From Antedon mediterranea (Eukaryota; Animalia; Echinodermata): 64,000 nt of DNA. Location: assembly GCF_964355755.1 (NCBI RefSeq), contig NC_092675.1, forward strand, positions 30,538,912-30,602,911, read 5' to 3'. The translations under genes and the position numbers were made by a program. The notes under the pieces are model-generated. The model was given only the letters and a program-made list of their open reading frames with translations, searched no databases and was not told the origin of the DNA. Positions 1 through 64,000 of this stretch are shown piece after piece; position 1 is the first letter of the stretch, and every line of letters starts with the position of its first letter.

Positions 1-669
1 GAATAGATATTGTTACGTAACCAGGATGAACAGACGGACGCCATGTAAAAGTAGGACACTCTTGACGTTGTTGGCGCTTTCCAATATCTTCCAGTTCTGT
101 TATAAAACATTCTTTGTTAACGTCTTTTTCTTCTTTCATAATTCTACTGCTCATTTCATCCACAATTTTAAAATCTTCACAAGGGGTTGTATGATGAGGA
201 TCTTCGGCAGCAATAGCAAGAGGAATCATCAAGTCCATTTCATCGTCTACGTAAGACATTCCAGGACCACTGTTATCTGCTATTGCAAAGCCTTCGCTCG
301 TGCTGCCTGTCCATACAATACCACTCATATCCTTGATGTTATCAAAGCATGGTCTCACCAAATCAAAAACCTGCTGAAATCGTTTAGGCAATGTATTTGT
401 GTTATCTGGAAGTTGTTTATTTTTCTGAAATAGTACTATCAATTTACTTTGAAGTTCAACACTTGTTGTGATGAACCTCATGTGATCGTTAGAGATCGGA
501 TCCACTCGAGTAGCTGGATTATTGTGAGTTTTGTACAAGTTAACAGAAAACCCTATCAATGTTCTTAAGTCTTTTTCGTTTAAGTATCCTTTTCTAGATC
601 TCTGATTTATCTCAAATAGTGGATTAAGCGCCTGTTCTGTTTTCACATAGAACTCATTTATCGAGTCGT
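1..669 (-). CDS. Large exon encoding N-terminal part of Mab-21/cGAS-like NTase domain
   Basis: Open frame from acceptor at 671-670 to window edge; GS(T)SEG and E-M-D catalytic-type motif plus HPGYV, typical of invertebrate cGAS-like receptors. Absent from the ORF track because it has no stop within the window. Confidence 0.78.
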
Positions 670-3600
670 CTAAAGAATTAAAAAAGAAGTTATCATTATT
701 TTTACTACTGTACCGAAACTTGTTATTTTCAAATGTTTATAATATTTTGATAGTTTGAGAAGACTTAGGACACTAACCTGGTTTATTGTAGACCTCTTTC
801 ATTTTCGGATGTGTATCTTCATTAACGAAGTCAAAACCATATGGTGCACGCATGCGTGACACGGACACAGGATTATTGCCAACAGTCTTAACAGAAAATG
901 ATTCTTAAAAAGTGAAAATTCAGGTTACAGATACATACGCCATGTTATAACTATCTTTGTGATGAACACAATTCTGGTGAAGTATTAATAAGTCTTTTTT
1001 TTATTAAAACAAATAGAATTTTGATTATCAAAACTACGAAACTTTTCTTTACCAAAGGGTTCATCAACGGTACTGTCGGGTGACTTTTGCTGAAGTATTT
1101 TACCAACATTTTCTGTGATTGACACCTGAACACATTTTCCACTTGTTGCGACTAGTGCATACACACCTAAATTGAAAATAAAATAAATATCAACGTCTAC
1201 ATAAATCACTTTATTTCAACCTATTTTTTTAACAATGATTGATCAAACTCACTGTTATTTTATTCATAATACACTTACAAAACATGAAATAATTTATAAC
1301 ACACTCAATCAAAGTAACATATATTTCTGTTCATAATAATTATTTGACAATAATTTGATTAAAGTAAGAGAGGGCAAAAAAAAAATCAAAGCTTGTGTGA
1401 GGCAGCCCATACAATTACAAAGAAAACAGGATAATACGGGAACCGGAAGCAAGACAAAAACATTCTTCTACAACATAGTATTACATGCAGGACAATTCCA
1501 ATGTTGTTTAACGTTATGTTATGCCAATAAACTGTAATGCACCACATAATACCACGACTATATGCTGTTTCCCACTTTCAACTACAATTTTTGTTTTCCT
1601 AAAGTCTAACAATTTACTCCTATAGAATTGTATGTGACAGTATAAACAGGTATTAGAACAGAACTCACCTCCAGGAATATTGTGACAGTATAAACAGGTA
1701 TTAGAACAGAACTCACCTCCAGGAATATTCCGAAATGCGATGCCTTGATATTTCCCATTATATAGAAAAGCCAAAGTACCGTCTCGATGTAAAACAAAGC
1801 CTACTTTATCATCAACTTGAATGTTTCTTAGGTTTAGTTTGTACCCTCCACCAATCGTTTGAAAATCGCGCCAAAGATCATCATCTCTGTAAAAAATAGT
1901 TTCCATAAACATTCTTTTCACAATTAAAATTGAATGTGTTGTAGTCATCAGTCAATTTCACTTTCGCAAACTTGCTCAAAGCATTAAAGCGAAAGTTAGT
2001 ATGATCCATCATCGTGTTTTGATTTGTCAAATACTTGTGGCACGCTTACGTGGTGGTAACTAATTTTATTTACGAATTAAGTCAGTTCATAATCAATCAA
2101 TACCTAATGTATGATGATGTGTTTACTTCATACATCGTTCGGTATTTAATTGGTTTATTATCATCACTACCAACCTTAAAAACCAGAATCCACTACCTTT
2201 TCCATAACCATTTCCTTCGTAAAAAATATCATCGGGAAATGAATTGTAGATACAGACACCTACAAAAACAAGAAGCAACGGTAACGACAGTTACTTAACA
2301 ACTTTGCACTTACACAATGATGTTAATATCAGTGTAGCAAATGTTTGATAAATTAATTAATGATTAAACATATTTCAACGTTAACTTTTAAAAAAGGAAA
2401 AGTAAATGATATCCTACCAAACTCCATTGAGCTGTTATGACTGTCATCTACTTTATCAATTTTTAACTCGAAAAGTCTTGACGTCTGAATCGGTTGGTTA
2501 GACACAAATACCGCTCTGTTGTACATAACACCGCTGTTAATACGATAAGCGATAGTTCTATCGCTGTTGACGTCACCGTGTTCTCTCACTGGTTTCAACG
2601 TATACGGAATTGAAGCTGTTTGTTCCTAAACATGAAATATACGTATACATAAAGGGAATATTGTTATAAAGTTATTTAGCTTCTTTTAAATCTTCTCAAT
2701 TAAAAAATAATTTGGTCTAAGAGTTACTGTTTGTGTTATCTTACAATACAAGTCTCACTATTAGTAACTATGCCTAGATATTTTTGTATTGGCATTATGC
2801 GTCATATCACATCACACTTTTTTTGTCAAACTAGTATAGTGTAGATTATTGTTCCATGGTTGGAATATCCTCGTTTCTCTTACTTGTTCACTGGTTGTGT
2901 TATTTGTTTTCAGCTCTCTACTGGTCGTGACATTTGTAGTATGGCCGCATTCATCTTTTCTATCTCTACTTGACAATACTTCTGCTTTCTGAATTGACAT
3001 TTCCTCTGACTGTGGAACATTTTCTTTTGAAAAATGTGAATGGGAGCCCACATCAATGTTACTGGCTATACCCAACTTTGTTTCTTCTTGTTTACTGTCA
3101 ACCGACTTTCCTTCTGTCATGGTGGTTGTAACACTCTTGTCTACTTCTGATACTTTTTTTGTGATTTGACCTCTGTATTCACTAGTTTTTTCATCAAGGT
3201 AAAGAAGCTATGTAAAACAAAATTAGAACCAATTTAATTTTTGGAAAAATCGGTAATGTGTACAACCTGGCGTGAAAATGTTTTGAAAAACCCAAATGTT
3301 ATCAATGTTACAGTACTCAAAACTAACATGCGTACCACCAAACGGCGCTCACTCGTCTGTTCACAACGACATAGGAATGGACCAGTACACGGGGTAACAC
3401 CTAATATTCGGAAAAATGATCTTGGTTATTCAAAGTGCACACGACCAGATATGTACACTGGACCCTCCAGTTTTAAATCTGTGATCTGTTCTACCACCAG
3501 AACAATGAAGAGTGCCTTGAACCTGTGCCAATTGTGTAGCTCCGCCTTAACCACTCGGCCACTTGACTCTACAAATACAATACTGATGGTCTATAGACGT

Positions 3601-6600
3601 ATAAGTCCAGATTATTGATTTGTAAATTATGAAAGTTTTTATTCAAACGTTTGCATAAGTTCAGGCAGACTTTCTTTGAACTTAAATTTCCATCACCCAA
3701 AGAAACAAAATGTTACCTTTTGTTTAAAATGCTGATAATATGCGTCAGTGATTGTGTGCATTAAGTTTAGTGCTCCATGTTCAATAAGTACTTCCGGGTC
3801 ACAATCGCTGTAGGTAACTATAATTTCGATTGACGTTTTAATAATCGTCCATTGTAGCTCATCTGTATAAACTGTTTCTGTGTTCGCTTTCCATACATCA
3901 TTAATGATACGAATAAGTATATCTGTCAAGGTAATACATGTAGAATAAGATTATCAGACTATTGTATTCGTAATTGTAAGGTTCTTTATTATAATCATCG
4001 ACTTTAACGTTTATTGGCAAAAACTATTTCTTTCGATTTTGATTAATACATTTTTATTATATAGCTATGAATCTCATTCAAACTGTTTGTATCTTGCCAA
4101 ACAAACGCCTAAAATAAAAGGAGAATACATTAAACATTAATTAAAGATAGTATAATTATATAGGCCTATATATTCGTCGTTATATCCCAAATACTCACGG
4201 GATACTTCTTAACATCGTAATCAAATTCGATTTGTCGCTTTCTATATTATAGTAGACTAGTAAGTGGATATTACCTGGCCACCCATGTTCATTCATATGT
4301 TTCAGAATGGTTTGTCTTCGATCTTCTTTTGAAATCATCTGTCTAACGGCAGTAACAATTTCTATGACGTCATCACTCTCAAAACTGTCACATTGCAATA
4401 AAACGCAGTAAAGATTATCCAACATCTGAATATTATCTAAACATTGACTTTCGTTATCAAGACATTTTTCGCCTAAATTAAAAATTAGAATTTTATTAAT
4501 TTATAATCACATTATAAACTTTTCTGAACAATTTATAAAGTTATACAAAAATTTATAGACAATTTTATTTATTTTTTCGATATGTATTTCATTATTTGCA
4601 TGCAATTGATTAAAATTGAAAATTAATTAAGTTACTTTTCATTGTTATTTCGTTTTCTGTTTGACGATCGTGTTCAACAACATCAGACGATGACGTGCAC
4701 TCGACGTCACTAAATCGACGATCGTGTTCAATAACATCAGACGATGACGAGTCATCGACGTCACTAAATCCCCATTCGTCAAGAACTTGCCTCACGTACA
4801 GCCTTAGTCTACTCTTGTCATTTCTTTCCATTATTGCGTACAAGAAAGTCAACGACTTATCTATTATCTGCTCGCAGAAATGTGTAAAAACTAGTTTTAT
4901 TAATAAAGACCACATAATTAAATTTATTTTACTTAAAGACAGCTTGTTATGAGAGTTTGTAAATAATTGCTTTGACCTAATACAATATTAAATTAACTTT
5001 GAGAAAGCAATTTTTCTATCATCTTACCAATTCTTTATCTGGAGAGAGTTAAAATAACTATTTTTAAACATGACGTCATCGTACCTGATCTTTGTTGAGA
5101 GGATGTACAGCTAAATTAACGAGTGCTTCAACCAATTCCTGTACAGAGAATCCTGTTGATTTACCTGAGAGTGTGTTATCCAAAACTGAAGTTATCTCAT
5201 TTATTACTCCTAAGAAAAGTAATGAGATCATCAAATATCTACTTAGATGTATAATCTATCTAGAGCTTGGTTCCCACTAGAGACACAACGCAATGACGTA
5301 ACGCAACGTATTGACCAATCACAAGTTATGGATTATTCGAACGGTGGCTTGTCATTGGTCAACTTGATTGCGTTGCGTCTCTAGTGGGAACCACGCTATA
5401 GTGCACCGCAAGTAATTTGACCAATCACGACACGTCAGATCACCAGGATGTACGCTTGTGATTGTTCAACTCACTTGTGTTTCTTTACTCCATGGTTTCG
5501 CCCGGGAATTAAGGATTATTGAAATATGCCTACAAAACTTTTATTTTTGGACTTGCATCTTCAGAACTATTTAGCACATTTGTTTACATTTTGAATGCGT
5601 ATTCATCGTCAGCAGAGCCCTTCTATCAGTTTGTATTATTAAGTTAATTTATGTGAAATAATCAATAATTGATGATTCATCCTACCGTGTTTATGTGAAA
5701 TAATCAATAATTAATGATTCATCCTACCGTGTTTATGTGAAATAATCAATAATTAATGATTCATCCAACCGTGTTTATGTGAAATAATCAATAATTGATA
5801 ATTCATCCTACCGTGTTTATCCTCTAGTAACTCCACGTCGATGATAGGATCTGCTATGTAGCTAATTGCTATCAGAGAATACAGACATCTCCATTTTGAT
5901 GGTGAACCTTTAAAGATGTCAAGTATTTTCCTCCACTCAGAAGTGCGAAACAATTCTCGATTTTTTCTACTTTTAGACAAGTTGCTTATAACACACAGAG
6001 AAGAATTTAAAAGCAGTTCCATCCTCTGTAATAATATAGTTTTACAATAAAAAATAAAAAATGTGTACATTAATTGTATTTTCCTTTTCTGTTATACTAT
6101 ATTTGGATGGAGAATTGAACCAAGTAAATAACATACATAAGACTCTTTTGTGGGCTTTTAATATTGTGGGATGATTTTCGATGCTAATCTGCTATTCGAG
6201 ATTATGCTCTTGTAGACTAAACAGGAGCTACAATATAAATGCTGGAAATTGCTATTAAAATTACCAATACGACGTTTGTGGTACGAACCAGTCAAGAGCA
6301 TGCAGGATCAAAGCACCATTCATTCGGAAGACAATGAACTGCTACAATGAATGTATTATAAACACTATATTAATATATTACCATTGAGTCGGTATGAGTA
6401 TGTGGCATTAACTCAACTAACTCTAAAAATGATTTGATATTGTTTGTTTGTTTCTCCTTTGACATTTCCGTTACAGATAGTATCGGAGTTGTATTTCGAC
6501 TAAACAAAGGAAGAAGAAGATGGTATTCTTTTCGTTCAGAGGTTTTACTACAGTATGAATATAAATTTAAAATGTTTATGAATAAACTACCTTTGACATT

Positions 6601-6689
6601 GTCGGATCATCTTCCCAAAATGTTGCCTCCGACGTCATCGAAGGATGGATACCGGAGAGTGGTGGAAATATACTTTCAATTTTCTCCAT
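1..6689 (-). CDS. Multi-exon gene (3'-truncated by window edge): ARM-like region + low-complexity linker + Neuralized/NHR domain + Mab-21/cGAS-like nucleotidyltransferase (cGLR)
   Basis: Phase-consistent GT-AG exon chain: 6689-6591 (MEKIESIF...), ~6025-5813, ~5208-5085, ~4867-4635, ~4472-4276, ~3922-3717, ~3207-2884, ~2624-2418, 2259-2175, 1886-1717, 1166-1053, 903-778, 669-<1. NHR-like motifs: HGDVNSDRTIAYR..NRAVFVSNQPI..FELKIDKVD..SSMEFG; DKVGFVLHRDGTLAFLYNGKYQGIA; VYALVATSGKCVQVSI. Last exon reads IVWTGSTSEG...DDEMDLMIP...HPGYV. Confidence 0.8.
1633..1728. repeat. 48-bp tandem duplication containing a splice donor
   Basis: tgtgacagtataaacaggtattagaacagaactcacctccaggaatat at 1633-1680 and 1681-1728; each copy carries GGAG|GTGAGT on the minus strand. 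Confidence 0.9.
3330..3570 (-). mobile_element. tRNA-derived SINE, same family as 59300-59635
   Basis: Minus strand starts GTGGCCGAGTGGTTAAGGCG (A-box-like) and shares blocks TTCTGGTGGTAGAAC, AGTGTACA(C/T)ATCTGG, GCACTTT(A/G)AATAACC, CCC(G)GTGTACT with the copy at 59300. Confidence 0.65.
5264..5397. mobile_element. Palindromic MITE
   Basis: Terminal inverted repeats agcttggttcccactagagacacaacgcaa ... ttgcgttgcgtctctagtgggaaccacgct. Confidence 0.7.
5649..5820. repeat. 42-bp tandem repeat (~4 copies) overlapping an exon donor
   Basis: Unit ttatgtgaaataatcaataattgatgattcatcctaccgtgt; on the minus strand each copy has AAACACG|GT. Confidence 0.85.
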
Positions 6690-7779
6690 TTTTCCCTGGT
6701 CTCCTTTTTACAAATGAGTGTCAATCATTTACTTTCCAAATGACTACCCTATAAACCAATACAAATAATGTGTTTACACTGACTTTAAATAGCTGTATGG
6801 GGCCGGCCTCTACTAAAATAGGGTTATTATAATAATGTAGCTGCTGTTTTAGTAGGTAGATGCATGGGTGGCTTTCAACAATACCAATCTATTGAAATTG
6901 TGGCTACAAACAAACCCACTATTGACAAAACACAATATTTTCTTTATATAGGCCTACAGTAATTCTGATTCAATACACTCTTTATATGCTATTCATACAT
7001 AATAGGCCTATCATAATTAATTCCGTCTTACTAGTCCTGAAAGACTAGATCGTCTCAGAAAAAGAATTTGTTTTTTTTTGGGAAAAATGCCAAATCAAAT
7101 CAAACCGTATTTAATAGGCCTACATTTCTCAAGATGGGTAACTTTTTTTAACAAATCATAAAAAGTGACTAGACTCCTTTTTTGTTTTTGTTTTAGCTTG
7201 TTCACATAGACGTAAGACGCAACCCTGCTGAACATTGGATAAGGGTACAAAGAATCTAGCTATTAACAACCAAACGACAAAGCGAATTCACTTGCATTCC
7301 ATGACCACCTGGACACATTGTCATTTTGTTACCGCATAACTCGATACATTCCGCTGCAGCAGAGCAAGGACGTGCTGGCCTTTGTTTTCGGCAAGCACAA
7401 TTGGTGAGTGTACGTTGCGCTTACGTTCTTGCGTTGCGTCTTTATTGTTAAATAGTTAAAAAACAAGAATATAATAGGCCTCCTCCCGCCGTGCGTACGT
7501 ACTCATTGAATTTACCCATTCCAATAAGCCTAAAAATCCTAGTAGTAGTGTCAGTAGGCCTTTTTACTAATATAGCTAACAATAGGCTAGGCCTATAGTA
7601 TAGCTAGTACGTAGTAGGCCCGACTACGCCATCCATGATAGAAAGCGGTTTCTACATAAATAAATCTACATATTGACAATATGATTATGCCAAGTATGAC
7701 CTACTTGCACAGCATCCTAACCCAGATCTGCCTAACCTGTCATTCGAGTGGTTGCAGGGAGGAGGGGTCCAATGGTTGG

Positions 7780-8400
7780 TTATTGATTGAAGATCGATGG
7801 TATATATAGATATAAACGTGAGAGTCTACAATAATAACATCAATTCCGGAAGTGGGATGATAGAGGGCGTACTTGAGATAGGTATATTGATTGTAGCTAT
7901 TTAAATTTTAAATAGAATAAAATAGATTTAGAGAAGTGCATATTATTTAATATATCGTTATTGAACATATCGACCAAAAAGTGTATCAATGTATCAACGG
8001 GCACTACAGGTAAATTTTAATTCAAGTACACATATTTTGTACTGTATGGCCTTTCATACATAGTATTACGTCATAATATATTCTGCATTATTTACGAATG
8101 TTTTTTATGCAGGTAAAGTAACAATTGTTTTTTGTTATCATATTTATTTATACAATCCTATTGCGTGTGGTGGTATGTAAGAAATATTAGTTTTGCTTTT
8201 TATCATTAATAATTAATAATTTCCTCGTTTTCTATCACGCGCAGAGAATGCATTACTGCCGTTGGCGTTTCATACCTATAATATGACGTCATAATAGAAA
8301 GCCGTATTTTGATTACATAACATGCATGTTTGACCTTCGCAGTCTCTCAGATCATGTCTCGGCCCGTTGTTGGTGTCTTCGTTGTTTGCTGCTAAACTTA
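7780..8400. promoter_or_regulatory. Probable bidirectional promoter region between the cGLR-like gene and the RNR small-subunit gene
   Basis: Divergent gene orientation; ETS-like TTCCGGAAGTG (~7844), CRE palindrome ATGACGTCAT (~8283), CCAAT/ATTGG elements. Confidence 0.45.
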
Positions 8401-8897
8401 TAAAATATAGTAATCAGTCGTTCTAGCGTCTTCATTTTCAAATGTTTAGTTCCACAAAGTCAGTAAGTATCGCACCTTTATCTTTTTTATATATTTTTTC
8501 AGCACAAGGAGTTGATTAAAATACTGTGTAGGCCTCCTACGTGTGTGTAGGCGATACCACGAGGAGGCTTGAGTGATGGGCGGCGTTGTGTTGTGTGTGT
8601 GTGTGGAGATGCATGCAAGGCAAGGACTAGTGTAGAGTGAAGTCAGCCTGAGTCCTGAATATGCAAATCAATATTCTGCTTTGTTATTAATTATGCCAGA
8701 GAGCTAGGCCTAGGCCTTATCAACCACCGGCTATGTGTTTTTTTTCGTTCATTGCATTTCAACCAAATACTAAGTTTAATTAAGGCCTATTATAATAATT
8801 ATATTTATTAATTTATACAATTTACAAGTTACAACTGATAATATTTAAGTGCCAGGCTTGTATTTTTTTTTCTATTTTCAGTAAATGTTCCAATATT

Positions 8898-11800
8898 ATG
8901 TTATCATCACCAACACCTGTGAAGAAAGTTTGCCTTAAAAATCTAAAAATGCGTCTCAATAATGAAGAAGATGGTGACCATATCAATGCACATAGTGTAG
9001 TGGATAGCAACCAAGAAACAAGAGAAGACAAATTAAATAGTTATTCCAATGATACCAATGGAACATTGAGTGATGAAAATGATGATGATAACTGTATACA
9101 AGCATCACAGACCTCACAAATGTCTGTTGAAATAAGTTGTTCTCAAAATGTTAGCACATTCTGTAGTACTAGTGAACAACTTGACAGAAATAATTTATCA
9201 AAAGACTCGATGGAAGTGAAGACATCACTGGGAAAAATCAATGGTAGCAGACGACGTAATTTGGATGATGATGAACCATTATTAACAAGTAAAGGAGCCG
9301 ACTCCTATGTCATTCTGCCAATTAAAAATCCAGATCTTTGGTTATATTACAAAAGAGCTCAAGGTACTTTTATTAATTCAGTAATCAATTTATGCATTTG
9401 TTTTTTATTTCAATTAATTTATCATATTTTAAAACATAACTACTGTACATTGTCATGGGATTATAATAACTTTACAGTGTTCTAATTAAATATTGTTTTT
9501 TAGTAAATGAAGTTGGGTAGCTAAATTTAGATTACCGGTATATTGAACAATTGAATATTAATTTTGTTATTTTTTGTGGATGTTCACAGCCTCATTTTGG
9601 ACTTGTGAGGAAGTTGATCTTGGAAAGGATGCTAGCCATTGGAAATCACTAACAGTAAGTAAAGAAAAACAAACACAAATGTGCGATACTCGGGGTACAG
9701 CCAAAGAAGCTGTAATGACATCATAAGACAGGATGTAACGTCACATACACATCAATAACCTCGCTACCAAATACGGCTATACAGTACCATCTTCGAGACG
9801 TCATATGGTTTGAAATTAAAAAATATATAGCTTTGAGAACATGTCACTGTAGTATATTCATGCCAAATCCCAGCTCAATACTACAATGAATAAGGAAGGA
9901 GTAGTACTTTATAAATCGCACTTTTTACTCAATAGTGTCGGATACCCCGAGTAAAAATATGATGAAAAAAATTCTATGCCAATTGTTCAATCAATTCACA
10001 AGTAAAAGACTGATTATGAAATAATGACTACAATGCAAGTACGTCACTCAGCCACCGTAATTGGACCAAACGCGATTGATAAATTGTCTAAACTGTTGAT
10101 TTTGTCAAAAGTTTTTGTATTAAAGTAACAGTTAATTAAGTTACTGTATAAAATAATTTGCTATATTTCAGATCTTTAAATTTTTCTGGTAGCAGTTTGC
10201 AAAAAATAAACAAAAACAAGCTGCTGAAAAAGATCTTATGGTTTTTTGTTTTTTTTTTTTAGGATGATGAGCGTACATTTATTTCTCAAATTCTTGCATT
10301 TTTCGCTGCAAGTGATGGAATTGTAAATGAAAACCTAGTTCAAAGATTTAGTCAAGAAGTGCAAATTACAGAAGCAAAATGTTTTTATGGATTCCAAATA
10401 GCTATGGAGGTAGTGTACAATTTATTATAATTATTATTTTCTTTAAACATAACATCAACTTCAATTTATCCCAACTCTTTCATTCCAAGAGGTATTGGCC
10501 TTTTCAATAGAAGATATGTTCGTTAGTTATATTCTTTTGTCTTTATTTAATTCTGTTTTTATATTTATTGAGAGAAAAAGCTGAGAACTCTGTAATTTCC
10601 AAATTTATGGATGAATAAAGCAATGTCTATGAATTGCAATAATAAAGTTCAACGGTATGCAATCCTGTATGCTCACACTATTATGTGTTTTAGTGTTATA
10701 CTGCCCTCTTTAGACTGATATTAGTATTGATCATACATTACAATATTATTCAACACGCTTAAATGATTGATTTCATGTTGCTTAATCTCATTCATTATTT
10801 TTACCGAATTTTTATATATTTTGTGTGTCACTGTGTGTTTTATTTTATTAGAATATACATTCTGAGATGTATAGCTTACTGATTGATACTTACATTAAAG
10901 ACCCTATCGAAAAGAAACGACTTTTTAACGCCATTGAAACAAGTAAGTGTACAGTAACAGTTTTATAAATTCTAGTTAAATCAAGTTATAGTCTGTTTTT
11001 ATTTTGATTATTTATTTGACCAGCATTTCAACATAAAATACAATACAACATACTGTATACAAATGCTGGGAAGGAACAGCTTAAGAAAAACTGTGGCCCA
11101 AATAAGCCAACTACCCACTCTTGTTGTATGATTTATACATACAAATGAAATGAAATGAATCAATAAGTAACATTTAAATACATTTTTAGGTTGAAAACAA
11201 ATATAGCCTACATTTTTGGTTTTCACAATTTGCTTGTGCATGTGCAGCCCCTATTAAAGATTGAGAGAGAATACTTACAGTGGCGGTATGACATGACCCT
11301 TTCATAATTTAAACATTCAACATCAGAAAATAATTTAAATTTCAGAAATATTTCATCCCTATCAAAAAACTCTAATAAAGAAAAAAACAAATTCGCAAAC
11401 TCTAAACTTAAATATATAGAATACTTCTCTATCTACAATACATTTTTGAGTTATGGAGCATACATTATGGTGCATACATTATGGAGCATACATTATGGAG
11501 CATACATTATGGAGCATACATTTGCAAACACAAGCAACAAAAACATTACAACTATTCAACATACTTTACATTAAACTTTAAATAGATTTTTGCATATACT
11601 TATTAAAATGTACTTTGTTACCATTCTTTCTCAGTACCATATGTAAAGAAAAAGGCCGAGTGGGCATTTGATTGGATCCATTCGCAAGATGCTACATTCG
11701 CTGAGCGTTTAGTAGCGTTTGCTGCCATTGAAGGCATATTTTTCTCTGGTTCTTTTGCAGCTATTTTTTGGTTTAAAAAAAGGTTAGTCAATTTGTGTTA

Positions 11801-12724
11801 TAAATATTGTACTGTCCTGCTTCAAATAAAATTATTTTAGAACTTTACATTTTTATATCATTTTGAACATGACCTATTTTACAATATGTTGCCATGGAAT
11901 CCTTCAGTGACAATATTGGCAAAGATGATTTTCTTATTTTTGTAGAGGGTTACTCCCAGGTTTAACATTCTCAAATGAGCTGATAAGTCGAGATGAGGGG
12001 CTTCATTGTGACTTTGCTTGTGCACTCTTTCGACACCTAAAACACAAACCAGCTAAATCACGAATCGCAGAGATTATAAGCTCAGCCGTTGCTGTTGAAG
12101 TGCAGTTTTTAGTGGAAGCTGTTCCAGTCAAAATGATCGGAATGAATGCTGCCCTCATGAAGCAGTATATTCAATTTGTAGCTGATAGGCTTCTGCTAGA
12201 ATTAAATTGTGCAAAAGTGAGTATTAAAACATCTGTACATATATCATTCAATACGGTAACAATTTCTAATAAACATTTTTATTTATTTTAAATGTTGGCG
12301 ACAATTTTTCAAGCGCATGATTTTTAATTTTGAAGAAAGTAACTCCAAAACTTGGATATTGATTCTGAAATTGACTTTACTTGATTGCGAAAGTATTTTA
12401 ATCTTATTACAAAAGTTATAATTGACAAAAAAACAAGATGATCGACAAAATTAAGGTTTTGTTTTATTTATATATATTTGTATATTTGCAATCTCCTTGT
12501 CATTTTGTTGCAAAGTTGTATGAGAATCTTTTTATTCATAAAAATATCAACATTTGTATTTTTTTCAGGTTTTCAAAGTAGAAAATCCATTTGATTTTAT
12601 GGAGAATATCTCATTACAAGGCAAAGCCAACTTTTTTGAGAAGCGTGTTGCAGAATATCACAAAGCCAACGTTATGGTTCCAGAGACTGCACGACATCAG
12701 TTCACATTAGATGCAGACTTTTGA
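8898..12724 (+). CDS. RRM2: Ribonucleoside-diphosphate reductase small subunit (RRM2/RRM2B-like)
   Basis: Exons ~8898-9363, 9590-9654, 10263-10409, 10851-10942, 11634-11781, 11946-12216, 12569-12724. Motifs [63 protein letters not shown]-terminal FTLDADF*. Possible extra first exon with ATG at 8442. Confidence 0.95.
9687..9953. mobile_element. MITE-like element with short TIRs in RRM2 intron
   Basis: tactcggggta ... taccccgagta terminal inverted repeats. Confidence 0.55.
11452..11521. repeat. 14-bp tandem repeat
   Basis: atggagcatacatt x~5. Confidence 0.85.
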
Positions 12725-12726
12725 TT

Positions 12727-12900
12727 CTATGGTTACATGCCATGGTTACATGCCATGGTTACATGCTATGGTTACATGCCATGGGGACATGCTATGATTA
12801 CATGCCATGGTTACATGCTATGATTACATGCCATGGTTACATGCTATGGTTACATGCCATGGGGACATGCTATGATTACATGCCATGGTTACATGCTATG
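12727..12900. repeat. 13-bp tandem repeat right after the RRM2 stop codon
   Basis: catgc(c/t)atggtta variants, ~13 copies. Confidence 0.9.
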
Positions 12901-14798
12901 CATTTCACCTTAAAATCACCTATAAAGTATATGTTATGTTTTTGCAAACATAGCTGTCTATAGTTCCTTGTAAGTCTTCCTCATTATAACTTGCTAGGGT
13001 GCTATAAGTATATTAATTTAAAAATAATATATCTATGATGCGTCTAGGATATAAAACAAGAAGAAGGAACTACAATTGTAATGTTGTAAACCACAGTTTT
13101 GCTACCTCATAAATTTACAAGTATGTTTGTGTATAGCAGCTTATTAATTAATTGTCGTAAACTAACCAAAAAAAGAAAAATAAGATAGGACAAAATTGTT
13201 TTAATAGATTGTTTTAAAGCCAGTATTTAACTTCCTATATTGGTTGATTCCACATTTGTATGGGTCAGTATTTGTGTATGGGTGTCAGGGTGTATATTTG
13301 AGTACGCTACAGTGTATTTTATTTTAACACATTACTTTGGTATGTGTATATCATATTTGTTCATATTTATTAATTACAGCAATAAATACGATTTTACTAA
13401 ACGGCATTGATTTGCTCAAATTTCGTTTTATTTTTTGTATCATTACATTTGAACAAATGAAATACGAAGCTTCCTTGTTGTAAGTGCTGTCCCTGCGCTG
13501 TGTCATTGTGTTTCTACTCGTTCTACGATAATAACAAATGCAATAGTTCGTCAAATGATACAAATTCTCGTTCCAACGCTAGTTTGCTGATTTGGGGTGA
13601 CTGACAATACATCTACCTGTACCATAACCAAAAGACAGAACAAATACAGTAACCACCAGTCGTGAAACTTTAAAGCATGTGGTTACTGATTACTTGGCAC
13701 GTTTTTCTTTCATTGTTTACGGATGTGCATCTAAACCTATCCCATCCGCTTTACTTTATCCTGATACCACACCTTATGTCTGACTTATGACGTCAGCAGA
13801 CAGCAATATGTACCTGTCGCCAGTACCGGTATTGATAGATATTCAACAAAAGTCAGTTTACTATTAGCTGGACAGGGTAGAATTTTACCGAGCTTTCATA
13901 AGCATACGTAACAGGCGTGCGCTACCCTCCCACATTTTTTGCTGTGCATTAAACAGTTCAGATGTTGTTTCTACCGTTTACGAATTATTACAAACGAAAT
14001 AAATGTAGGCCTAGTGAGTCTTCGTTCTTAAACGTGTTTTTTATGCATCCATGTGGATAATATAAAGGTACAACAAAGCTTTACTATTAGGCAGCTTAGT
14101 ACCGTTAATAAGCTGACAAAACAATACAATTTGACGTTGTTAACCTAATACTACCATCACCATATCAATATCGTCATCTTAATAATTCATCGTTTACTTT
14201 TATGACTCAATTTAACTGTTATCCATCCACCAACAATTAGCGACGTCAAATGTCGATTATCTTTAAATAATTATCGTAAAAAAGGTCCGTTTGATGTTTA
14301 CAACATGTATTATGTAGACATTGTATAGATAGCATAGATATGGCATATGGAGTTAGAGCTGGAAACAAGTTGAACGTGTTGCACCTTGTTGCAGCCCATC
14401 ACACACTTTGAACACAACTTGCTATAAAACAGTGTTGCAGTACAAACTGAAACAAGTTTGTTGCTTATCAACTTATTTTACATTAAACAATAGTAAAATG
14501 ATGTTTATGAATATTTTGAAGACATAATGTAAACATATTGCTAACTTTGATCCTTCGGAAACGTTTTTTTTTAATGTGTAAATTTGTATTTTGATAATAT
14601 CTAATCTGATGCTTTACTGATAAATACAGCAAATATACACATGTCTGTACACACACCTACATTTCCGTCCGTTCGTCATTGGATAACACACAACACGTCA
14701 CAGTACAATATACTTTTATGGCGTAAGTGAGTACTTATTATTAACAAAGTTCTTTAGGATTTTGTCTATTGTTTCAGTAAGTAAAACAGATAATAAGG

Positions 14799-15434
14799 AT
14801 GGAAAGCCATGGACATGGCTCTGCTATTGAGCATTACAGAGTGGTAGTGATGGGAACTGCAGAGGCTGGTAAGAGTGCTCTTGTACAACGTCTACTTCAC
14901 GGTGAATTCACTGACGGCTACACACCCACTGTGGAAGCTTTATATCCGTTTACAGAAGGTAAACCGGCTAATTGTGAGAAAATATCTATCGAAGTTCTCG
15001 ACACGGCTGGCTCGTATAACTTTCCTGATATGCAACGAATTTACATAAGTTCAGCAAATATCATCTTGTTGGTATATTCTCCTGATAACTATGAGTCTTA
15101 TAAAGAAGTGTTAAAACTACGTGAACTTATTAAAGATCAACTTGAAGACAAAGTGGTAGGCATGGATGTTCGCATGGTGGTAGTCAGTACAAAATCTGAT
15201 ATAGATCATAAACAACAGAAAATAACATTAGCAGAAGCGGAATTAGAGTTTATTCAGTGGGATATTCCTGTAGTAGAAACGTCAGCTAAGGAAAACACTG
15301 GTTTTGAAGCCTTAAGGAGTTACATAGCTGATTATATAGGGAAAAGAAAAACAGGTGGAAAACAGAAACATCGCCTTTCACGGCTATTATCGAAAATAAT
15401 GAAATCAAAAAGTGATGACGAAGAAGGGACATAG
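14799..15434 (+). CDS. Ras-family small GTPase (DIRAS/RASD/Rhes-like), single coding exon
   Basis: G1 GTAEAGKS, G2 YTPTVE, G3 LDTAGS, G4 STKSD, G5 ETSAK; no CAAX at the C-terminus. Confidence 0.9.
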   Translation: MESHGHGSAIEHYRVVVMGTAEAGKSALVQRLLHGEFTDGYTPTVEALYPFTEGKPANCEKISIEVLDTAGSYNFPDMQRIYISSANIILLVYSPDNYESYKEVLKLRELIKDQLEDKVVGMDVRMVVVSTKSDIDHKQQKITLAEAELEFIQWDIPVVETSAKENTGFEALRSYIADYIGKRKTGGKQKHRLSRLLSKIMKSKSDDEEGT

Positions 15435-15916
15435 ATTTGTATTTCATATTATACATTGTAAATTAAAATTATTTGCTTTGCAAGTGAGCTACTCTGCCAT
15501 ACATATTATTCATGAATTCGATTACGCTATACCGTAAGTTGATAACAAATAAATAGAGCAAATGATTTTAGTGTAACTATAAAGCAAGTTGAATCACTGG
15601 ATATAACAAAATACATATAATGAACAACTATGGTGTAGGCCTAGTAGCTGCTGCTGGAACAAATAACTGGAAATTGTCGAGTGTCAACCTGCCGGATCAA
15701 GCTATTGCATGAGTTTACATTAGAATTTGTTTTAATAAGTTTTTAATTTTAAATACCTTTGCCAGTAAATAAAAGGAATTTTTTAAGTCGTTTTATCTTA
15801 TTCCAGCTAGCATCTCGATATTGCACCAAACTAACGTGAAGGAAAATGAAATTGTGGATAAGATATTTACACTATGTCTAAAGATTGAACTTAATATACA
15901 TTTTGAAGTTTTAAAA

Positions 15917-15987
15917 TTATGTAGGCCTATTATGTAGGCCTATTATGTAGGCCTATTATGTAGGCCTATTATTTGTAGGCCTATTAT
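15917..15987. repeat. 13-bp tandem repeat
   Basis: tattatgtaggcc x~5. Confidence 0.8.
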
Positions 15988-16062
15988 ATTTACTTGCTCG
16001 ATATTCGCTTTTGACAATTCTGTTTCTTTCTATTTGTTTTGTACTTTACTTCTTTTATTTTA

Positions 16063-16872
16063 AGAAAACGTAATGTGCAGAAAGCGTAATGTGCAGAAAG
16101 CGTAATGTGCAGAAAGCGTAATGTGCAGAAAACGTAATGTGCAGAAAGCGTAATGTGCAGAAAGCGTCATGTGCAGAAAGCGTAATGTGCAGAAAGCGTA
16201 ATGTGCAGAAAGCGTAATGTGCAGAAAGCGTAATGTGCAGAAAACGTAATGTGCAGAAAACGTAATGTGCAGAAAACGTAATGTGCAGAAAGCGTAATGT
16301 GCAGAAAGCGTAATGTGCAGAAAACGTAATGTGCAGAAAACGTAATGTGCAGAAAACGTAATGTGCAGAAAGCGTAATGTGCAGAAAGCGTAATGTGCAG
16401 AAAACGTAATGTGCAGAAAGCGTAATGTGCAGAAAGCGTAATGTGCAGAAAACGTAATGTGCAGAAAACGTAATGTGCAGAAAGCGTAATGTGCAGAAAG
16501 CGTAATGTGCAGAAAACGTAATGTGCAGAAAGCGTAATGTGCAGAAAGCGTAATGTGCAGAAAACGTAATGTGCAGAAAACGTAATGTGCAGAAAACGTA
16601 ATGTGCAGAAAGCGTAATGTGCAGAAAGCGTAATGTGCAGAAAGCGTAATGTGCAGAAAACGTAATGTGCAGAAAACGTAATGTGCAGAAAGCGTAATGT
16701 GCAGAAAACGTAATGTGCAGAAAACGTAATGTGCAGAAAGCGTAATGTGCAGAAAACGTAATGTGCAGAAAACGTAATGTGCAGAAAGCGTAATGCGCAG
16801 AAAGCGTAATGTGCAGAAAACGCGCAATGTGCGGATATAACGTAATGTAGAGATAAGGTAATGTGCAGAAAA
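16063..16872. repeat. 16-bp minisatellite (~48 copies)
   Basis: cgtaatgtgcagaaa(a/g) repeated; two variants differ at one base. Confidence 0.95.
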
Positions 16873-17203
16873 TCTATAGATAACATTTTTGTAGATAACA
16901 AAATGATTACAACATTTTTTTGTAAAGATATCTAAAATCTGCAAAGTTTTGGTGCAAAGAGTATAGATACCGAAAGTGAAATTTAAGTATAACTTTAATA
17001 AGACCTTTTTTTTACAATATAAGAAGTCTGTTCAGTCGTGTTAAATTCATTGAACCATAATATAAGAGAGATTTGGTAAGATGAGAGTTGGAAGTACGAA
17101 CTTAACGTGATTCGTCGAACTACAAATTGAGAAAACTTACAAATGCTGTCAATTTCTGATAGCACGATCCTACAGTATTTCCTGCGCTACGCTTTAATAC
17201 TCG

Positions 17204-18175
17204 GGTGTCACTACAGTGTTATTTAAAACTTGTACGGTGTCACTACAGTGTTATTTACTACCCGTACGGTGTCACTAACCGTGTTATTTACCCGTACGGT
17301 GTCACTAACTGTGTTATTTACTACCCGTACGGTGTCACTAACAGTGTTATTTACTACCCGTACGGTGTCACTACAGTGTTATTTACTACTCGTACGGTGT
17401 CACTACAGTGTTATTTACTACTCGTACGGTGTCACTAACAGTGTTATTTACAACTTGTACGGTGTCACTAACTGTGTTATTTACTACCCGTACGGTGTCA
17501 CTAACCGTGTTATTTACCCGTACGGTGTCACTAACTGTGTTATTTACTACCCGTACGGTGTCACTAACAGTGTTATTTACTACCCGTACGGTGTCACTAC
17601 AGTGTTATTTACTACTCGTACGGTGTCACTACAGTGTTATTTACTACCCGTACGGTGTCACTACAGTGTTATTTACAACTTGTACGGTGTCACTACAGTG
17701 TTATTTACTACCCGTACGGTGTCACTAACCGTGTTATTTACCCGTACAGTGTCACTAACTGTGTTATTTACTACCCGCACGGTGTCACTAACAGTGTTAT
17801 TTACTACCCGTACGGTGTCACTACAGTGTTATTTACTACTCGTACGGTGTCACTACAGTGTTATTTACTACTCGTACGGTGTCACTAACAGTGTTATTTA
17901 CAACTTGTACGGTGTCACTAACTGTGTTATTTACTACCCGTACGGTGTCACTAACGGTGTTATTTACCCGTACGGTGTCACTAACTGTGTTATTTACTAC
18001 CCGTACGGTGTCACTAACAGTGTTATTTATTACCCGTACGGTGTCACTACAGTGTTATTTACTACTTGTACGGTGTCACTACAGTGTTATTTACTACTCG
18101 TACGGTGTCACTAACAGTGTTATTTACTACTCGTACGGTGTCACTACAGTGTTATTTACTAACCGTGTCACTATA
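17204..18175. repeat. ~30-33-bp minisatellite with higher-order structure
   Basis: Unit gtgtcacta(a)cagtgttatttactacccgtacg with recurring variant order. Confidence 0.95.
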
Positions 18176-19695
18176 CAGTATTATTTATTATTTTTAGTAT
18201 TTGTATCAAATATTTTATAGTCGAACAGCAATGAGCGCCCTCTCCTGCATGTTTCAATAAAGGGTAATAAATATGTATAAAGTGTATTGTCAATTGTTGT
18301 ACAAGACCAGGGAACAAATTACGATTCTTTCTAATGAAGTGAAACATAATAGTGTCTATAGAGCCTCACAAACGGTATGTATTATGCAACATGTTACATT
18401 TTTATTTATGTACTATCAAAGCATTGCTATCTAAAGAACATAATTACGATCATCCTGGATCGATAGGGCATATAGTATATTGTTGCTTACGTTGTATATA
18501 ATTACGTGTTATTATGCGTATAGTAAAAGTATTCACATTTATTGTATTGGTTATGGTTGAGTGACGTGTGAAATTATTATTATGTAGTAGTCCGTATTAG
18601 TATATTGACACAGAAGTCTAAACTAGCAACATTTAGGTTGTAAAGTCGAACAAACTCCGATTTTGTAAACAAACAATTGATAAGTTATCATTATGAGTGC
18701 ATCGTTTGTGTGTCAGTAGGCTTACTGGTAATAATGGTAATGTTCCACCAAGTTAACAAAAATATAAAAAATATTTAGCACTCGAAACAATTAACATGTA
18801 CAATAAAACAGCATTCGAAGAAAAATTATACAATACACTCTCCAGTAAGAAAAATTACAAATTTAGAAATGTTTCACTAAAAAAATGAATAATGAAATCA
18901 AACTGAACATAGATTTAAATGCTTAAAGACCAGCAACTTACCGTATTTTAATTATTTAAGAAATATTAGGTCTACTAATGAGTATAAGGATACTTGTTTC
19001 AATCGACATTGAATCAATCTTTTTTCCGAAGTCAAAGGTCAACTGCCTGTATCAATAACCAAAAAAAATGATTTATTCATTCATTAGTGGAAAATTACTT
19101 TCATTTATTGTGATTTACATATAAAATATACATACAAACATTACATACAAAACATACATTGCTCTGAGATACAAACAAAAAGATGTATTTAAAATCATAT
19201 CGCTCGTGCTTTAGGTCTGTGGTAGTAATTTCTACAGGGTCATTGGGTCTTTAATGGCCTTTGAATCGTGTTCATTTATTTGTGGTTTTCTATTCTTATT
19301 GAAAAATTCAGTTCCTGACCTTCCTAGTATTTGTAACTTGTATTATTTTTTTAGTGGATTAGACCTTGCTACTCGACAATGTGTCTCTCTAATAGGTGCG
19401 TCCCTTGAATAAGATTGATCGTAATAGACGCGTTTTACAGTAAAAGTGTCACCATAATTGATGTGTCCTAAATGAGATGTTCCACTGTATTGTAAGGACT
19501 TCGATTTGAAATCACAAACCTGTTGTTTAATAGCCTATACTTTAGAAATGTTCTTTCTCCTGAGAACAGTATCTTCTTTAAGATTACACGCACATGGCCT
19601 ATAAGAATTTATGTTTAGGCCTATAGGCCCAACATTTAATTTTTATCATTATTTCTAAATATTTGCTTAATGTACTTCTTTCTTTTTTTAAGATA

Positions 19696-20649
19696 ATGGC
19701 GGCAGAGAGCGAGTATAATTTTGATGAAGACGAAGGTGCGAGTGGGGGGAAGAGTGAGGTTTTCTCCTCGATTAGTTCTTTATTAAGTTCACCCCCTGAA
19801 CTGACTCATTCATCTTTACAACACAGCACAGACTGCTTAGCGAAGGCCTTTAAGGATCTGATGGCCGATCGGGACAGACTTTGGGAGGACCGTTATTCCG
19901 ATCGTAACAAAATTGTACAATTAAGCGCTAAACTTCTAGAAAAAGAATCAGAAATTGAAAAAGTATATGAACTACAGAAAGAAGTAGATACATTTCGTAA
20001 AGCTATAGATGGTATGTGGAAGAAATTGGTGGATCAAAATTGTACTGACAAAGAGCTGAAGAAAAAGGATGTAGAAGAGAAGATTGTGATTATACAAAGT
20101 TTGCAACTAGATCTTGCTAATGTAAAGAAAAAACATAATGAAGAAACCGAACAATTGCGCAACCAAATTGTAAACTTTAAAAAAAGTAATACGGACCTTA
20201 ATAAGGAATTGGTAGAGAAAATGCGTTTGTTAGCAGAATGGAAAAATAAGTTTGAATTAATGAAGGAAGAAAACGCTCGGCTTCAAACGAAAAACGCTCG
20301 GCTTCAAACGGAAGTCCGTCGACTTAGTGAATCGAATCTCGACGAATGCATTTCTTGCAGACAGAAATTTGATCCTAATACTTCAGAGGATAACGAATGC
20401 CAGTACCACCCACTTCCACCAATGGGGTTGACCCAGTGGCAAAGATGGCCTGTAGCCGAATTTGTTGACAAACAGCGCTATCATAAGTACCACTATTACG
20501 CATGCTGTAATACGTTGACTAAGAATAGGCCAAGAGGATGCATTCCAGGTCGTCATCATGTCAACTGGAATGTCAATCTCTGTGCTGTTTTCCAAGAAAG
20601 AACATTCATGGAAAATGAGGACCAACGACCTACAATCATTGACAATTAA
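19696..20649 (+). CDS. Coiled-coil protein with C-terminal CHORD-like Cys/His module
   Basis: Long ORF after acceptor ttttttaag| with ATG at 19696; heptad-rich central region; CISC..FDPN...C.YHP...YACC....GC..G.HH pattern. Confidence 0.75.
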   Translation: MAAESEYNFDEDEGASGGKSEVFSSISSLLSSPPELTHSSLQHSTDCLAKAFKDLMADRDRLWEDRYSDRNKIVQLSAKLLEKESEIEKVYELQKEVDTFRKAIDGMWKKLVDQNCTDKELKKKDVEEKIVIIQSLQLDLANVKKKHNEETEQLRNQIVNFKKSNTDLNKELVEKMRLLAEWKNKFELMKEENARLQTKNARLQTEVRRLSESNLDECISCRQKFDPNTSEDNECQYHPLPPMGLTQWQRWPVAEFVDKQRYHKYHYYACCNTLTKNRPRGCIPGRHHVNWNVNLCAVFQERTFMENEDQRPTIIDN

Positions 20650-20664
20650 TGCACTTTTTATCAT

Positions 20665-20814
20665 CTATCAAATCCATTAAGTATAATATGATATGCCTAT
20701 ATATGGACATGATGATGTCATATCACTCCCATATTTGGGTATATCAATACAATGCCATATTTGGGCACATCACACTTTTTTTGTCAAAATAGATTGATAT
20801 TGTAAACAGAGCTT
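20665..20814. mobile_element. Degenerate copy of MITE family with TIR AAGCTCTGTCTACACTATCAAACT
   Basis: Internal ccatatttgggcacatcacacttttttgtcaaa and right end gtaaacagagctt shared with copies at 28663, 29232, 33321, 50300, 60170. Confidence 0.6.
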
Positions 20815-23200
20815 TAGACACCTACTGTTAAGTAGCCCTGTCCAATAATTAATATCCGTCAAAAGAAATTTCAACTAGCAATACTGTATCAAAATTACGT
20901 TTTTTGATTAGGATCTTCTTTCTATGTAAATACAGGTAGTATATTGTTGTAATGTAATAATTTTGTTCAGGGTTAGAATAGGGTCTATGACACGGGTCAC
21001 ATGTGGTTTAAATGTGATGCTGTATCAAGTAATTCGCCTATGATACTGGGCAAATTTAGATAAAGTATCGAGAATCGGCTAACAGTACACCGAAAAACAA
21101 TAAACAACACAGACCTACATGTACTGCCCAATAATAAAGTGGAAAAGACCATCGAATGGATTATGTAGTGATCATTAAAGTAATTTTTTATACGAATAGT
21201 AAAAGAATGCATAATTGTGTATAGTAATAAAATATTCCTCCCTTTTTGGTGAAGAATAGGGGAACAAAAATATGTATTTTACTAATTTTAGACCTTAAGT
21301 TACAAATAAAAACTAAAACTATCATAATGTTTTTCCGTCCAGGTATATTTAGAACAGAAAAGAAACTGCGAATTCTGATTCAAAAGTACCTTAGATTTTA
21401 AAGATATAAAAAGGTGAATATAGAGCATAGAAATCAACGAAAGTTTACGAATTAATAATAGGGACAAGAAAGGGAAATTCCCACATAGTTTTAAATTATG
21501 ACCCGCGTCGGACCAGTAGTAGCAGCGCACAATGATCAGGCTGAATTGTACCTTAAACTTCATGCGTTCATTATGTTACGTTTCAGTACAATTAATTCAA
21601 GTATTGTTTTGTGAATACTGTATTGAATGTCATGTGTATTGAATTTATTTATTTATCGGAATGTAGTATGCCAATGTCATAGAAATACATTGATTCTAAA
21701 GTTCAATCCAATCTAGCTACGGGCACATTTTAGTGTTTCCCATAATAGGCCTAAGTATATAAAGCAGCAAAAAAATAATAGCCACAATACAATACGTTTT
21801 ATTGTGGCATATTTTCAGTTAATCTGCAAGTGTAAATAGGAACAATACAATACGTTTTATTGTATCATATTTTCAGTTAATCTGCAAGTTTAAATAGCCA
21901 CAATACGTTTTTAAATGAGGTTGAAGGGAAGACGTTATGGGACCAGAGCTTAATTACTAAACTATAATAAAGGCGAGCGAAAAAAAGAAAGCTGTTGTTA
22001 CCTTATATTTATTCACTTTCTGTTTTGATTATATTATGATTAAATATATTAGTGCATTTATATTGCATCCTTTTATAATACATTAGATTGCCTATACATG
22101 TTGTTTATGTTGTTAGTAAGCTTCGTTTCGACTAAGCAACGTAGCCAATCACAAATAGTTGAATCTTATTGAAAGTCAAGCTTAAAATACAAAAAGAATT
22201 GTGGTAGTGATGCAATCATTCCTTCCCTACCACAAGTAACAAAGGGACAACTTTGGATCCGCTGTAAAGGTAATTGAAAGGAAGCAATGAGTCACGAACC
22301 TATCTTGAATTAAAATGAAATAAAAAATTACAAATTAAAGTGAAAACTCTAAAATAACGTTAATTTAAATAGTGAGAACTTCTATATAGTACCAAACCAG
22401 AAGATTTGACCTTCAATGAAAGCATTAAAGACAAAGTGGATTAAGGGTGTATGAGATTAATACAAATAGAATTATCTATGGTGCCTTACCAATAGCGAAT
22501 TTTATTATAAATACAGGAATATTTTTTTTTATTATGTCATGAAAGTTCGATATTTATTATTTTAGTTCTTCTTAACGAATAATTAGTTAATTAATTGTTT
22601 GTTAATTGCACTGACAATGTGTGCAACATCTGAATAGCAAATCCAATCCAGTTTGGGAATATTTACCTTGTTTAACAAAATTAATTACAATGCAACTATT
22701 CAAAATCAGTTTTTTAAAACATGAAACACATATTTAGTGATGTTGCAGCATTTTATCAAAACAAAACATTTCTGGCATTGTGTCAAATTTATCTCTAGTT
22801 TGTATGGGTTTGACTTTTGCTCGTTTATTAGGAAAACAAATAAGTGTAACTTTGATAAACACATTCGTGAACACATTCGTGAACACATTCAATGCTGTGA
22901 GAAGGAATTGCAGAATGGAATTATGAACGAAGTGTGAATACAACACAAGAGAGAATAAACTACTAAAGGTAAGACGTCACAGCTGCAAGTTACCAAACAT
23001 GAATCATTATGTATATTCGTTATACAGCATATGTTGTTGTTTAGTTGTCAAATGTTAGTATTTTATTTGAGTAAAACTAAACAAAGAACTATTCATCTTT
23101 TGCATTACAAAACTGCCGTGGAAAATGTGGTTATGTTAATAGTGATATTATACAATTTAAGCATTACAGTATAATGATATGCTTCAATGCACATATGAAT

Positions 23201-24477
23201 GTACCACACAACATCAATTGGCTGTCTGTCTAACTGTGATGTACCACACAACAGAAATTGGCTGTCTGTCTAACTGTGATGTACCACACAACATCAATTG
23301 GCTGTCTGTCTAACTGTGATGTACCACACAACATCAATTGGCTGTCTGTCTAACTGTGATGTACCACACAACATCAATTGGCTGTCTGTCTAACTGTGAT
23401 GTACCACACAACATCAATTGGCTGTCTGTCTAACTGTGATGTACCACACAACATCAATTGGCTGTCTGTCTAACTGTGATGTACCACACAACATCAATTG
23501 GCTGTCTGTCTAACTGTGATGTACCACACAACATCAATTGGCTGTCTGTCTAACTGTGATGTACCACACAACATCAATTGGCTGTCTGTCTAACTGTGAT
23601 GTACCACACAACATCAATTGGCTGTCTGTCTAACTGTGATGTACCACACAACATCAATTGGCTGTCTGTCTAACTGTGATGTACCACACAACATCAATTG
23701 GCTGTCTGTCTAACTGTGATGTACCACACAACATCAATTGGCTGTCTGTCTAACTGTGATGTACCACACAACATCAATTGGCTGTCTGTCTAACTGTGAT
23801 GTACCACACAACATCAATTGGCTGTCTGTCTAACTGTGATGTACCACACAACATCAATTGGCTGTCTGTCTAACTGTGATGTACCACACAACATCAATTG
23901 GCTGTCTGTCTAACTGTGATGTACCACACAACATCAATTGGCTGTCTGTCTAACTGTGATGTACCACACAACATCAATTGGCTGTCTGTCTAACTGTGAT
24001 GTACCACACAACATCAATTGGCTGTCTGTCTAACTGTGATGTACCACACAACATCAATTGGCTGTCTGTCTAACTGTGATGTACCACACAACATCAATTG
24101 GCTGTCTGTCTAACTGTGATGTACCACACAACATCAATTGGCTGTCTGTCTAACTGTGATGTACCACACAACATCAATTGGCTGTCTGTCTAACTGTGAT
24201 GTACCACACAACATCAATTGGCTGTCTGTCTAACTGTGATGTACCACACAACATCAATTGGCTGTCTGTCTAACTGTGATGTACCACACAACATCAATTG
24301 GCTGTCTGTCTAACTGTGATGTACCACACAACATCAATTGGCTGTCTGTCTAACTGTGATGTACCACACAACATCAATTGGCTGTCTGTCTAACTGTGAT
24401 GTACCACACAACATCAATTGGCTGTCTGTCTAACTGTGATGTACCACACAACATCAATTGGCTGTCTGTCTGTCTGT
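23201..24477. repeat. 40-bp near-perfect minisatellite (~32 copies) abutting the UBE3C stop codon
   Basis: gtaccacacaacatcaattggctgtctgtctaactgtgat repeated without spacers. Confidence 0.97.
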
Positions 24478-27400
24478 CTAACTAAGTTCAAAGCCTGCAT
24501 CAGACTCAATGGCATACACCAATTTCTCTCTCATTATTTCCTCAGACTTAAATTCTGGTAACTTAAGTAGGTTCATGCAAGTACTTGCAGTGGGAAGTCT
24601 TTCCTCAGCTCCTCCATAATGTACACAAAACTTTGGCACCAATTCCTGAAAAAAATTATATTCTATTAATATTTAAAAATTTGTTCATCATCAAAAAAAA
24701 AAATGCTGATAATAAACAATACTATGGTAATAATTTAGATGCAATATAACCTGCATAGATGCAATATAACCTGCATGGATGTAATATAACCTGCATGGAT
24801 GTAATATAACCTGCATGGATTCAATATAACCTGCATTGATGCAATATAACCTGCATGGATTCAATATAACCCGCATGGATGCAATATAACCTGCATGGAT
24901 GCAATATAACCTGCATAAAATGCAATATAACCTGCATAAAATGCAATATAACCTGCATGGATGCAATATAACCTGCATAAAATGCAATATAACCTGCATG
25001 GATGCAATATAACCTGCATAAAATGCAATATAACCTGCATGGATGCAATATAACCTGCATGGATGCAATATAACCTGCATGGATGCAATATAACCTGCAT
25101 GGATGCAATATAACCTGCATGGATGCAATATAACCTGCATGGATGCAATATAACCTGCATGGATGTTTAGTAATTGCATGTTTCTTATTTATTGCTTGTT
25201 TTGGACCAAATAAAAAGTAAGTTACACATCCAGGATTTTATTTATTTATTTTTGTACCACTGGATATTATGATCAGAATGATAGTTTAAAGTTCCAGCTG
25301 CCCTTTACACACCTTGCAACACTTGCCAAGCAGGTAATGTAAAGTTTGTGTTTTAAATGTTATCACTTTACCTTGAATCCAAGAAGAGGAGGGCGTGAAC
25401 AACTGGTGACAAACTTGAGTAAAGCGGACAGCTGTGCTTCTGTCAAACTACTCACTATTTTCCAAAAACTTACAATCACTGGATGCTCATTGTTATAACC
25501 ACCTAGAAAAACAAGTACATTAGCAATCACAGTAATATAAGCACTTCTTTTGGTATTAGCAGTTGAGGACGTTTGAGCCAACAATTACGTACAACCTGTT
25601 TTAGTCCATGATTAGGGCTTGATATTCACCATTTTATACTCATGATTTGAGTATAATTGCAATATTTACTTCAGATAATAAAGATAAGATGATAATTAAA
25701 AATGATTAAGTCTTATGCAAATTCAGAAGGATGAAATAAACTTTATCTTTATCAATGAATGAATGAATCATTTTTACTGGTACCGGACATACAGGTAAGA
25801 TTAAAGTGAGATTTCAGCAGCTACCTTGTACATGGTATGTACAGGTAAGATTAAAGTGAGACTTTAGCAGTTACCTTGTACATGGTATACTAAGACAAAA
25901 TACCATTGTCAAAAGGGTTTCCTGGTATAGCTAAATCAAACCCAAATTAAATAGTTTGAGATTGAATGTGTCTACAACATTGTAACATTGTAACATTAGG
26001 TAATGTTCAACTATGAACTAAGTAGCATACCAGAATAGTTTGTGTTATGTTTTAAGTCATCTATATCTATTGGTATTGAAGCACCAGATATGAGTACTTG
26101 TAGCTCATGATGATCAAACATCCTTAACCATTCCAAGTTAATTACCTCAGACATGCCTTCCCGGAACGCCATAATATGAGGCCGAATCTATGATAGGTCA
26201 CAAATGAAGGAAAAACATTTTGTGTAAAAACACTGCATTACAAACACTGGTAGAACTATTTCTAGATAGCCATGGGAAAATATGTGCAGCTACAGTATAT
26301 ATTCTAGTATAAGGTTATCATCTATATATAAATTTACGTAAGGGCGAAATTTGGTAAATCGTGCGTTATTTCTAGAATGTTTACTCGATGGTATATAAAG
26401 TTGGTTAGAATCTCGGTACTGATTTTAACCCTTACTAATTAAATTGAGTTAGATAATTAGTTATTGACAATTAAAACGAATTTAGGTTCAACGATTTGCC
26501 CCAAATAGGGGTGTTTTCCGATCGTGGTATACACTGTCTAATGGATGTCCTCTTGAAAAATACCTGCACACAATAATACGAGGCTGCTTTGCATTTTCCT
26601 ATCTCCTCCTATGATAATTGTTTTTAAGCTGAAAACCGATTGTTGTTTATGTATTGTATGTTTATCGTTGAGCGCATGCGTAGTTGTGATTTCAACCATC
26701 AAATATGAACCCGTATAAACAGTTTTTGTATATGGAAGATTAGACCAAGTTTAATTAAATTTATGGCAAGATACTGTATAAATTTGTTTTTTTTCTTTAT
26801 CTCTTGTCCAATTGCTTATAATAGTGTACACTAAGAGATAAAATCGTTGCACCCTGCTTGTTCTTACGAAATACGGGAAAAATCTACAAGACCAGAACGT
26901 AGATATTTCCCGTATTCCGTGAACAAGCAGGGTGTAACTAATAGTATATTCTTTGGAATGTGTACTTGTATTTAATGTGTAATAGCATTGTGTAATGGTC
27001 GTAAGTGCTAAGATACGTAATCTATGCAAAACCACAAACCAATACCAGACTATTAACACACCTTTGTGTATGTTAATAAACATTATTGAAAACATAACAA
27101 TTTATAGAAATAAGAGAGATATGTGTATGTGCACAAAATACACTTTCAACTTTTAAAAATTCAATCCAAAAAGTATCTTTTACCTTGAATTCCTTCCATT
27201 ATTTATATACTGTATGTTTTGTAGATAGTTACCTTATTGTAAGTGTGTGTGTAGGCCTACTAATGTAAATTACTGTGTTAGTTGTCTTTGAATTATATAT
27301 TATATTGATGTTAATATTCTCTTCTGAACCACTTTGGAAATCAATGCTTTAGCACTGATAGTGTCATTCAGTATAAAGACAGAATAAATAAAAAAAATGG

Positions 27401-30400
27401 CCAAGCACCAGAATCAGAGATTATTCAGTTTGTTACCTGTTTATTTAATCTGTAGTCGGCCATCTTGTATATGTAATCTAAGCGATTATTATTAGTTACA
27501 GCAATATCCTTCCCGCCTGCTATCAGTTCATGATTCTAAAAATAGAAAACAAATTTTCAGTTTGTTTATTTTAGTAAATAATGATAATGTTTAATAATAG
27601 GATTATTATCATTACAATACTAATACATTGAATTCATTCCAATAACATTTGCGAGGTTATTTAATATGATCTCCAGACTGTTGTTGTTTTATAATGAATG
27701 AGTCCAACGGGACAAATAATTAACTTCCCAAACATGCAGCCCACAGCCTAGCCTTGTGTCGCACATTCCCATTGCTCACTGTTAACACAAAATGAACAAT
27801 GCACTCTGAGAGTTTAATAGTATATGTCTATCGAACATCATGTGACCCACTATCATCCAATCAAATGATAAGAATCTATTCAAGTGTGTAATATAATAAA
27901 TGTTACTGTTACAGTTACTGCTAGTTAGATTATAATGTATAGCATGTTATTTCTTACCTGTGTTTCACCCATCTGACTATCAGTGACAACAAAGTTCAAG
28001 TAAAGAGATGACACGTCGCCATCGTAATCTCTCAGATACAATAGATTCCTACAAATATTAGTATAGGAATGCTTTAGGCGATTTCATAGAAGAAATACAA
28101 TATCTGCTCAAATGCTCCATGCAAGTTAAATGGAGTTTATTTATTTATTTATTTATCTATACAGTATATTAATTTGGAGACTCAATATCAACGTTTATTC
28201 ACAATTATAATATTCAATAGTATACCAAAAGAAGCAGGTGCTTGTCAGTTTGGTAACCACTTAAATGTACAGTACATACATGCCAGACAACATTCATAAA
28301 CAAAAAAAAATTATGTACGATGTGATGACTTAACACCTTGGAACTTACTTGTACATGAGTGGATCTAAGGAGGCAAGGTGATGAATATCAACATCACCGG
28401 TGTGACGAGTTAAAATCTTGGAAAGGAAGAAACTTGCAAATGGAATCTCCACTAACATATTTTCATACAGTGCCTAAAATAAGAATACAATTTAATCAAA
28501 TGTAGCATTATCTTCATGAAAGAATGAGGACTATACATATATATCAACAAAAAGGTAGTGAACTCAATCTCTCATCACTGTATTGTATTGCATACAGCTA
28601 CTGTATTGAGTGGCAAGAGCTTTAAACTGGCTTGCTTAACATAACCTACAGTACTGTAAAGGTGTCTACACTATCAAACCTTATGTGACAACAAAATGTG
28701 ATGTGCCCATATATAGACATGATGATGTCATATTACTACCATATTTGGGAATATCACTGCCATATTTGGGAACATCACACTTTTTTTGTCAAACTAGTTT
28801 GATAGTGTAGACAGAGCTTAAAGTTACTAGGGATACATTTTCAATTTTAACTTATAATGAAATTGATGATTCTGAAATCCTTAATGGTAGAAAATTCCAC
28901 AATCAAAATAAATAAGAAGTTGCATACCTTTCCCAACATTCTACCCATAAAATAGTAATGTTTCTTGTAGTCTTCATGCAGAAGCACTGCCTGTGCATTG
29001 GGATACAACATTTGGTCTGTTGTTGTTTTAAAGAATCCTCGATTTGGATCAAAAGCTGTCTTGAGTAGTTGTGCTAAGAATTCTCTGAATATACCACCAC
29101 CGTCAATCCCAGCTTCATTTAGGCCTTGAGCATTCCGAATCACAACACGCATTCTCTTCTTTAACGATGGTTCTATTAGAAGCAACGTTTTAAAAATTCA
29201 AATTGTGATCCATCATCAGTAATCAAACAAAAAGCTCTATCTACACTATCAAATTAGTTTGACAAAAAAAAGTGTGATGCACGCAAATATGGTAGTGATA
29301 TGCTCAAATATAGTTGTGATAATATGATGTCATCATATCCATAGGCACATCATAATCCGTTTTGGCACATAAAGTTTGACAGTGTGGACAGAGCTTAAGT
29401 TGGAGTACACAAAAATTAATGAAGTAGCATTGTTGTCAATGCCATAGCACTCTGATAATGATGATGACATCATAATCAGATTTACTTTTGTCCTTTTCAA
29501 ACTGGGGACAAACAGGGATAGTGCAAGTAAGTTTAGGAACTGAATAACTTGACTATTTTCGAACACTTCCAATGATACATTATATGTTTGTTTATGCTTA
29601 CCATGTTTATGGTGGCTTATATTGAGTAAATAAAAGAAAAAAAGAAAGTTCAGAGTGTATTAACGTTACCATTTTCTGGCCTCAGTCTGTCATAGGCATC
29701 TTCATAGATGAAATCTCTACGTATAGTAGTATCAATACTGTGTCCAGACAGGTAACGTGACATATCTCCTTGGAATTCGTTTTTATCTTGCTTGATTAAA
29801 TCATGTAATATCTACAATAAAAAAAAACAAAACAATATATTACAATGGAATTCAAATAGATATTTCAATGAGTAATTATGCTAATTCGTATGCTAATTAA
29901 TAGTCAAAGTACATACCAAGACTCGTTCAGTAAATGGAATCACAAAAGGAAGTTCAGCCAAGATTGTGAGTTTGCGAGCTTCTTGCACCGAGAGTGGCGG
30001 ACCGTCATCATCCATCGCCATGTGTGATTGGAGGAAACGAAGCCTACCAACGTTTGAATAATTTGCAATACGACTCTGCCGAGAAACACTCTGTCAAACA
30101 TTGATTTATTAGTACAGTAGATTAGTACAATTTGATTTGATATGTTCAGTTTAATTTGTAATAAAAACGCAAATTACAAAGAGGTGTCTATGTCCGAGAT
30201 GTCAGAGCTGGAACTCCGAACTTCAGTTTGGAAGTTTTTATTGTTTCAGTGACTTCAAATAAGCACATTATAATTATTACTAATAAATTATCATCTTCAA
30301 TAAGATAATGTGGTAATTTACACTTCATTTCAAATATAGCATCCTCTCTTAGGATTCAAAACATGCTTTTAAGACATTTTTTTAATAGTCCCAAAATATA

Positions 30401-33400
30401 CTAATTACTAGTTAATTAGGTAATTATTAGAAGACTATTAGAAGATCTTTAAGAATTGCAGGATACCTACCATAACCTTATCATCTAAAATATGTATATG
30501 CTTAGCAAGCCAGTGATCAGCAGGACAAAATGTCTTGCGTATATCTCTTGAATGTAACTGTTTAACTAAATGACTGGCCACCTGCAAGTAACAACAATGA
30601 GTAAACAATACCGTACTTAAGTACTTAGGCCCAGGGAAGAGTCACTCTTTCCTGGTTCTAGATAGTATGTTTGGTTCAATTTATAACAATTTTGAATGAG
30701 AATAATAATAGTTCATTCTTAGAGCACATATAAGCAAGCTCTCAATGCGCTGCACATTATTACCCCGGTCATTTTTTGGATCAAACACATATTGAAACAT
30801 ACTCCCATAATAAAGTAGCTAGTAATCAGTGCAAAGTTGTGTCTTGATCCATAGAGATATTATAGTGAACTATAATATCTCTATGCTTGATCTAACCGGT
30901 ACCCATTTTATACACCTGGGTGGAGGGAGGCAAATGTAATTCTAATCTATTAGCATTTAAAAAATAAAAATAAATGGCACCTTAAAAACATGCATCCATT
31001 GTGCCACTTGATCTGGTGCATAGCTGGTGTGTATTCTACCAATGCTAGCCATTGCTTTACTGTAGTTTTCCCCTAGGCCTACATGGCTTTCAGGTAGGGC
31101 TAACTCTATCATACCAAGACAGGCATCACGCAAGATCAAACTCATGTTGACAAGCTCTGGCAGGTTAAATGGCATCAGGCTATAGCCTACCAAATAATGA
31201 AGTAATCAAAATGGTAAATTAATAATAAAAATTAATAAAACAATAATAAAATTAGTGATTAAATGAAACATCTGGAATTTTTATGCGCAACACACACATT
31301 TTGTCAAAATAGTTTATAAACACCATACACACACAATGGTGTGCGTGCCAATGTCTGTCAACTCTGGTATTTTCTTGGCGATGTGAAAGGGATATCAGAC
31401 TTGTTTATTAAACAGATGCAATAAAAAACGTACAATTTAATAATGGAAATTTTAATAATTTTCTTTTTGTATGTTTTAGAGTGAGTTACTACATACCTGT
31501 CTGATTTGCATGGAATTCCTTATCATGAACTGATAGTAAAGCATGACCAAATAAGGAACAAAATACTGATAACATTGTAACAATTCTCTCAACATCTTCA
31601 AAACTCAACTTAATACCACGTGATAACAGCTGAATTAATGGTGTTGATGACCTTTTAAAGAAAATTAATAAAATACAAAATAAGTTAAGTCATGAGAACA
31701 TATTTTGAACAAATAATACAAGTAAGGAGTAAGCAAAGTAGTAGTAAAGCCCAGCGCACACTAGAGCTTTCGGTTGAGCAGGTATGCGCTGGTCTTAAGC
31801 AAACATGTGAACCACTAAACAGTTAACATTATGATATACCTACCCAATTGTTGATATTGCTGATAACGATACAAGACTGAACCACAACTGTCTCAGAAAT
31901 TTGGAATCTAAAGCTAGTTTATACAATAATCTGAGGAAATAACATCAGAATGTTATGTTACGACTTACAAGCTGTCATTTATATTTTAAAGATTTCAAAA
32001 AAATTGAATAGTGTTAATAAATAGAGTTAAAAGGTGATAATATTTTCATGATTTGAAAAAATAGCTGCCGTATTGTGGAGCATACATCTGTTCTAGCTTT
32101 ATATTTAATCATGTTGAAGGCAGCATTCAGAAATTCTGGATTCAGCGGGAGAACAACTGAGCATGCAATAGTGCCATAGTATCATGATGAATGGATAAAA
32201 TAATGCATGGCATGTGAAATCAACCAATCAAATGGCAAGGATACACTTTGTTATAAATAAACACCACATTAATTCTCAACTTACTTTGTTCTTGGTACAT
32301 GCTGCCGATGTCGGACTATAAGTTGATGACATAATACACATAGATCAGTAAGAAGTTGTATACTACCTTGTTCTCCGCTGATTTTAAGGATGCTTGCTAT
32401 GTGCTCCTCAGTATTTAATAAGTTCAAACATTTCTCTCTCAAAGCTGGTAAAGTGGTGAATCCACCAGTCTAAAAATAAATGAGTTATTATTTATGTATA
32501 CTTCATTTTGGTCTTTTTTTAAAATTTATAAAATAATCTTCTTCACAAAAATCTGAGCCTATTCACTTTTTTAAATTATAGCACTGTACATCATCTCTAT
32601 TCGGTATTTAAGGGGTTATATCTGATTTATTAGTATAACAATTTCAATTTGGTATTTATTGAATACCGGATATTATAGTATTTAGGGTGTAATTGCTGAT
32701 ACTATGTTGCTTTCATTTGAGTATTTAGAGGGTAATTGCCGACACCATTATGGTTGAGGTATATGTTGCTTTCATTTTAGTATTTAGAGGGCGATTGCCG
32801 ACACCATCATGGTTGAGGTATATGTTGCTTTCATTTTAGTATTTAGAGGGTGATTGCTAATACCATTATGGTAGAGGTATACGTTGCTTTCATTTTAGTA
32901 TTTAGAGGGTGATTGCTAATACCATTATGGTTGAAGTATATGTTGCTGTTTTAGTATTTGATGTAGTACACTATAACATCAATAAATAATTAGATATTAA
33001 CCTCCGTAATCATAAGCTCATCATCTGAATCATCATCCTCATCATTTGAGTATTTATCAGAAATGCTAGGCAGGCTGGGTAATAAAACTTTAATAATGTG
33101 TAAATAAGTTTGGAGTGACTTTGTATCAAGTTGACCTGAAAAGAAAAATGTAAAATACATAAGTTATCATTTTTATCAATTAATTAAAACATTTTTATTT
33201 ATTCTTCCTGTTCATATTTAATTTATGCAGAATAATATTTTTTTTGTAAATGAGTATGAAAATCAAGATTTATATAGCAATATGAGCAAGTTAGTAAAAT
33301 ATTAAGCTTTTTGGGGTTTAAAGCTCTGTCTACACTATCAAACTAGTTTGACAAAAAGAGTGATGGGCCCATATATGGTAGTGATATGCCCATATATGGT

Positions 33401-36400
33401 AGGGATATGCCCAAATATGGTAGGGATATGATGTCATTGTCACATCACATTTTTAGTCACGTGCAAACGCGACTCTACAGCTCACTATGTTGGTCCGTTG
33501 GTAAACACTAACACAAATTTGAGCATGCAACTGCAGCCATGTATATGGCCGGCCATGTTTTTTTCACAAAAGTTTGATGGTGTAGACAGAGCTTAAAGAC
33601 TCAAGATATGTTTATAAATAAAATACATGGTACATGCGCATAACTTACTGACAATTGGTTTTCCAAAAGACAGTATGGAATAGAGTAACCATGGTGATGT
33701 TTCAACCTCAATATGACTAGTGTGACATTCTTGATTCATGTCCATCAAATCAGTTGGCAGTAAAGATTCAAACAGCTCAACAACTGGAAACTCTGTTGAC
33801 TTGTCACATAATGCCGGCAAAATGAAATGTGCTATTTGTTCTGTGAAAGCGGGCCTCAGCAGGGAATTGCAAAGACTGAATAATGCCAACCTCCTGAACA
33901 TTGAAGAAATTAAACAATTAATTTTTATTTCATACGCATCCAACAGCGAGTAACTCGCCAATTACAGGATGGGTAAACTATTTTACAATTTATTGTGCTT
34001 AAAAAATACTCATTTGAGGCTTAGGGAGTGGAGTTGAAAAAGTTGTGAGTTACAACCCTGGCACTAGGTCAGGATAGAACCCTGGACCTTGTGATTGGAA
34101 GGCAAGCATGTTTAACCACCAAGCTACAGCTCCACTTCCTTGCATTAGTACTTGTTATATTCAAATGGTAAACATTATTTTCTGTTTGGGCTCATGCCTA
34201 ATAATTGTTTTGGTAAATTATATATTTTTTTTTTAAAAATGTAATGTTATTATTACGTAATAGAAACCGTTACAATCCATCCTTAATATTCATTTATCAA
34301 CTAAATAATAAATGTGTTGAATTTGTAAGTTTGTTTAAAAACACTTTAAATTAAATACCTAAAGGAAGTAGATCTACCAAGGTCAATATTGGAGTTCAAA
34401 GGTCGCATGATCATGTCAAAGATTGTGTTGGCTAACGGTGTCGGCGGATTGGCTGACGGCTCTATAACAGGTGGTACTCTACAATGTAATAGTTCTCGCA
34501 AATGCTCATAATAATCTGAAATTAAAAGTTTTGTTGTTTTAAATTCATGGGCACACCTGGTTTTCATGTTATAATTATTCAAATAAAATTCAAATATACT
34601 TACTATTCTTAATTAGATATTGGAAGATTTGACAGGTAAACAGTTTCATAAAATCTGAGGATGTGCGTTCAATCATGTCTGAAGTGCAGCCAACTGTAAC
34701 AGAACTAACTGTGTTTGCAGTCAAGCTAACCTCTTTAATATAAATATTCACATCAGTAAAAACCTCTAATATTCGAAGAGGCATAGCGACAGGCAACATT
34801 GAAAACTGCGGGTTACCTACATACCTATAAAATAGAATATTAGAAACTGTCTACAACAAAAGATTCAATAGATTAAAGCAATTCATTATATGATTGATCT
34901 ACTGGTTAATAAACAATATATATTATCACTTATTTTTGTACCATGAGTATTATCATACCGATATTAATATCTCTATGATATTATTATTACATTTCTGGAT
35001 TAGCTATCTGTAACATGGAGTACTTCACCATGTAGGTAATAATAATAATATCCTTGATTTGAACATTAATACCCCGGTCATTTTTGCATCAAACACGTAT
35101 GGAAACATACTCCCATAATGCAGCTAGTAATCAGCGGAAAGGTGTCTTGATCTAACTGTAGATAGTTAGAAATAAACAAATATACAGATGTATATTGAAT
35201 ACGGATTGGATACATTTTAGAACAAGTATTTCATTGTAAACATAATAACATAAATCATAATAAATAAGTCATGAGCTGCACCTTTAAGTCAATACTCAAA
35301 TTTCACATTTTCTGATATTTTTTGCAGCGCTATGAGCAATGACTGTTGGAATGGCGCTATATAAACCGAACGATTGATTGATAATAAATCATAATATAAA
35401 TCATTACCTGACACAAAGCAGCAGAAGTCTCTTAGTGTCAAATAGCCATGAATGATAATTGACTGCTAACAATTTGAAGTACACTGCTTGGTGCTTCAAC
35501 AAAATCTGACAAAATGCCACCTGTAAACAAATATAAGGTTTTATGTACAGTGAGTGTCATGTGTCATGTCATGTGTAGACTAAAGTCATGATATTACAAA
35601 AATATAGACATTTTATATACTATACATACATTTTTTTATACACTCAGTGTTAAATAAAGAACTTGGACTAAGTGGGTAGTCTGTCAGAAAAGTGCAAAGT
35701 CATTCCTTCAACTAACAAATGACATTTAAATATTAAACTTGCTGTTTGCAGACCTCCCAACTCTCTGGATAAAGAGTGAGTCATCTCCCTCTATAGTTTC
35801 ATAAAACCTCCCGATATTTCATTTTTCCAAGTTTGAAGGTCTGCGTTTGCGCTTACCAATCGATTGCCATCACATTTTTGTTTATAGAAGAAAAGCAGCT
35901 TCTTAAGAAGGAGCACCAAAGAATCACCATTGACATTTTTCTTTTGCAATTGACGAATACAAACATCAAACTGGCTACGAGCTTCTTGCCTTAGCTGATT
36001 GCGTCTTAAACAGCCACGTACAAATGACTGAATTTTTAAAGCACTCTGCACTTTTCGTCTTGATTCCTTTTATAGACAAAAAAAAAATACAAGATTCATT
36101 ATATTCTAGTTATATATAAAATAGAATTTCTTCTGAACTCAGCTTGAAGTTAGGCTATCCAATGTATTACTTTGTGTTGATTTCTTTCAACACTTTTATT
36201 ACCTCACGTCTCTTTCGTTCTTCATGGTTTCTTTGAAGGAGCGCCTCTTTTGCTTCCTGAAATAGCAAAGAAAAGTTGTTTGGGTTAAAAAGAATAATAA
36301 CTGTTTGTTTGGTTAATATAAAATCAACTACCAATTTCATTTTGGGATAGCTATTATATAGGCCGTTACCCAGGCGTTATTATGACAGTTAGGCTAGCTA

Positions 36401-36598
36401 CCTAGGCACCATAGCATAGCTGCGGCCGGAACGAACCTCGGCCGGAGTGATCTATCTGTGTGGTACAATATGCCTCTCTACTCTAGCCTAGCTAGTGGTG
36501 GTCCTAACAAAAAGAGAATAAAATACATGTACCTTTTTACTCGCTCCTCTTAACGAAACAATAGGTTTAGTCCTGAAGTCCCCATTGAATCCGTACAT
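24478..36598 (-). CDS. UBE3C: HECT E3 ubiquitin-protein ligase UBE3C (~22 exons)
   Basis: Starts [22 protein letters not shown] (ATG 36598); IQ motif IQSFVRG; HECT motifs [57 protein letters not shown], ends AGFELS* (stop 24480-24478). Confidence 0.95.
24737..25165. repeat. 19-20-bp minisatellite in last UBE3C intron
   Basis: ggatgcaatataacctgcat x~21. Confidence 0.95.
26321..26945 (+). mobile_element. Possible non-autonomous Helitron-like / hairpin-ended insertion in UBE3C intron
   Basis: A|TCTATATATA 5' end; long hairpin 26850-26934 followed by ...taatag|t. Confidence 0.35.
28663..28819. mobile_element. MITE (TIR ...TGTCTACACTATCAAAC)
   Basis: tgtctacactatcaaac ... gtttgatagtgtagacagagctt. 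Confidence 0.8.
29232..29396. mobile_element. MITE, same family, opposite orientation
   Basis: aagctctatctacactatcaaa ... tttgacagtgtggacagagctt. Confidence 0.8.
30720..30935. mobile_element. SINE-like dispersed repeat (second copy ~35060-35158)
   Basis: taccccggtcatttt..atcaaacac..aaacatactcccataat..gctagtaatcag..gtgtcttgatctaac shared between both loci; followed by ggtacccattttatacacctgggtggag. Confidence 0.6.
30850..30885. mobile_element. 36-bp palindrome with 7-bp TSD (putative P-element excision footprint)
   Basis: CTTGATC-[catagagatattatagt ga actataatatctctatg]-CTTGATC; paralogous repeat at ~35145 has the empty site (single cttgatc). Confidence 0.7.
32690..32960. repeat. ~67-bp tandem repeat (~4 copies)
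   Basis: tatgttgctttcattttagtatttagagggtgattgc..accattatggttgaggta units. Confidence 0.85.
33321..33594. mobile_element. MITE with nested second repeat
   Basis: TIRs aagctctgtctacactatcaaact ... agtttgatggtgtagacagagctt; internal ~33467-33550 matches 48440-48520. Confidence 0.8.
34010..34138 (-). mobile_element. tRNA-derived SINE head / tRNA pseudogene
   Basis: Minus strand GGAGCTGTAGCTTGGTGGTTAAACATGCTTGCCTTCCAATCACAAGGTCCAGGGTTCTATCCTGA: A- and B-box-like but no intact acceptor stem. Confidence 0.5.
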
Positions 36599-39549
36599 AT
36601 CGTAAATGTTTTGAATTTCTAAATGAAATGAACAATTTTAGAAAACTGAACTGATACTTTGTTGTTGTCCAGAATGTTCTGGGGTTTTTTGTTATTAATT
36701 TTTTTAAAGACACAGAAATCAAGTAGGACGCCCTCTGTAATTAGTATTTACAAGGAGGAATATGGTACTGTATTACAAAATGTAAATTGGTCATCAGTGT
36801 CAGTGGTACAAACTTCGTTTAGTGGTGGTGCAACCAAAATAAAACAATAAAATAATTAAAGCAAAACAAAGTGTATGGGAAAAACAAAAATAAAAACATA
36901 TAAATATAACCAGGCACACTACATCAATCGATCAAATAAATAAAATATGAGCACAAACGTTACAATACAAAAGAAAAATGAAGAAAAAAACGCAAAATAA
37001 TATTATTATTTTTTAAATATTGGTGGTAAATAGTCATCATTAATTTATAAAACTTGTTCCTGGCGATCCAAGAACCGGTCAGATATTGTTTACAATAATG
37101 TTCAAAAATGTTTATATAACAATGGAGCTTCTGTTAAATTATCAAAGAACGTGTTGAAATGGTATTTATATTCAATAAAGTCTTCCCACGTAGAATGGAG
37201 TCCGCAATAATAATCTGGGTTGTTTTAAAGTTCTTCAGCCAGAAATATATATTAATATAAAAACCACAGGTACAGAACAAATTCTCTATGTACTATCATA
37301 CTTGCTACTCATCATTATGATACTTGGGATGTTGGTTTATTTACAGCTCGTCAAATTAAAGTTGAAAGCATTTTTATCAAACTTATTTTCAAATTGAACT
37401 TTATTGATATAGCGTGACCGGGCGTGTTGGTGTTTACGCGTTTTCACGAAGGATAGTTTAATAATATTCTTATATTTTAACTTCTTATATTTAACTTGTT
37501 TCTGGTAAAAACAAATACATGTTAATGAAATTTAACATTTTATCCTATTAATAACATGGATTTTAAACTAATTTATATTATAAAGACAATACTTAATTTA
37601 CCGGGCGTGGCAATGGTAAAGAATAGGAGGCCGTGCTGAGTAACGATTCGTTGATTTTTGGTGTTATACACATTTTGAAAATTGTGTAGCAAAAAATACT
37701 ATACAAAACTATGTTTCTCAACCTAAAAATCAGTTTGATTAGCAATATTGCTAAACAAAATTTTTAAATGAAAATTTTCCCTGAACTGTTGCTGTGTTAG
37801 GCCTTTTTTTGTGAACTAATTTAGCATGTTAGTAAATAATTGTCTGTAAAAGTGAATGTACACTAGTTTGTTAATAAATATGTATTATAAAATAGTTTAC
37901 AATTGCTAAAGATATTATCATAATTCTATTTAATGTGACATGTATAATATCTATTAAATCAAGTCTTATTTAGTATGTATACATCCGCCCTTATGGAGCT
38001 CTTTGTTACAAATTTCTCATGCAAAAATCGCGGAATACTCATTCTTGTGATATATATTCTTTGATATTATCAAATTAAATTAGACCTATATTTAGTCCGA
38101 TTTCGGGCGGCTACTATACAAAAAATTAATATAAAGTGTTTAATAATAATTATTATATAACACCTAAATAAATTCCTGTCATTTGATTGGACGATTGTGG
38201 GTCACATAACGTGCAATAGTACGCACTATTAAACGATTGTTTATTATTTGTATAATATTTGCTGGATAGCATCTATCAGATCAGATCTTGTATTTTATTT
38301 TGTTACACGCCACCACCAGGTTGTAACTCTACTTCCGGTATAAAGTCCACCATTCACCTCAACGTTACATGTAATAATGCATGCATCACTGGAGCCTTTT
38401 ATGACAAAGTGATACACACACAAAAGGACAGAACTTGTCCGTTTTTCTTATGGTAATTGTAAGTATTAACACAGTATCAAAGCTAATGATTGGTTGATTG
38501 TTCATGAGTGTTCAATTTTTTTGCTTTTTGTTACTATTTTTTAAAGAATATACTTCTTTTATAAAGAACATAATCGCGTAAATATAATCTTGAATCTGTT
38601 TCACAGGCTTCCTAGAGACGGTATTTATGTCAGGCGTTGACAGGCCCAGCGCTAGCTTAAATCGTGTTATTTGAGCTGTCTGTTGTATATCTCCTTTCTT
38701 GCTTTCAGATGTATTCTTGTATACGTTTGGTTTTCCTTCTTAATAATTGTCGAAAATGAAATATAGGCCAAAGGAATACGTCTTCATTAGGAATAATAGG
38801 AACTACGATACGAACATCTAGTACTTTACTAGGTACACTAAAGTAAGTATTATTTTACAACTCTGACAGTGGTAGTAGAAACTTTGGTTTTGTTGGTTCA
38901 ATATATTATTTGTTTTACCTAATTGTGTCCCTACCCTTCACATATAACTGGCTAACTATTTCAAATTTCTGACTATCTTATTTATTATCTGTTCAAAATG
39001 ATTCCAATATTTGAAATACTTGTTGTTCTTTTCGATCTCACCTGCTTGGTTCTTCCTAACTTTTTTTTTGTTTTTCTAGTTTTAACTTTTTTTTTTATAA
39101 AAAAATTTTAATAGACAAGTTTTTTTATCTCTTTGTTGTATTGTATTGTATGTTCTAATAACAAAAAAGAAACAAAACCATTTATTTTATAATAATTGGG
39201 AATGTTAAACTATATTCAGTATATTCTCCCATTACTTTCTGACGATTCAAATAAAAATTTCCAATTACAAAAAATGCTAAGTGAATATTTTTCATTGACA
39301 AAAAACAGGGTCAGCAGCCTATAGAATAAAACATATATATAACATTGAAATGTTATGAATTTCTCAAATTCAGAATTCATGGTTTGTTTTGTTATAAAAT
39401 GCCATTAGAACCTGATGCATTTACTCTGCAATGAAGTTTTCTTTTTTCAGGACAGCCAACAAACACTTTTTAATCATCAACAACAGCGTTTTCATTTAAT
39501 ATTAATTTTATACCATATTTATTATTTTTAGGTAAACCAGCTTACAAGG

Positions 39550-42500
39550 ATGGCAGTCTATTTACCAAAGGTGTGTAAACTATATTATTACTATAGCACA
39601 GCATGCATAATATAAACTATTAATATAGGCACCAAATGCATACTGAGAAAGATCTGCTCCTGTATCATATATCAAATAATGTAATCCTTTTCAAATATAA
39701 GGTCCTTGAAAATAGTCATTAAAATATGTAGTAAATAGATTATGATGTTGACACACCCTTTTTTACCCATTACAATACCAACTACAGTACCAACACACCC
39801 TTGTTTACCCATTACAATACCAACTACAGTAGTCACCATTTAATGACAAAAACTATTATTTGTTTGATCTTCAGAGCTTAAATGGAATGTTATTTGTGGT
39901 GACATTATATGGATCTTTATGCATCATCGCCCTGCTCCTTATAACAATGTACCCTACTGATGAAATTGAAAAATGCACCAGACAAGGGGATAGCAGCTGT
40001 CGCCATTTACACGGGAAACAGTTAATTACTGACGGAGAGATGCGTCAATTTGACTATTTTAACGTTACTCCCATCGTACCTGTACTAGATACTGCCACTG
40101 AGGAAAGTGGCTATGTCGCTCTTCCAGGTCTAGAGGTAATAAACATTGCTTTGTTTTAATAATGTACATTATTTGTATTCTATTGCACATGAACATTCAT
40201 GAATTATTTATTATGCTAATATGACTTATACCTGAAAAAATTCACAATACAAAAATGAAAATGCTATCCATAATATACACAATGTTGGTTTGTTTTAAAA
40301 ATAGATTTATAAGGAAATGTTTACTTATGAAATAATTTCCCTCATATGCTGATTCAAAAGTGAGGGTTTGGTGGCATGGCTGACGGAGAATTACAATGTA
40401 AAGAACAGACTTTACGTTTGTTTGTTTCTTTATTTCCATTCACAAAATCATAAACATACATAAATAATCATTACAAAACAAAACAATGGAAAGAGGGTAA
40501 TCTCTGAAGCACAGCTTATAAGTAGAAACCCCTTGTTACAAAACAATATATATAAATAGAAATGTGAAAAAAAGGCACAAGGGCATAGGCAAACAAAAGA
40601 AAATGCAAACAATCTTTTTTCTTTTTTTAACAAAAGACCATTTGACCCGAGGTTTAATATTTATTAAAATTATGTTAACCAAAAAAAGAACATGAATATC
40701 AAGGGTATTGCTAAACACCGCAAACCCCCGCAAACCTCCAAAAAAACATAGCAAACCCCACCGAACCAACAGAAAAGTGATTGAATAATGTAGTGTACGA
40801 CCCACTGGGTATATAAATTATTAAATTTCTACTGTTAACTACTTTTTTGGGGATAAAACATCATTTTTTGGTTAAAAATTAGCAATCATTTTTGACCAAA
40901 AAATGATGTTTTACCCCAAAAATAAGTTGTTAACAGTAGAAATTTAATTTTTTTTACATGGATATACCCAGTGGGTTGTACACTACATGATTCAATCACT
41001 TTTATTATGTTGGTTCGGTGGGGTTTGCTATATTTTTTTGGAGGTTTGCAGGATTTAGCAACCATTTTTTACCAAAAAATGATGTTTTACCCTAAAAATA
41101 AGTAGTTAACAGTAGAAATTAAATATTATTTTACATGGATATACCCAGTGGGTTGTACACTACATGATTCAATCAGTTTTATGTTGGTTCGATGGGGTTT
41201 GCTATGTTTTTTTGGAGGTTTGCGGGTGTTTAGCAATCAATGTTGTTTTTGCAGCCGTTATCTCTTCAATGCTCAGAGTGTGCGTTTGTTACAAGTTCTG
41301 GTCGATTACAAGGAGAAGGAGCAGGTGAGGAAATAGACGAAGCACCTTGCGTTATACGAATGAATGCTGCCCCCACAAACGGTTACGAAAAAGATGTCGG
41401 TAGAAAAACAACTTTTCGAATTATTGGACATCGTAATTTTCCCCGTATGATGAATTCTGAGGAGAAAAGAAAGTATCATTTGGTAAATGCAACAACTAAA
41501 TCTGATAATATTGTATTAGTATGGTTATATGCTGTAGACTTTAACCCCAAAAGAAATCCAGCGAGGAGGTGGGCATCTGCCATGGCTCAGAAATATCGCA
41601 CTACCAATTTTTATATGGCAAATTATAAAACAATGACAGAAAATGAGGAGATATTTACAGCAGAGCTTGGTGTTTCTAGGTAAGCTGTTTTCTTTTTGTA
41701 TTTTTTAATGTTTTGTATTGTAACTTTTTCTGGTGTTTTAATGTTTTAATCTTTTTATGAATTACTTTTACCTTTAATTTCTTCCATTTTTTATATATAC
41801 TGTATGTTTTTATAAACCTTTTGTAAATGTGTGTGTACTATGAATTACTTTGTTAGTTGTCTTTGAATTATTTTTATTATATTGTTTATGTTCTCTACTG
41901 AACTCACCCAAATCAATACTTTAGCACTGAAAATATTATTCAGTATAAAGACATAATAAATAATTAATCAATAAATAAATATGTATTTTATATTGTATTA
42001 TCCAATCACAATTAATTATGTGCAAGTAAAATGTAAAGAATGTTTTGTTTGGTAAAAGCCTGGTTGATTCAAAATCAGTTTTGCCTTGAAATAGAACAAA
42101 TTCATAAAAATATTCTTGAAACCACATTCAATAAAAAAAACATTTATTATATATTTGTTTGCAAGTAAAATGTGAAGAATGTTTTGTTTGGTAAAAGCCT
42201 GATTGATTCAAAATCAGTTTTGCCTTGAAATAGAAAAAATTCATAAAAATATTCAACCACATTCAAGCAATAAACATTTATGATATTTGTATAATTAGTC
42301 TCGATCCACTCTGAATAATTCTCAGTCATATCAGCCAGACATTTAGTTTAAACTATTTCAACAAAAACTAATTTTACAACAGTACTTGATGTATTAGAAT
42401 GTTGTATGATGATGATGTAATAATTCGTATTCAAATTCTTATACCTAATTTTCTCAATGACCTCAATCCTAAATGCATATAACATCTGGAAATGTACAGA

Positions 42501-45493
42501 GGCATAATATTAAATGCTAGCTGCAGTTTATACTGTAGTTGTTCATATCCTGTCTTCATTGGCTGGTAATGCAATTCTTGGATAGAAAAATAGCACATTG
42601 AAAGATATCATTTCTCTGACTGATTTCTGCACAATTTCATTAAATAATGTGTTTGAATATTGATTAATGTCGTACTGTACAAACTACAGTCTTTCATTTA
42701 TGAATATTATTAGTCTTGGCCTATGATAATAATTACCTTTGTCAGAAATATAGCGAGAGGTTATGTCGTCGATCGCATTTGTTTGTGTGTGTTTTTGTTT
42801 TAGCAGGATTACTCAAAAAGTGATTGCCCAATTTCCATAAGATTTTAAAGGATTATTTCATAGGTGTATGGGAATTCCATTAAATTTTTATATGCATCAG
42901 ATCAGACGAAGGTTTGCGCTCTCTGAGTGCCCTTCTAGTTGCAAATTGTAAATGATCCATTTGCAACCATACTGCTGATAACCCACCAGTACAAGTATTG
43001 CAACCATACTGCTGATAACCCACCAGTACAAGTATTATTAATAATTGAATGTTCAATTATTTATATAATATGTATCATATTACAAAATTGATTTGATTGA
43101 GTGATTTAATTTGTTTGCACATTTATTTGGCAGTCATAACCATAAAATACAAAAAATAATACCATAATTATTAAAAATTGAACTCACAATTCCTACATTA
43201 CTAGCAATAAATTATAAAATATGGTTAAAACAATGCAGAACTCAATTAAGTGTGTAATATTTAGAAAGGCATACCGCTTTTTTTATTGTATAACGACTAT
43301 AAACAATATGAAATCTCAATCATAATCAAAATCAATTGATAAAAAGAAAAACATGTGGAGGAGTTTTTGGATATTGTACATGTAATTCATTTCATAATAC
43401 TTTCATGTTTCTGTGACATTGTACTCTGAAATCTAAAAGCATAAATCATAATTCAAACGATAAAATTAGGATTGATTTTTATGTTTTTGCACTTTGGGAT
43501 AATAAGATTATAATTGGCCTAGTTTAAGCACATTACTAAGAACATTTCATTCAATTAAGATTTATTTCTTGTAGCATAAAATACCTCATATAACTGGTTG
43601 CAACAGGTTGATGATAAATTAGACAGATTAATAATTCTAGGGAGTAGTTAAAAAGTGAACCAGACTGGCATGTATAAAAGCATAGTTGAAGTCCTGTCTG
43701 CTACATTTTTTTTAAATATAATAAAGTTAAAATATATTGTATAATTAATATTATGATGTGAAAATAGTGGCAAATTGCTGCTTTTGAACCACACTTTATT
43801 TTATTTTTTTTTGTAATAATTTTTAATTGTTGAAATGTAGGAAAGAAGCTAATACATGGCTAACTACAGGATGGAATAGCATGCTGTTTGCTCTTGATGT
43901 CTGTAAGAAGGTAACAGTGTATGGCATGATATATGAAGATTTTTGCAAGTAAGAAACTAACATAATACAATGTACAGTACTGAACTTAGATAGAAATTAA
44001 CCACAAAAAACGTTTTAAAGGCTATTTCAATAGTTCCTAATAAAAAGGATATATATATATATATACCATGACCTGTAACCCGTTGGTGCCTAACTAATTG
44101 TTATAAGTATTCCCTTTATGTACAATGTTGTGCATAATACTGTATAACAGAGATACAATTTGTCTACATACGTTTTACATTGTAATACAGGGCCGTAGGT
44201 GGGTAAGGTTTCAACCTCACCATTTTTCTCATAGGCCTTTGACAACCCAATGGCTTGCCAGAGATTGTTCCCTTTTCTTGCGATCACCGCACCACTTTAT
44301 TTCTCATGACTATGGCACTGTATTATATAAACCATACAGTCGAATAACAAGTTTAATATTTGAAAAAAAAAAATAGTGGTACAGTACATACCAGCATGAT
44401 TCATTTTTTAAATGTTAACAAATAAAGTGGCTCACATTTTTCAGAGTTTGTTTTTCATAATCCGTTTATAACTCTGTAATTGAAATATGTTATAGCAAAA
44501 AGTTTAGTAGGTATTAAATGAATGACCAATATCGTACCAGGAAGTACGTGTAATAATTAGTAGTTAATGCCATGTTGTATGCAAAGCATTGTGTATTTAC
44601 ATTTTATTATTCCACTGAGCATTGTGTATACCTACTACTGTATATTATTATTACCAGCATTGTGTATACCTACTATATTATTATTACCAGCATTGTGTAT
44701 ACCTACTACTGTATATTATTATTACCAGCATTGTGTACTATATAATATTATCCTATTAGAATTGTGTACTATATTGATATTTACCAAGCATTGTGTCATT
44801 ATATTACCAAGCATTTAAATGTTCTTAACTTTGACCATCTTTATTGTTAACATGTAATGTTTGACTATTCTTATCATTTGTTTGTACATGAGGCTGACAT
44901 TGTCACATACTGTAGTATTTATACAGATGTACCATTGACTCAGTTTGACCGCATTGTGTAAAGCAAACATGACTTTGCTTTTCGATAATATTTAACAGAT
45001 GACAACTAACGAACTTTTTTTTTTCAGAGAGCATCCAAATGATCAGAAGTATTACCATTATTTTGACCATGTGCAACACGAGTGCAAATATTACGCTGTT
45101 AGTGAAAACAAATTAAGTACTGGACATAAGTTTGTGACTGAGAAAGCAGTGTTTGCTCGCTGGGCCGAGACACACAACATTACTTTTAAATACCCTTCTT
45201 GGGAAAACAAAACTGTAAAAGGAAAAGGTTTGGACACACCTTTCTTGAAACGATGGCGCGCTTATAAAGATTGTTTACAGGAACATGTAAATAATACTGT
45301 TGGTACATATGACTGCGGTGACCACAATGGTATCGTAATGAACGGTACCAACGTTCACACAGGTAATAGGACAACTGATTATGTAGAAACAATTATTAAG
45401 AAAGATGACGGCACTGTAATCAAACAACGTGTTTATCAAATTGCTCCAAATAAGAAAAAAATTGTAAAAATAATAAGTAAAAGGCGACATTAG
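39550..45493 (+). CDS. Alpha-N-acetylgalactosaminide alpha-2,6-sialyltransferase (ST6GalNAc III-VI family, GT29)
   Basis: Exons 39550-39570, ~39875-40136 (TM), ~41255-41679 (sialylmotif L CAFVTSSG..GEEID..CVIRMN.APT.GYEKDVG.KTT), ~43841-43948 (motif S WLTTGW..DVCKKVTVYGM), ~45028-45493 (YHYFD, VS HKFVTEKAVFARWA). Confidence 0.92.
40710..41236. repeat. Foldback inverted repeat (~170-bp arms) plus tandem copy of right arm
   Basis: 40710-40875 is the reverse complement of ~40893-41060, repeated again at ~41070-41236. Confidence 0.85.
41780..41950. repeat. Dispersed repeat, second copy at ~27190-27375
   Basis: Shared tatatactgtatgtttt..gttagttgtctttgaattat..aaatcaat.ctttagcactga..ttcagtataa. 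Confidence 0.6.
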
Positions 45494-45519
45494 TAAAGCA
45501 TACACACACCAGTGCAGAT

Positions 45520-45735
45520 GGAGATTAAAGTCCAGTGAGAAAATGAATTAGCACATCAACAAGGATGGACATTAAAGTCCAGTGAGAATACATAGGAAGC
45601 CTAGTAGCACATCAACAAGGATGGACATTAAAGTCCAGTGAGAATACCAAGCACGCCTAGCACATCAACAAGGATAGACATTTAAGTCCATCGGCAACAC
45701 CAAGCGCATGTATTACACCAGCGAGGGTGGGCATT
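45520..45735. repeat. Imperfect ~55-bp tandem repeat just after sialyltransferase stop
   Basis: gcacatcaacaaggatggacattaaagtccagtgagaa x3-4. Confidence 0.75.
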
Positions 45736-47325
45736 ATCAATTTAATAATACTCATTTATTTAAATCTAATTTAAAAATTTTAACTGTTTTGGGCATTTCT
45801 AAGCCATATTTTATTATATTTTACTAGTCTACTAGCCACATTTATTGGTACTTCATTTGAAGCTATTTAACAATTATATTAAAATAAGAAATATGTGATG
45901 GGGGTGTACAACAGTTCCTTCCTTGTTCACCATAAGGGTACAAGCAGATTATAATATAATGTTTAAACCATACAATAGACAAAGGAAATATAACTAGACA
46001 TTGTAACCATATCTGTATAGCAGAACAAGGTCATGTGATAAGACCATTTTTTAACTTGTTAAAAAATGATAAGAATTTCCCTGACGATAAAAGCAGTATA
46101 CCAAAAGTTAAGAAAATGAAAATGCCAAAAATGTGGATAAATGTGTAGACTACCTACAAGCAGTCTACTAGAGTCTAGTAGTAGTACTATAAAGTGTGTA
46201 TTCCAAAATGCTCTTCATTTTCCTCAAAACAAATTGCGTTGCAAATTGTTTTATTTTATGTTTGGCCAAATATTGCTATTTTAATTTCTTTTTTTTAATG
46301 GTTGTATTCTGAATTAAAATTGCATGGTCGCAACCAATAGTTATCAAATTAAATAATTTTTAGTACCAAATCCTAGATGTAAAATAAACTGAACATTTTT
46401 TTTAGAATAATTTTAGAAATTTTAAGGTAGGAGTTAATATCTAAGTTATTCTAATTTGTATGCACCACATTCTTGTGAGTTGAAATGGTTTTAAAATGTA
46501 AATGTAATTTAAATAAGGATAATATACGGTAATATTTGTTAAGCTAAAAAAGGTCAACCCCCACCCCCGCAGGAGGGGGTGGGGGTTGGGGGTACAAGTA
46601 CTAGTCATGAGCCTAAACAGAAAACTGTCCTTACGTCGTTACGTCGCCATTAACATCAAATAAAAATGTAATAAAGAATAACCTCCTGCAGAAACAAAAT
46701 TAAAGAGTCAATTATATTTTTGAGTTGCGGATTTATTGGCATCATCAACAACACTGCCTCCCCCACTATAGTCTTCTAATTCTAAATGTATAGAAGTACA
46801 GTATATTATAAGGTTTATATTAATGTTATTGCTTCAAAATGTACTTATTTTCGTGTTTATACTTTAAACTCGTCGTGAGGTGGTTTCCCATTTAATCGTA
46901 CGATCAAAAACGGTATGTAAAACATGGATGAAAAGAATCTAGTTCCTTAATGGTATAAATATGTGTAATCATGTATACACACTGTATACCACTGTTTGGC
47001 AATGAAAACTGTTTATTAAAATGAATTACCAAATGTTGGTTACCATTACAAAGAATTACTTTTAAGAGGAAATATTTTATTGTTTTGCGGACAAAAGAAT
47101 TGTACTATTTTCAGGATTACGTCAATGGTCACTCTATTTACAATATTTATTGCACGAAAAAGATACAAAACAGTAAATACAAAGTACCGTATATTGATAA
47201 TATATTATGTTTGGTAAAATTCCTCCTTGGTTAAACATATTCTTGCGTAAAATTAATGATTGAATTTGATCAAATATTCTAGGTCAAGGTCCATTTGACG
47301 ACTAGTGTCAGTGACACTATCGAAC

Positions 47326-47351
47326 CATGGAGGTATAAAAATACCTCCATG
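47326..47351. mobile_element. 26-bp palindrome with 7-bp TSD (putative P-element footprint)
   Basis: ATCGAAC-[catggaggtat aaaa atacctccatg]-ATCGAAC. Confidence 0.65.
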
Positions 47352-50300
47352 ATCGAACAGTTCAAATAATGTTGTCACGACATTGCAAAATATGGTATAT
47401 TGGATAATGATGCTGCCTGTAGCACATCATAGTATTGTGTAATACATTCTATCTGACGAGTATATGTAAGCAATGCTTATATAAATGCTATGTTTCATTA
47501 TCAACAGCTTTTTAGGTATTTACTACTCTATTATGTGTGCCAAATTGTCTTGATTTGTGGTTTCAGTATGTGTTTCTGTTACCATGGTAATTTATGTTTC
47601 ATTTTTGTTAAAATTGTTTACATTTTTAAGTTTATTCTAAATTGTTTACATAAAATACTGACTATTTACTGACTATTTACTGACTATTTACTGTAGTTTT
47701 CTTTAAAAATGCCAAACTTATGAAATGTAGTTTTGAATAGTGTTCATTTCAAAATATATCAGTTTTTAAAATTAATTTTAATCATAGCTAATGTAAATAT
47801 GTTTTTAAATATTATTAATATTTTGATGATGATGACTCAATTATTAAAGAGTACCATTTTACCAATAATGGTGTGTAACACAGTCTATTGTTATTCATAA
47901 TAGTAAAGTAATTTATTTGATTATTGCATACAATGGTATTCATTGGTGCTAGTTAGAGTAAGCATCAAGAGAAAGACAACAAATGTCAATGGACAATATT
48001 GTCAATGACTGCATTGTATGTATGCTATTGCAGCTCTCATGTCTTGGTTTGTGTCACTGTGGCATCACATGCTTGCTGCTTTACCAATTCTTGGTTCCAA
48101 ATTCTTTCATAGTTCCTAAGATTTCTGATGTCCACTCTCTTAGGGCAGCTACTTGCTGTCTCATAAAACATGTGTTTTCCATTCTGTAATTAGCTAGTCA
48201 TGTTTTTAATAGAGATACCAGTGCCTTCCCGGTATAGGCATTCTAAGTCATTATATAGTATTGATATTAATTACTAATGTTTTTATATTTAAAAAAATAA
48301 AAATCTTTCGTTCGCAATTAATTGAACGTTGATTTGCTTTGAATTCAGGTGCTATAATATAACTTTTTGATAAAATAAAATATGTAATGTTGATAATGTA
48401 AACATCTTTGGTTTGTTTTATTTTTCTACAGTTCACTTTACGCGACTCTACAGTTCACTATGTTGGTCGGTCGGTAAACACTAACTCAAATTTATCACGC
48501 GACTGCAGCCATGTATGGCCTTGTTTTATTCATTGAATATTAACCAGGGAGTTATTTTACAACTCCCTGCTTGAACCCAACACAATTAGGACGTAAGCCC
48601 ACCGTTGACCAATCATAATCATCTAAATTGTTGCTTGTAATAGGTCAAAACACTTGCGTTCATCCACAACATTACATAAGTTACCTACTATTAAGAGTTT
48701 ACTGTAATGTATGGAATAGAAATGCTCCAAGGTCGGAAAAGTCAGACAACAGCAGTAACCTATGGCAACCTATAAATCAGTGGAGGATGCAAAAAAAAGA
48801 ATTGAAATGAAATGATAGCAGAGATGTATGGATGGGAAAAGGAACTGAAAAAGGCCATACATAATAAAACCAGTATAAAAAATGTGGGGAATACACATTT
48901 ATACGAAACTGGGCGGTAGGCAGACAACAGGTGGTGTAACACAGGTGATACTGACTGCTAGCTATTATAGTAAAATGATGATCTGAATGGTATAAAGTAA
49001 ACTGCAATAATGCAATGATTATGTCAATTCAAGAAGTATGTAGGGTAAGGTTATCTCCTAAGCAACACATAGACACTGTAGTAAAACAACACAAATGTCA
49101 ACCAACTATAATTACTTACTGTATTTCAATATCAAATATTTATTTTTATATGCGAATTACCTTCATACATGCAATCATTATCAGTTGTGTATGTATGCAG
49201 TTTTCTTTCTTTTTATATCAAAATGATTGATATCATGAACAAGATGTTTATCGATTTATATTAAAGACAGATGATAGGAAACATACAAGAAATCACCTAA
49301 ACTAAGAACATGCAACAACCTGTTTTTGTAAAATCTAACGTTTTAATTTATTTTAACATTTAATTCAAAAAATATACTTCGCTTATACAACATTTACTGC
49401 TTTTGACAACTTTTAAGTTAAAAGGATTTTGCAACTAGTCACACACTTGGACTGACCTAAATGAATTAGTCTCTCACATCCAGACACAATCAAATGATTG
49501 ATTGATTGATTGATTGACTTACTAAATGGATTCTCTTCTCAGCACATTTGTGTCACATATTGTTTGTATATATCATAATTACTTTTATATTTAAAATAAC
49601 ATAAACAAGTTCCATCAAAGCTGGATTTTAATTTTTACATAACAGCAAGGTATTCAGCAAAGTTTATATATATGGTAATATAATAGCATTGAAGGATTGT
49701 TCAACAGCTCCCAGATAACTTTTAGCAGAATTAAAGAATTTATTAAATGAAGGTGAATACATACAGAAAACATATAGTTTTAATACCTACATTGAAGATT
49801 TCTTTCAATTTATTCAATTAGTGTAATTATAAAGATTAAGATAATTTATAGCCATGATAAAACTATTAGCTTACTCTTAAATAAGACTACTAAGTCTAAG
49901 TTTAATCCTAGTTTAAGACTTCAAAGCACTTTAAGCATTCAAACTAGCAATAATTCACAAACAATAATTTAAACATACATTATCTTAAAGTAATCAATAA
50001 GTATAGTAATATTGATTAACTTACACATCACTAATCAAATACAGTACACATCCATATTACATTAGACACAATATTCAATATTAAATTATGAAGCTTCACT
50101 GGTCTAACGAGGCATAATCGTTTTTCACAAACTGATATTCAAACGAATTAAAGCACTTATAAAAATGAGATAAATACTTCAGAAAATGCAGAGTGCATGT
50201 TATTTTCAGCTCAATTTGACTGATTTAAAAAAATATATCAATTGGCATACTCAAGGATGACAAACAAACTTACAAACAAGTAATTATTATGTCTAAAAAT

Positions 50301-51421
50301 ATCAAACGTTATGTAACAAAAAAATGTGATGTGCCCATATGGACATGACATCATATCACTACCATATTTGGGATAGATAGAGCTTTATTAATTTTTGTGA
50401 TTGACATACTTGCGTTTTATCTCTGAGAGAACTCGGATATTTGTCACAGTCAAAACAGCAGCATGCCTAATCTACCTAAGCATATATACTGTACAAGATT
50501 AGCTTCTGACAGGGAAGCCAGCAAGTAATATGCCTAAATGTACCTAAGCCTATACACAATCTGGTTTAATAGAAAACATGGCATCATTTTCTGACAGGAG
50601 AGAGAGGCCTAATATATAAATTTAACAGAATATAATACCTGAAACATGCATAAAATGCCATATTCTGACCTTTGTTCCAATTTAATTAATGTTTTTATGT
50701 ACGTTAAGTATGCATACAATTTTATTACATTCTTGACACAATGAAAATATATAATACATGTTATATTTCGTTTAAAAATTTCAACAATATGACATCAAGA
50801 ATATTATATCAGGGCTTGATATTTCACTTGTCTGGCATACAAAGTTGTATAAAATTGTTCTTATAAGACTGGGGCGACTAGTAGGCTTAGGACAAAATTA
50901 CCTTAGCAATTAATAAAGAATCTATTTGGTCAGCATAGCATAGAAAGGATAAATCCTAAACAAGGCATGTATTTTAATGCTTGGTATATACATGGACCTA
51001 GGTCCACAGTATATATACTACTCTAGGAACAGTGGGCTAAAATACACAATATCATGTAGTATAAATATCCAGTTAGGTTAGGTACACTCAAGGATTCAAT
51101 GTTATCTTAAGTAAACGTTATATACAAATATTGGTGGGCCTCTTAAAGTTACTAACTACAATCATTTGGATAGCTTTCACTAAATTAAACTTACATGAAG
51201 TTTATAAATAAAGAAAAATAAATATATTTGGCACTTTGTATTATGATATTTAATACTCAAGTTTTCAAGGAGAAATGCAATTATTCAAGTTAGTTTTAAT
51301 CTGTGATTTGCATACATGTGTACATAATAAGTTGGACCACTTGTATGACACATTTTATACGGTTTTTGTATAAGAACATACAGTGTACCGTTATGCAATG
51401 AACACTCTTCCCTGATTTATA

Positions 51422-54400
51422 TTAATCAATAGCGGTTTTTGTAAGGAGGTTCTTCAATTCTGATTGGTCGGTTCTTGCTGCTGCTGTTGCTGTTGACGGT
51501 GGGTCATCACACCCTGGGGTCGTGGCTGTAGATTCCAACTGGAACTCCACATGACTTCCTTCACTGCTGTCATCTGTAATGAAACCAATGTGAAAGATTG
51601 AATAATCAATAGTAACTCTCTGTCCACACGATAAGACTTAGATAATTTTATTTATACTTTCAAGTGTTTATAGTCACTCTCTGTTCACATGATGAGATTC
51701 ATGTTCAATATTATGCACTTTAATTATTTATCAAAACTAATGGAAAAGAAGGAGTTTGTTGGTTCTTCATTTAGTGCTACATAAAAACACGATCACAACT
51801 ATTAATTCTTTTAAAACAACAAACAATACTGCTATGATGTTGATTATAGATCATGCATGTTTTAATTTGGTGATTAAACTCCCACTCACTCACAACTTGA
51901 AATACATCATTCAGGTTGTCATCGCTCAATGACTGTTAAAAACATTAATGTCTTAATTTGATACAGAATTCAATTCAAGTATGATAATTGATTATTATTT
52001 TATATTCTTCTCATTGGATCATAACAATGCAACCCACTTAGGAAATTTGCAATATATATGGCAAGGCGACAGAAATATTGAATGATTTTCAATTTCAAGC
52101 CTTGAGGAAAATGGACTGCTAAAATATAAATTAAAAACCGAAGAGTAAAGTCCAATTATTTGATGACCTTTGACAGTTGTCATTGGCGACTGTTTGATAT
52201 ATTTATTGCAATAATGTATAAAAATTGAAACATTTTTTAACAAAAACAAAAAAAGAAATTTAAACAGTAAATGTTAGGATACACTTTTATCAAGCTCATT
52301 TTGAGTGTTTATGTTATTTTTACTTTTAATCTCTTTATCAACATTATTTTATAATTTCTATATTGTAACGATGTTGAATAAAATATATTTGAATTGATTG
52401 AGTATGTTGACATTGCGTAATGTTATAATCTCATTCTGCACAATATATTTTACAAATGTTGTTGATAGAGTAGGTCATTTTATTACTGTAATATAATAAA
52501 AAATTGGGAGTTAGGCCCTTAGGCGACTTAAAAGAACACATAACACTAAACTTGGCGCATTTTACTAAATTAAATAAACTGGGACCGACATTATTTTTAT
52601 CCTAGTAAATGATGATGTCATTGAAAACATTTAAAATTTACAGTAGAAAGACAGATGTATATCTTGCATGTTGTTCTCACGAAAAGATAAATAAAGCTGT
52701 ATGGATTGACCTCGGAGGAGATAATGCAGTTCTTCAATTAGAATAGAAAGGAGTCATCATCAACCAACAATCATGTTGTTTGTTATTTTAGATGCAAATT
52801 TCAGAACATACAGCTAACATGACTAATTTATATTGATGTAACTATTTTTTGTTGCTACTCTCAATTTAATTTATTGTAGAGTTTCAAAATTGTAAAAGAA
52901 GTTTAACAATTATAATACGAAAGTATAAAGAAACATGAGATATTAAAAGTATTTATAGCAATAATCTGATGAAGCTGAAGCTATAGGGTAGTATTGCTTG
53001 CCACATCAAATTATCTAAAACAATGTTTGATGCAAAGGAATCATGTGAAACTATCATACTGCATTTACTGCAGTAAGTACATTTTACAATAAACATTTTC
53101 AATTGTTTGAATGTCAAAGAAGCCAAACAAAGTGAAGTTACATGGTCCAAATAATATTTTTTTAAATAATAGAATATGAAATATATTATTTTGTGTACAA
53201 AAAGACAATAGGAGTGTCATAATAAAAGGCAGTCAAATTACATAGTTGACCTAAATGAACTATAATCAATTGATGTGTAACCAGGAAAATGAAAATCAAT
53301 TGTAAACTTTTGTAAAAACAAAAGTAAATTAATAAATTAACGACTGTGATGTTTAATATCCATCATGCTGCATCATGTATCAAGTGACTGTGATGTTTAA
53401 TATCCATCATGCTGCATCATGTATCAAGTGTCTGTGATGTTTAATATCCATCATGCTGCATCATGTATCAAGTGTCTGTGATGTTTAATATCCATCATGC
53501 TGCATCATGTATCAAGTGTCTGTGATGTTTAATATCCATCATGCTGCATCATGTATCAAGTGTCTGTGATGTTTAATATCCATCATGCTGCATCATGTAT
53601 CAAGTGTCTGTGATGTTTAATATCCACCATGCTGCATCATGTATCAAGTGACTGTGATGTTTAATATCCATCATGCTGCATCATGTATCAAGTGTCTGTG
53701 ATGTTTAATATCCATCATGCTGCATCATGTATCAAGTGTCTGTGATGTTTAATATCCATCATGCTGCATCATGTATCAAGTGTCTGTGATGTTTAATATC
53801 CATCATGCTGCATCATGTATCAAGTGTCTGTGATGTTTAATATCCATCATGCTGCATCATGTATCAAGTGTCTGTGATGTTTAATATCCATCATGCTGCA
53901 TCATGTATCAAGTGTCTGTGATGTTTAATATCCATCATGCTGCATCATGTATCAAGTGTCTGTGATGTTTAATATCCATCATGCTGCATCATGTATCAAG
54001 TGTCTGTGATGTTTAATATCCATCATGCTGCATCATGTATCAAGTGTATTCCTTCTCTATGCACCATGCTAACAATGCAATTCATCAATCAATATAATAA
54101 TAATAGTATTTTTACTCACTATTGTTTACATACTATTCATTGAAAATGAATTATCTTTTTTAAAAAAAGTATCTTCAACAACGCTTAATTTTGTAATCAA
54201 TATTTTGTTTTGTTTGGAACATTCTGATGGAAGCATTGACAACACGAACCGCACATTTATATACTTTGCGTAGGTAGATGTAAATTAACATGAACAAGGC
54301 ACTTATATTCTTTTTGTAGGTAGATGCAAAAAAAACATGAATAAATGTATTATATATCCTGTAAACAAGAGGTTGCAAAGACATATTTAATACAACTTTA

Positions 54401-57400
54401 AAAAAATAGGGAACTTTCAAAGATGATGAGCTATGCATGACGCAACTATGAGATCTTGTTCCGAATATGAGCACTGTGATTTGACAGCTGTATTATATAT
54501 ATATATATGTGTGTGTGTGTAGTAATGTAGTTAGGAAGTTACGGCCTGTGTGTTAATAGTATTATTGCACATGTCTTTGTACAAACCTTTGTTTCTTTTT
54601 TTTAAATGCTTGACTCAGTTTTATTTGGTTTTTTTTTTTCATGGTTAAAAGGTACAAAATATCTGCATTACCTATGCACAAGAATCATGAACAGGAATAG
54701 CTTTTTAGAATATTTCCATGTTTCAACATATGGAGCAATGCATTGTCGGTGCGAATTGGTCAATTTGAGGATGCAACCTATTGGGTGGTCCTTTTCCATG
54801 CTGGATTGCTTTTTGAGCTGTAAGTGCTGCTGTTTTGCTTGCTCTTTATGTATATATGATATTTGTGTTCTGTTGTTGGGGAGCGCAATACAAAACAAAA
54901 GTGGCCTCTAGTCGTTGTATAATACCTCTATCTTTTAATCATCCAGTCAAATTATTAGGGTAGCAAACTAATAATGAGGGCAGCAAACTTGAATAAAGTG
55001 ATGTAGCTAGCAGTGGATATTTTCATCTGTGTATTTTCCACTGTGTATTTTCCAGACTTTTTGGAATAAATGAAAAATAAATAATTGAAGGCATGCTGAG
55101 AATATTCTTGTCTTAATCAATTGGATACACATCAGGAAGATAATAAAAGATATATGGTTCATACCGTTGTCAGAGGAGACTTGCTTGTGAGAAGGGGCAT
55201 ACAAAAAGATAACAGCAACCACATAGATGTTCCACATGCCATAAACACCGGTGAAGAAGGCGCTGCTAATCTGAAGCGTCTTCTCATGTCCCATTTTATA
55301 GTGATCTTCATAAACTTGACTCAAAATGAAGAAGATTACAGTGAGGGCAGCACATAACAAGGTGAACAACATGAAGAACTTGAATCTGAAAATCAAACCC
55401 TAAAAAAAAAAATAGCAAGACATTTAGAAAAAGTGAGACAGCAAGATTGTTCACCTTCCCGCACAAATAAGTATACAAAAAAAGAATATTATGTTATAAA
55501 ATGTTAAAATTTAATATTACTAGATAGGTAGTAAAAAAGGAAATCAAATTTCTTTTAGATTTAACTTCAACAATACCTCATAATGAAGGCGTCTCGCTTT
55601 GGCCATGTGTGGAAGCGCCAGACGTTTAATACTGATGTTTCTGAATATTTGCCACACCATGAAACAAAGAAACAGGAAGTAAGCACTGAAACAGATCCCA
55701 GCCATAACAAGAAATATCATCTACACTCAGATAAGGAATTTATCATTATAGACAAGCAGACACTATTTCCATCGGAATGAATGGAATTCGAACGATGTTC
55801 GTAAAAAAAATATATTTTGTTAAAGCTATAAATATCTTTGTATAGAAAAGAAAAGGAGGTGGACATGAAAAACATTGTTGCCTTGTCTCAGGTACTTTGC
55901 TTGAAACTTACAAATGATAATATGAATATTGATGATGATAATGAAGATGATAATGATATTATGATGATGACGATAATATTATGATGACGATGCAGATGTA
56001 TTGTGTTTAATTCACACTGAAAGGATACAGCCAAGTTTTTGCCCGTCTCTGTTGTCCATAAAGTGAAGAATGGATTTGAAATCTGCACTCCTCTGCAAAT
56101 TACAAAGAGTTGATTTACATTGTTATTCTAGTAGTACATTATAACACTGTTATTCTAGAACTATAATCCCTAATAGGAGAGCATCAACATGAAACATGGA
56201 TATAACATACTAAAATTAAAAATTAAGCAATAGTGGTAGAGTTGATTGGCAGCTTGCCTTACAATCCTAAGTTCTGGTTCTATTCACAGATGTCATTATT
56301 AAGTTACAAGTGACAAGGCTAGTGACACTATAAGTCTACACAACAGTGACAAATGCTCTAAACAGGGTCACTTACTCCATAAACCTACACATCTCATTAA
56401 GATTACAAATGTGCGTCTGGTTCATATTCTACATTTGATCAAGATACTTTACTTACCTTTCGCACATGTCAAAGACAAACATACAAAAACAACAAAAAGC
56501 AATTGTTCCAACTTGCTTCCAGTAGGCACTCAATCTTGCTCGCTCAACTGTGTCCTAAAAATTGAAGAAAAGAAAATATATACGACAGAAGTTCTTGTAT
56601 TCCTTGCTATACATTTATAAACATGTTACACAAGCTTGTCCAATCACTTATTTGCGCACAAGAATGCAAACATTTTGTATAGAACAAATTTCCACTCTCA
56701 ACTTGCACTTTCAATTTCAACGCAAAAAACGGTTTGGAAGATGGAAATGTGTTAAAAGCACGCAAATAAATTGGTCTAGTGTGAAAGGCTAATATTTCAA
56801 TGTTAAGTAATTGATGAATTTAATTACCATGAGATGTTCACCAACAAATATGATCCAAGACGAGAGTAACGTGGCGTAAAAGATTCCTTGACGTATGTCA
56901 CTAATCAGCAACATGTATGGGATGTTGAACCAGAACGTAAACCATTCAATTGGTACTGAAAACAACAAGGTCAAAGGTTAAAAACACAAATCTTGATTTC
57001 AGTACCTTTTATAAGTTTTTTAACTATCCTGGAAAAAGTGTTTAATGTCTTTTTTCATTGTCAGTAAATTATGTAATATTTAAACACTTTTTCTAAATAA
57101 AATCAAATAAAATAAACTTGTTTGTTAATAATTAATACTTACTATTGAGGAAGGTAATAGAAATTCCAAGAACCATAACAAATCTGTGAAATAAAAGTGT
57201 GATTGTGTAATCAGGAGTTAATGGTATACTACTCCTATATCATGGAATTAACAAATGTGATTGTGTAATCAGGAGTTAATGGTATACTACTCCTATATCA
57301 TGGAATTAACAAATGTGATTGTGTAATCAGGAGTTAATGGTATACTACTCCTATATCATGGAATTAACAAATGTGATTGTGTAATCAGGAGTTAATGGTA

Positions 57401-60400
57401 TACTACTCCTATATCATGGAATTAACAAATGTGATTGTGTAATCATGAGTTAATGGTATACTACTCCTATATCATGGAATTAACAAATGTGATTGTGTAA
57501 TCAGGAGTTAATGGTATACTACTCCTATATCATGGAATTAACAAATGTGATTGTGTAATCAGGAGTTAATGGTATACTACTCCTATATCATGGAATTAAC
57601 AAATGTGATTGTGTAATCAGGAGTTAATGGTATACTACTCCTATATCATGGAATTAACAAATGTGATTGTGTAATCAGGAGTTAATGGTATACTACTCCT
57701 ATATCATGGAATTAACAAATGTGATTGTGTAATCAGGAGTTAATGGTATACTACTCCTATATCATGGAATTAACAAATGTGATTGTGTAATCAGGAGTTA
57801 ATGGTATACTACTCCTATATCATGAAATTAACAAATGTGATTGTGTGATCAGGAGTTAATGGTATACTACTCCTATATCATGGAATTAACAAATGTGATT
57901 GTGTAATCAGGAGTTAATGGTATACTCCTATATCATGGAATTAACAAATGTGATTGTGTAATCAGGAGTTAATGGTATACTACTCCTATATCATGGAATT
58001 AACAAATGTGATTGTGTAATCAGGAGTTAATGGTATACTACTCCTATATCATGAAATTAACAAATGTGATTGTGTAATCAGGAGTTAATGGTATACTACT
58101 CCTATATCATGGAATTAACAAATGTGATTGTGTAATCAGGAGTTAATGGTATACTCCTATATCATGGAATTAACAAATGTGATTGTGTAATCAGGAGTTA
58201 ATGGTATACTACTCCTATATCATGGAATTAACAAATGTGATTGTGTAATCAGGAGTTAATGGTATACTACTCCTATATCATGAAATTAACGAATGTGATT
58301 GTGTAATCAGGAGTTAATGGTATACTCCTCCTATATCATGGAATTAACAAATGTGATTGTGTAATCAGGAGTTAATGGTATACTACTCCTATATCATGGA
58401 ATTAACAAATGTGATTGTGTAATCAGGAGTTAATGGTATACTACTCCTATATCATGGAATTAACAAATGTGCATATACTTATATACAGTACATCACATGT
58501 AAGGTGGATTCACATGGAGAGGACTATGAAAGTCAACATGATGTAGCTTTCAAATTGTGATGAAATCTATTTTCAGGGTTTGCTTGTCTTTTACAGATTA
58601 ATATCCTTTTCACATCTGCATATATTATTACAAAAATTACAATCAATTATTGATCATTCTCCCGGTTTATTATTATTTTCATACACGCATACAGGAACCC
58701 TGAGAAACTTTGGAAGAAAAGCATAGTTGCGCGCTATTTGATTACTATGATTGGTCAGTTTAATACCAGGGCAATACACACACGCGCAGTGAGAACTCGG
58801 AACAACAGGCCTCTCATCAGTGTGTTTTCCCAGAGGTCGTCTGTGAAATCTTGGGAGATTTTCAACAAAATTGTTTTCACACTACCCTAATATGCAAACC
58901 TAGTTACAACTTGTTACAAGTTGTTACATTTTGCAGATGTGAAAAGTGATAATAAGACAACTGTGACAATTATACTGAAGAAATATTGTATCATATTGTA
59001 ACTGTAGATCATAATCAAGTTGTTTATATTTTTCTGTCTTACTTTTAATATTTGTTTTGTATTTGGAATAAATGGAATTAAATCTATGTTTTTTTTTCAC
59101 ATTGTAATTCATTTAAAACTAATAAAAACTTTTGAATGTCATACTTTTCCATAAGAACTGGCGATCGATTTAACTTGGAGATTCTTAGCCAGAACCAGAT
59201 GAGGAAAACAAGTGGAATAGGTGTCATGACAGTCTTCATTGTCAGCCAAACTAAGGTAAAACCACCAGTTTGATGAATCTCCTAAAACGGTAAAACAATG
59301 AGTGAGTGGCCAAGCGGTTAAGACAGTGGAACCATAATATGTAGCTATAACATCAGCAAGGTCTTCGAGGCTCAATCGCTCCATGGTTCTGGTGGTAGAA
59401 CGAGTCTTCTTGGATAATGACTACTGTATAAACCATAGGTCAAGTGTACACATCTGGTTCATTTGCACTTTAAATAACCTAGTACATCTTTTGAGACGAG
59501 TAGGGGGTTTCCCCGGTGTACTAGTACATTACAGCCACTGTTTCATCATAGTACTACAGTATACTATACACTGGGCCCTCTGGGAGAACAGTATTTGACT
59601 AAGAGGCTACCCAGTATAAAGAACAAATAATAACAATCTTTGATTTCATTTACATAAATAAACACAATTTGTATAGATGTAAATTATTATGACATAGCAT
59701 TTTAGTAGAGGAGAGAGATATTTGTTATATTAGTAAGATAACCAAAATGAATAATAATAATGTCTTTAATAAAATAGAACTCACAATGATCCAAATATCA
59801 TTGATACTGCCTAACTTAGTGTTGTACTTCTGTTCATTGGTTTTTTTGTTAAATTCTACCGGTAATCGAATATTGATTAGGTACTGCTTATGATGGCAGG
59901 TGCTTAATTCAAAGAACGGTAGAGGCTCACAATCATACGGGTCACCGTCAACTGGACCTTCGTCTTCATTCTATAAAAGACAAATTCATCAACAGAACAT
60001 TTCAATTACAATCAATATGGCTGATATTTTTAAAAGTTCAACTAAGTTCACAACTTTTAAGTCCTAAAAACAATTTCAGAAATGTTTACATAAACATACG
60101 AGTCATAGTCTGACAAGTCATTATGACATTTCATGTTTGACAAAATATATTTAAATACTTTTTAAGTTTAGACTATCAAACTAGTTTGCCCAAATATGGT
60201 GGTGATGTGCCTATATATGGTAGTGATATGACATCATTATGTCCATGTATGGGCCCATCACATTTTTTGTCACATAAAGTTTGATAGTGTAGACAGAGGC
60301 TAATAGTTAGTATTTCAACTTCTTCTCGCATTTAAATTTACAGAATTTAATATTTACCGAGTGCAGCAGACATTCAAGTTTTCTTGTTTCTGTTACTCTA

Positions 60401-61528
60401 GTAAGTTCTTTCCAATCTTCATACTCACTATCTCTGTAACCAACACGCACAATCATTGTCATTTCTTCTGGTGCTATTAAAAAAATGTTAACAAAAATGC
60501 ATTCAATGGTCTTAAAATATAAATATAAAAGTATTGATTGCCTAATTGTGAGGTTTAGGAATAAGTCTGGACTGGATTTCATTTCATTTTTTTAATTACA
60601 TGATACTTAGATATAAACAATTAAATTGATAAAGTGCATGTATAAACACTATTTTTTAGCAAAAAGTAACAACATTATTATTTTGGATTATGATTTACTT
60701 GTACATAATTAAGCTTCCCTGTATTTAATAATAATAATAGTAATTATTAATAAGTATTTTTTTAATGTAGTAAAACAATTTTTTTTAAAAGCTAACCATC
60801 AGGAACAGTTAACTGGTACTGTGTTTCCAATCTGAGCATGGTTAGTATGAATTGAAAGCTACGACTCATATTATACGGCCTATGTGGCATTTGTAACGAA
60901 AAAACGATCTGATTCGCATCGAAGTACTTCCTTGCTGCCTCTTCAAAGTTAGCAACTTTGGAACACTCTCCAGGTCCGTTGGGTATGAACCATTTATGAA
61001 CATTGTCGGCAGGGTCTACGCATTTGGTGGTCAGGTGACTATTGGCATCTGTAGGTTTTGGAGCTAAATAAACAAAAAGAACATTTAACATTGTTAAAAC
61101 AAAGAAAAATTTTCCCGCATTTAAAACATACATTATTCATTAAAATCATTTTATTTTAAAAGTTGTAATGGAAACAGCAGTAAGTAGTGCCATAATAATT
61201 TGAGAGATCTATACTGGATGAATAAAGCAGAATGTACCCCCATGTTCTTCCAACTAAATAGCCTAGATAAATCACAGTAGGCCTTAGCCTTATCAAGAAA
61301 TTGAATTTGCTTCACATTCTCATCTTCTTCAGTTCACTCACTCACGTCAAGCCTGACTGGTCGCTCGGCGGCGGCGCGGCCGGAGTGAATTGAGTGAAGT
61401 GAAAACTTATTATGCAACTTACCGATAAGTCCCCCGACCAAGAAACAAATTATCTGAACTATTAGCAGGATTACACAAAAACCGAACAACTTCTTGGTAC
61501 TGAGATTCTCTAAAATAACACCAGCCAT
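51422..61528 (-). CDS. WLS: Protein wntless (Wnt cargo receptor)
   Basis: [15 protein letters not shown]...FLVGGLIAP; [24 protein letters not shown]; IHQTGGFT; [27 protein letters not shown]; [19 protein letters not shown]; [22 protein letters not shown]; last exon ~51573-51422. Confidence 0.95.
53344..54046. repeat. 44-bp minisatellite (~16 copies)
   Basis: ctgtgatgtttaatatccatcatgctgcatcatgtatcaagtgt repeated. Confidence 0.95.
55721..56028 (-). other. U12-type (minor spliceosome) GT-AG intron in WLS
   Basis: Donor GTATCCTT; branch-like TTCCTTATC ~9 nt before the AG; no polypyrimidine tract. Confidence 0.75.
57197..58470. repeat. 58-bp minisatellite (~22 copies) adjacent to a WLS acceptor
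   Basis: aaatgtgattgtgtaatcaggagttaatggtatactactcctatatcatggaattaac repeated. Confidence 0.95.
59300..59635 (+). mobile_element. tRNA-derived SINE with Deu/Nin-like core
   Basis: GTGGCCAAGCGGTTAAGAC head; core ggataatgact..taaaccataggtc..gcactttaaataacc..gagtagggggtttccccggtgt; A/T-rich tail. Confidence 0.65.
60170..60299. mobile_element. MITE (same family as 28663)
   Basis: actatcaaactagtttg ... agtttgatagtgtagacagag. Confidence 0.75.
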
Positions 61529-62749
61529 GATTCTAAATGAGAAAAAACAAATAATTTGCTGAAAATGTATGGATATCCGTAGGTGGTCGTTTTCTGCTTT
61601 GTTAAGCGGCGGTTAGATTTAATTACTTTAATAAATACCAAAAATACCTCTTGATTGCGCATGCTTATCGAACCTTCTCTTTTCCGTTTGTCAAATAAAG
61701 TGCGTGTGCAATGCGTTCATATATTAATTGATAACACTTTGTGTCAGCGGCGCGCGCACTCACAGCAAGAAAATAATTTTTTTTAAAGAGAAGTAATTTT
61801 AACTTTAATGTAGCCTAGCATACATTAGCATTATATTAGAGGCACACCTTAGGCAGTAACATTTTCGAATAAAATTGAAATTGAATTGTATGGAGATTCA
61901 GGATAAGGCAATAATCTCTCTGATATTAGGTCTACAATGAAAATACTTCTCATATGATCTTTCCATTTGATTTGGTTTGACTTTAATTTATTTAGTTGTT
62001 AAAAGTGACAACATGGTATGAATACATGATAATGTAGCACAATTAAAAACTGTAGCAGACTAGTATTTCCAGCAATAATAAATAATTATAATTTCACACA
62101 CAATTTGATGTATTTTTCTTTGTTGTTTTATTGTCTTAATTATGCCAAGCAAAACGAATTTCCATTTTAAAGTGGACCAATACAATTTCTTGAATCTTGA
62201 ATCACAAACACGTTATCTAGAATTAATAGGGTAATAAAATACAATAAAACTGTAACATAATAAAATTGTAAAAAGAATACAGGTTTAAAAGGTTCATAAT
62301 CATGGAACAAAATAGTGTTTTACATAATATTAAAAATTAAACCATAATTGCAATTAAATGAAGAAAAACAATAACAATTTCAGAATGAAATTAATTAAGT
62401 AAACACACAGAGAGAAGCCTTAAAAACTTTATTCAAAATGTTAAACTTTATTTCAATTCAATCAGTTCTTCCGAATTTTCTTTTTGGAATATGATATGAG
62501 GTCCTTCACTGAGTTTGAAAGAAACGCAATCGCGTTTCTAAACTATACAGTGAACGCGAAATGTCAAACTTCTTCACCGCTGTATACAAGGAAAACTAAT
62601 TCAGGTCAAAGGTCAGTTAAAGTCAACAAAACAAAAATTAGAAGAAGAATTGAAACAAGTGGCAACGTAGGCCAGTATCACGTAGGCAGGCATGTACCGC
62701 TAACATTACTAAATTAAATTGACGGTTGTTGAAATATAATTTCAACATC

Positions 62750-63077
62750 ATGCCTCTTCCAAACAAGGCATATAAAGAAGGATGTTGGATTGTTTTTCTT
62801 TGTTCTGTGTGGTACACAAGCAGTTCAGGACAAAATGTAATAAATAAGCAACTTCTAGGATATTTTCCGTACCCTGTCACGATATCAATGGTTCACATGC
62901 TTGCCGTTGCCTTGTTTCTTATACCGGTATTACGAATTCGAAAAGTAGAAAAACTAAAAATTCATGATAAACGTCGGTTTTTAATTCTTGTTCTTCCATT
63001 GGCTTTTGGAAAGTTTTTTGCATCAATATCTTCTCATCTAAGTATTGCAAGCGTGTCAGTGTCTTTTGCTCATACGG
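62750..63077 (+). CDS. SLC35E1: Solute carrier family 35 member E1-like, first coding exon
   Basis: LCSVWYTSSSGQNVINKQLL..FPYPVTISMVH..LPLAFGKFFASISSH.SI..VSVSFAHT|gtaagt; head-to-head with WLS. Confidence 0.85.
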
Positions 63078-64000
63078 GTAAGTAATATTATTATTATTAA
63101 TTATTATATTAATAAAAAAAAATGGGAAAAAAAAGTGGCAAAAGGCCATCATAAATGTTTTTAATTATACGTTTAATACTAGTTTATTATTATTTTATTG
63201 CTAAATCATGTCAATTTTGTGGTTATTTATGATTTAATCATGAAGAAAATTCTTGAAATGTGATCGATCAAGATTAAATGTGTTTTTAATTTGCAACCGT
63301 ATATGAGTGTTAATGTATTCTATTTGCCACATGTTGTTTAATTTGTTTCGTAAGAATTGATTATAAATATTTAACCGCATATAATTTTATTCACAGCGCA
63401 AGTCTAATGATTTTGTATTAAAAAGCAAACATGAGACAGTATAATTTTATTATTGTAAATTTTCAAATTCAAATTATTATTATATTATATATAAATTAAT
63501 ATTTGTCCACAGAGCGATTAAAATGTCCAAAAGACTTACAAAACCACATTATTAAAATTTCAAATCTCAAAATTGTTTCCAATTATTATTTTTATAAATT
63601 GTTATTGGATAAATTGAATACAGATATAAAAATATTGGCTATTCGATTGTGTTCGACAAAAATGTGAAAGAAACCTTTGAATGGTAAATGCTAATTATTG
63701 CAAATTAATTAAGCTTGTTCATTGGGTATTTACTTAATGTTGTAAAAATAATCCACTAAATACTAAATGAAAAAATACAAAAATCAAAGTCAAAGAATAT
63801 ACGTCCCATGTGTGCGCTAAATGTATTATGATGGCATATGGAAGTCTAGAGGTAGAGAAGTCTATGCCACGTTACAGATTGATTCTTAAATGATTAACTA
63901 CAATGCCATTCAAAATCTACTTTTCTCGTTAGTATATTTCTCATGAAAATAGGTACTGCAGGAATATTAATATATTTTTACTGTTTAGTCAACATTTACT

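Follow-up and report, generated by a model that had tools for sequence, protein, structure and literature searches.

The left end of the 64,000-nucleotide stretch of Antedon mediterranea DNA analysed here (the window) raises two questions: does a single gene join ARM-like and Neuralized (NHR) domains to a cGAS-like enzyme, and what would such a protein do? The fusion had been proposed in an earlier note on this DNA, which assembled 13 exons in frame with matching intron phases. This exon structure was reproduced in full. The gene runs on the minus strand from an ATG at 6689 to the left window edge, its 12 introns are all GT..AG with matching phases, and no stop occurs in 923 codons. The translation is identical at 923 of 923 positions to the N-terminal part of a database protein of 1213 aa, P0001. 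Residues 924-1213 of P0001, D1022 among them, lie beyond the window edge and have the database protein as their only source; an early stop past the edge, which would have spoken against the proposal, does not occur, as P0001 runs to 1213 aa. The features are given below with the residue numbers of P0001 and the evidence for each.

6591..6689, minus strand: exon 1 (ATG at 6689), aa 1-33; identical to P0001
5812..6025, minus strand: exon 2, aa 34-105, ARM-like half B (N-terminal helical block); the RNA loose end at 5210 matches its 3' end
5085..5209, minus strand: exon 3, aa 105-146, ARM-like half B; joint 4867/5085 in X1 contigs
4636..4867, minus strand: exon 4, aa 147-224, end of half B and acidic linker; translation, X1 joints
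4275..4472, minus strand: exon 5, aa 224-290, ARM-like half A; homolog-model region matching CTNNBL1 and ZYG11B
3717..3922, minus strand: exon 6, aa 290-358, ARM-like half A; X1 joints, homolog model
2884..3207, minus strand: exon 7, aa 359-466, weakly conserved and probably disordered linker; 0 invariant columns, low homolog-model pLDDT
2418..2625, minus strand: exon 8, aa 467-536, first part of the NHR (Neuralized) domain; PF07177 at E 2.4e-8 with the exon alone
2175..2259, minus strand: exon 9, aa 536-564, NHR; Pfam, X1 joints, translation
1717..1886, minus strand: exon 10, aa 564-621, NHR; Pfam, X1 joints
1053..1166, minus strand: exon 11, aa 621-659, end of NHR; one contig shared with exons 12 and 13
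778..903, minus strand: exon 12, aa 659-701, linker with predicted beta-hairpin; X1 joints, model
1..669, minus strand: exon 13 (truncated at the window edge), aa 701-923, with two additional helices ahead of the cGLR domain, which starts near aa 767; translation, model
233..307, minus strand: catalytic signature, with G822-S823 at 307-302, E844 at 241-239 and D846 at 235-233; translation, alignment

Splicing was assessed with the contigs of one study (run X1), which were treated as RNA because of their GT-AG joints only; the assignment is a guess, as no run is recorded as RNA. All ten introns within 1-5250 were present in these contigs as CT..AC joints, including the two junctions that the earlier note had wanted confirmed, 1053>903 and 778>669. 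A loose contig end at 5210 corresponds to the terminal part of exon 2 (5813-5842), so that 11 of the 12 introns are supported, intron 1 having no direct RNA joint. A 566-nt contig consisting of exons 13, 12 and 11 plus 33 letters of exon 10 ties the NHR exons to the enzyme exon and thereby places the NHR and nucleotidyltransferase exons in one gene, as had been proposed. This splice support comes from a single RNA-like run in which no contig covers the entire gene. Three other runs, from one sample, continue straight across introns (for example 374-1662).

These limits of the RNA contigs, together with the database origin of residues 924-1213, are what can be said for an annotation artefact that fused two neighbouring genes. 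Such an artefact is largely refuted by the chain of 10/10 splice joints and by the recurrence of this fusion in four further named species belonging to two phyla, and we regard it as extremely improbable. The gene encoding ARM-like, NHR and Mab-21 domains is real, expressed and conserved.

Two further candidate exons were rejected: one at 4108, which contains stops on reading and is bypassed by the RNA joint 3922/4275, and one near 6499, which is absent from P0001. ARAGORN identified no tRNA. The acidic linker in exon 4 carries a 54-nt tandem duplication (4663-4770). The neighbouring genes are those for ribonucleotide reductase, a Ras-like protein, a HECT protein, a sialyltransferase and Wntless, and offer no immune context.

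In Pfam searches P0001 matched all three families whose presence the earlier note had asked to be checked by HMMER: Neuralized (PF07177, 485-638, E 4.1e-17, 62.9 bits against a cut-off of 23.3), Mab-21 (PF03281, 916-1088, E 7.5e-14) and Mab-21_C (PF20266, 1096-1190, E 1.4e-19). The in-window part of exon 13 had no Pfam match when searched alone; the Mab-21 models align mostly past the window edge. The active-site motif is WTGSTSEG-x15-DEMDLM...HPGYV, with the G822 codon at 307-305 and HPGYV beginning at 28. The motif itself had been read correctly before, but its spacer is 15 residues and not 16. The catalytic triad of P0001 comprises G822-S823, E844, D846 and D1022. The h[QT]GS-X8-20-[DE]h[DE]h motif of Li et al. 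2023 appears here as WTGS, 20 residues and E844-M-D846-L, and the third acid (h[DE]h) as V-D1022-V, which comes from the part of P0001 outside the window and lies on a strand in the model. This acid, predicted to lie downstream, is conserved: the alignment column holds D in 12/12 family rows and D or E in 47/47 other rows.

A model of P0001 residues 656-1213 was built from a 64-row alignment (pLDDT 83.8, pTM 0.82). Its match to cGAS begins near residue 767 and has Z 31.9 and an rmsd of 2.5 A over 322 of 355 residues; two extra helices and a hairpin precede the enzyme domain. Foldseek ranked MB21D2 (E 8.9e-18) and Sp-cGLR1 at the top; the closest solved structures by sequence were MB21D2 (E 3.9e-23), Sp-cGLR1 and cGAS, and structure comparison showed that MAB21L1 and MiD49 have the same fold. 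With the triad conserved and the model matching cGAS, the catalytic signature of cGAS/Mab-21/cGLR enzymes that had been recognised from the letters is confirmed, and the structural check agrees with it.

One published feature of cGLRs differs. The second and third acids are separated by about 174 residues in P0001 and by 150-224 in full family rows, outside the X50-90 spacing of Li et al. 2023, owing to a long insertion. Among 47 other intact-triad invertebrate Mab-21 proteins in the alignment, which had been selected for an intact first motif and a spacing window, only five fell within X50-90 (median 110). The X50-90 spacing is therefore a search filter and not a rule of the fold, and these data suggest that many intact invertebrate Mab-21 enzymes (42 of the 47 in this sample) would escape the published motif filter. 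P0001 fails the strict cGLR motif, yet it belongs to the Mab-21/cGLR superfamily, with homology over both the NTase core and the C-terminal helix bundle (PF03281 and PF20266; 322 residues structurally aligned).

Could the enzyme be a catalytically dead scaffold or decoy that merely keeps the fold? The insertion between the second and third acid is long and variable, and several family records are partial, as might be expected of such a protein. On the other hand, GS, E-x-D, the third D and an SYH-x-K motif are invariant in 12/12 family rows, W[TA]GSTSEG, E-x-D and the third D were present in 14/14 family proteins checked, and the core of the model is intact around the insertion. The C-lobe has 61 invariant columns. 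A dead enzyme is thus very unlikely.

The Pfam match bears out the proposed NHR domain. A model of the NHR from a homolog aligned with 2E63, the NEUZ domain of KIAA1787, which we take to be NEURL4, at Z 21.9, and 20 columns of the domain are invariant. NHR domains mediate protein-protein interactions (part of the text of PMC8932523), and SPRY-like domains, NHR among them, are coupled to effectors in eukaryotic immunity (part of the text of PMC8195603). A complex prediction for the P0001 enzyme part and the NHR of a Saccoglossus homolog, a cross-species pair, scored 0.00, which speaks neither for nor against contact. The closest named relative, P0002, is also from A. mediterranea and was likewise present in run X1; it has two FN3 domains inserted at about 697-720 of P0001, a site that corresponds to the phase-1 intron separating exon 12 from exon 13.

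The N-terminal region consists of a helical block B (about 34-180) and a helical block A (231-365), with the acidic linker between them. Pfam assigned no family to this region of P0001 and gave no ARM match. In the model of the Saccoglossus homolog P0006 both blocks are all-helical with high pLDDT. The enzyme domain is poor in the full-length P0006 model (13 sequences; pLDDT 66, pTM 0.46), and inter-domain contacts were therefore not read from it. Half A of the homolog model aligned with CTNNBL1 (Z 11.6, rmsd 2.2, 115 aligned) and ZYG11B (Z 10.6), values below the Z of about 13 that the structure-search tool wants for helical repeats, and half B was absent from the top 50 structural rows. Language-model neighbours having a family were of ARM type (0.93), an ARMC8 profile matched the ARM-like region at E 0.013, and a word-based search with the region recovered only 2 proteins.

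A relative of both blocks was found in Lingula. The protein XP_013418417.1 (P0157), annotated as "neuralized-like protein 4", has the order NHR-NHR-helical region-C-terminal domain. Block B matched it with 49.6 bits and block A with 17.1 bits, compared to no more than 7.0 in 300 shuffles. The block order is reversed, with A within 425-556 (probability 87.8), B within 557-752 (96.4) and no cross-match. Halves A and B do not match each other (best 2.7 bits), so that the region is not a simple internal repeat; half B has 15 invariant columns. From the reversed order, the ARM module of the family is likely a permutation of an existing one, as judged from two near-identical Lingula sequences in which the A match is weak. 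A profile in swapped order aligned to the Lingula protein in one piece at 57.2 and the native-order pieces at 56.9 and 13.2, which is no gain. The ARM call for half B draws on language-model features and one distant homolog. Taken together, the half A comparisons, the Lingula matches and the language-model neighbours give moderate support to the description of the N-terminal region as ARM-like.

How widespread is this architecture? All blocks were found in 10 of the 212 proteins examined, every one crinoid or hemichordate, and four more have the NHR and the whole enzyme with the ARM region partly or wholly missing. The named carriers are the crinoids Antedon and Anneissia and the hemichordates Saccoglossus, Ptychodera and Glandiceps. 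A profile search of 1.84 billion representatives gave 5430 matches, of which the best 150 were considered. Among these, the named matches covering the ARM or linker blocks were crinoid or hemichordate, except for the Lingula protein; loss in other echinoderms is therefore possible. In a tree built from the enzyme domain, all 15 rows of the family group on a single branch (SH-aLRT 100), with the crinoid rows as a branch inside it; this is a quick tree of 62 of the 64 rows with a midpoint root only, from which MB21D2 was left out. The tree fits an origin of the architecture in a common ancestor of echinoderms and hemichordates. Several paralogs occur per genome, with at least five records in Ptychodera and three in Saccoglossus. 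The relatives in NCBI are uncharacterized proteins with precomputed Pfam matches.

The intact active site suggests that the product is likely an immune alarm nucleotide; among tested cGLRs, 2'3'-cGAMP is made most often. From the sequences and models we give roughly an even chance to a protein-gated cyclic-dinucleotide synthase, one that would be switched on by a ligand at the NHR or ARM domains and not by long DNA or RNA. Such an enzyme would be off at rest. A ligand bound to the NHR beta-sandwich or to the ARM helices would open or cluster it, two NTPs would then be cyclised, and the product may act on STING or another receptor in innate immunity. We infer regulation through NHR and ARM from two features only, low pI and the absent zinc thumb. 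The pI of the enzyme domain is 5.54-7.57 in 12/12 members (6.53 in P0001), a crude proxy for ligand type, and alignment to human cGAS leaves a gap where the zinc thumb would be. Lacking both basic character and a zinc thumb, the enzyme domain speaks for a ligand that is not nucleic acid: cGLRs that sense dsDNA or dsRNA have a pI >8.5, and for acidic cGLRs ligands of another kind have been suggested (Li et al., bioRxiv 10.1101/2023.02.22.529553, part of the text). We also counted in favour of a protein-gated synthase that its modules are kept together in one clade (10/212 with all blocks; SH-aLRT 100). Counted against it were the net basic C-lobe, the orphan MB21D2 as nearest relative, the non-immune gene neighbours and the acid spacing outside X50-90.

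Part of this evidence bears on an ordinary nucleic-acid-sensing cGLR, in which ARM and NHR would serve only for placement in the cell or for recruitment of ubiquitin machinery. The entire cGAS fold is retained, the known ligands of cGLRs are dsDNA and dsRNA, and the C-lobe of P0001 is mildly basic (26 K/R versus 21 D/E). However, the domain pI is below 8.5 in 12/12 members, the zinc thumb is missing, and the model divides the spine into two helices with a loop between them. We consider this explanation unlikely.

Another possibility is an active or nucleotide-binding Mab-21 protein with a non-immune role, in the style of MB21D2, MAB21L or MiD51, or a nucleotidyltransferase that modifies a protein recruited by NHR/ARM, with no cyclic dinucleotide made. 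MB21D2, an orphan with no known activator, ranks first by sequence and by Foldseek, the fold is also that of MAB21L1 and MiD49, Mab21L proteins act in development, and the gene neighbours are housekeeping genes. There is also a precedent in NEURL4, which joins NHR domains to a protein-modifying ADP-ribosyltransferase (part of the text of PMC8932523). Against this stand the wholly retained triad and the lineage-specific expansion of paralogs with variable linkers and, in one of them, the FN3 insertion. Expansion of this kind, with variable linkers and domain insertion, would be expected of an immune family more than of MAB21L genes. This possibility therefore appears rather unlikely.

The protein-gated synthase can be extended to a broader proposal. 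In ancient crinoid-hemichordate cGLRs, sensing may have shifted from the nucleic-acid surface to an NHR/SPRY-type sandwich and a permuted ARM module, giving a protein-sensing or guard-type synthase built from a sensor toolkit that other invertebrates join to different effectors. The ARM type of P0001 does recur in Lingula P0157 with NHR domains and a different C-terminal domain. We put this proposal forward tentatively, as possible but short of probable. Most cGLRs of animals lack a known activator, and ligands other than nucleic acid are so far hypothetical only. Here the enzyme and candidate ligand-binding domains lie in one chain, which would allow a direct test of protein activation of a cGLR by deletions and pull-downs, and the carriers are deuterostomes that include a laboratory hemichordate.

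The earlier note knew of no described ARM-NHR-cGLR architecture, and our searches of the full-text literature agree: they returned no description of an NHR- or ARM-fused cGLR, subscription papers being mostly outside their scope, and no papers on a cGLR with Neuralized or on cGLRs in hemichordates. The word "Neuralized" is absent from the main text of Li et al. (bioRxiv 10.1101/2023.02.22.529553). That survey pools architectures below 0.5% as "Other" and itemises them in Table S2, so the fusion may be tabulated there, beyond the available part of the source. The available parts of PMC10732462 (PLoS Biol 2023) and five supplements to it contained no match for the fusion, and neither these supplements nor the available parts of Wu et al. 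2014 had anything on an ARM-NHR-cGLR family or on hemichordate STING.

Compared to known systems, P0001 is like the cGLRs (Sp-cGLR1, human cGAS) in its Mab-21 plus Mab-21_C fold, its GS loop and its three catalytic acids. It differs from them in some 765 extra N-terminal residues (ARM-like, NHR and linker helices), in an acid spacing of about 174 instead of 50-90, and in a non-basic domain that lacks the zinc thumb. Neither the zinc thumb nor the basic DNA-binding surface that define cGAS proper was found (domain pI 6.53). In the available part of the survey of Li et al. (bioRxiv 10.1101/2023.02.22.529553), 87% of cGLRs carry no further domain; its main text names fusions with TPR, ankyrin, death and tandem cGLR domains. 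MB21D2, a chain of 464 aa, matches the enzyme part only. NEURL4 has six NHR domains and a C-terminal ADP-ribosyltransferase domain (part of the text of PMC8932523), whereas P0001 has one NHR and a Mab-21 C-terminus. NEURL4 and NEURL4-like proteins such as Lingula P0157 resemble P0001 in placing NHR ahead of an enzyme-type C-terminus, but they have two to seven NHR domains in place of one, and the effector is a cGLR here and an ADP-ribosyltransferase in NEURL4. In Lingula P0157 the ARM halves are in the opposite order; in P0001 the ARM region precedes the NHR. The ARM-TIR and NHR-ROCO-TIR proteins of invertebrates likewise combine ARM or NHR with an immune signalling domain (part of the text of PMC9334734). 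Their effector is TIR, unlike the cGLR effector of P0001. The ARM of invertebrate ARM-TIR proteins is presumably homologous to the ARM-like region of this family. P0001 is therefore neither cGAS proper nor NEURL4; it is a new architectural variant of the cGLR/Mab-21 superfamily.

At the end of exon 10, a perfect 48-nt tandem duplication (1633-1728) doubles the splice donor, with one donor after 1717 and the other after 1669. The first of these is the one seen in the RNA-like contigs of run X1. Judging from the sequence, if the second donor were used instead, the NHR domain would gain 16 internal codons without a shift of frame. A 42-nt tandem repeat at 5648-5815 likewise copies the donor site of exon 2 into intron 2.

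Donor-like sites of the exon 2/intron 2 repeat
after 5812
after 5728
after 5686

The introns of the gene also contain very high-copy repeats, at 5260-5430 and about 2810-2835. The former, which resembles a foldback or MITE element, has inverted arms of 40 nt each, at 5260-5299 and 5362-5401. In intron 6, a tRNA-like stretch lies at about 3500-3560 on the minus strand, where depth is raised in the DNA-like runs; ARAGORN called no tRNA there, and by resemblance the stretch is possibly a SINE head.

Elsewhere in the 64-kb window there is no second copy of the ARM-NHR-cGLR gene. Neighboring exons with matches lie within window positions 8799-63082.

Neighbor exon matches
11929-12288, plus strand, ribonucleotide reductase small chain
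14781-15431, plus strand, Ras-like GTPase
28850-29197, minus strand, HECT (weak match)
41234-41680, plus strand, sialyltransferase
55010-55399, minus strand, Wntless
62723-63082, plus strand, triose-phosphate transporter

The Antedon paralog P0002, which lies outside the window, has gained two FN3 domains at the point where exons 12 and 13 meet, a phase-1 junction. Its identity to P0001, the database protein of the gene, is 81-98% in the domains as compared to 27-33% in the linkers. A run X1 contig at 194-403 shows the residue and the loose end of P0002. In the Ptychodera members P0016 and P0068, the insertion that separates the third catalytic acid from the second is enlarged to about 340 residues.

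The Lingula relatives P0157 and P0213 have the order NHR-NHR-ARM-like followed by a C-terminal domain, which is without a Pfam match and, by eye, resembles the ADP-ribosyltransferase of NEURL4. Compared to the crinoid-hemichordate ARM-NHR-cGLR family, these two proteins have their ARM halves in reverse order.
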